A stretch of DNA of 41,509 nt. Source: Methanobacteriota archaeon. GTDB lineage: Archaea; JAADCQ01; Methanopyri; Methanopyrales; Methanopyraceae. A program made the translations under genes and the position numbers. Where the stretch lies: contig JAMOPY010000031.1 in NCBI GenBank assembly GCA_027064305.1, positions 1 to 41,509 of the forward strand. The letters run 5' to 3'. The notes below the pieces were generated by a model. That model was not told the DNA's origin. It made no database searches and saw only the letters and a program-made list of their open reading frames with translations. Shown in pieces: positions 1-41,509 of this stretch (positions are counted from its first letter, which is position 1; every line of letters starts with the position of its first letter).

Positions 1-26
1 CCGATACCGATCCTGGGGCTGATAGC

Positions 27-764
27 TTGCGCGGTGCCGCCGCTGCGGCGATCGTTGCGCTCCTGCTCGCGGCGCTGATCCCGGCCGAATCGCAGGTGCT
101 GCCCCCGCCCCCTCCCGCACCGCCGGCACCGAGCGCGGGCGAATCATCGGGCGGAGGTGGAGGCGGCGGTAAGGGCGGCGGCGCGGGTCACGCGGCGCCC
201 CCTCCAGCCTCACACCCCGCCCCGGCCCCTCCGAAGCAGGAGCACGGGTCGAAATCCTCGGGCCGGGGCGGGGGAGGACACGGTGGAGGGGGCGCCGCGC
301 ACGGCGGCTCCCACGGGAAGCACTCCGGTGGCGGCGGAGGCGGCGGTAAGGGCGGCGGTGGTCACGGTGGCGGTCACGGCCCGGGGTCGAGCGCCGGGGG
401 AGGCGGAGGTGGCGGCAAGTCCGCCGGTGGCGGTCACGGGGGCGCGTCCGGCGGCTCCGGTGGGAGCGCCGGAGGGATCCTGAGGACGCTGTTCGGTGGT
501 GGCGGCGGCAAGTCCGGTGGCGGCGGTAAGGGCGGCGGAGCGTCCGGCTCGGTGGGGCGCGCGATCAGTCACGCGGTGATCAAGGTGGTGTCGGGCGTGA
601 AGGAGGCGGGCAAGAAGGTGAGTGAGGCCGTGCGACGGGCGGTGCGCGGGCTGAGCCGGATCACGGGGGCGCGTCCGGGCACGGTGGGGTGGATCCTGGC
701 GGCCCTACTGTCGTCGGCCGCGCTGGGCTCCGGACTGTACGCGTGGTTCCGGCGGTACCGCTAA
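27..764 (+). CDS. Gly/Pro-rich low-complexity surface protein with signal peptide and C-terminal membrane anchor
   Basis: TTG start; N-terminal hydrophobic signal (AAAAAIVALLLAAL); repeated GGGGG-K-(G/S)GG blocks; C-terminal TM helix plus basic tail (WFRRYR). Confidence 0.75.
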   Translation: MRGAAAAAIVALLLAALIPAESQVLPPPPPAPPAPSAGESSGGGGGGGKGGGAGHAAPPPASHPAPAPPKQEHGSKSSGRGGGGHGGGGAAHGGSHGKHSGGGGGGGKGGGGHGGGHGPGSSAGGGGGGGKSAGGGHGGASGGSGGSAGGILRTLFGGGGGKSGGGGKGGGASGSVGRAISHAVIKVVSGVKEAGKKVSEAVRRAVRGLSRITGARPGTVGWILAALLSSAALGSGLYAWFRRYR

Positions 765-2053
765 TCGCCGGCGAGCTGCTCGGCGCACTCGCGGGCGTGC
801 TCCAGCACCTCCTCCTCGTCCACGGTCGTCACGCGCCCGTTCCTGACCACCGGCTCCCCGCCCACGAGCACGTGCTTGACGTCGGCCCCGGTCGCCGAGT
901 ACACGACGTTCGAGGTCGGGCTGTGGCACGGGTTCATCCTCGGTGAGCTTCCGTCCAGGATGACCAGGTCGGCGGCGTACCCCTCCTCGATCCTCCCGAT
1001 TTTTTCCAGCGAGTACACGCCCTCGGCCCGGCTCGTGGTCATTCTCAGGATCTCCCGGGCCCTCGTCGCGGTCGGGTCGCCGCGATCCACCTTGTGCAGC
1101 AGGGCGGCCAGCTTCATCTCCTCGAGCAGGTCCAGGTTGTTGTTGCTGGCGCATCCGTCGGTGCCGAGCGTGACGGTGGCGCCCCGCTCGAGCAGGTCCG
1201 GGACGGGGCTCACGCCCGAGGCGAGCTTCATGTTGCTGGCCGGGTTGTGGGAGACGATGACCCCGCGGCGGGCGAGCGTGTCGATCTCGTCGTCCGTGAG
1301 CCAGACGCAGTGGGCGGCGATGACGTCATCGCCCAGGAGCCCGAGCTCGTCGAGGTACTCGACGGGTCGGCGCCCCGTTTCCTTCTTCACCTGCCGGACC
1401 TCGTCCCGCGTCTCCGCGACGTGGATCTGAATCCTCACGCCCCACTCGTCCGCGAGTCGCCGGACCTCGCGCAGGAGCTCCTCGGAGCAGGTATAGGGCG
1501 CGTGCGGGCCCAGCGAGACCTCGATCAGGTCCTCCAGCCCGTGGCACTTGCGGTAGATTCGGCGCGTCTCCCGGAGCTCCTCCTCGCGCTTGTCCTCGTC
1601 GCCCAGGTCGATCATGCCGTGCGAGATGACGGCCCGGATGCCGGCCTCGGCGTACGCCTCCGCGACCGCGCCCATGTAGAAGTACATGTCCACGAGGCAG
1701 GTGGTGCCCGACCTCAGCGCCTCCACGGCGGCCAGGGCGGCCCCCCACCGGCACTTCTCCGCGTCCAGCCGCTCCTCCCGGGGCCAGATCTCCTCCTCCA
1801 GCCACCGCATGAGCGGGAGGTCGTCGGCGATCCCGCGGAGGAGGGTCATCGGGCCGTGCGTGTGCGTGTTGATCAGGCCGGGTAGGATCACGTCGCGCTC
1901 GTCGAGGGTGAGCTCGTCCTCCCAGTCCTCGGAGGCCTCCAGCTCCTTCCGGGTGCCCACGAACGCGAACCGGCCGTCCTCGATGAGCAGGCCCGCGTCC
2001 TCGATCGTCTCGTCCGGGGTCAGGAGCACGCCGCCCAGCACGGCCAGCCGCAT
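761..2053 (-). CDS. Amidohydrolase, MTA/SAH/5'-deoxyadenosine deaminase family (MtaD/DadD-like)
   Basis: PGLINTHTH, PHAPYTC, IHVAET, AAHCVW, HNPASNMKLASG and LGTDG..SNN motifs; start set at ATG 2053 (MRLAVLGG), because the longer ORF is a shadow of hisG. Confidence 0.9.
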   Translation of the reverse strand: MRLAVLGGVLLTPDETIEDAGLLIEDGRFAFVGTRKELEASEDWEDELTLDERDVILPGLINTHTHGPMTLLRGIADDLPLMRWLEEEIWPREERLDAEKCRWGAALAAVEALRSGTTCLVDMYFYMGAVAEAYAEAGIRAVISHGMIDLGDEDKREEELRETRRIYRKCHGLEDLIEVSLGPHAPYTCSEELLREVRRLADEWGVRIQIHVAETRDEVRQVKKETGRRPVEYLDELGLLGDDVIAAHCVWLTDDEIDTLARRGVIVSHNPASNMKLASGVSPVPDLLERGATVTLGTDGCASNNNLDLLEEMKLAALLHKVDRGDPTATRAREILRMTTSRAEGVYSLEKIGRIEEGYAADLVILDGSSPRMNPCHSPTSNVVYSATGADVKHVLVGGEPVVRNGRVTTVDEEEVLEHARECAEQLAGD

Positions 2054-2113
2054 GCGCGCCCGCCCCGGCGAGGTTAATAGCGGCGGGGGCCGCGGCCCCG
2101 CCGGGGTTCCCGG

Positions 2114-2968
2114 ATGATAACCGTAGCGGTGCCGAACAAGGGGCGCCTGCACGAGCCGGCGCTGAACCTCCTGGAGCGGGCGGGGATCCGGGTCGAGGAG
2201 CCGATCGGCCGGCGGTTGAAGGCCGAGACCAGCGACCCCGAGGTCGAGGTCATGTTCGTCCGGGCGGCCGACATCCCGCGGCTGGTGGAGGAGGGCGCGG
2301 CGGAGCTGGGGATCACCGGTCACGACCTGGTCGTGGAGTCCGGGGCCGAGGTCGAGGAGCTGCTGGACCTGCGGTTCGGTCGGGCCAGGATGGTGCTGGC
2401 GGTCCCGGAGGAGTCCGACGTGGAGCGGCCGGAGGACCTGGAGGGGTGCACCGTCGCCACGGAGTTCCCGAACATCGCGCACCGGTACTTCGAGGAGGAG
2501 GTGGGCGTGGAGGTGGAGGTGGTCGAGGTGACGGGGGCCACGGAGGTCATGCCGCGGATCGGGGTGGCGGACGCGATCGTCGACCTGAGCAGCACGGGCA
2601 CGACGCTGCGCGTGAACCGGCTGCGCGTGGTGGACGAGATCCTGCGCACGTCCGCCCGGCTCGTCGCGCACCCGGACGCGGTGGAGGACGAGACGGTGCA
2701 GCGGATTCGGCTCTCGCTGGAGGGCGTGCTCAACGCGGAGGGCAAGAAGCTGATCATGATGAACGTGCCGCGGGACCGGCTGGACGAGTTCCGGGAGCTC
2801 CTTCCCGGCGTGACCGGACCCACCGTCTCGGAGCTGCTGAGCCGGGAGGACATGGTCGAGCTGTACGCGGTGGTGGACGAGGAGGAGGTCTCGAACGTCA
2901 TCCTCGAGGCGAAGCGGCTGGGGGCGGAGGGGATCCTGGTCCTGCCCATCGAGCGGATGATCCCGTAA
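2114..2968 (+). CDS. hisG: ATP phosphoribosyltransferase (long form)
   Basis: AVPNKGRL, RAADIP, GITGHDL, ATEFPN, DLSSTGTTL motifs and C-terminal LPGVTGPTVS regulatory domain. Confidence 0.97.
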   Translation: MITVAVPNKGRLHEPALNLLERAGIRVEEPIGRRLKAETSDPEVEVMFVRAADIPRLVEEGAAELGITGHDLVVESGAEVEELLDLRFGRARMVLAVPEESDVERPEDLEGCTVATEFPNIAHRYFEEEVGVEVEVVEVTGATEVMPRIGVADAIVDLSSTGTTLRVNRLRVVDEILRTSARLVAHPDAVEDETVQRIRLSLEGVLNAEGKKLIMMNVPRDRLDEFRELLPGVTGPTVSELLSREDMVELYAVVDEEEVSNVILEAKRLGAEGILVLPIERMIP

Positions 2969-3694
2969 TCACCGCTCTATCAGCTCCAGCAGCGCCGTCG
3001 GGTCGATGTGCCCCCGGTACAGGGCCGTGCCGAGCACCACCCCGTGCGCCCCGGCCTCCCGGACCGTCTTCACGTCCTCGATCGTGGACACGCCCCCCGA
3101 GTAGAGCACGGGGCGCTCCGTGAGCTCCGTGACCTTCCGCACCAGCCCCTCGTCGATCCCGCGCTCCCGACCCTCCCGGTGCACGGCCGTGACCAGGAAC
3201 CCGTCCACCCGCCCCTCGAACCGCTCGACGGCCTCCTCCAGGCCGACCCCGGTCTCCTCCTTCCAGCCCCGGACGAGCACCTGGTGCTCCTCGTTCACGT
3301 CCAGCGCTACGAACGCCTCGACCCCGTGCTCGCGGCACACGTCCAGGATCTCCTCGAACTCCTCCTCGTCGGTGAAGGCCACGGTGCCCAGGATCAGCCG
3401 GTCGGCCCCCAGCCCGGCGAGCTCCTCGGCGCGCTCGGCGGACCGGATCCCTCCCCCGACCTGCACCCCGGCATCGACCTCCTCGCAGATCCTCCCGATG
3501 ACCTCCGAGTTGTCCCCCTCACCCCGCGCCGCGTCGATGTCGACCACGTGGATCCAGGGGAAGAACTCGGCCCACTGGCGCGCGGTCTCCACGGGATCGT
3601 CCGACTCGAACTTGACCCTGCTCGGGTCACCGCCCTCCAGCTGGACGCACTTGCCCCCTAACACGTCGACGGAGGGGATCACGACGAAGGTCAC
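2969..3694 (-). CDS. hisA: ProFAR isomerase
   Basis: IPSVDVLGGKCVQL, HVVDIDAA, QVGGGIRS, SGGVST and GTALY motifs. Confidence 0.9.
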   Translation of the reverse strand: MTFVVIPSVDVLGGKCVQLEGGDPSRVKFESDDPVETARQWAEFFPWIHVVDIDAARGEGDNSEVIGRICEEVDAGVQVGGGIRSAERAEELAGLGADRLILGTVAFTDEEEFEEILDVCREHGVEAFVALDVNEEHQVLVRGWKEETGVGLEEAVERFEGRVDGFLVTAVHREGRERGIDEGLVRKVTELTERPVLYSGGVSTIEDVKTVREAGAHGVVLGTALYRGHIDPTALLELIER

Positions 3695-3706
3695 GGGTCC
3701 GCCCCC

Positions 3707-4651
3707 TCACTCGAACTCGATCGTCGCGGGCGGCTTGGGCGTGAGGTCGAACAGCACCCGGGTCACGTCGGGCACCTCGCTCGTGATCCGATCCTGGATC
3801 CGCCGGAGCACCTCCCACGGGACCTCCGGCACGTCCGCGATCATGGCGTCGATCGACTCGACGATCCGCACCGCGACCACCCATCCGTAGTCCCGCTGGT
3901 CCCCCTTCACCCCCGTCGCCTTGCAGTCCAGGAGCGCGGCGAACGCCTGCCAGGGCCGCTCCATCTTCCCCTCCTCCACCGCCCGCTCCACCTCCTCCTC
4001 CACGATCGCGTTCGCCTCCCGCACGATCTCCACCTTCTCCGGCGTGACCTCACCCAGCACCCGCACCGCCAGGCCCGGACCCGGGAAGGGCATCCGCTCC
4101 ACGATCTCCTCCGGGATCCCCAGGTACCGGGCCACCTCCCGCACCTCGTCCTTGTACAGGTCTCGCAGCGGTTCCACCACGTCCAGCTCCAGCCGCTCGG
4201 GCAGCCCGCCCACGTTGTGGTGCGACTTGATCCCCCGCTCCGACTCGATCACGTCCGGGGCGATGGTCCCCTGCACCAGGACCTCCGCCCCCTCCTCCCG
4301 CGCGACCCGCTCGAACACCTCGATGAACTTCTCACCGATGATCCGCCGCTTCTCCTCCGGGTCCGTGACCCCGCGCAGCGCCTCGAAGAACTCGTCCGCC
4401 GCCTCCACGAACCGAAGGTTCAGCCCCAGCTCCTCCTCGAGCACCCGACGCACCCGCTCCGGCTCACCCTTCCTCATGAACCCGTGGTCCACGAACACGC
4501 ACACCAGGTTCTCGCCGACCGCCCGGTGGGCCAGCACCGCGGCCGTGGTGCTGTCCACGCCCCCGGAGACCGCGATGATGGCCTTTCGGTCCCCGATCTC
4601 CCTCCGCAGCCGCTCCACGGCCTCCTCCACAAACTCCTTCGGGTCGAACAT
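3707..4651 (-). CDS. guaAB: GMP synthase subunit B (ATP pyrophosphatase domain)
   Basis: SGGVDS PP-loop, [28 protein letters not shown] and KPPATIEFE motifs; start at MFDPKEF. Confidence 0.96.
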
Positions 4652-4673
4652 CGACCGTCCCCCCGGGGCGTCC

Positions 4674-6145
<1,472 letters not shown>

Positions 6146-6149
6146 GGCC

Positions 6150-7061
6150 ATGGCCTGGACGCGGAGGGTCCTGGAGGACTGCCTCGGGGTGGGGAGGGAC
6201 GAGCGGCTGCTGGTGCTGACGGACCCGGGGATGGAGGGGCTGGCCCGGGAGCTGTTCGAGGCGGCGCGGTGCGACAGCTCGCTGATGGTCGTCGAGCCCC
6301 GGGAGCGGCACGGGGAGGAACCGCCCGAGCCCGCCGCGGCGGCCATGCGGGCGGCGGACGCGGTCGTCGCGCTCACCTCGTGGTCGATCTCGCACACGCG
6401 GGCGCGGGAGCGGGCGTGCCGGGCCGGGGCCCGGGTGGCCTCGATGCCCGGGGCGACCCGGGAGACGCTGGAGCGGGCCGTGGACGTGGACTACGGGGAC
6501 CTGCGGCGGCGGGCGCGCGAGCTCGCGGAGCGGCTCACCGAGGCCGAGGAGGCCGTGCTGATCACCGGAGACGGGGCCCGGCTGCGCCTGGACCTGTCCG
6601 GCCGGGAGGGGATCCCGGACGACGGGGACCTGCGCGAGCCGGGATCCTTCGGGAACCTGCCGGCGGGCGAGGCCTTCATCGCCCCGGTCGAGGGCTCGGC
6701 CGAGGGCGAGCTCGTGATCGACGGGAGCGTGGCCCCGGACGGGCGCCTGGACGGGCCCCTCCGGCTCCGGATCCGGGAGGGGAGGATCGTCGACGCCGAC
6801 GGTCCCGGGGACCTGGAGTTCCTGCGGCTGGTCAGGGAGGCCGAGGGCGGGGACGTGGTCTGCGAGCTGGGCGTCGGGGTGAATCCCGGCGCCAAACTGT
6901 GTGGAAACCCGTTAGAGGACGAAAAAGCTTTAGGAACCGTGCACGTGGGCTTCGGCGACAACAGCACGTTCGGTGGCGAGAACGCGTCCGAGGTGCACCT
7001 GGACGCGGTGATCGTGCGTCACCGGCTGTACCTGGACGGGGAGAGGGTCTCGCCCCCGTGA
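6150..7061 (+). CDS. Aminopeptidase T / M29-like metallopeptidase
   Basis: SISHT.AR, GNLPAGE, ELGVGVNP, EDEKALGTVHVGFGDN and HLD motifs. Confidence 0.85.
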   Translation: MAWTRRVLEDCLGVGRDERLLVLTDPGMEGLARELFEAARCDSSLMVVEPRERHGEEPPEPAAAAMRAADAVVALTSWSISHTRARERACRAGARVASMPGATRETLERAVDVDYGDLRRRARELAERLTEAEEAVLITGDGARLRLDLSGREGIPDDGDLREPGSFGNLPAGEAFIAPVEGSAEGELVIDGSVAPDGRLDGPLRLRIREGRIVDADGPGDLEFLRLVREAEGGDVVCELGVGVNPGAKLCGNPLEDEKALGTVHVGFGDNSTFGGENASEVHLDAVIVRHRLYLDGERVSPP

Positions 7062-7077
7062 CGGGGGTCGTCCGGGC

Positions 7078-7380
7078 TTGGACCGGGAGGAGCTGCGCCG
7101 CCTGCTCGAGCTCGACACGTACCTCTCCCTGGCCTCCGAGCGGGACGACCTCGACGTGCTGGAGGTGCTGGAGGAGACCATGCTGCTCCTGGACGAGTTC
7201 GCGGAGCGCCTGAAGGAGGTGGACGTGGACGAGAAAACCCCGCTGATCGTGGACGAGCCCCGGGAGTTCCGGGAGGACGAGCCGGAGCGCGACCCGGAGT
7301 ACCGCGAGAAGATGCTCGAGAACGCGCCCAAGTCCGAGGACGGGTACGTCGTCGCCGAGCGCGCGCACTGGCTTCGGTAG
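7078..7380 (+). CDS. gatC: Asp/Glu-tRNA amidotransferase subunit C
   Basis: Size and C-terminal FREDEP...MLENAPKSEDGYVV pattern typical of GatC. Confidence 0.75.
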   Translation: MDREELRRLLELDTYLSLASERDDLDVLEVLEETMLLLDEFAERLKEVDVDEKTPLIVDEPREFREDEPERDPEYREKMLENAPKSEDGYVVAERAHWLR

Positions 7381-7390
7381 GGGCCGCCCC

Positions 7391-8539
7391 GTGCCCACCG
7401 TCGTCCCCATCGACGAGTTCTGGGACCTGACCGAGGGCGAGCGCCGCGAGGTGGACGCCGTCACCTGCGCCACCGTCGGCCTCATGAGCGGGGTCTACGG
7501 GATCCTCTCCTTCCGCGTGACCGACCCGGGCGAGGTCCGCCGGTTCCGGGAGGTCGAGCTCGAGGGGATCCGCGTTCCCGTCGGTCCCTGCCCCAACGAG
7601 CGCCTGGGACTGGTCGAGTGCCTGGTCCCCGCGACCCTGCGGGGCAGGATCTCCGGGGCCGAGCTCCTCCGACGGATCGCGGCCGGCCGGGAGTTCCACG
7701 CGGTGGCCGTGGCGGACGACGGGACCGAGCACGAGGTCACCGTCGGTCCCGAGGACCTCGACCGCGCGCTCCTGGCCTCCACCCGCACCTGCTTCCGCAA
7801 CTACACGGCCTTCATCCACGACGGCCCCGAGCCCGAGCGGACCATCTTCGCCCCGAGGCCCCTGCGCCCCGGGGAGGCCGCGTTCAGCGGGTGCGGGGGC
7901 TACAACCCGCTGGAGCACGACCCCCGCCTCCGGCTGCACCGACCGGGCCGACGCGTACTCTTCTGCGGCGCCCCCGCCGTGATCACCGGGACCGGGACCC
8001 GAAGCACCCCCGACCGCCCCAACCTGACCCTCCACGCGGACCTTCGCGAGTGCGACCCGCGGTTCATGGGCGAGTACCGGACGGCGGCCGGGCCGGAGAA
8101 CATCGCGGGCGTGGCCTCGGCGATCGCGGTCACGGAGGAGACGCTCGAGTGGCTGGACCGCCGGCACGAGGACGCGGAGCTCCCCGTGGTCCGCCTCTCG
8201 GACCGCCGCCCCGTGGGCTCGGCCCGGTACTCGGACGTCTGGGTGCAGGAGCGGGTGGAGTGGGACCCGTCCCGGTGCGAGAACTGCGACCCGTGCGCCC
8301 TGGAGGAGCGCTGCCCTTACCCGTACTCGGACGTGCGGTCCGGGGACTGCTTCCACTGCGGGTACTGCGCGGAGTTCTGCCCCGCGGTCCGGGTCCGGAG
8401 GGGCGAGCTCGAGGTGGGCGGGGAGCGGTACCGGGTCGTGGCCCGGGAGTCCTCCGCCCACCTGGCCCGGGAGCTCATGCGGGAGGCCGCCGCGGCCGCC
8501 GAGGAGGGGCGAATAGACCTTTTAACGCCCGGCCGATGA
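7391..8539 (+). CDS. Methanogenesis marker 16 metalloprotein (COG1900/DUF39 family with C-terminal ferredoxin-like domain)
   Basis: VDAVTCAT.GLMSG, GPCPNERLG, SGCG.YNPL and GTGTRS motifs; CxxCxxC and CFHCGYCxxxCP clusters. Confidence 0.88.
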   Translation: MPTVVPIDEFWDLTEGERREVDAVTCATVGLMSGVYGILSFRVTDPGEVRRFREVELEGIRVPVGPCPNERLGLVECLVPATLRGRISGAELLRRIAAGREFHAVAVADDGTEHEVTVGPEDLDRALLASTRTCFRNYTAFIHDGPEPERTIFAPRPLRPGEAAFSGCGGYNPLEHDPRLRLHRPGRRVLFCGAPAVITGTGTRSTPDRPNLTLHADLRECDPRFMGEYRTAAGPENIAGVASAIAVTEETLEWLDRRHEDAELPVVRLSDRRPVGSARYSDVWVQERVEWDPSRCENCDPCALEERCPYPYSDVRSGDCFHCGYCAEFCPAVRVRRGELEVGGERYRVVARESSAHLARELMREAAAAAEEGRIDLLTPGR

Positions 8540-8590
8540 GGACTCTTGCCCGGCCCTGAGCGGTGAAGAGTGCGGCGCCGACCGAGGCCG
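8530..8590 (+). ncRNA. Candidate box C/D guide sRNA
   Basis: CGATGA (C), guide, CTGA (D'), GTGAAGA (C'), guide, CCGA (D), closed by terminal stem cggcc/ggccg. Confidence 0.7.
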
Positions 8591-8603
8591 TCACGCTCAC
8601 CAC

Positions 8604-8735
8604 CCGGGGGACGGGCGCGAGCCGGCGACCGCCGCCGATGAGCGCCCGGTACGGCGCCCCGGCACAGCCCCGGCGGGCCCCCTCGACGCCGCGCCGCGTC
8701 GGGATGAGAGGGGGTCCCACGGACCGGGGACACCG
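8604..8735 (+). ncRNA. Candidate two-hairpin H/ACA guide RNA
   Basis: Two hairpins (basal stems ccgggg/ccccgg and ccccgg/ccgggg), each with a GA...GATGA K-turn-like motif and an ACA box (8664-8666, 8730-8732). Confidence 0.65.
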
Positions 8736-8835
8736 GTTCTTTCACGACGAAAACACCGCGGTCAATTCCCATAAACGACCGATCGACTGTTCCCGACTGA
8801 CCGACAATCACGAACAATCGCGGGGGAGGACCCGG

Positions 8836-9471
8836 GTGAAGCCCGACCGGACGGTGGACGCCCGCGGCGCCGCCTGCCCCGGCCCCGCCGTGATGGTCGC
8901 CCAGGAGCTGGACGAGATGGAACCGGGCCAGGTGCTCGAGGCGCTGGTGGACTCGAAGAGCGTCGCGGAGGACGTGGCCGAGACCGCGCGCGAGAAGGGT
9001 CACGAGGTCCTGAGCGTGGAGGAGTCCGACGACGGCGTGCGCCTCCTGATCCGGGTGTCCGGGGAGGAGTCCGAGGGGGAGGAAGCGCCCGCCCAACCGG
9101 CCCGGATCGACACCGTCATGATCGTCCAGAGCACCGGGACCGCCAACCCGGAGCGGGCGTACGCCACGTTCCTGATCCCCGAGGCCGCGCTCGCCATGGA
9201 CCTCAACGTGATCATCTTCGGGATCATGGACGGGGTCACGGTGCTCGTCGAACGGGAGGCGGAGAGGGTGCGCCACCCGGAGTTCCCGCCCCTGATCGAG
9301 AAGGCGGCCGAGCTCCTGGACCGGGAGAGCGTCGAGGCTTACGCCTGCGAGCTGAGCCTGGAGGCGCGCGGGATCGACCCGGAGGATCTCATGGACGGGG
9401 TGCGAGTGGCCGGGGCTCCCAAGTTCCTGAGCCTCATCACCGACCCGGGTGTGAGGCCGGTTTGGCTATGA
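8836..9471 (+). CDS. TusA/SirA-DsrE fusion sulfur-carrier protein
   Basis: N-terminal VDARGAACPGP (TusA CPxP); C-terminal DsrE-like DGV...YACELSLEARGI; GGAGGA RBS before GTG 8836. Confidence 0.85.
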   Translation: MKPDRTVDARGAACPGPAVMVAQELDEMEPGQVLEALVDSKSVAEDVAETAREKGHEVLSVEESDDGVRLLIRVSGEESEGEEAPAQPARIDTVMIVQSTGTANPERAYATFLIPEAALAMDLNVIIFGIMDGVTVLVEREAERVRHPEFPPLIEKAAELLDRESVEAYACELSLEARGIDPEDLMDGVRVAGAPKFLSLITDPGVRPVWL

Positions 9472-9785
9472 TCCACGCCGTCATCGCCGGGCTCTCGGCG
9501 GGCGTGGCGCTGGAGTTCGCCCTCCCGGCGATGGTCCGCCGATGCCCGTGGATGTGGCTCTCCGTCGCCGCCGGCGCGGCCGCCACCCTCCTTTGCCCGC
9601 TGCACGCGGTGCGACCGGAGCTCGGGACCGCGGGGGCCGCGGCCGGGCTGCTCACGGGGGTCTCGGCGCTGGCGGTCCGGGTGAGCGAGCTGAGGTCCGG
9701 ACAGCTGGGGTCCCTGGGGTTCTCCCTCCGCGGGGTCGCCCCGTACACGCTGCTCATCTCCCTCGGCACCTACGCCCTCCTCTAG
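9468..9785 (+). CDS. Small multi-pass membrane protein
   Basis: ATGA overlap with the upstream stop; about 4 hydrophobic segments. Confidence 0.65.
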   Translation: MIHAVIAGLSAGVALEFALPAMVRRCPWMWLSVAAGAAATLLCPLHAVRPELGTAGAAAGLLTGVSALAVRVSELRSGQLGSLGFSLRGVAPYTLLISLGTYALL

Positions 9786-9833
9786 CGCCCAACCTACTTA
9801 CCCGAGCCGGCCGACGGGTCGAGCGGGGCCGGG

Positions 9834-10388
9834 GTGAGCTACTACCGGGAGCTCGCCCGGAGCCTGGTGCGCGAGGCGTCCTGGGCCGCGTTCCAGGGCA
9901 CCGTTCGGGTGATCCGGGGCCGGGTGCTCGCGTACGTGCACGTGACGCGCTCCGGGGCCCGGGTCGTCGTCCCGTCCCGGTTCAGCCCGGGCCTGCGGCG
10001 GGAGCTGCGGCGCGAGGTGTCGGACCGCGTGGCCTCCGAGGGCCCGCTCCGGCTGTACCGCCGCCTGGTCACCCGGCACCTGAGCCGCGCGGTCTCCCTG
10101 CTGCGGGGCGCTCGGTCGCTCGGTCACGTGGCGCGCGGGCCGCGGCTGCTGGCGAGCGTGAGGCTGCGCGGTGACTCGCTGCTGGTCTCGGTGCTGGGCG
10201 CGGACCGGGCCCCCTTCTCCCTGACGCTCGAGTTCCCGCTCCCCTCCCGCCTGGTGTGGGTGCTGGACGCCCCGGACGGGGAGCCGCTCCTGACCCTGTC
10301 GGGGCGGGCGGCGAGGGACGCGCACCGGCTGCTGGAGGGGCTGGCCCGGGCCGGCGTGCGGCCCCGACCCGCGTCGAGCCGCTTTTAG
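9834..10388 (+). CDS. Hypothetical basic protein
   Basis: GTG-start ORF with typical codon usage, filling the gap before hmgA. Confidence 0.6.
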   Translation: MSYYRELARSLVREASWAAFQGTVRVIRGRVLAYVHVTRSGARVVVPSRFSPGLRRELRREVSDRVASEGPLRLYRRLVTRHLSRAVSLLRGARSLGHVARGPRLLASVRLRGDSLLVSVLGADRAPFSLTLEFPLPSRLVWVLDAPDGEPLLTLSGRAARDAHRLLEGLARAGVRPRPASSRF

Positions 10389-10420
10389 CCCGGGCGGGGA
10401 CCGTACCGCGGGGGCTGCGC

Positions 10421-11653
10421 GTGGACGAGGAGCGGATCGAGGAGCTCGCGGAGCGGGTCGCGAAGGGTGAGATCAAGTTCTACGAGGTGGAGGAGTACAC
10501 GGACGGGGACAGCGAGCTGGCGACGGAGGTGCGCCGTCGGGCGGTGGAGAAGCTCACGGGGGCCCGGCTCAAGCACCTCGGGGAGTACACGATCGACGCG
10601 AACCGGGCGATGGACAAGAACATCGAGAACATGATCGGGGCCGTGCAGATCCCGGTGGGGATCGCGGGTCCCCTGCGCGTGCGCGGTGAGTACGCGGATG
10701 GGGAGTACTACGTCCCGCTGGCGACGACGGAGGGCGCGCTCGTCGCCTCGGTGAACCGGGGCTGCTCCGCCATCACCGAGTCGGGCGGGGCGCACGCGCG
10801 GATCGTGAAGGACGCGATGACGCGGGCGCCCGTGTTCAAGCTGCCGAGCGCGCGGAAGGCGCTCGAGTTCGTGGAGTGGGTGCGCGAGCACTACGACGAG
10901 ATCAAGGAGGCGGCGGAGAGCACGACGCGGCACGGGGAGCTGCTCGGGATCGAGGAGTTCATCACGGGGCGTCACGTGTTCCTGCGGTTCGAGTTCGACA
11001 CGAAGGACGCGATGGGGATGAACATGGTCACGATCGCCGTCGAGGAGGCGGTCCGGTGGATCGAGGAGCATCACCCGGACGCCAAGTGCGTGTCCGTGAG
11101 CGGGAACGTGTGCGTGGACAAGAAGCCCTCCTGGCTGAACAACGTGATGGGGCGCGGGCGGACGGTCGTGGCGGAGGTGGAGGTGCCGGCCGACGTGGTC
11201 GAGGAGAAGCTGAAGACGACCCCCGAGGCGATGGCCGAGGTTAACTACCGGAAGAACCTGATCGGCTCGGCCACGGCGGGTAACGTCGGCTTCAACGCGC
11301 ACCACGCGAACATCGTGGCGGCCATCTTCCTGGCGACGGGTCAGGACGAGGCGCACGTCGTGGACGGGTCCACGGGGTACACGACCATGGAGGTGACGGA
11401 GGACGGCGACCTGTACGCGAGCGTGACGATCCCGAGCCTCAACGTGGGCACCGTGGGCGGGGGGACCGGCGTGGAGACCCAGCGCGAGTGCCTGGAGATC
11501 CTCGGCGTGGCGGGCGGGGGCGACCCACCGGGCACGAACGCGCGGGAGTTCGCCGAGGTCGTGGCGGCCGCGGTCCTGGCCGGGGAGCTCTCGCTGATCG
11601 CCGCCCTGGCGGCCGGACACCTCGGACGCGCCCACCGGCTGCTCGGCCGGTAG
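10421..11653 (+). CDS. hmgA: HMG-CoA reductase (NADPH, class I)
   Basis: ENMIG, PLATTEGALVASVNRG, DAMGMNM, SGNVCVDKK, GQDEAH, VGTVGGGT, GELSL and catalytic His (GHLGRAH). Confidence 0.97.
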   Translation: MDEERIEELAERVAKGEIKFYEVEEYTDGDSELATEVRRRAVEKLTGARLKHLGEYTIDANRAMDKNIENMIGAVQIPVGIAGPLRVRGEYADGEYYVPLATTEGALVASVNRGCSAITESGGAHARIVKDAMTRAPVFKLPSARKALEFVEWVREHYDEIKEAAESTTRHGELLGIEEFITGRHVFLRFEFDTKDAMGMNMVTIAVEEAVRWIEEHHPDAKCVSVSGNVCVDKKPSWLNNVMGRGRTVVAEVEVPADVVEEKLKTTPEAMAEVNYRKNLIGSATAGNVGFNAHHANIVAAIFLATGQDEAHVVDGSTGYTTMEVTEDGDLYASVTIPSLNVGTVGGGTGVETQRECLEILGVAGGGDPPGTNAREFAEVVAAAVLAGELSLIAALAAGHLGRAHRLLGR

Positions 11654-11670
11654 GGGGGAGACCCGGGCCG

Positions 11671-12417
11671 GTGCGCTGCCGACGGTGCGGCGCCCGGGTG
11701 CGACCCCCCTACCGCTGCCCGCACTGCGACGCCCCCACCTTCCCCTACGCCGCCTTCACGATCGAACCCGACCCGGAGCGGCCCCGGTACGAGGTCGTCT
11801 TCCTCTCCCGGGAGCGCGAGCACCGGGTCGAGCGCGCCCCCGCCGGGGACCCGGACGGCATCCTCCTCCGGAACCTCGCGGAGGAGCTCGGCGAGCTCCT
11901 GAACGCGGCCCGCCCCGAGCGGGTGATCGGCGCGGACACGCCCCCCTGGCTCGTCGATCGCGTCGAGCGCATCGCGGGCGTGGAGTGCGAGCTGCACCGT
12001 GGAGGGCTGGAGTCGGCGGTCGAGCAGCTGCGGACGGAGCTGGAGGCCCGCGACCGGCTGCCGACCGTGGACTCACCCCCGGAGCGGAAGCTCGGGGGCA
12101 GTCACTCGACGATCATCGGGGGGCGCCGGGGCCGCGAGCTGCTCCTGCGCGTGGCCGCCCTCCCCTACGTCAAGCGCGTGATCCCCGGTCGGATCGGGGC
12201 CAAGGGCTCCCGGGGCGGGGGCGGGGTGCGGCTGAAGGTCACCCGCACGGACGAGCGCGGGAACCTGAAGCTCCTGCTCTCCGAGGGCGCCGCCACCCAG
12301 GAGATCTTCCTGGTCACGACGGCCCGGAGCGCCCGGGAGGGCCGCCTGATCGCCCGCCTGGTGGAGCGCGTCATTCGAGAAGCCGCCGCTCCCGCCGCTT
12401 CGGCGGCCGGACGGTGA
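11671..12417 (+). CDS. Zn-ribbon plus DUF2103-like predicted metal-binding protein
   Basis: N-terminal CxxC...CxxC; KLGGSHSTIIGGR and VKRVIPG motifs. Confidence 0.75.
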   Translation: MRCRRCGARVRPPYRCPHCDAPTFPYAAFTIEPDPERPRYEVVFLSREREHRVERAPAGDPDGILLRNLAEELGELLNAARPERVIGADTPPWLVDRVERIAGVECELHRGGLESAVEQLRTELEARDRLPTVDSPPERKLGGSHSTIIGGRRGRELLLRVAALPYVKRVIPGRIGAKGSRGGGGVRLKVTRTDERGNLKLLLSEGAATQEIFLVTTARSAREGRLIARLVERVIREAAAPAASAAGR

Positions 12418-12871
12418 TCACCGCCAGCGCCCGCTCCCCCTCGCGCGCCAGCACGAGCGCCCGGGACTCGCCCGAGAAGCGGACCCGCTCGTACTCCCCC
12501 CGCAGCTCGTCCAGGTCCAGCCGGCCGACCGCGACCGGCTCGCACCCCTCCGACGTGATCACGTACACCGTGTGGGAGGGGTCCAGCCGGTCCAGGTGCC
12601 GCCGCAGCTCCCCCTCGTAACGCTCGAACCGCTTCATCCGCATCTCCGACATGACCAGCGCCCGCTCGGGCCCCACCGCGATCCACACGTCGTTCCGCAG
12701 GAGCACCCGGGCCTCCCGCGCCAGCGTTCGCAGGTGCCGGACCACCTCGGGCACGTCCGCCGAAGGCGATAACTCCCTCCCCCTCACGCGCTCCACCGCG
12801 TGCAGCGTGGGGACCAGCACCCACCGGTCCGGGTCGAACTCGCGCGTCACCGTCTCGGCCAAGGCGATCAC
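12371..12871 (-). CDS. Hypothetical protein with DUF4258/RelE-like terminal motifs
   Basis: TLHAVERVRGR near the N-terminus and VITVRP near the C-terminus; start GTG 12871 or TTG 12862. Confidence 0.6.
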   Translation of the reverse strand: MIALAETVTREFDPDRWVLVPTLHAVERVRGRELSPSADVPEVVRHLRTLAREARVLLRNDVWIAVGPERALVMSEMRMKRFERYEGELRRHLDRLDPSHTVYVITSEGCEPVAVGRLDLDELRGEYERVRFSGESRALVLAREGERALAVITVRPPKRRERRLLE

Positions 12872-12890
12872 CCGCCGGGGAGGGGAACCG

Positions 12891-13853
12891 TTGGAGCTGA
12901 CGCCGGAGGAGGCGCGCGAGCGGTGCCGGGGTAAGGGTTGGGTCAGCCCGTACGAGCGCGTGGCGACGCTCGTGGGGCGGCGCGAGGACCGGGTCCTGCT
13001 CGTGGAGGACCACCCCACGCCCACCGGGTCCGACTGGATGATCCGCCAGTACGCCGCGACGAGCCCCCTCGTCGAGCGCGCCTGGCGCGAGGGTCGCCGG
13101 CACTTTTTCCTCCTCCGGGTGGGTCGCGCGGACCTGCGCCTGGAGCCGGGCGTCCGCGCCGCCGGGGTTGAGCGGGTGGAGGTCACCGACGGGGAGGTGC
13201 GGGTCACCCACGCGGGCCTGGCCGGGGCGGGCGTGGGCGCGACCCTGGCCCGGGGGTGCGCGGAGGGCGTCCTGCGCGTGGAGATCCACGAGGAGGGGGG
13301 CGGGGCCCGGCTGGGGCGCGGGACGGTGGTCACGCCCAAGCTGCGCCGGCTGCTGATCGGGGTGGACGACACGGACACCCGGGAGCGCGGGGCCACCTGG
13401 TCCGCCGTGGACGCGGTGTGCCGGGAGCTGGAGCGGGCGTGGGAGCGCGTGTTCTACTCCCGGCACGTGACCGTGCAGCTGTACCCCGGCGCCCCCGACC
13501 GGACGCAGAACTGCGCGGCGGCCGTGGTGGAGCTCGGGGTGCCGCCGGACCGGCTCGAGGCGGTGAAGGAGGACTTCCTGGACCGGCTCGCGGACCGGTG
13601 CTTCTCCGGGTCCACCTGCGTCGCCTTCTGGGAGGGGCTCGAGGTCCCCCAGGGCGTGCTCGACCTGGGGCACGCGGCCAAGCTCCGGGTCGTGCGACCG
13701 GAGGAGGCGGAGGCGGTGATCGAGCGCGAGGGGATCGAGGTGGTCCCGCTCGGGGAGCGGGATCGGGGCAAGATCGGGGCCGTGGCGGCGCTGGCCTTCA
13801 TCGATCGCCCGGAGCTCGCCGCCCGCGTTCCCAGATCACCCGGCCATCCCTGA
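12891..13853 (+). CDS. Methanogenesis marker protein 11
   Basis: W..RQY..TSPL, AGLAGAGVGA, IGVDDTDT.E.GATW, VQLYP..P..TQNC and GKIGAVAALA motifs. Confidence 0.88.
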   Translation: MELTPEEARERCRGKGWVSPYERVATLVGRREDRVLLVEDHPTPTGSDWMIRQYAATSPLVERAWREGRRHFFLLRVGRADLRLEPGVRAAGVERVEVTDGEVRVTHAGLAGAGVGATLARGCAEGVLRVEIHEEGGGARLGRGTVVTPKLRRLLIGVDDTDTRERGATWSAVDAVCRELERAWERVFYSRHVTVQLYPGAPDRTQNCAAAVVELGVPPDRLEAVKEDFLDRLADRCFSGSTCVAFWEGLEVPQGVLDLGHAAKLRVVRPEEAEAVIEREGIEVVPLGERDRGKIGAVAALAFIDRPELAARVPRSPGHP

Positions 13854-14070
13854 CCACCCGGACGACCCGGTGCAGGGGGATCTCCGCCCCGTACACCCGC
13901 AGGAAGCCCCGCTCCACCCGCTCGATCTCGTCGCCTCGCACCTCCCGGAGCCGGGAGGCGGTGCCGCGGTCCACCACGTAGAAGACGTACCGGGACGGGT
14001 CCTCCCGCGGGTCGTAGAGCATTTTGCTTATAATCTCCCGCAGCTCGGACCGTCCGGCCAACCTCACCAC
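13798..14070 (-). CDS. UPF0248/DUF504 (MJ1316-like) protein
   Basis: Y.DRG...IPLHRVVRV..G.VIWER signature. Confidence 0.85.
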   Translation of the reverse strand: MVRLAGRSELREIISKMLYDPREDPSRYVFYVVDRGTASRLREVRGDEIERVERGFLRVYGAEIPLHRVVRVVRDGRVIWERGRRAPGDR

Positions 14071-14088
14071 CCGCGCGGGGCGGTCGGC

Positions 14089-14667
14089 GTGGACCCCAGG
14101 ACCGGGGCCCTGATTTCAACGATCTGCCTCGTGGCCGCCCTGGCCACGGTCCAGTGGGACGTCCTGCTGAACCTACCCACCGCCGTGCACGATCTGATGA
14201 CGGCGGACCGGCTCGCCCACCAGGCGCTCAGCGAGAAGGACCGGGGAGACGCGCTCATGCGGGACGCGTCCCGGGCGGTGTCCGCGGCCGGGTCCAACCC
14301 GCTCGCCGTCCTCGCCGCCGCCCCCCGGATCGTGCGGGACGTGACCGAGGCGTACCGGCACTACGAGAGGTCGCTGCGCCTCGCGGAGGAGGGCCTCCGC
14401 CACCTGGACCGCGGGCTGCGGCTGATCGGGGCCACGAGCGACCCGGAGATCCGGCGCGCCTTGGACCTGATGTGGGAGGGGCTGGCCGGGTACCGGCGCG
14501 CGCTGTCCGAGTTCCACCGGGGCGTCGTCGCGGCGCGCTCGGGGGACTTCAACGCCGCCCTAAGGCACGTGAACGCCTCCTACCGGCTGATGCGGCGGGC
14601 CGATCAGCGGTTCCGGCAGGGGCGCTCGATGCTGGAGGACAAGACCCTGCTCTTCATGGGAGGCTAG
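14089..14667 (+). CDS. Hypothetical helical protein with N-terminal signal/anchor
   Basis: GTG start; hydrophobic N-terminus; amphipathic helical composition; TTATAAT-like box about 55-60 nt upstream. Confidence 0.65.
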   Translation: MDPRTGALISTICLVAALATVQWDVLLNLPTAVHDLMTADRLAHQALSEKDRGDALMRDASRAVSAAGSNPLAVLAAAPRIVRDVTEAYRHYERSLRLAEEGLRHLDRGLRLIGATSDPEIRRALDLMWEGLAGYRRALSEFHRGVVAARSGDFNAALRHVNASYRLMRRADQRFRQGRSMLEDKTLLFMGG

Positions 14668-14673
14668 GGCGCC

Positions 14674-16059
14674 GTGAGGCGGCTGGAGGAGCGGCTCCGG
14701 GCCCTGCGGTTACCCTCGGGCGTCCGCTGGTGCCCGAGGAGGATGACGGACCGGTCCCGGGGACGGCGGTGGTACGCGGTCCGCGGCTCCGACGCCGTGC
14801 GCATCACCGTCCCGGTGCGCGTGTACCGGCGCGACCTGCGGAAGGTGCCCGAGGGGGCCGAGGACGCGGCCGCGCACCCGATCATCGAGCGGATCAAGCG
14901 GGAGGCGCGGGAGGAGCGCGACCTGTACCCGCTCTCGGGCCGGCTGATCGACTACAAGAAGGCGCGGAAGCTCACCGAGCCGTGCACCGTCGTCCGGCTG
15001 CACGGGTTCCGGACGCCGCCCCTGTGGATGCCGGGGGAGTCCAACCGGGTCCTCCGGGACTCCCGCGAGGTCCTGCTCTCGGTGAAGCTCCTCTTCCCCC
15101 CGGACTGGAGCGATGAGCGCGTGCTGGACGGGGTCTTCACGGCCCTGGACGCGCTGCGGGACGTCGTGCGGTCCGTGCCCCGGCGGGAGATCCTGCGGAC
15201 GTGCCGCGTCGTGCTGGACCAGCGGGAGCTGCGGGAGCGGATGGAGTCGGGCGAGCTGACGCACGAGGGGCGCCGGGTGGTCGCGCTGATCGGGGAGGGC
15301 ACGCGTCCCGCCCGTCGGTTCACGGACGTGCGGCGGCACTACCGGATCGCGGGCCCGAAGCCGGACCCGCACATCCCGTTCGAGGTGCCGGAGGACGAGG
15401 AGGCGGGGCTGGAGCCGCTGGAGCTGAAGCTGCCGTGGACGGGGGAGCGGCGCCGGTTCCTGCCCATTTACGAGGGGGAGATGTTCGCGGTCGCGGGGGC
15501 GAACGCGCAGGGGAAGACGACGCTGATCAACGCGATCGAGTCGGGGAAGGACGATCACGCGCCCGGGGACGGGCGGGAGTACGTGATCACGGTCCGGCGG
15601 ACGGCGCGGGCGGAGGCGGGGATCAAGCGGATGCGGGGGGAGGACGTCAGCCTGTTCTTCCGGGAGCTGCCGCCGGGGTACGAGGGCACGCCGGAGAACG
15701 TGCGCGGCCTGGCCAGCGGCTCGATGAAAATGGCCGCGGAGATCCAGCGGGCGGTGGAGGAAGGGGCGAGGATCCTGTTCATCGACGAGGACAAGGCGGC
15801 CGTGAACCTGCTCGTGCCCGGGATCCTGACGCGCCGGCTGGAGGGCATCCGGACGCTGGTGGAGGTGAAGGACGAGATCACGTCGCGCGGGGTCACGATC
15901 GTCGCGGCGACGGGCGTGCTGGACGACTTCACGGCCGCCGCGGATCGGGCCATCGTGATGGAGGAGCACCGGCCCAAGCCGCTGAACCTGCGGGAGTTCC
16001 GGGCCCGGCTGGCGAGGCACCACGCCGAGCTGGCCCGCCGGTACTCCGAGGCCGGGTGA
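14674..16059 (+). CDS. Predicted ABC-class P-loop ATPase (COG3044-like)
   Basis: Walker A GANAQGKTT; H.PGDGREY, VSLFF, ASGSM.MAA motifs; Walker B ILFIDED.AAVNLL. Confidence 0.85.
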   Translation: MRRLEERLRALRLPSGVRWCPRRMTDRSRGRRWYAVRGSDAVRITVPVRVYRRDLRKVPEGAEDAAAHPIIERIKREAREERDLYPLSGRLIDYKKARKLTEPCTVVRLHGFRTPPLWMPGESNRVLRDSREVLLSVKLLFPPDWSDERVLDGVFTALDALRDVVRSVPRREILRTCRVVLDQRELRERMESGELTHEGRRVVALIGEGTRPARRFTDVRRHYRIAGPKPDPHIPFEVPEDEEAGLEPLELKLPWTGERRRFLPIYEGEMFAVAGANAQGKTTLINAIESGKDDHAPGDGREYVITVRRTARAEAGIKRMRGEDVSLFFRELPPGYEGTPENVRGLASGSMKMAAEIQRAVEEGARILFIDEDKAAVNLLVPGILTRRLEGIRTLVEVKDEITSRGVTIVAATGVLDDFTAAADRAIVMEEHRPKPLNLREFRARLARHHAELARRYSEAG

Positions 16060-17055
16060 TCAGCCCAGCTTCCCCGCCTCGCCGCGCACCCGCTCCCGCA
16101 TCCGCTCGGACCGCTCGATGAACTCCTCCATCTCCTCCTCCGTCGCCTCTTCCACGACCAGGATCTCGGCCTCGACGCCCGGGTTGACCTCCCGACCCTC
16201 CAGCTCGAAAGCGACCTCCAGGGCCTCCTCCTTCCCGTGCTCGAAGAAGGTCTCCAGGATGGGTAGGATCGCGATCAGGGACGGGGCGGCCACGGCCACG
16301 TCCGCCTCCGGGATGCAGTACTCGTTCCCGTTGAAGGCCACGGCGAGCCCACCACCCTCCCGGACCGCGCGCAGCATCTCCACGTCCGTGATGCTGTCCC
16401 CGATGCACGCGACCTCCTCGACCTCGAGCCCCAGGGACTCGCAGACGTCCTCCACGACCGCCGCCTTCCGGCTCCCGCCCACCACCTTCACCCGCGCGCT
16501 GAACTCGCCCAGGCTCGTCCCCTCCAGGCGGCCCAGGAGCTCGTCCACCCGATCGACGAGCTCACGATCCTCCACCTCGTCCGGCGGGTACAGCTCCAGC
16601 AGCTCCCGCTCGATCTCTCGCACCAGCTCCCGCTCCTCCTCCGAGGGCTCCGGGGCCTCGTCCAGGGGCAGCCGGGTGCAGTACACGTTCCGCTCCGGGA
16701 TGCCCAGCCGGCTGGCCACGGTCAGCGCGTGCTGCTCGTAGCTCGTGGACGCGATGAACTTGGGGCAGGTCAGCTCCCTCACCGTCTCCAGCGCGCCCGG
16801 CGTGAGGTCCGCCTGCTCGGACACCTCCTTAAGACCCTCCTCCGTGACCCCGTGCGCGAGGAGGAAGGGCACGATCAGCTGCAGCGTGGTGCCCGGCTCG
16901 TACCCCTCCCGCCGTTCCTTGAGGTACACGACGTCATCGTACCGGCTGAGCACCTCGAAGATCAGGTCGCCCTCCGGCACGAACCTCCGCATCACCTCGT
17001 AAGCATGGTCCATCGGCGACAGCGGGCCCTCCAGGTCGAAGATCACCGAGCTCAC
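16060..17055 (-). CDS. HAD-superfamily hydrolase (COG4030/EhaR-like)
   Basis: FDLEGPLS..D.AYE, STSYEQ, GG..K, IGDSITD and AFNGNEY motifs. Confidence 0.85.
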   Translation of the reverse strand: MSSVIFDLEGPLSPMDHAYEVMRRFVPEGDLIFEVLSRYDDVVYLKERREGYEPGTTLQLIVPFLLAHGVTEEGLKEVSEQADLTPGALETVRELTCPKFIASTSYEQHALTVASRLGIPERNVYCTRLPLDEAPEPSEEERELVREIERELLELYPPDEVEDRELVDRVDELLGRLEGTSLGEFSARVKVVGGSRKAAVVEDVCESLGLEVEEVACIGDSITDVEMLRAVREGGGLAVAFNGNEYCIPEADVAVAAPSLIAILPILETFFEHGKEEALEVAFELEGREVNPGVEAEILVVEEATEEEMEEFIERSERMRERVRGEAGKLG

Positions 17056-17555
17056 GACCGCCGCCCCCGGAGCCTCCTGACCGCCCTCCCCAGCCTGGAT
17101 TCAATAAAGTCTATCCTCACGGCGCGCCCGACGCAGTCCGTCTCCAGGAAGTACATGTACAGCATACCCACGACCCGCTCGTCCTGCGCCACCGGGGCCC
17201 CGGCGTCCTCGGGTCCGGGGATCCGCGCGTTCGGCAGCCGGATCGTGAGCTCCCGAGGCCCCACGTCGAGCACCTCCGACAGCACCCACGCGTCCCCTAG
17301 GTGCACCGCGCACGTGCCGGGCCTCGGCTCCCCGGTCGGCGTCACCTCCGACCGCTCCGGGTCCACCCAGTACGCGGCGAACTTGCCCACGGGATCCCGA
17401 AACGCCAGCTCGCAGACCGTCCCCTCCCCGCGCACCCGCTCCGGCGGCTCGCCCGCGAGGCTCGTGACCAGGAGCCGGGCGCCCTCCTCCTCCAGCACGG
17501 CCGTCACCTTGGCCCGCCACCGGCCCCAGGCGAGGGTGGAGCCGGCGCGGAGCAC
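17052..17555 (-). CDS. Hypothetical protein, possibly a degenerate trypsin-like fold
   Basis: Coupled between flanking minus-strand genes; PEDAGAPV...VVGML resembles GDSGGPV...VVG. Confidence 0.6.
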   Translation of the reverse strand: MLRAGSTLAWGRWRAKVTAVLEEEGARLLVTSLAGEPPERVRGEGTVCELAFRDPVGKFAAYWVDPERSEVTPTGEPRPGTCAVHLGDAWVLSEVLDVGPRELTIRLPNARIPGPEDAGAPVAQDERVVGMLYMYFLETDCVGRAVRIDFIESRLGRAVRRLRGRRS

Positions 17556-17557
17556 GC

Positions 17558-18634
17558 TCAGCCCTCCTTCCGGGCGACGAGGGTCCGCTCCTTCGGCGTG
17601 TTGTGCTTCAGGAACTCGACGGCCAGCACCTCGTACCCGCGCCGCTCGTACTCCAGCTCGACCTCGGAGACCGCCGTCTCCACGTCCGGGGCCGCGTACT
17701 CGCCCGTTTCCGGGTCCACGGCCAGCTTCACCGTCTGCACCACGAACCCGCCGGGCTCCAGGAACCGGTCCGCGACGTCGAGCGTGATCGCGGCCGCCTC
17801 CGAGTGCACCCGGTTCAGGTCGCTCGTCACCAGGCGCACCCGCTCCGGCACGTCCTCCCCCGAGAGCTCCTCCGCCCGCTTCCGCAGGTGCACCACGTTG
17901 TCCAGCTCGCGAACCCTCGGGTGCAGCTCGCCCGGGTCGACCGCGTACACCTTGCCGGGCCTGAGGCGCCGCGCGAGCTCGTACGTCCAGCCGCCCGGGG
18001 CCGCCCCCAGGTCGATCGCGCTCCAGCCCTCTCGGACCAGGTACGGGTGCCGCTTCAGGAGCTCGCGCAGCTTCAGCTGGGCCCGGGAGATGGGCCGCAT
18101 CCCCGGGCTCCACTTGCGGACGCGCTTGACCTCCTTCCGGACGATCAGGTCGGGCGGGATCACGGCGACGCCGGCCGTGTCCTGCAGCACCTCCACGCGC
18201 ACGACGTAGTCCGGCTCCTCCAGGTCCACGGGGGCCCCGGTCGCCTCCTGAACGGCGGCCCCCACCCGCACCTCCACGTCCCGGCGGCCGAAGGGGGGCT
18301 GACCCCGCTTGCGGCACCGCACGGCGAAGGCGGTGTCCTCGTCCAGCCGGCGCCGGGCCAGGGCGACCGCGGCCCGCTCGATCGCGTCCAGCTCGGCGCG
18401 CACGGTCCGGTGGATGGGGACCGCCCGGGCCACCCAGTCCGTGTCCGCCTCCCGGATCCGCTCGACGATCTCCTCCGGCTCCAGCTCGGAGCGGACGACC
18501 ACGACGCCCTTGAAGTAGGTGGGCTCGACCTCGACGAACGGGTCCTCCTCCCGCAGCAGCCGCTCCAGCTCGGAGACGCACCGGAACTCGAACCCGGCGG
18601 GACAGGTCACGAGGGCCTGGAACGGGGGGATCAT
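17558..18634 (-). CDS. THUMP-domain plus FtsJ/RrmJ-like RNA 2'-O-methyltransferase
   Basis: THUMP motifs FAVRCRKRG...VDLEEPD; methyltransferase motifs SRAQLKL, DLGAAPGGWT, TSDLN, QTVKL, KERT. Confidence 0.88.
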   Translation of the reverse strand: MIPPFQALVTCPAGFEFRCVSELERLLREEDPFVEVEPTYFKGVVVVRSELEPEEIVERIREADTDWVARAVPIHRTVRAELDAIERAAVALARRRLDEDTAFAVRCRKRGQPPFGRRDVEVRVGAAVQEATGAPVDLEEPDYVVRVEVLQDTAGVAVIPPDLIVRKEVKRVRKWSPGMRPISRAQLKLRELLKRHPYLVREGWSAIDLGAAPGGWTYELARRLRPGKVYAVDPGELHPRVRELDNVVHLRKRAEELSGEDVPERVRLVTSDLNRVHSEAAAITLDVADRFLEPGGFVVQTVKLAVDPETGEYAAPDVETAVSEVELEYERRGYEVLAVEFLKHNTPKERTLVARKEG

Positions 18635-18635
18635 G

Positions 18636-19757
18636 CTACCAGTCCTCCGGGGCGGGCGGCGCGTCCTCGTGCTGGGAGAGCAGGTCCGGAAGCTCCTCCC
18701 TCGCCCGCTCCCGGGCCTCCTGAAGCTCGCGCAGCAGGGCCTTCAGCTCCCGGGCCACGAGCTCCTTGCACTCCCCGCAGGCGACCTCGCCCTCCCGACA
18801 CTTCTCCCGGAGCTTCCGGAGCTCTCCCTCGCCCAGCCGGTCCGCGAGGTGGTAGACCATCAGCTCGTACACGACGCACTCGTCCGGGTTCCCACCCTTC
18901 TCCCGGTGCTCCTCGAGCGTGGCCCCGCCGCCCGTCTTCGCGCTCCAGACCTTCCGCTCGACCTCCTCCGGCGGATCCGTGAGGAAGATGGCCGTCTTCG
19001 GCTTGCTGCTGGACATCTTCCCGCCGGTCAGCCCGGTCATGAACCGGTGGTAGGTGCTCGCGGGCTTGACCAGGCCCTCCTTCTCGGCGACGTCCCGGGT
19101 GAGGCGGAGGTGCGGGTCCTGATCCACGCCGACGGGCACGAGGACGCGGTGCGGTCCCTCGAGCTCCTGGGGGTGGAGGATGTCGGCCGCCTGGACGATG
19201 GGGGCGAACGCGTGCCCCATGCTGGTGTCACCGGAGAAGCCGTACGTGTTCTTGATCGCGTTCCAGGTGAGGCGCCCGGCGAGGAGCAGGGCCATCCGCT
19301 GGACGGTCTTCCGCTCGGACTGCAGGTAGACCTCGCAGCGTTCCGGGTCCAGGTCCAGGCCCAGGGCCGCGTAGTTCAGGATGTACTCGCGGACGGCCAG
19401 ATCGTGCGCCTCCTCGAGGTCCATGCCGCGCGCGTGGTACGCCTCCAGGTCGGCGATGGGGATGTACACCTTGACGCCCAGCTCCCGCTGGTACCAGACG
19501 AGCTGGTCCACGACGGTCTTGTGCCCCAGGTGCATGCGCCCGCTGGGCATCATCCCGCTGAGGACCGAGACCCGCTCGCCCTCCCGGTACTCCCGCAGGA
19601 ACGCGTCGAAGTCCCGGTGCCCGAAGACGATCCCCCGCTCGACCAGCGGGAAGTCCCGGGGAAGGAGGTCCCTAACCTCCTCGTCGATCGGCTCGATCCC
19701 GAACTCCCGGGTCAGCCGCTCGTAGTCGACCTCCTCGACGTCCCAGGGGTCGATCAG
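18636..19757 (-). CDS. trpS: Tryptophanyl-tRNA synthetase
   Basis: HLGH, PVGVDQDPH and KMSSS motifs; the frame extends upstream to IDPWDVEEVDYERL with no ATG/GTG/TTG, so a CTG start at 19757 is inferred. Confidence 0.95.
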   Translation of the reverse strand: MIDPWDVEEVDYERLTREFGIEPIDEEVRDLLPRDFPLVERGIVFGHRDFDAFLREYREGERVSVLSGMMPSGRMHLGHKTVVDQLVWYQRELGVKVYIPIADLEAYHARGMDLEEAHDLAVREYILNYAALGLDLDPERCEVYLQSERKTVQRMALLLAGRLTWNAIKNTYGFSGDTSMGHAFAPIVQAADILHPQELEGPHRVLVPVGVDQDPHLRLTRDVAEKEGLVKPASTYHRFMTGLTGGKMSSSKPKTAIFLTDPPEEVERKVWSAKTGGGATLEEHREKGGNPDECVVYELMVYHLADRLGEGELRKLREKCREGEVACGECKELVARELKALLRELQEARERAREELPDLLSQHEDAPPAPEDW

Positions 19758-19789
19758 GACCTCCGGGATGGCGACTCACCCGCGCCCGC

Positions 19790-20035
19790 TCACTCCTCCA
19801 CGAACTTCTCCTTCACGTAGTCGATGAGGCCCTCCTCCTCCGCCTTCTCGAGGTGGTACCGCACCGACTTCAGCGAGATCCCCTCCTCCTCCGCGATCTC
19901 CTCCTCGTCCTGCCCCAGCACGTACTTGCGCAGGACGATCCGGGCCCGCCGGGCGCTCGTGGTCACGCCCTCCTCCACGAGGTCCCGCGGGTGGCAGGGC
20001 CAGGCCCCGTAGTACGGCTTCTGCTCCTCCGCCAT
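19790..20035 (-). CDS. Small HTH DNA-binding protein
   Basis: EEEIAEEEGISLKSVRYHLEKA helix-turn-helix pattern. Confidence 0.75.
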   Translation of the reverse strand: MAEEQKPYYGAWPCHPRDLVEEGVTTSARRARIVLRKYVLGQDEEEIAEEEGISLKSVRYHLEKAEEEGLIDYVKEKFVEE

Positions 20036-20048
20036 TCCCGCGCACCCC

Positions 20049-20558
20049 CTACAGCCTCCTCCACCTCCACCGAACGTACCGGATCCGAGGCTCGGACGGG
20101 TCCTCCACGACGGCCAGGAGGAACTCCTTGCGCACGGAGTGCGCCAGCCGCGTGCCGCGGACCACGTCCCGGGGCGACAGGCGCTCGGACGGCTCGACCA
20201 CCCGAACCACGTATTTAGAGTGTTCCCGATCCGGGTCGCCCTCGTAGACCCGGAACAACCCCCCGTACTTGAACCCCGCCTTCACCACGTACCCACGCTC
20301 GACCAGGTCCCGGTAGACCGCGTACCCCGCGCGGAACCCCGGGACCCGATCCTCGAAGAACTCGACCAGCTCCCCCACCGACAGCGCCTCGCCCGAGGCC
20401 GACCGGGGCTCGATCTCCCCCTCCTCCGCCAGGTACACGGTCTCGAACGGGTTCAGCACGAGCGCGTCGCCGCGCTCCGTGCCGAAATGGTTTTCTTTCA
20501 GCCGCTCGAACCCCTCGAAGAGCGTGCTCCCGCCCTCGAACACCCACGCGACCGGCAA
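20049..20558 (-). CDS. endA: tRNA-splicing endonuclease, catalytic subunit
   Basis: VYRDL..RGY.VK.G.KYG..FRVY, HSKY and RLAHSVRK carry the Tyr/His/Lys triad; TTG start inferred. Confidence 0.93.
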   Translation of the reverse strand: MPVAWVFEGGSTLFEGFERLKENHFGTERGDALVLNPFETVYLAEEGEIEPRSASGEALSVGELVEFFEDRVPGFRAGYAVYRDLVERGYVVKAGFKYGGLFRVYEGDPDREHSKYVVRVVEPSERLSPRDVVRGTRLAHSVRKEFLLAVVEDPSEPRIRYVRWRWRRL

Positions 20559-20566
20559 CGGACCAC

Positions 20567-20628
20567 CCCCGTGATGACAGGCCTGCGTCGCGGACCCGCG
20601 GATGAAGACTGAGCCCGGCACTGAGGAC
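20567..20628 (+). ncRNA. Candidate box C/D guide sRNA
   Basis: GTGATGA (20571-20577), CGGA (D'), GGATGA (C') and CTGA (20621-20624) in the endA-RaSEA intergenic gap. Confidence 0.75.
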
Positions 20629-20632
20629 CCGG

Positions 20633-21613
20633 GTGAGCCCGTTGCCCAGGTACCGGGGCCGACCCGACCGGTACGTCGCCGCCTGGACGCAGCCCGACCG
20701 GGTCACCGGCGCCGACCGCAGCGTCGTGATCGTCCTCTCCACCCGCGGCTGCCGCTGGTTCCGCGAGACCGGCGGCTGCCACTTCTGCTCCTACCCGCTC
20801 GAGGGCGCGGGCGAGCGGGTCCCACCCGACCTCCTCGTCCGCCAGTTCGAGCGCGCGTACGCCCGGCACCGGCCCGACGGCCCCCACGCGGTCAAGCTCT
20901 TCACCTCGGGGAGCCTCCTGGACCCGGAGGAGGTCCCGGACGAGGCCCTCGAGCGGATCCTGGGACGACTCGCCCGGGATCCGAGCGTCACCGAGGTCTC
21001 CTTCGAGTCCCGCCCCGAGTTCGTGACGGAGGAGCGGCTGGAGCGGGTCACCGAGCTGCTCGACGGGAAGCCGTTCGAGGTGGGGATCGGGCTCGAGACC
21101 AGCGACGACCGGTTGCGGGCGAGCCTGAACAAGGGCTTCGACTTCCGCGCGTTCGCCCGGGCCGTGCGGCGGGTGAGAAGGTTCGGCGGGACGCCGAAGG
21201 CCTACCTGATGCTCAAGCTACCGCCCCTGTCCGAGGCGGAGGCCATCGAGGACACCGTCCGCTCCGCGGTCGACGCCCACCTCGCCGGGTGCGAGCGCGT
21301 GTCCGTCTGCCCGACCACGATCCACCGGGACACCCCGCTCGAGCGGGCCTGGCGCGCGGGCCTCTACCGGCCCCCGTGGCTCTGGAGCTGCGTGGAGGTG
21401 GCCCGGAGGATCAAGGGACTCCTGGGCGACCGCGCGGACGTGCTGGTGGACACGGCCGGCGCCGGAACGCCCCGTGGCCCCTCCAACTGCCGCCGCTGCT
21501 CCCGCCGCGTGGCCCGGGCCCTGCGCCGGTTCACCGTCACCCAGGACGTCGGCGTCCTGGAGGGGCTGGACTGCCGGTGCCGCCGGGTCTGGCGGGCCCT
21601 GCTCGCCGTTTAG
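20633..21613 (+). CDS. Archaeosine biosynthesis radical SAM protein RaSEA family
   Basis: TRGC.W...GGC.FCSY, KLFTSGS.LD..EV, ESRPEF, GIGLET and YRPPWLWS motifs; C-terminal NC..C. Confidence 0.9.
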   Translation: MSPLPRYRGRPDRYVAAWTQPDRVTGADRSVVIVLSTRGCRWFRETGGCHFCSYPLEGAGERVPPDLLVRQFERAYARHRPDGPHAVKLFTSGSLLDPEEVPDEALERILGRLARDPSVTEVSFESRPEFVTEERLERVTELLDGKPFEVGIGLETSDDRLRASLNKGFDFRAFARAVRRVRRFGGTPKAYLMLKLPPLSEAEAIEDTVRSAVDAHLAGCERVSVCPTTIHRDTPLERAWRAGLYRPPWLWSCVEVARRIKGLLGDRADVLVDTAGAGTPRGPSNCRRCSRRVARALRRFTVTQDVGVLEGLDCRCRRVWRALLAV

Positions 21614-22716
21614 CCCAGCACGAGCCCGAGCGTCAGCGCCGTGACCGCGCAGACGCCGAACACGCCCGCGACCCGGGCCAGCTCCGGTGAGGACAGGAGC
21701 CGGGCGAGCAGCCGCGCCCCGGCGTCGAGGGCCGATCGCAGCAGGTCCGCGGCGGTGACCGCGAGCTCGCGCAGGAGGTCCGGGTTCGTCACGGCGATGA
21801 GGGCGGCCGCCCCCGCGGCGCCCACGATCGCCGCCGCCTCCAGGAGCCCGGTCAGGTCGATGGTGGACTCGGTGACCGCGGGCCCGATCGTCCCCGGCGA
21901 GCCGCCCGTGCCGACCGCTCGGCCCCCGGCGAGCCGCAGCTTGCCGCGGACCTCACCGTACCGGAAGATCCAGACCTCGGGGCAGCCGGCCTCCTTCAGC
22001 AGCTCGATCTGGTGCAGGAGTCGGCCGAGCCTCGGCTCGTGGAGGGCGATGGCGACCTTGCCGGGGTAGAGGGACTGGTACAGGTGGTAGACGTGGACCG
22101 GCCACCAGTCGTCCCGCCCGTACTCGTACGTGTAGGCCTCCACGATGAACCGGTCCACGTACTGGGCGATGGCGTCCCGGTCGATCGAGTACGGGCGCGG
22201 GTTCTCCGGGAGGAGGCAGAAGTACAGCTCCTTGCCCTGCGCGTGCACGAGCTCGGAGATGCGGCGGACGAGGTCCGTGATCGCCTGGGTGGCGAGGCGG
22301 CGCTTCTCCGGGTCGCGGGTCGGGTAGCGGAAGGAGTCGTCGAGGACCACCCCGTCGCAGTAGGGCAGCGCGGCCGTCACGGCGTCCAGGATCTCCTGCT
22401 GCACCTCCGGGTCCCAGGGCCGGTCCCAGCCGTTCCGGCGCTCGAACCCGACGACCCAGGCGTAGACCTTCACGTTCGGGGCGCGGGCCTTGGTCGCGTG
22501 GTAGACCTGCTGGAGCGTGTCGACGCGGGTCGGCGTGCTCACGCCGCGGATGAGGACGGCGACCTTGGTGTAGCCGCTGTCGATGACGTCGGTCACGAAG
22601 TTCTCCACGCCCACGCTGCGGACGGTGCTGCCCCAGGCGAAGACGCCGACCTCCGTGGCCGCGGCCGGCGTGAGGAGGAGCGTTACCAGGGCCAGGTGGG
22701 CCGGCAGGCTCCTCAA
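21610..22716 (-). CDS. Secreted, membrane-anchored TIM-barrel glycoside-hydrolase-like protein (GHL10-like)
   Basis: Signal peptide; VKVYAWV, DGVVLDD.FRYP and EAY motifs; C-terminal TM helices; TTG start inferred. Confidence 0.65.
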   Translation of the reverse strand: MRSLPAHLALVTLLLTPAAATEVGVFAWGSTVRSVGVENFVTDVIDSGYTKVAVLIRGVSTPTRVDTLQQVYHATKARAPNVKVYAWVVGFERRNGWDRPWDPEVQQEILDAVTAALPYCDGVVLDDSFRYPTRDPEKRRLATQAITDLVRRISELVHAQGKELYFCLLPENPRPYSIDRDAIAQYVDRFIVEAYTYEYGRDDWWPVHVYHLYQSLYPGKVAIALHEPRLGRLLHQIELLKEAGCPEVWIFRYGEVRGKLRLAGGRAVGTGGSPGTIGPAVTESTIDLTGLLEAAAIVGAAGAAALIAVTNPDLLRELAVTAADLLRSALDAGARLLARLLSSPELARVAGVFGVCAVTALTLGLVLG

Positions 22717-22758
22717 CGGTGTCCGTCCCCCGGGAAGGGCGGTCGGGTTCCGCAACGG

Positions 22759-22814
22759 TTATAATACCAAGGGGCGCGCCGTGCTGGGAATCCGGTTACC
22801 GGAAGGAATTCTCC
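22759..22814 (+). promoter_or_regulatory. glnA TATA box with two NrpR operator-like sites
   Basis: TTATAATA at 22759-22766; GGAA-N6-TACC at 22787-22800 and GGAA-N6-CTCC at 22801-22814, each one mismatch from GGAA-N6-TTCC. Confidence 0.6.
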
Positions 22815-22850
22815 GGGGTGCGCCCCGGCATGGGTCGCGAGGTTTACACG

Positions 22851-24212
22851 ATGGACTTCCGGGAGCGGCGGCGCGAGAACGAGGAGCGGTTGGAGGAGAT
22901 CCGGCGGGAGATCGAGCGGCGCGACGTGAAGTTCATCCGGCTGCAGTTCGTCGACATCCACGGGTTCGTGAAGAACTTCGCGATCCCGGCCGAGCACGTG
23001 GAGGAGGCGTTCGCGGAGGGCGTGCTCTTCGACGGATCGTCCATCGAGGGCTTCGTGAGCATCGAGGAGTCGGACATGATCGCCCTGCCGGATCCGGACA
23101 CGTTCGCGATCCTGCCCTGGCGGCCGCGGGAGGGCAAGGTGGCGCGCGTGATCTGCGACGTGTACTGGCCGGAGGGGAAGCCGTTCGAGGGCTGCCCGCG
23201 CCTGAACCTGAAGCGCGTGATGAACGAGCTGGCCGAGGACGGGTACGTGATGTACTGCGGCCCGGAGTGCGAGTTCTACCTGCTGAAGCAGGACCCGGAG
23301 ACGGGGGACGTGGAGCCGCACGACGAGGGCGGGTACTTCGACTTCTACCCGCTGGACCGGGCCGAGGACATCCGGCGGGAGATCATCTTCGCGATGGAGG
23401 AGTTCGGGCTGGAGGTGGAGATGAGCCACCACGAGGTGGGGCCGGGCCAGCACGAGATCGACTTCAAGTTCGCGGACGCGGTCGCGTCCGCGGACAACGT
23501 GATCTCGTTCAAGCAGATCGTGAAGGCGATCGCCCGGCGGCACGGTGTGATCGCCACGTTCATGCCGAAGCCCCTCTACGGGGAGAACGGGAACGGGATG
23601 CACGTGCACCAGTCCCTGTGGGACCCGCGCACCGAGGAGAACCTGTTCTACGACCCGGACGCGGAGGACCAGTACTACCTGTCCGACGAGGCCCTGTACT
23701 ACATCGGGGGCCTGATGGAGCACGCGCACGCGCTCTGCGCGATCTGCAACCCGCTGGTGAACTCGTACAAGCGGCTGGTTCCGGGCTACGAGGCGCCTGT
23801 GTACATCGCGTGGAGCCCGAAGAACCGGAGCGCGTTCATCCGCGTGCCGGCCGCGCGGGGGAAGGCAACCCGGATCGAGTACCGCTCCCCGGACCCCGCG
23901 TGCAACCCGTACCTGGCCTTCGCGGCGATGGCCGTGGCGGGCGTGGACGGGATCAAGCGGGAGATCGACCCGGGCGAGCCGGTGAACGAGAACCTGTACG
24001 AGATGAGCAAGCGGGAGCGGGAGGAGCTCGGCATCCGAACGCTCCCGGAGAACCTGAAGGAGGCGCTGGAGGCGTTCGAGGAGGACGAGGTCGTGCAGCG
24101 GGCGTTCACCGACCACCTCGTCGAGCGGTGGCTCGAGGTCAAGTGGGAGGAGTGGAAGCAGTACCGGGAGCGCGTCACCAAGTGGGAGGTCCGGAAGTTC
24201 ATCGTGTACTAG
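22851..24212 (+). CDS. glnA: Glutamine synthetase type I
   Basis: FDGSSIEGF, HHEVGPGQHEI, TFMPKP..GENGNGMHVHQS, NSYKRLVPGYEAP and RIEYRSPDP motifs; GAGGT RBS; alternative ATG at 22830. Confidence 0.98.
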   Translation: MDFRERRRENEERLEEIRREIERRDVKFIRLQFVDIHGFVKNFAIPAEHVEEAFAEGVLFDGSSIEGFVSIEESDMIALPDPDTFAILPWRPREGKVARVICDVYWPEGKPFEGCPRLNLKRVMNELAEDGYVMYCGPECEFYLLKQDPETGDVEPHDEGGYFDFYPLDRAEDIRREIIFAMEEFGLEVEMSHHEVGPGQHEIDFKFADAVASADNVISFKQIVKAIARRHGVIATFMPKPLYGENGNGMHVHQSLWDPRTEENLFYDPDAEDQYYLSDEALYYIGGLMEHAHALCAICNPLVNSYKRLVPGYEAPVYIAWSPKNRSAFIRVPAARGKATRIEYRSPDPACNPYLAFAAMAVAGVDGIKREIDPGEPVNENLYEMSKREREELGIRTLPENLKEALEAFEEDEVVQRAFTDHLVERWLEVKWEEWKQYRERVTKWEVRKFIVY

Positions 24213-24252
24213 CCCCCGCCGCCCCCCGCCAATTGTTACGGGGGATGTAACG

Positions 24253-25236
24253 ATGAGGGAGCTCGACGTGCTCATCCTCCGCCTCCTCGCCGAGGCCGAC
24301 GAACCCCTCGGCTCCACCCGCCTCGCCGAGCTCCTCCGCGAGCGCTTCGGCCTCGAATACACGACCCGCACCATCCGATACCGACTCCGACACCTCGAGG
24401 AGCAGGGCCTCATCGAGCGCGTCCGCCGCGGCGGCCGCTACGTCGGCGCCCGCCTCACCCCCAAGGGCGAACGCATGCTCAAGCTCGCCACCTCCCACGA
24501 GCGCTCCCGCATGTACCTCTCCATCCTCGAGGAGATGGCCTACCGCTGCACCTTCGACCCCGAACGCGGCCAGGGCACCGTCGTGTGCAACGTCACCGTC
24601 CTCCACCGCGACCACCTCGACGACCTCATCGACGCCGTCGTCGAGACCTACCGCGCCGGCCTCGCCCCCAGCCCGCTCATCGCCATCGAGGAGGAGCCCC
24701 CCACCCCCGACATCCCCGTCCGCCGGGACGAGCTCGTCGTCCTCACCGTCTGCACCGTCACCATCGACGGCGTCCTCCTCAACCACGGCATCCCCACCCA
24801 TCCCGTCTGCGGCGGCCTCCTGTACTACGAGGACCGCGAGCCCATCGGCTTCCAGGAGTACATCCGGTACGAGGGCACCACCGTCGACCCCCTCCACGCC
24901 TTCGTCACCCAACGCATGACCAGCGTCGAGGACATCCTCGACGAGGGCGCCGGCCTCCTCCCCGCCAACGTCCGCTACGTCCCCTGGGCCGCCGCCGACG
25001 AGGTCGACCGCATCGAGACCCAGCTCAAGCGCGCCGACGTGCACGGAATCATCGACACCCCCCGCATCGAGGGCGAGATCCTCGGCCTCCCCCTCCCACC
25101 CCGCAGCCTCGGCATCGCCGCCTGCGGCGGCCTCGTCCCCATCGCCCTCCTCGAGGAGCGAGGGATCACCACCCGCACCTACCCCACCCGCGTCCTCCGC
25201 GACTACCGGGACCTACAAGACGCCCGACGCTACTGA
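24253..25236 (+). CDS. nrpR: NrpR-family nitrogen regulator (wHTH plus single NRD/DUF128 domain)
   Basis: EPLGS..LA..L...RTIRYRL wHTH; G.VVCN, TVCTVTIDGVLL..GIP, Y.GTTVDPL and G.LPAN motifs; directly downstream of glnA. Confidence 0.85.
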   Translation: MRELDVLILRLLAEADEPLGSTRLAELLRERFGLEYTTRTIRYRLRHLEEQGLIERVRRGGRYVGARLTPKGERMLKLATSHERSRMYLSILEEMAYRCTFDPERGQGTVVCNVTVLHRDHLDDLIDAVVETYRAGLAPSPLIAIEEEPPTPDIPVRRDELVVLTVCTVTIDGVLLNHGIPTHPVCGGLLYYEDREPIGFQEYIRYEGTTVDPLHAFVTQRMTSVEDILDEGAGLLPANVRYVPWAAADEVDRIETQLKRADVHGIIDTPRIEGEILGLPLPPRSLGIAACGGLVPIALLEERGITTRTYPTRVLRDYRDLQDARRY

Positions 25237-25237
25237 A

Positions 25238-25298
25238 CCCCTCGCCTCATAACCCGCTCCTCATCCCAAACTCAGCCCACCCGCTCCGCTCATCGGGG
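25238..25298 (-). ncRNA. Candidate box C/D guide sRNA (minus strand)
   Basis: Minus strand reads cccCGATGA-guide-CTGA-gtttg-GGATGA-guide-GCGA-gggg; D box is a variant. Confidence 0.55.
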
Positions 25299-25347
25299 CC
25301 GAGACCCCGAACCCACCACCCCTTAAACCGCCCGCGGGGGCCCACCC

Positions 25348-26325
25348 GTGACCACCTACGAGACCCTCACCCTCCGCGTCCACTGGGAGGACGGTTACTT
25401 CGAGATCCTCGACCAGACCCGACTACCCCAGGAAGAAGTCTGGCGCGAGTGCCGCACCCACGAGGACGCGGCCGAGGCCATCGAGAACCTCCGCGTCCGC
25501 GGCGCCCCCCTCATCGGCGCCGTCGCCGCCCTCGGCGTCTGGGTCGCCCACGAACGCGGCGAGGACGTGCACCGCGCCATCGACCGCCTCCGCCGCACCC
25601 GCCCCACCGCCTACAACCTCTTCTGGGCCCTCAAACGCATGGAACGCGCCGACGACCCCCGCCGGGAGGCCGAGCGCATCCTCCGGGAGGACGCCGAAAC
25701 GAACCGAAAGCTCGGCGACCACGGCGCCGACCTCCTACCCGACGAGTGCACCGTCCTCACCCACTGCAACGCCGGCGCCCTCGCCTGCGTCGACTGGGGC
25801 ACCGCCCTCGGCGTCGTCCGCTCCGCCGTCTTCCACCAGGACAAGGACGTTCACGTCATCGCCACCGAGACCCGACCCGTCCAACAGGGCGCCCGCCTCA
25901 CCTGCTGGGAACTCACCCGCGACGGCATCCCCGTCACCCTCATCGCCGACACCGCCGTCGGGTACGTCCTCGCGAGCGGCGAGGTCGACGCCGTGATCGT
26001 CGGCGCCGACCGCATCGCCCTCGACGGCTCCGTCGCCAACAAGATCGGGACCTACCAGATCGCCGTCCTCGCCGACCGACACGACGTCCCCTTCTACGTC
26101 GCCGCCCCCACCAGCACCATCGACCCCGAGACCGAGACCGGCGACGACATCCCCATCGAGGAGCGCCCCGAGGACGAGGTCAAGACCGTCCAGGGCCGCC
26201 CCATCGCCCCCGAGGAGGTGAAGGCCCGCAACCCCGCCTTCGACGTGACCCCGCCCGAACTCATCGACGCGATCATCACCGAGCAGGGCGTCGTGAAGCC
26301 CGACGAGGTGGCCGACCTGGTGTAA
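25348..26325 (+). CDS. mtnA: Methylthioribose-1-phosphate isomerase (eIF2B-alpha family)
   Basis: LDQTRLP, VRGAPLIG, TRPTAYNL, LTHCNAGALA, ETRP..QGARLT, ANKIGTY and NPAFDVTP motifs. Confidence 0.93.
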   Translation: MTTYETLTLRVHWEDGYFEILDQTRLPQEEVWRECRTHEDAAEAIENLRVRGAPLIGAVAALGVWVAHERGEDVHRAIDRLRRTRPTAYNLFWALKRMERADDPRREAERILREDAETNRKLGDHGADLLPDECTVLTHCNAGALACVDWGTALGVVRSAVFHQDKDVHVIATETRPVQQGARLTCWELTRDGIPVTLIADTAVGYVLASGEVDAVIVGADRIALDGSVANKIGTYQIAVLADRHDVPFYVAAPTSTIDPETETGDDIPIEERPEDEVKTVQGRPIAPEEVKARNPAFDVTPPELIDAIITEQGVVKPDEVADLV

Positions 26326-26335
26326 GTTTCGCTCC

Positions 26336-26399
26336 CCTCGGGCGATCTAAGATCAGGACGAGAGGGGCTTCCTTGATCCCCAACCCCCGAGGAACAGAC
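26336..26399 (+). ncRNA. Candidate single-hairpin H/ACA guide RNA
   Basis: Lower stem cctcggg/cccgagg, internal pocket, upper stem gatcagg/cttgatc, ACA 15 nt from the upper stem base; no clear K-turn. Confidence 0.4.
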
Positions 26400-26489
26400 G
26401 GGCCCGTCAGGGTACACGGACCCGTTCCGCGGGTCGGGTCACGCCTGCGCTCGTGGCTCACCTGAGCCGAGACGCAAGTCGACGAGTAT

Positions 26490-27029
26490 TCACCCCCACA
26501 TCAGTAACCCTCCCCATACCAGCGGGCATGACACCGACACCATCGCCAGCTCACCCTTGGAGATTTCACGTGGTGGTAAATCCCCTTGTACTTCCCTCCA
26601 GTATTCGTTGATTCTCCTTTGCAACACCAGGAGCGGTACGCAGGACACCATCAACGCCACGACTGCGCCGAGCGCGTCCATCCGCGTCTCGGCGTGGAAA
26701 ATCCCCAAGTTGCCAGCGAAGAAGAACCCGAACCACACCGGGTACAGGACCTTGATCGGGCACGGGTTGAGTCCGGCTTCCTCGAGTAACTCGTTGATCT
26801 CCGCGAACTGCTTCCATACCAGGTAGAGGTTGACGAACGGTACGAAAAGCCCGATCGTCCTAAGCACCACGTTAACGTCGCGGTCCAGGTACTCCTTGAA
26901 GTCCCTCCAGTTGCGGTAGAACCAGTAGAATTGGTAGTACCCTCCGGACGCGACCACGAACAGCGTGGTCCTTCCCAACGGTCGAACGTAGGAGCGACCG
27001 TCCGACAAACCGTGCATCCCCGCCTGCAT
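26490..27029 (-). CDS. DUF4234-like membrane protein
   Basis: GGYYQFYWFYRNW and VPFVNLY motifs; Q..IN..W near the C-terminus; start ATG 27029 or 27017; TTATAA at 27071-27076. Confidence 0.75.
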   Translation of the reverse strand: MQAGMHGLSDGRSYVRPLGRTTLFVVASGGYYQFYWFYRNWRDFKEYLDRDVNVVLRTIGLFVPFVNLYLVWKQFAEINELLEEAGLNPCPIKVLYPVWFGFFFAGNLGIFHAETRMDALGAVVALMVSCVPLLVLQRRINEYWREVQGDLPPREISKGELAMVSVSCPLVWGGLLMWG

Positions 27030-27117
27030 GCGCCCGTGATGGAGAGACCGCCTGACGTCTAGCCAAATAGTTATAAGCACGCGGGTTCGGAAGGGCGGCG
27101 TACGACCCTCAGGAAAG

Positions 27118-27960
27118 CTACCCGGTTATTACGTACTCGAACATATCACATGATACAACTGATGCGTAGATCGCTACTACAGCTGTTACCAAATACACGA
27201 TGATGGAGCCCGACTGTATTCTCGGTGAGCAAATGTACTTACGCCTGGAGAACCATATCCCTATCAGCAACGAATTCGTTAGTACTCCTAAGCTTATTGA
27301 CACGGTTAGGATGTTGTAGTAATACTTGTGAGTCAATAACGTTTCAGTGTTGGTTAAATAAAATATCAGCGTGAACAGCGACACTATCATTCCCCCTACA
27401 AACACATTATAAAACCACATCATAAGAGTTACGTTAAAAGCTGAGTACACGCTGACATACTTGTACATATTGCAGATCTTCTTAATAATGCTGCGGTTTA
27501 CTCTCTGCTTGGACTCGGCTATGAAATTAACACCTTGCCTCTTAAGTCTAAGGTACCACGCTAGCTTACCCAGAATACCCAAGAGACAGGAGTTTACGAA
27601 TATCCAGGTGAGTAGGCTCGTCGATAAGTTCCGTACCCCAGGACACACTGTAGGGCTCTCCCAACCCTTTCCCAGGGCGACGGCAGAGAGTAGTGCTACG
27701 ATGGGTAAACTTATCGGCGGGAAGTCGAAAATACCGTAATACCACACCACCTTCGTAGAGGAAAGCCTAACCCCAGTCTCCTTATCCAATCCACCGTAGG
27801 GACCTACCGTGCCCGATTCCATGGCTTCGTTCACGATCTTCCGTGCCTTCCTCCACTTAACAACAACTATCACTATCGATACGGGCCACAACACTAGTGA
27901 TGCAAAGAAAATGTAAGCGAGGGCGAGGGGCATTAGGTAGGCCTGATGGAGAAAGGACAA
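27118..27960 (-). CDS. Low-GC orphan multi-pass membrane protein
   Basis: 280-codon open frame in AT-rich DNA with about 7 hydrophobic segments; start uncertain. Confidence 0.7.
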   Translation of the reverse strand: MSFLHQAYLMPLALAYIFFASLVLWPVSIVIVVVKWRKARKIVNEAMESGTVGPYGGLDKETGVRLSSTKVVWYYGIFDFPPISLPIVALLSAVALGKGWESPTVCPGVRNLSTSLLTWIFVNSCLLGILGKLAWYLRLKRQGVNFIAESKQRVNRSIIKKICNMYKYVSVYSAFNVTLMMWFYNVFVGGMIVSLFTLIFYLTNTETLLTHKYYYNILTVSISLGVLTNSLLIGIWFSRRKYICSPRIQSGSIIVYLVTAVVAIYASVVSCDMFEYVITG

Positions 27961-28116
27961 TGGGCGTTTAGCCCCCTGTCAACCACAGGTTCGACGTGGC
28001 CGCTAGGATCGAGTTGGTGCTCCAGTTGAACGCGAAGTCGTAGTACCTCGCTATAATCTTGGAGGCAACGGTTTTTCCCGCGTACTCACGTATCTTCGAG
28101 ATGTACTTGACAGTGG

Positions 28117-28245
28117 GAAGGCACCGCCTACCGCATGGACGTGGTGCCGATTCGAATGCGGAAGGTGGTAGACCCGCCGGAGGGGCTGCTCAACGACGTA
28201 GAGTTCCTGGAGATGGTGCTGGAGCGGGTGGACGAGCTGCTCTAG
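28117..28245 (+). pseudogene. Orphan 3' fragment of formylmethanofuran dehydrogenase subunit B (fwdB/fmdB-like)
   Basis: Translates EGTAYRMDVVPIRMRKVVDPPEGLLNDVEFLEMVLERVDELL*, matching the FwdB C-terminal GTAYRMDGVP motif; in-frame TGA upstream at 28108. Confidence 0.75.
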
Positions 28246-29514
28246 CTACCGGCCCAGCAGCTCGTTGCCGATGACGAAGAGGGAGACGGTCTGGTTGAGG
28301 TGGGCCAGCGCGCCGCTCTCCGTGTTCCCGATCTCCCCGTAGCAGTTGAACCCGATGATGGGCACGTCCTCGCCGATCTCGCTCCGCAGGAGCTTGACGG
28401 CCCTATCCGTGCTCACGATCTCGTGCCGGGCCACGCAGTTGAACACGATCACGCCCGCGATCTCCTCGGGGTTACCCGCCGCCTGGATCGCGCTCTTCGC
28501 CGCCTCCCGGAACGAGGCCTCCAGGTCGCCCGGCTCCATGATCTCCAGGGTCACCCCCTCCGGGATCTTGTTCAGCGCGACGATCGACCCCTCCGCCGGG
28601 TCCGTCTCCACGCTCGTCCGCAGCACGTACTCCCCGTGCGGCGTGGGCAGCTGGATCCCGAACGGGTAGGTGAACAGGGTCTCCGTGGTCACCTCCTCCG
28701 GCTCCATCCCCAGCGCGTCCGCGTAGACCTCCAGGGCCGGCTCCCCGTCCAGCTCCAGGATCCGCGTCCCCTCCACCTTCGTCACCCGGAACTGGTGCCC
28801 CGTGGGCTCGAACCCGTGGTGGATCGCGTGCCCGCACTTCACCGACGTGAACCACACCCACGTGACCAGCGCGTCCGAGTACACCCGTTTGGCGTCGAAC
28901 GCGTAGCACCGCTCGAGCCGCATGTCGTCACCCGTCAGCCCGCCGAGGATGACCGGGAGCGGGCCGCCCAGCTCCTGCATCACCCCGCGCAGCATGGCGG
29001 CCGTCGCCTCCTGATTCTCCAGGCAGCACAGCCCGTCCGGCATCAGAATCACGTGCGCCGGCGCCGCCCGGGCCAGATCCATGTGATCCTGCGCCCGCAC
29101 CAGCCCCGAGAGCGCGACCAGCGGGTTCGCCTCCACGCTCCGCACCGCCTCCGTGAGCCCGCTCCGACCCACCCGCTCCGGCTCCTCCGAGAGACCCTCC
29201 CGGATCGACAGACCCAGCGCCACGTGCCGGGTCAGCTCCATCGCCATCACGACCACCGAGCCCTCGTGGTACCCCTCCGTGGAGATCTCCCCCGAGGACG
29301 AGACCCCGAACATCAGGAACCGCTTCCCCAGGGGCACCCGCGCCCGGATCGCCCGCTTGAGCTCCCGCCGCACCTCGTCCGGATCGTTCGCCGTCGGCGA
29401 GAACACGCAGAACACCGCGTCGATCGACTCCAAGCCCCACTCCATCGCCTCCTCCAGCGCCTCCTCCGGGTCCCCGGACTCCGACACGCCCACACCGCAA
29501 GTCACGTACGACAC
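28246..29514 (-). CDS. FIST-domain (FIST_N plus FIST_C) protein
   Basis: SSSGEIS, LGGLTGDD, ILELDGEPALEVY, FNCVAR and GFNCYGEI...NQT motifs. Confidence 0.9.
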   Translation of the reverse strand: MSYVTCGVGVSESGDPEEALEEAMEWGLESIDAVFCVFSPTANDPDEVRRELKRAIRARVPLGKRFLMFGVSSSGEISTEGYHEGSVVVMAMELTRHVALGLSIREGLSEEPERVGRSGLTEAVRSVEANPLVALSGLVRAQDHMDLARAAPAHVILMPDGLCCLENQEATAAMLRGVMQELGGPLPVILGGLTGDDMRLERCYAFDAKRVYSDALVTWVWFTSVKCGHAIHHGFEPTGHQFRVTKVEGTRILELDGEPALEVYADALGMEPEEVTTETLFTYPFGIQLPTPHGEYVLRTSVETDPAEGSIVALNKIPEGVTLEIMEPGDLEASFREAAKSAIQAAGNPEEIAGVIVFNCVARHEIVSTDRAVKLLRSEIGEDVPIIGFNCYGEIGNTESGALAHLNQTVSLFVIGNELLGR

Positions 29515-29617
29515 CGTTCCTGAACCCCCAAGGGTTGATGGACCGAGCCCGGCTTAAGTAGTCGGAAACGATCCGGCTTAAGCCTTAGTGACGATCCGAC
29601 GACGGGGGGATGGCCGG

Positions 29618-30550
29618 ATGCGGAACGCGATCCTGGGCGTGCTCCTGCTCCTCACCGCGCCCGGGATCGCACACGCCGACGCGTGGACCCCCGTCACCAC
29701 CGTGCACCTCACCGAACGCACCGAGCTCCGAGCCCTCGACCCGAACACCGTCCAGGCCCACCTCACGGTCAAGCTGGAAGGGTACGGCCTCCAGGGCCGC
29801 ACGCAGGCCACCGTCCACGTCCTCCTCCCCGAGGACGCCGAGCTCCTGAGCGCCCGATGGACCCCGGCGAACGGTGCGCCCACCGAGGTCCAGCCCGCGC
29901 TCATCCAGACCGTAACCTGGCCGGGCACCGTCGACCAACTCGCGAGGACGTTCGCGGTCCTCCACTCCGGCTCCACCCCGTACCTGGACGCGCTCGACGC
30001 CCTGTTCCCGAACCGCCAACCGATCCGCTGGCGGCAGCTGACCTTCCTCCTCCCCGTCGAGGGGCACGGGCGGCACGGCGAGCCCCTGGGTACCCTCGAG
30101 CTCACCGCCCACCTACCCACGCACCGAAGCCCCCAGGGACTCCACTGCCTCGCCTGGCCCATCCCGGTGGCGATCAACCCCTTCTACAAGGTGCGCACCG
30201 ACCGCGTGGGCGTCCTGTTCGCGGCCGTGTACGACCCGGAGGCGAACCGCTGGCGCTGGATCCTCCTCAACCCGGACCGGGGGTCCAGCGAGGTGCTCGC
30301 CGACATCGAGGGGATCTCCCTCTACCTCCGGGTCGGGGAGGACGGGGTGGTCGTGGGTGTCCAACCCGCGGGCCAGCCACCCCGGCTCTCGCTCCCGTAC
30401 GTGCCCGTGCTCCTCGTGCTCGAGGTCCCACCCTTCCCGGCCCCGCTACAGCGGGGCGAGCGCGCGGTCCCGCCCCGCCCACCGAGCGCGGGCACCGAGC
30501 CGCATCCGGCCCCGCTGATCCCGATCGTGCCGATCCGTCGACGGAGGTGA
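29618..30550 (+). CDS. Secreted lineage-specific protein with Pro/hydrophobic plus Arg C-terminal tail
   Basis: Signal peptide MRNAILGVLLLLTAPGIAHA; ends PLIPIVPIRRRR. Confidence 0.75.
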   Translation: MRNAILGVLLLLTAPGIAHADAWTPVTTVHLTERTELRALDPNTVQAHLTVKLEGYGLQGRTQATVHVLLPEDAELLSARWTPANGAPTEVQPALIQTVTWPGTVDQLARTFAVLHSGSTPYLDALDALFPNRQPIRWRQLTFLLPVEGHGRHGEPLGTLELTAHLPTHRSPQGLHCLAWPIPVAINPFYKVRTDRVGVLFAAVYDPEANRWRWILLNPDRGSSEVLADIEGISLYLRVGEDGVVVGVQPAGQPPRLSLPYVPVLLVLEVPPFPAPLQRGERAVPPRPPSAGTEPHPAPLIPIVPIRRRR

Positions 30551-30557
30551 CGCCGGC

Positions 30558-31754
30558 GTGGAGCGCGACCCCATCCGCCGCATCCCCATCGACCCCCACC
30601 TCGTCCGCCGGGAGCTGGGCGTCGACCTCCCCACCGCCCGCTACCTCATCCGCACCGGCCTCGTGACCACCGAGGGAGCCCGCGTCCTCCGCCGCGGTCC
30701 CACCACCGGCACCTGCGCGACCGCCGCCGCCAAGGCCGCCGCCATCCGCCTCCTCGAGGGGCGCGCGGTATCCACCGTCCGCGTCCGCCTCCCCATCGGC
30801 GCGATCATCGGCGTTCGAGCGCGCCTGATCGAGGAGGACCCGCCCACCGCCGAGGTCCGCAAGCCCGGGAACGACGACCGCGTGGACGCGACCGCCGGCG
30901 CCCGCATCCGCGCCCGCGCGGAACCCCTCGAGGAACCGCGCGTCGAGGTCCGGGCGGGCCCGGGCGTCGGGCGGCTCCCGGACGGGAGGCCGGCGATCTC
31001 CGAGGCGGCGCGGGCGCAGATCCGGGAGAACCTGGCCTACCTGATCGAGCGGTACGGGACGGGACTCCGCGTCACGATCAGCGTGGTGGACGGCGAGAGG
31101 CTGGCCGAGCGGACGCTGGCCCACCGGCACGGGATCACCGGCGGGATCTCGATCCTGGGGACCAAGGGCCTCGTCGACCCCAACTCGGAGGAGGCGATCG
31201 AGGGCACCATCCGCCACGACCTCCGCTACGTCGAGAACGTCCCCTGCCTCGTCACCGGCTACCGCACCCTCCGCGTCGCCACCGAGGAGCTCGGCCTCCC
31301 CGAGACCGACGTGGTCAACTGCCAGGGCCGCTACGACCTCGCCCTCCCCCTCCTCAAGGAGGGCGTCCCCACCGACGACGGCACCCGCCGCTTCGACCGC
31401 GTCCTCATCCTCGGCATGCCCGGCAAGCTCCTCAAGCTTGCCGCCGGCGTGTACAACACCCACGCCCGCGTCGCCGACGCCCGGTACGAGTCCCTCCTCG
31501 CCCGCCTCGTGGAGACCGGCCACCTCAAGGACGCCCAACGCCTCGCCCAACGCGGCCCCGGCACGATGGTCGCCAAGTTCCTCCGCACCCTCGACCCGGA
31601 CACCCGCCGCGACGTCCTCCAACGCACCTGCGAGCTGATCGAACGCCGCGTCCAAGAGGACCACGACCTCCGGTGCGGGTGCGCCGCCTACCTGAAGACC
31701 GACGACGGGATCGAGGTCGTGACCGGCCCCGAATGGCGCCGCCTCGCGCCGTAA
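30558..31754 (+). CDS. cbiD: Cobalt-precorrin-5B C1-methyltransferase
   Basis: LRRGPTTGTCATAAAKAA, K..ND..D.T.G, G.PAI, GITGGISILGTKG and GMPGKLLKLAAG..NTH motifs. Confidence 0.92.
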   Translation: MERDPIRRIPIDPHLVRRELGVDLPTARYLIRTGLVTTEGARVLRRGPTTGTCATAAAKAAAIRLLEGRAVSTVRVRLPIGAIIGVRARLIEEDPPTAEVRKPGNDDRVDATAGARIRARAEPLEEPRVEVRAGPGVGRLPDGRPAISEAARAQIRENLAYLIERYGTGLRVTISVVDGERLAERTLAHRHGITGGISILGTKGLVDPNSEEAIEGTIRHDLRYVENVPCLVTGYRTLRVATEELGLPETDVVNCQGRYDLALPLLKEGVPTDDGTRRFDRVLILGMPGKLLKLAAGVYNTHARVADARYESLLARLVETGHLKDAQRLAQRGPGTMVAKFLRTLDPDTRRDVLQRTCELIERRVQEDHDLRCGCAAYLKTDDGIEVVTGPEWRRLAP

Positions 31755-31867
31755 CCCCACCGCTTCCCCACGCGACGAGGGCGTTTCCAACCCGAACGAA
31801 GGGAACGCCCCGCGCCCGAACCCGAGCCCCGAAAACCCGCGGGGACCGGCCCACCCGGCCGGGCCCC

Positions 31868-32413
31868 GTGCACGACCGACTACCGCCCGAACTGCGCGAA
31901 CTCCTCAACCGCCTCGAACCGGGCCTCTACACCGCCAGCGCCCGCATCGAGGGACTCCCCGAGCACGACCTCCTCAGCGACGCCCTCCGCGACGCGCTGG
32001 GACGCTCCAGCCGCGCCACCTACCGCGACCTCGTGGACCGCTACCTGGAAACCGTCAACGCACCCCTCGTCCTCCAAGCCTCCGACGCCTTCCAACTCAA
32101 CCAACACGCCCTCCGCGCCCTCCAACGACTCGCCGAACACGTCCCCGTCCTCATCCTCAACCGCGGACACCTCCCCACCGACCACCGCGACCTAACCCGC
32201 GAGCTCGCCGAGATCCCCGGCGCCCACGTGGACGCCGTCTTCGACCACGGAGACACCGTCACCCTCGTCCGCGACCCCCAAACCCTCCTCCGCGCCCTCG
32301 CCACCGCCGGCCTCGCCCTCATGATCCTCCGCGCGACCACCGACAACACCGCCGACTTCTGGGTCCTCACCACCCTCGGACTCGCCGGCCTCGCCGCCTC
32401 CAAACTGGGGTGA
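31868..32413 (+). CDS. Hypothetical protein with two C-terminal TM helices
   Basis: GTG start; consistent codon periodicity; closely coupled to the downstream gene. Confidence 0.6.
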   Translation: MHDRLPPELRELLNRLEPGLYTASARIEGLPEHDLLSDALRDALGRSSRATYRDLVDRYLETVNAPLVLQASDAFQLNQHALRALQRLAEHVPVLILNRGHLPTDHRDLTRELAEIPGAHVDAVFDHGDTVTLVRDPQTLLRALATAGLALMILRATTDNTADFWVLTTLGLAGLAASKLG

Positions 32414-32417
32414 ACGC

Positions 32418-33452
32418 ATGCGAGCCAGAACCCACATCCTCCTCACCTACCTCCTCACCGCCCCCACCCTCGGCCTCCACCACGCCACCATCACCGCCCT
32501 CGCCACCATCCTCCCCGACCTCGACCACCCCCACTCCCTCGCCGCCTCCCTCCTCCACCCACTCGAACTCCTCACCCGCCGAAACCTCCGCCACGCCCTG
32601 ACCCAACGACTCCGACACCGCGGCCCCCTCCACTGCCCCTGGCCCTGGGCCGCCCTCGCCCACACCCTCTGGACGACCGGCCACCCCCACGCCGCCCTCC
32701 TCCCCCTCGGCGCCCTCCTCCACTGCCTCGAAGACGCCCTCACCACCATGGGCGTCCCCATCGCCTGGCACCGAAAAAACGGCGAATGGCGCTCCATCCG
32801 CCTCTCCCTCGCCCGCATCCCCTCCAACCACTGGGACACCCTCCTCCCACCCCTCGCCCTCGCCATCACCTGGACCACCCTCCTCCTCAACCCCACCGAA
32901 CTGTACCAACTCCACCCCAACCCCACCCTCGAACGCACGTACTGGCACGCCCGCGCCACCCTACTCCAACCCTTCCTCCACACACCCGAAAGCCTGAACC
33001 AGGAAGCCCTCCGCGTCACCAACCACGACCGCCTACCCCACCTCCGAGCCACCCTCCGCTACGACCACGGAACGCGCGAAGTGACCGGCCTCTGGACCCC
33101 CACCGGCTGGATGCACGGCGACGACGGACGCTGGTACCCACCCCCCGACCACGGGCTGCGCGTCCTCGAACTCTCCTACCCAAAAGCCCGCTACCGAGTG
33201 ACCACCACCCACCGCTGGCCCCCACCCCGAAACGCGCTCACCCTGCGCGCCCTCCTCGCCTACGAGCGCCTAACGCCCGAGGAGCTCGAGCGCACCGCCA
33301 GACGCGCCGTCCTCCTCGGACTCACCATCCGCCACGAAGACCACCGCACCGGCCGCCTCCTCCTCGAGGGAAGATGGATCACCGGCGCCGCGCTGTCACG
33401 CCTCCCAAGGCCCACGTGGACGAGGCTATCACTCCTCACGATCCGAGCGTGA
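32418..33452 (+). CDS. Membrane metal-dependent hydrolase (YdjM/DUF457-like) with C-terminal extension
   Basis: TH...LPDLDHP...RHRGPLH...LLHCLEDALT..GVP signature. Confidence 0.8.
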   Translation: MRARTHILLTYLLTAPTLGLHHATITALATILPDLDHPHSLAASLLHPLELLTRRNLRHALTQRLRHRGPLHCPWPWAALAHTLWTTGHPHAALLPLGALLHCLEDALTTMGVPIAWHRKNGEWRSIRLSLARIPSNHWDTLLPPLALAITWTTLLLNPTELYQLHPNPTLERTYWHARATLLQPFLHTPESLNQEALRVTNHDRLPHLRATLRYDHGTREVTGLWTPTGWMHGDDGRWYPPPDHGLRVLELSYPKARYRVTTTHRWPPPRNALTLRALLAYERLTPEELERTARRAVLLGLTIRHEDHRTGRLLLEGRWITGAALSRLPRPTWTRLSLLTIRA

Positions 33453-34080
33453 AACCTCCGCCGGCCGGCTCGGGGTCCCACGACAACCCCCAGCGTCACC
33501 ACCGGGGGGCCATCCTAGCCACCGTCCCCATGCCCTCAACGGAGTAACCGATGCGGAGAAGCCACCCCGGAGAGCCCGACATCAGGGCGTCCGGATAGCC
33601 CGAGCAACCCCGGGCCGGAGAACCGCTCTAACCCCCTAGGGGCCGCCCGTCCGCGACGGCGCAAACGCCCGAAAGGTACGCGAGGCGACCGTAGCCACCA
33701 CCCCCGCGGCCCCGCCACCGCACCCGCGAGCGTACCACCGCAGTTACGGCCGTGAATGGGGACCGCGGGGCACGTACTCGCGACCTCGTTAGCGACACCT
33801 CGAGTGCCCTCCCAGCCGCTCCGGTCACCGAAGGACCACGTCCTGATCCCAGCCACGAGGTCGCGGCCCAGCACGGCAGCCCCTACCCCTGCCGCTGGGA
33901 CCGCCGTCGAGGCTTCGACGTCGAGGATTTCGGACGGTGGTGACGGGACACGCCCAGCGAGACCGCGGCGTTCCCTAGCGCGCGGTATGCGAGAACGTCC
34001 GGCGTCCCGAGCACCCGGCCGGAACGGCCCGGGCGAACGTTACGGTGATCGTAACGGTCCGGGCCGCGGGACCGGGCGGC

Positions 34081-35929
34081 CTAGACGACCCAACCGGTGC
34101 CCGCGCCCATGGCGGATAGCAAGATCTTTCCGACCCAAGGCTCCACCAGGGAGCCCAAGGCGAGGAGAGCAGGCCCGAGCACGCCCGGCCAGTACCGGTA
34201 GAACTCCGGCCCGAACTCCTCCACGGCCCGGCACAGCGAGCGCAGGGCCGCGGCGGGGAGAGGCGGCAGCAGGGCGCCCACGACGTTGACCGCGATCCTC
34301 AGCGCCACCCTGTCGAGACGGCGCAGCGCGCCGAGCCCGAGCTCCAGCCTGAGCTCGCGGCGATACATCGCCTCCGCCATTCCCCACCCGGCCCCGATCA
34401 CGATCGTACCGATCGCGCCGGGCCAGAGGGTCGAGGGGCCCCCGAGGAACATCCAGTTGATGAACCTCCTCATCAGCTCCTCCTTGAGCGGCTCCACGAC
34501 GATCCGATCGGCGAGCTCGACGCCCGTCTGGTAGTACTCCCAGACTCCGAGGGCGCGCAGCGCGGTCTTGACGACCAGGTCGTAGAGCCACGCGTAGGGG
34601 TTGAACGAGAGGTACAGCTGGAGCATGAACTGGGCGAGCTGGTAGAGGAAGCAGAGGGTCGCGCCCAGGACCAGCGCACCGGACACGATCCCGGGCACCA
34701 GGGCGACCCACTTCAGGGCCCCCGCCTTGGAGAGCCCGACCATCTCGGCCAGTTTCGTGGGCGAGGGGAGGATCCCGGAACTCTCGCGACCCGCCTGAGC
34801 GCGGGCCGCCTCGAGGAACGCGAGCGCCGGGACCGCCAGCGTCAAGATCCCCAAGGAGTGAAGGAGGTACGAGCCCAGGACGAGCCACGGGTGCAGGAGG
34901 CACCGGACCGCCCTCGCGCTCGCGAGCCCCGACCTCTCGAGGAGATCCCCCAGCCCCTGAGCCCGGGTGGAGAGCTGAAGGCACTCCCACCGGAGAAACG
35001 CCCGCTCGCCGCACTCCCGCAGCAGCTCCACGAGCTCGGCCAGCCGGGAATTGCACCGACGGAGGAACCCGGGGGAAGGGTGCGCAACCTCCAGCAGGAT
35101 CCTACCCTCGGTGGCGTCGTAGACCACCAGCCAGAGGCCCGGCTCATCCCCGAGCCTACCGGACCTCAGCCCGGAGAGCCTGGCGAGATCCTCGCGGGCG
35201 AGGTCAAGCAGCCTCCGAGCCTCCCCGGACGGCAGGGACTCGCGCCGGGTGGCGCCCGTGCGCAGGTCGCAGACGACCCGGTACGCGCCCGACCCATCCG
35301 AGCTCACCAGGTCGAAGGCGACGGTCTCCCCCCTCCACCCCCACCCGGACGAGCAGGTCCCAATCGCCCGCGAGGTCGACGACCGGGGCGAGCGTGGTCA
35401 CCCGCCGGGCGAGGTCCCCCAGGGCGGGAGAGGGGAAGTACGTGACGGGCTCGTACAACCGACCCCCGCGGACGAGGAGCACGGGGAGCTCGCGACCCCC
35501 ACGCACGGGCTCAACGGGCACGGCGCGAAGACCGCGCAAGCGGAGCACCAGGTACACGTGCCCGGGATCGAAGGCCACCCGATGCCGAACGAGCCCGTGC
35601 GGCGTCCGGTACTCGACGAGAGCCTCCTCCGGGGTGACCACCGCGCGGAACCCGCCCCCCGGAAACGGCCCGGCAAGGAGAACGAACTCGCACGCACCCG
35701 GGGCGAGCACGAACACGCGGTCAACGGGCCCACCCTGAAGCGCGTCCAGCCGCTCAACGACCCCGACCGTGGCCACCGGAACCGCCCTACCCAGCCCCTC
35801 CCTCTCCAACTTAACGGCCCGACTCACGACGTCGGGAACGAGCACGGTGACACCGAGGGCCGGAGAGACCACCACGACCGCGACCAGCACCAGGAGCGGG
35901 AGCACGGCGCCGGCCGCGCGGCCCCTCAT
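34081..35929 (-). pseudogene. Secreted/membrane protein split by a +1 frameshift in a G6 run (about 616 codons if repaired)
   Basis: ORF 35204-35929 (signal peptide) joins ORF 34081-35307 as ...VRVGVEG/ETVAFDLVSS if one G is removed at 35328-35333. Confidence 0.6.
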
Positions 35930-36007
35930 CCCCGGCCCCCATCACTCCGGAGACTCATAACTCCTTAAATATCGATCGACTCCCCCGGCGCCCGGGGACC
36001 CGAAGTC

Positions 36008-36604
36008 TCAATCCCCATGCCTGAGTTTCCACCGTTCGAGCTCCCAGAGCACGTCCCGCACCCACTCACCATCCCGAGTCTTATGCAAGAGGAGTTTCCG
36101 AAGCACCCGATCCGCGAACCACGCCGGCCACGGTCCCAGCACGGACCGAGCGAACCCCGGCGCCCGCTCCAGCAATTTCTTGAGCCTGGTCGAGCCCGAG
36201 GGTTGAAGCTCGAACGCCAACGAGAGCACCCGAGCCACCCGCTTGTGGCTAACATCCCCACTCGAAGCCTCCTCCACCAGCTTCTCTAAGGCGGCCCGCA
36301 GGTGCCGGACCGCGAGTCGGGCCAGCCGCAGCACGAACTCTTCGGATTGCTCCTCCAACCACCGCACGAAGCTCACGCTCTCGTTCTCCTTCCCCAGGTA
36401 GAAGACTCGGGGCAGATCAAACCCCTTGCTCCGCACGCGCTTGAGGTAGGCCACGTAGTACGGCCCGTAGGTCCGACCGCCAATCCGCCGGTACGTGGGC
36501 TTTAGCTCCGGCTTAACCTCACGACGGTAGACCTCTCGGAGCACGCGCAGGACGCGGATACGCTCGACCGGGTCTTGGGGGATGGGCACGCCCTCCCAGG
36601 TCAC
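36008..36604 (-). CDS. DUF1678-like Methanopyrus-specific basic protein
   Basis: GVPIP.DP.ERIRVLRVLREVYRR, GPYYVA...YLGK.NESVSFV.WL and GPWPA...RWKL match the recalled DUF1678 pattern; TTTTTAAG box about 50 nt upstream. Confidence 0.75.
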   Translation of the reverse strand: MTWEGVPIPQDPVERIRVLRVLREVYRREVKPELKPTYRRIGGRTYGPYYVAYLKRVRSKGFDLPRVFYLGKENESVSFVRWLEEQSEEFVLRLARLAVRHLRAALEKLVEEASSGDVSHKRVARVLSLAFELQPSGSTRLKKLLERAPGFARSVLGPWPAWFADRVLRKLLLHKTRDGEWVRDVLWELERWKLRHGD

Positions 36605-36634
36605 GGCCCCGGCCCCCTCACGGGCTCGCCCACA

Positions 36635-37660
36635 CCATTGTAATCACCCCGGAGCTTAAAAAAGTTCCGCCTCCCGACGGGCCCCGGACGCGGGGCCGAG
36701 CACCGGTCACCTGACCCTCCGCCATCCCGCCCCCACCGACACGCCGCTCCCGGGCACCCGTAACCCCCGGCACCCACCCTCGCGCCACCACCCGACCCTT
36801 TCCATTGTAACCACCGGGGAGAAGACCCGAACGACCGCACCACCGCCCGCCCGAGACCACCCAATGACGGCGTGGACGTGGGTGCCTACGGCCCGCGCCC
36901 CATCGGCTCCGGACCCTCACACCTCGATAGAGGCACCCGTAGTGACCCGCCCCACGGCATCGCCGCCTTCCCATTGTAATCACCCAAAGAAGGGCCGGCC
37001 CATCTCAGGCGCACCCTCTCTCACCGCCCTGCACGCCCACGGTCCCTTGCGATTACAATGGACGGGAGCCGCCCCCGCCGGAGGCCGGGATCCCGCACCC
37101 CCGGCTCCCAGCGTGACCACCCGGTCCCGACGCACGGCACCCCGGTCACGACCCTCGACCCCGCGACCGAGTACCCGTACCGCACCGGGGGCCGCGGGAC
37201 CCTCCTCCTCACCGCGGTCGACCCGTCGACACCCACGAAACGTCCCGCCGGGATGGACCCGACGACGGTCACCGCGACCCGCGCCCACTGGGGTGGGGCT
37301 GGAGACCACCCCAACCGGGTCGGCGGCTCGCCCCTGCCGGTGGGCCCGTGGGAGCGGGCACCCTCCGGCCGGCGCGGGTCACCGGGTCGGGCATCCTCCT
37401 CCGCCCGCATCCCATTGTAATCACCGTGAAGAAGGCCCCCAAAACGCCGGTGTAGGACCCCACCGGCGCACCCAACCTTCCCGCCCTTCGCGCCCTATCC
37501 CTCGTGATTACAATAGGAAGGGTCGGCCCACACCCGGGGCCGGGGTAGGACCCCCACACACGATCCCGCGCCCGCCCGAACCCGCCCCGCCGAGTCGTCG
37601 CCCGGCGGGCTCGCCTCGGCGTCGTTGGGCCCTCCCTCCTTCGATTACAATAGAAGGGGG
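36635..37660. repeat. Array of seven CCATTGTAATCAC-type repeats in both orientations
   Basis: ATTGTAA(T/C)C forward at 36637, 36804, 36973, 37414; GATTACAAT reverse at 37051, 37506, 37643; flanks are homologous. Confidence 0.85.
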
Positions 37661-37742
37661 CCGCCCCCACCCGAGGCCGGGGCGCGACCCATTCCCAACA
37701 CTTAACTCCCGCCGCCTCACCGTTCCCCCGGGGGTCGCGCGC

Positions 37743-38492
37743 GTGAGGTGGGCGCTCCCCCTGACGCTCGCGATCGTCGTCCTCACCCTCCCCACGACCT
37801 CCCACAGCGCCCCGCCCTGGGTGAACCCGGAGGAGCCGGAGCCGGCCCCGCCGACCGACGCGCCCGAGCTGACGCTCACCCCGGACCAGCTGCGGAAGCT
37901 CGAGGATCTGGGCGTCCCGGTGATCTACCTCAACGGGCGGCCGGCGGTCAAGATCCGGCTCGCCCGGGTGAACGCGCCGGAGATCTTCCACCCACGGGAC
38001 GAGCGGGAGCGCGAGCTGGGCCTCCGGGCCAAGCGGTTCGTCGAGGAGCAGGTCCGGCGGGCCGGCGGCTGGGTACGGTGCCGGGCCTACGGGCTCGGTA
38101 AGTACCGGCGGATCATCGCGGACGTGTACCCGGACGACGAGGACGTGACGCTCGCGGAGCTCCTCGTCGAGCACGGGCTCGCCGAGTGGCGGCGGTACCC
38201 CAAGCCCGACCCGCTGCCCGACTGGTTCCCGCGGGAGTTTCGGGCCCGCGTGGCCCGGGTCGTGGACGGGGACACCCTCTACGTCTACGTCCGGGTCCGC
38301 GAGCACCCCGCCGGTCAGCCGGCCGCCGAGACCCACCGCCGGACCGCCGAGTCCACCGAAACCGCCACCGAGACCGGCCGGGAGGTCGTCATCGGCCGGT
38401 ACCGCACCGGGGTCCCCGCCGCGACCGTCGGCGTCGCCGCCCTCCTCGCGGGGCTGGGACTCGCCCTCCTGACCCTCGCCCGCCGATCCTAA
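37743..38492 (+). CDS. Membrane-anchored thermonuclease (SNase) family protein, circularly permuted
   Basis: IRLARVNAPE, GKYRRIIADVY and LVEHGLA precede RVVDGDTL; signal peptide; C-terminal TM plus RR. Confidence 0.85.
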   Translation: MRWALPLTLAIVVLTLPTTSHSAPPWVNPEEPEPAPPTDAPELTLTPDQLRKLEDLGVPVIYLNGRPAVKIRLARVNAPEIFHPRDERERELGLRAKRFVEEQVRRAGGWVRCRAYGLGKYRRIIADVYPDDEDVTLAELLVEHGLAEWRRYPKPDPLPDWFPREFRARVARVVDGDTLYVYVRVREHPAGQPAAETHRRTAESTETATETGREVVIGRYRTGVPAATVGVAALLAGLGLALLTLARRS

Positions 38493-38515
38493 GCCCCGAC
38501 CCGGGGGCCTCCCAC

Positions 38516-39502
38516 TTGCGGTTCCTCCCCGAGGACGCGGTCGAGCGGCTCCTCGACCCCCGGGAGGTCGTGGAGGTCGTCGAGGAGGCGTTCCGGTGCA
38601 AGCCGGAGAGCGTCCTGCCGGCCAAGACCCTCATCGACCTCGGCGACGGCGACTTCCGCACCATGCCCGCCTACTGCCCGGACCTCGGCGCCGCCGGCGT
38701 CAAGATCGTCAACTCGCACCCGCGGAACCCCGAGCGCCACGGCCTCCCCGCCGTCATGGCCGTCCTCGTCCTCCTCGACCCCGAGACCGGCCGACCCACC
38801 TGCGCCCTGGGCGCCACCACCCTCACCGCCCTCCGCACCGGCGCCGTCTGCGCCGTCGCCACCAAACACCTCGCCGACGACCCCCGCACCCTCGGGATCG
38901 TCGGGACCGGCGTCCAGGGCCGCCACCAGACCCTCGTCCACGCCGAGGTCTTCCCCATCGAGCGCGTCCTGGCGTACGACGCCTCGAAAAAGGCCCTCCG
39001 AGACTTCCGCCGCTGGGCCGAGCGCGAGCTCGGGCTCGACGTGACCGAGCTCAGCGAACCCACGTTCGACCGCGCCGACGTCATCATCACCTGCACCCCC
39101 GGCCGGGAGATCGTCCTCAACCCCGACGACGTCCCCGAACGATGCCTGATCAACGCCGTCGGCGCCGACGCCCCCGAGAAGCGCGAGCTCGACGACCGCC
39201 TCCTCCTCAACGCGACCATCGTCGTCGACGACCGCGACCAGTGCGCCGAGGCCGGCGAGGTCAGCGACCTCGTACGGGACGGCCGCCTCGACAAGGACGA
39301 CCTCATCGAGCTCGCCGAGATCGTCCGCGGAGAGACCGAGGTGAACGACGACCTCGTGATCTTCGACACGACCGGCATCGCCCTCGCGGACGTGGCCGTC
39401 GGCGCCCACGTCGCCGAAAAGGCCGAACGACTCGGCGTCGGGATCGAGATCGAACCCTTCGAACTCCCCTGGACCGAACACACCCGAACCCCGGCCCGAT
39501 GA
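38516..39502 (+). CDS. Alanine dehydrogenase / ornithine cyclodeaminase (mu-crystallin) family
   Basis: GDFRTMPAY, GVKIVNSHP.NP, TALRTGA, GTGVQG, INAVGADAP.KREL and FDTTGIA motifs; TTG start inferred. Confidence 0.9.
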   Translation: MRFLPEDAVERLLDPREVVEVVEEAFRCKPESVLPAKTLIDLGDGDFRTMPAYCPDLGAAGVKIVNSHPRNPERHGLPAVMAVLVLLDPETGRPTCALGATTLTALRTGAVCAVATKHLADDPRTLGIVGTGVQGRHQTLVHAEVFPIERVLAYDASKKALRDFRRWAERELGLDVTELSEPTFDRADVIITCTPGREIVLNPDDVPERCLINAVGADAPEKRELDDRLLLNATIVVDDRDQCAEAGEVSDLVRDGRLDKDDLIELAEIVRGETEVNDDLVIFDTTGIALADVAVGAHVAEKAERLGVGIEIEPFELPWTEHTRTPAR

Positions 39503-39553
39503 GGACCTAATCGGCCGACTGACCGATGATGACCCAGGCCGCCACCGAGGGCC
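39493..39553 (+). ncRNA. Box C/D guide sRNA, probably targeting 16S rRNA
   Basis: ggcc-CGATGA-ggacctaatcggccga-CTGA-ccg-ATGATGA-cccaggccgcca-CCGA-gggcc; D' guide complementary to CGGCCGAUUAGGU. Confidence 0.85.
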
Positions 39554-39919
39554 CCGAGACGAGTCGGGCCCCACCACCGAGAACGTTATAATCCTCGTAA
39601 CGATGGGCAGCTCGGATACCGCTAGGATTCCTTACCAAAGGGACAACCCGGCCCGACCGGCTTCCGACCTCTAAAGCCCTCCCTGCGGATCAACGCCGCC
39701 CGCCGACCCGCGCAACCAACTTATGCGATGAGCTCGCTGACACGTTCTGGACAGCGTGCGACGAGGCGGCAGGCGCCGCCCCCGCCTCCACCGAATCGTT
39801 ACGCATCCCACAACGATCACGGGTGGGGCCGCGCCGGGGTCCCAGCCGGCCTCCGCCAGCATCGAGCGCGAGGAGGCGGCCCCCAGCGTCGCTCCCTGAA
39901 AAACCTCCTCAGTGACTCA

Positions 39920-40774
39920 TCAGCGGGAGCGTGATCCCGCGACATCGTTCAGGCAGTTGAGCGCACCCACCAGCGCCCCACGGCGAGCCCGCACCCTCAC
40001 GTACCCGTCCAGGAAGCTTCGCAGCCGTCCCAGAGGCGTGCGCAACCGCCTGTCAGTCCACCGCGAAGACGCGTCGGAGCGCATCCCGGACCGCCCTCAG
40101 GCTCTCCCTCTCGGGCCTCGCCCTGTCCAGCACCTCACCGGCCACCGCCGGGGCCAGGGCGCTCGCGTACTCACGGAGCCACCTCACGTCCCTCTCGTAG
40201 TCCTCGACCCCGGAGCACCTCGCCAGCTTCACGGCCCGCCTGACCGCCGCGTGCGAGGGGTACCAGGCGCAGATCGACGCCCAGATCAGCGCCATCGCCG
40301 CCTCAAAGCACCGCGTCACGTCGACGAGGGCATCACCCTCGAGCCTCCAGGCCACGAACCGGGGCCGGGCTCCCCCTCAACCCCCAGGGATGGCACCTCC
40401 AAGACCGCGATCCCGGTTAGGATCCCCAGAATTTCCAGCCCGGCCCCCGAGACGTCCACGCACAGGCACTCAGACTCCCGCGCCGCCCTCACGATCACGT
40501 CGGACGCGTCCAACACGGCCTCCGGACCGCTACCCAACTCCACCCTCTTCACCCGCTCCAAGCCCAGATCCCGCAGCGCCCGCAGGACCCCGGTCCCGTG
40601 ACCCTTCTCCCGGAGGCAGACCACGACCCGTCCCTTTTCGACCTCGGCGAGCTCCTCCAGCACCCCCAAAACACCGCCAATGGCCTCGATCCCCAGCCGC
40701 TCAACCTCCACGCTGGCCTCCCTCAACCACTCCTCCAGTCGGGAGGAGGGTGGAAACAGGACGGCGGTCCACAA
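39920..40774 (-). pseudogene. Fragmented hypothetical gene, possibly with a CARF-like N-terminus
   Basis: ORFs 40316-40774 and 40053-40355 join by a 1-nt shift at a G5 run; a third coding-like frame continues to about 39920; TATA-like TATAAG upstream at about 40810-40815. Confidence 0.4.
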
Positions 40775-41509
40775 GCTTGCGTCCCCGGGGATACCGCCCG
40801 CTAACTATCCTTATACTTCCTCACAACCACCCCGGCCCACCACCCACCGAACGGCGGTGAGCCGGCCGCGGATGGGTCAGGAACCCGCTCCCCTCCCCCG
40901 GCTGAGGGCTCCGGAGCGTGTTCTCAGCCCTCGATAGGGGGCCGGCTACCGCCCGGTACCCCCGAGGTACCTGTGACCGCCCACGCGGTAATCAACAACC
41001 CCGGCCCCGCCCGACCCTCAATCGTTATGGATACCGTAACGACCACCGACGAAGCCGGCCTCCCTCCCGGAAGCTCACCCGCGCCACACCTCCCCGGGCC
41101 CAGCTCCGACCGCCGCGACGTGGCCGGTCACCACGCTACCCCGTCACCGCCAGACCGACGCGGTCGATACGACCGAGGGTCACCGGGGAAAGCGTGGCTA
41201 CACGGGACCGACCCGGCGGGTCCCCGGGTGGGAGGCACCTACCTCGCGTGCGACGAGTCGCCGGGCGCTCCGGGGAGGGAGTTGAGGGGAAGCCTCCCGA
41301 CATCCCAGCGAAGCCCCAACGTCGGCGCGGCCCCCGACCGGCCACATCTCCGATCCATCGTTGGAAAGGGGAGGAGCCCGGTCGCCCACCTCGTGGGAAC
41401 CGCTCCGTAGGGGGCCTGACCACCAACGGCGCGCGACCCGGCTCCCGACGTCAGGTGGCGACCGACCACAACCACAGGCAGGGGAAAGGATGAACCCTGA
41501 CCCGACCCG

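Follow-up and report, generated by a model that had tools for sequence, protein, structure and literature searches.

The DUF1678 gene and the repeat array upstream of it

The DNA analyzed here, hereafter the window, is the 41,509-nt contig C31 of the Methanopyraceae genome G000, an assembly of 1.21 Mb that is 89% complete. Its minus strand carries, at 36008..36604, a gene with a GTG start that encodes a 198-aa protein of the DUF1678 family (PF07913; 147 bits against a cut-off of 25, E 7.9e-43), which databases name from Methanopyrus and which is predicted to be the likely binder of the sites described below. Upstream lies a non-coding region (36605..37742, 72% GC) in which strains differ by many frame-breaking indels. 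Seven copies of an AT-rich core had been proposed for this region in the original prediction, and all seven were found where it had placed them. The promoter-proximal site P (ATTGTAATC, 36637..36645, plus strand) is located 9 nt downstream of a TATA-like box (36655..36663, minus strand), with the start codon 32 nt further on, confirming that the first copy stands between the box and the DUF1678 start; it is a candidate operator for autorepression. At A-type loci, box and proximal site are arranged in the same way.

The six remaining sites are a ATTGTAACC variant in the same orientation as P (36804..36812, plus), two inward-facing doublets, and a distal site (37643..37651, minus) about 90 nt before a divergent nuclease-family gene. 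The first doublet is formed by 36973..36981 (plus, ATTGTAATC) and 37051..37059 (minus), and the second by 37414..37422 (plus, ATTGTAATC, with one substitution in strain L098) and 37506..37514 (minus), so that the inverted pairs predicted from the sequence are present, with spacers of 69 and 83 nt. A 48-nt direct-repeat module, D1, starts at 37051 and recurs at the second arm of the second doublet and at the distal site. The homology claimed for the doublet spacers also held (37008-37089 against 37465-37544, 73% match), as did that of the extended 18-nt arms (36966-36983 and 37504-37521, 94% complementary), and the modules containing the two doublets (36961..37098 and 37402..37553) are about 73% homologous, a sign of local duplication. 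The six non-promoter sites have a looser consensus of about 35 nt in common. This common consensus, together with the homology of the two doublets over about 80 nt, indicates that the array grew by local duplication. The even spacing noted for the first three copies (167 and 169 nt) is real in the window but is not kept elsewhere, as in strain L097 the second copy is separated from the third by about 60 nt more and other loci have other spacings.

None of the six upstream sites forms a hairpin on its own when folded against shuffled sequences (z from -0.83 to +1.55). A long hairpin was obtained for the second doublet (37399-37529, z -3.97) and none for the first (z -1.18). Positions 35000-39000 gave no Rfam match, and the array contains no AT-rich unwinding element, the lowest GC content of any 40-nt stretch away from the promoter being 52%.

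The product of the DUF1678 gene was modeled by AlphaFold with confidence (pLDDT 94). The predicted fold comprises an alpha-beta3-alpha N-terminal domain (residues ~9-95) and a helical C-terminal part. Neither the whole model nor the N-terminal domain had a significant fold match (best Z 4.8, to 3hqf, with an rmsd of 3.7 over 80 aligned residues); Foldseek returned nothing better than E 0.24, a sequence profile search of the PDB gave no match, and PHROGs gave weak, scattered matches only. No relative was found on viral contigs, and relatives outside the genus are few and distant. No HUH, DDE, serine recombinase or tyrosine recombinase motif stands out among the invariant columns, which include no histidine, and none of 40 longer matches is a fusion to a catalytic domain. 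One protein of 440 aa, P0039, combines a DUF1678 N-terminal part with an unknown acidic C-terminal region. Besides the gene in the window, G000 has a single further DUF1678 gene, on contig C10, whose protein is 92% identical to that of the window. The two genes differ by 47 synonymous and 16 non-synonymous codon changes, so that the DUF1678 gene is under purifying selection. We found no paper on DUF1678 or DUF6788, and an earlier mention in a genome paper or a 2003 regional analysis is possible; DUF6788, a possible further family of three-stranded beta-sheet DNA-binding domains, is a lead only, from a cluster score of 0.87.

Several other features of the window were recorded. Two minus-strand ORFs of 241 and 408 aa at 34081-35929 are two frames of one 545-aa gene, which has no Pfam match, is intact in G004 (L074) and continues across the break point in G005 (L011); one extra G in a run of G at about 35328-35333, from either mutation or an assembly slip, is present in the window. 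ARAGORN called a tRNA-Arg(ACG) at 35064-35155 (minus) inside the 34081-35307 ORF, and this call is probably false. A 280-aa ORF lacking a Pfam match (27121-27960, minus) lies in a stretch of low GC content (48%, 27001-28000) and adjoins a FIST-domain gene (28249-29514).

Distribution of the repeats and their conservation between strains

If the motif were scattered independently of DUF1678 paralogues, a connection between repeat and protein would be hard to sustain. In G000, however, ATTGTAAYC occurs 11 times, where 0.14 occurrences are expected by chance under an order-4 Markov model, and 10 of the 11 are at the two DUF1678 genes (7 in the window and 3 upstream of the C10 gene, with 1 stray copy). 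Of the shorter word TTGTAAYC, 10 of 14 occurrences are at DUF1678 genes. A scan of the 89% complete genome with a 38-nt site profile detected copies at the two DUF1678 loci only.

We compared the window with three metagenome contigs that represent the same locus in near strains (L097, L098 and L100). Variable positions made up 1 of 63 in the 9-nt cores, 15 of 140 in the 10-nt flanks and 116 of 933 elsewhere (core versus rest, Fisher P 0.004), and a control restricted to A/T positions gave a similar picture (1/48 versus 42/218, P 0.002). Indels between strains change the spacing of the sites and break reading frames. The constancy of the cores, the drift of the spacers and these indels together show that selection acts on the 9-nt word rather than on a hairpin, a phase or a reading frame. 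A conserved core combined with single sites that do not fold is the pattern of protein-binding sites.

Words outside DUF1678 loci were also noted in two cases. Away from such loci, G001 has 5 occurrences of TTGTATGG and G002 has 14 (post hoc P 0.013), and it is possible that stray sites are avoided. Two TTGTAATC words 119 nt apart, with no DUF1678 gene nearby, are present in G001 (L089, 1997-2123) and may be an orphan pair or a chance occurrence.

The repeat word varies with the DUF1678 subfamily

The motif is enriched near DUF1678 paralogues, as had been anticipated, and it changes with the protein subfamily. Among 53 distinct DUF1678 genes with enough upstream sequence, classified by the second and third strands of the sheet, the proximal word was TTGTAA-nn in 24 of the 24 genes with an A[YS] + PR/VR sheet and TTGTATGR in 25 of the 29 genes with an AR + GRT sheet. 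The other 4 of these 29 are stable C-type genes that have the AR/GRT sheet yet use a TTGTGCG word in a different position and arrangement. In nearly every intact DUF1678 gene, the proximal copy overlaps the promoter; one gene of G004 (L078) has no clear site cluster.

Genome G001 is informative in this respect. There, 38 of 43 TTGTATGG words are within about 1.1 kb of members of the expanded subfamily, a third copy often lying inside the gene, whereas the single A-type gene has a TTGTAATC pair. It is thus the paralogue, and not the genome, that determines which word is present. TTGTATGG is also the word of a separate lineage that was added later and has a B-like sheet, with 3-4 copies per gene. 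On a quick protein tree, the four word classes can be placed with 3 changes, the fewest possible. The covariation therefore amounts to no more than 3 independent events, and since gene and sites are copied together, some of it is expected from linkage alone. A broken C-type gene was seen in G001 (L040, ~2830-3000), the remnant of which starts just behind three TTGTGCG sites.

Gain, loss and replacement at DUF1678 loci

The numbers of DUF1678 matches in six genomes of the order, fragments included, are 2, 19, 2, 3, 10 and 10. Homology between copies extends from the promoter or the distal site to the stop codon or just past it, and in one copy (L118) it begins exactly at the distal site; no fixed left end was seen among copies. 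The original prediction had proposed looking for strain-polymorphic insertions flanked by target-site duplications. Inserts that vary between lineages were indeed found with their empty orthologous sites, namely a 1.2-kb insert of G001 that is missing in G000, G004 and G005, and a 1.0-kb insert of G004 that is missing at G000 C15 near position 19,050, but neither of these two empty sites, both old, shows a target-site duplication. In the G004 insert (L111) there is one site near the left junction, and a one-mismatch site lies 13 nt inside the right junction.

Different subfamily members occupy three loci with the same neighbors in different lineages. Neighbors at orthologous loci are 86-93% identical, versus 58-63% for DUF1678 itself: at the window locus compared with G004, the neighboring YdjM is 86% identical and DUF1678 63%, and at an OsmC-like locus the corresponding values are 93% and 58%, compared with 92% identity between the two paralogues of G000. 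In a quick tree, DUF1678 copies cluster by lineage and not by locus. Taken together, these sequence comparisons indicate that the gene, its promoter and its sites behave as a mobile or replaceable cassette.

Rearrangements cluster at DUF1678 loci, and the sites of the window's subfamily are often nested like brackets. An exact site within 600 nt downstream of the gene was present in 2 of the 20 A-type genes examined, no solo doublets or elements were seen, and no partner gene recurs at DUF1678 loci. Tyrosine recombinases (PF00589) were matched in 0 of 6 genomes, two of which are single contigs, so that a XerA-like gene was not detected; Y1 transposases (PF01797) were also matched in 0 of 6, with a control search positive in 6 of 14. 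Of the transposase and recombinase families, these searches covered PF00589 and PF01797. In four DNA runs, inversion joints were absent and a single weak joint of a deletion was present, from 36680 to 37410 (one contig, with a 23-nt side); the summed contig depth was several-fold to ~20-fold higher over 36035-36643, a figure that does not represent copy number.

In other lineages, DUF1678 cassettes are found beside genes of the 23.5-31.7 kb stretch of the window, for instance near 26.3 kb (L113) and, with a changed gene order, near 29.7-31.7 kb (L038). The whole 23.5-31.7 kb region is thus a recurrent spot for cassettes and rearrangements.

Discussion

The repeats are most likely binding sites of DUF1678, given their linkage to DUF1678 genes, the conservation of their cores, and the way in which the word follows the sheet type. 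Direct binding of the repeats by the protein, taken as a step by itself, is highly probable on these sequence-derived grounds. Our preferred reading of the locus as a whole, to which we assign a probability of roughly 0.55, is that DUF1678 is a sequence-specific DNA-binding protein that has no catalytic center of its own, that the repeats are its binding sites, and that gene and sites together form a self-regulated, portable cassette. The three-stranded N-terminal sheet would read an 8-9-nt word, TTGTAAYC in the subfamily of the window, with a constant TTGT half common to all subfamilies and a second half that, judging from the covariation, is probably set by sheet residues. From its position, the site between the TATA box and the start codon would repress transcription of the gene itself. 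Further sites in both orientations arose by local duplication of 35-130-nt modules, as their homology shows, and the strain comparison shows that selection maintains the upstream sites through the 9-nt core alone. Several bound proteins would probably bridge or loop the region, given the multiple sites, their two orientations and the selection on their cores. The cassette, consisting of the gene, the promoter and the nearest sites, is gained, lost and overwritten by other subfamily members at the same locus, as the comparison of lineages shows. It is most likely copied by the recombination or repair functions of the host, since neither the cassette nor the adjoining DNA yielded a transposase or recombinase domain. 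We regard the cassette as a self-regulated and probably selfish unit that marks rearrangement-prone spots. A purely selfish reading fails to explain the selection on the six upstream cores or the association with strand skew described below.

The original prediction had favored an analogue of REP/REPIN-RAYT systems, and there is a real likeness to these systems, as presented in parts of PMC3337134, in the family-specific repeat, the inverted doublets with 70-100-nt spacers, and the clustering beside the cognate gene. However, in comparison with the same parts of that account, there is here no palindromic core, there are 10 copies rather than hundreds, and there is no HUH transposase. The REP/REPIN-RAYT reading was abandoned, as single sites form no hairpin, the repeat is not dispersed, and neither an HUH motif in the protein nor a Y1 transposase in 6 of 6 genomes was found; moreover, the multicopy unit here is the gene and not the repeat. 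A MITE partner, proposed as a second option, fared no better, as solo elements were not seen, nor was a target-site duplication at the two empty sites.

Plasmid Rep-iteron systems also have several sites plus an operator in the promoter of the gene itself. Plasmid iterons are direct and phased, whereas the sites described here are 9 nt long, occur in both orientations, are freely spaced and are chromosomal. For an iteron or replicon relic, both a fixed spacing and an AT-rich unwinding element are missing, but a reading as replicator and initiator was retained as an unlikely alternative and is considered below. In the arm-binding domains of the Tn916 and lambda integrases and in AP2 domains, a beta-beta-beta-alpha unit reads about 8-9 bp. 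The order of elements in the modeled DUF1678 domain appears to be alike; there is, however, no significant structural or profile match, nor an integrase domain.

The pairing of a repeat with a presumed binder also resembles the archaeal replicator-initiator pairs ORB-cdc6 and oriC3-whiP, in which, according to the portions of PMC4010727 that describe them, repeats in both orientations and in variable number lie by the gene of the presumed binder and are paralogue-specific. The locus described here differs in having no AAA+ or winged-helix match, no AT-rich region and no skew switch. As far as the available text of PMC8371274 goes, the genus is not mentioned there. A DUF1678 gene with its own putative cognate sites as a replaceable cassette is apparently undescribed.

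Could the array be an active or dormant replication origin, bound by DUF1678 as a non-ATPase protein that replaces or supplements Orc1/Cdc6? We consider this unlikely, although it accounts for some of the observations. None of the 6 genomes, two of which are single contigs, has a match to Cdc6_C (PF09079), and Cdc6/Orc1 has been described as absent here and probably replaced, in the relevant parts of PMC3914693 and PMC2643942. That the repeats are specific to the paralogue, face both ways and adjoin the cognate gene follows the logic set out in those portions of PMC4010727. At the window locus, no Orc1/Cdc6 gene is adjacent, the neighbors being SNase-family and unknown genes, and DUF1678 has no ATPase or winged-helix match. 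Cassette junctions correspond to 16 distinct orthologous positions in G000, of which 4 reach or exceed the 95th percentile of the orientation-corrected skew switch (P ~0.008, post hoc; 3/16 with raw skew). The strongest switch of G000 (C15, ~19,050) is where G004 carries a cassette, and the C10 cassette is also in the top 5%. At A-type cassettes, the gene strand of the upstream arm is rich in C in 12 of 15 cases, and the downstream arm scores zero or higher in 10 of 13, counts that come from partly orthologous, hence not independent, loci and from a crude gene caller. The skew score of the window locus itself, on the other hand, is -0.43, which has the wrong sign; there is no cassette or site at the strongest G000 switch now; and no link to a cassette was found for 12 of 15 raw-skew peaks of at least 0.3, in a test limited to the loci at hand and to positions away from contig ends. 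Among the B-type loci of G001 no consistent switch is seen, in a 4-fold-site run for which the gene caller picked shadow frames. A plain preference of cassettes for open spots of this kind may also be at work. Should the origin reading nonetheless be correct, improbable as we hold it to be, this would be a new archaeal replicator-initiator pair in which the initiator is a small non-ATPase beta-sheet protein and cassettes spread, swap and leave skew footprints where they have fired, and the long-sought replacement of Cdc6 in Methanopyrales would have been named.

Some further observations concern skew. The strongest G000 switch (C15, ~19,028-19,080) corresponds to the empty site of the G004 cassette (L111, 3758-4792); G001 and G002 have a different gene at this position and no switch. 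In the window, four plus-strand genes at 29588-33452 are increasingly C-rich at 4-fold sites (-0.18, -0.51, -0.60 and -0.82) towards 33.4 kb, and the skew is lost in the block from 34 to 36 kb, a block that is missing between DUF1678 and YdjM in G004. Of 84 contig ends in G000, 23 are G-rich inwards (at least 0.15) and 3 show the reverse, compared with 12% inside contigs; skew centers may often fall in the assembly gaps of this genome.

We regard it as quite improbable that the cassette is a true mobile element, in which DUF1678 would be a nuclease or recombinase of unknown chemistry, or the targeting subunit of an enzyme encoded elsewhere, with the sites serving as element ends or recombination sites. 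Such an enzyme would fit the lineage-specific bursts to 10-19 matches, the sharp 3′ boundary of the homology, its start at the distal site in L118, the L111 insert with sites near both junctions, the bracket-like nesting and the clustering of rearrangements. It would, however, have to act with no detectable catalytic motif or catalytic fusion, in genomes lacking PF00589 and PF01797 matches (6 of 6) and without a recurring partner gene, and the rarity of exact downstream sites, together with the lack of target-site duplications at two empty sites, of solo doublets and of an inversion joint in four runs, also speaks against it.

Very improbable, in our judgment, is an ordinary local transcription factor that serves its own gene and a neighbor, with the expansions as passive duplications of plastic regions. 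In its favor, the promoter is overlapped by site P, the divergent nuclease-family gene is close to the distal site, and two C-type paralogues are kept in place between G001 and G002, but neighbors vary by locus, there is no regulon elsewhere in G000, many upstream sites stand behind the stop of a co-directional gene and not at a promoter, and subfamilies replace each other at one locus.

A few candidates were rejected outright. An invertible promoter was set aside as no flipped copy was present in any locus read, and an Int(N) relic of a split integrase on account of the missing PF00589 (6 of 6 genomes) and of tRNA calls at only 7 of 38 loci scanned, one call being probably false. Binding to RNA, suggested by weak dsRBD rows, is out because the sites face both ways and some of them precede the TATA box. 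Mixed orientation and free spacing do not fit a CRISPR, and a resemblance of the extended A-type site to archaeal ORB boxes was dropped, as it does not extend to the other subfamilies.

The preferred reading, in which DUF1678 would bind its own repeats as part of a portable cassette, provides a first testable function for the DUF1678 family, with a specific DNA word for each subfamily. The natural switches of this word would represent a small protein-DNA code that is open to residue swaps. In addition, the cassette appears to multiply, and to mark rearrangements, in genomes in which tyrosine recombinases and Y1 transposases went undetected.
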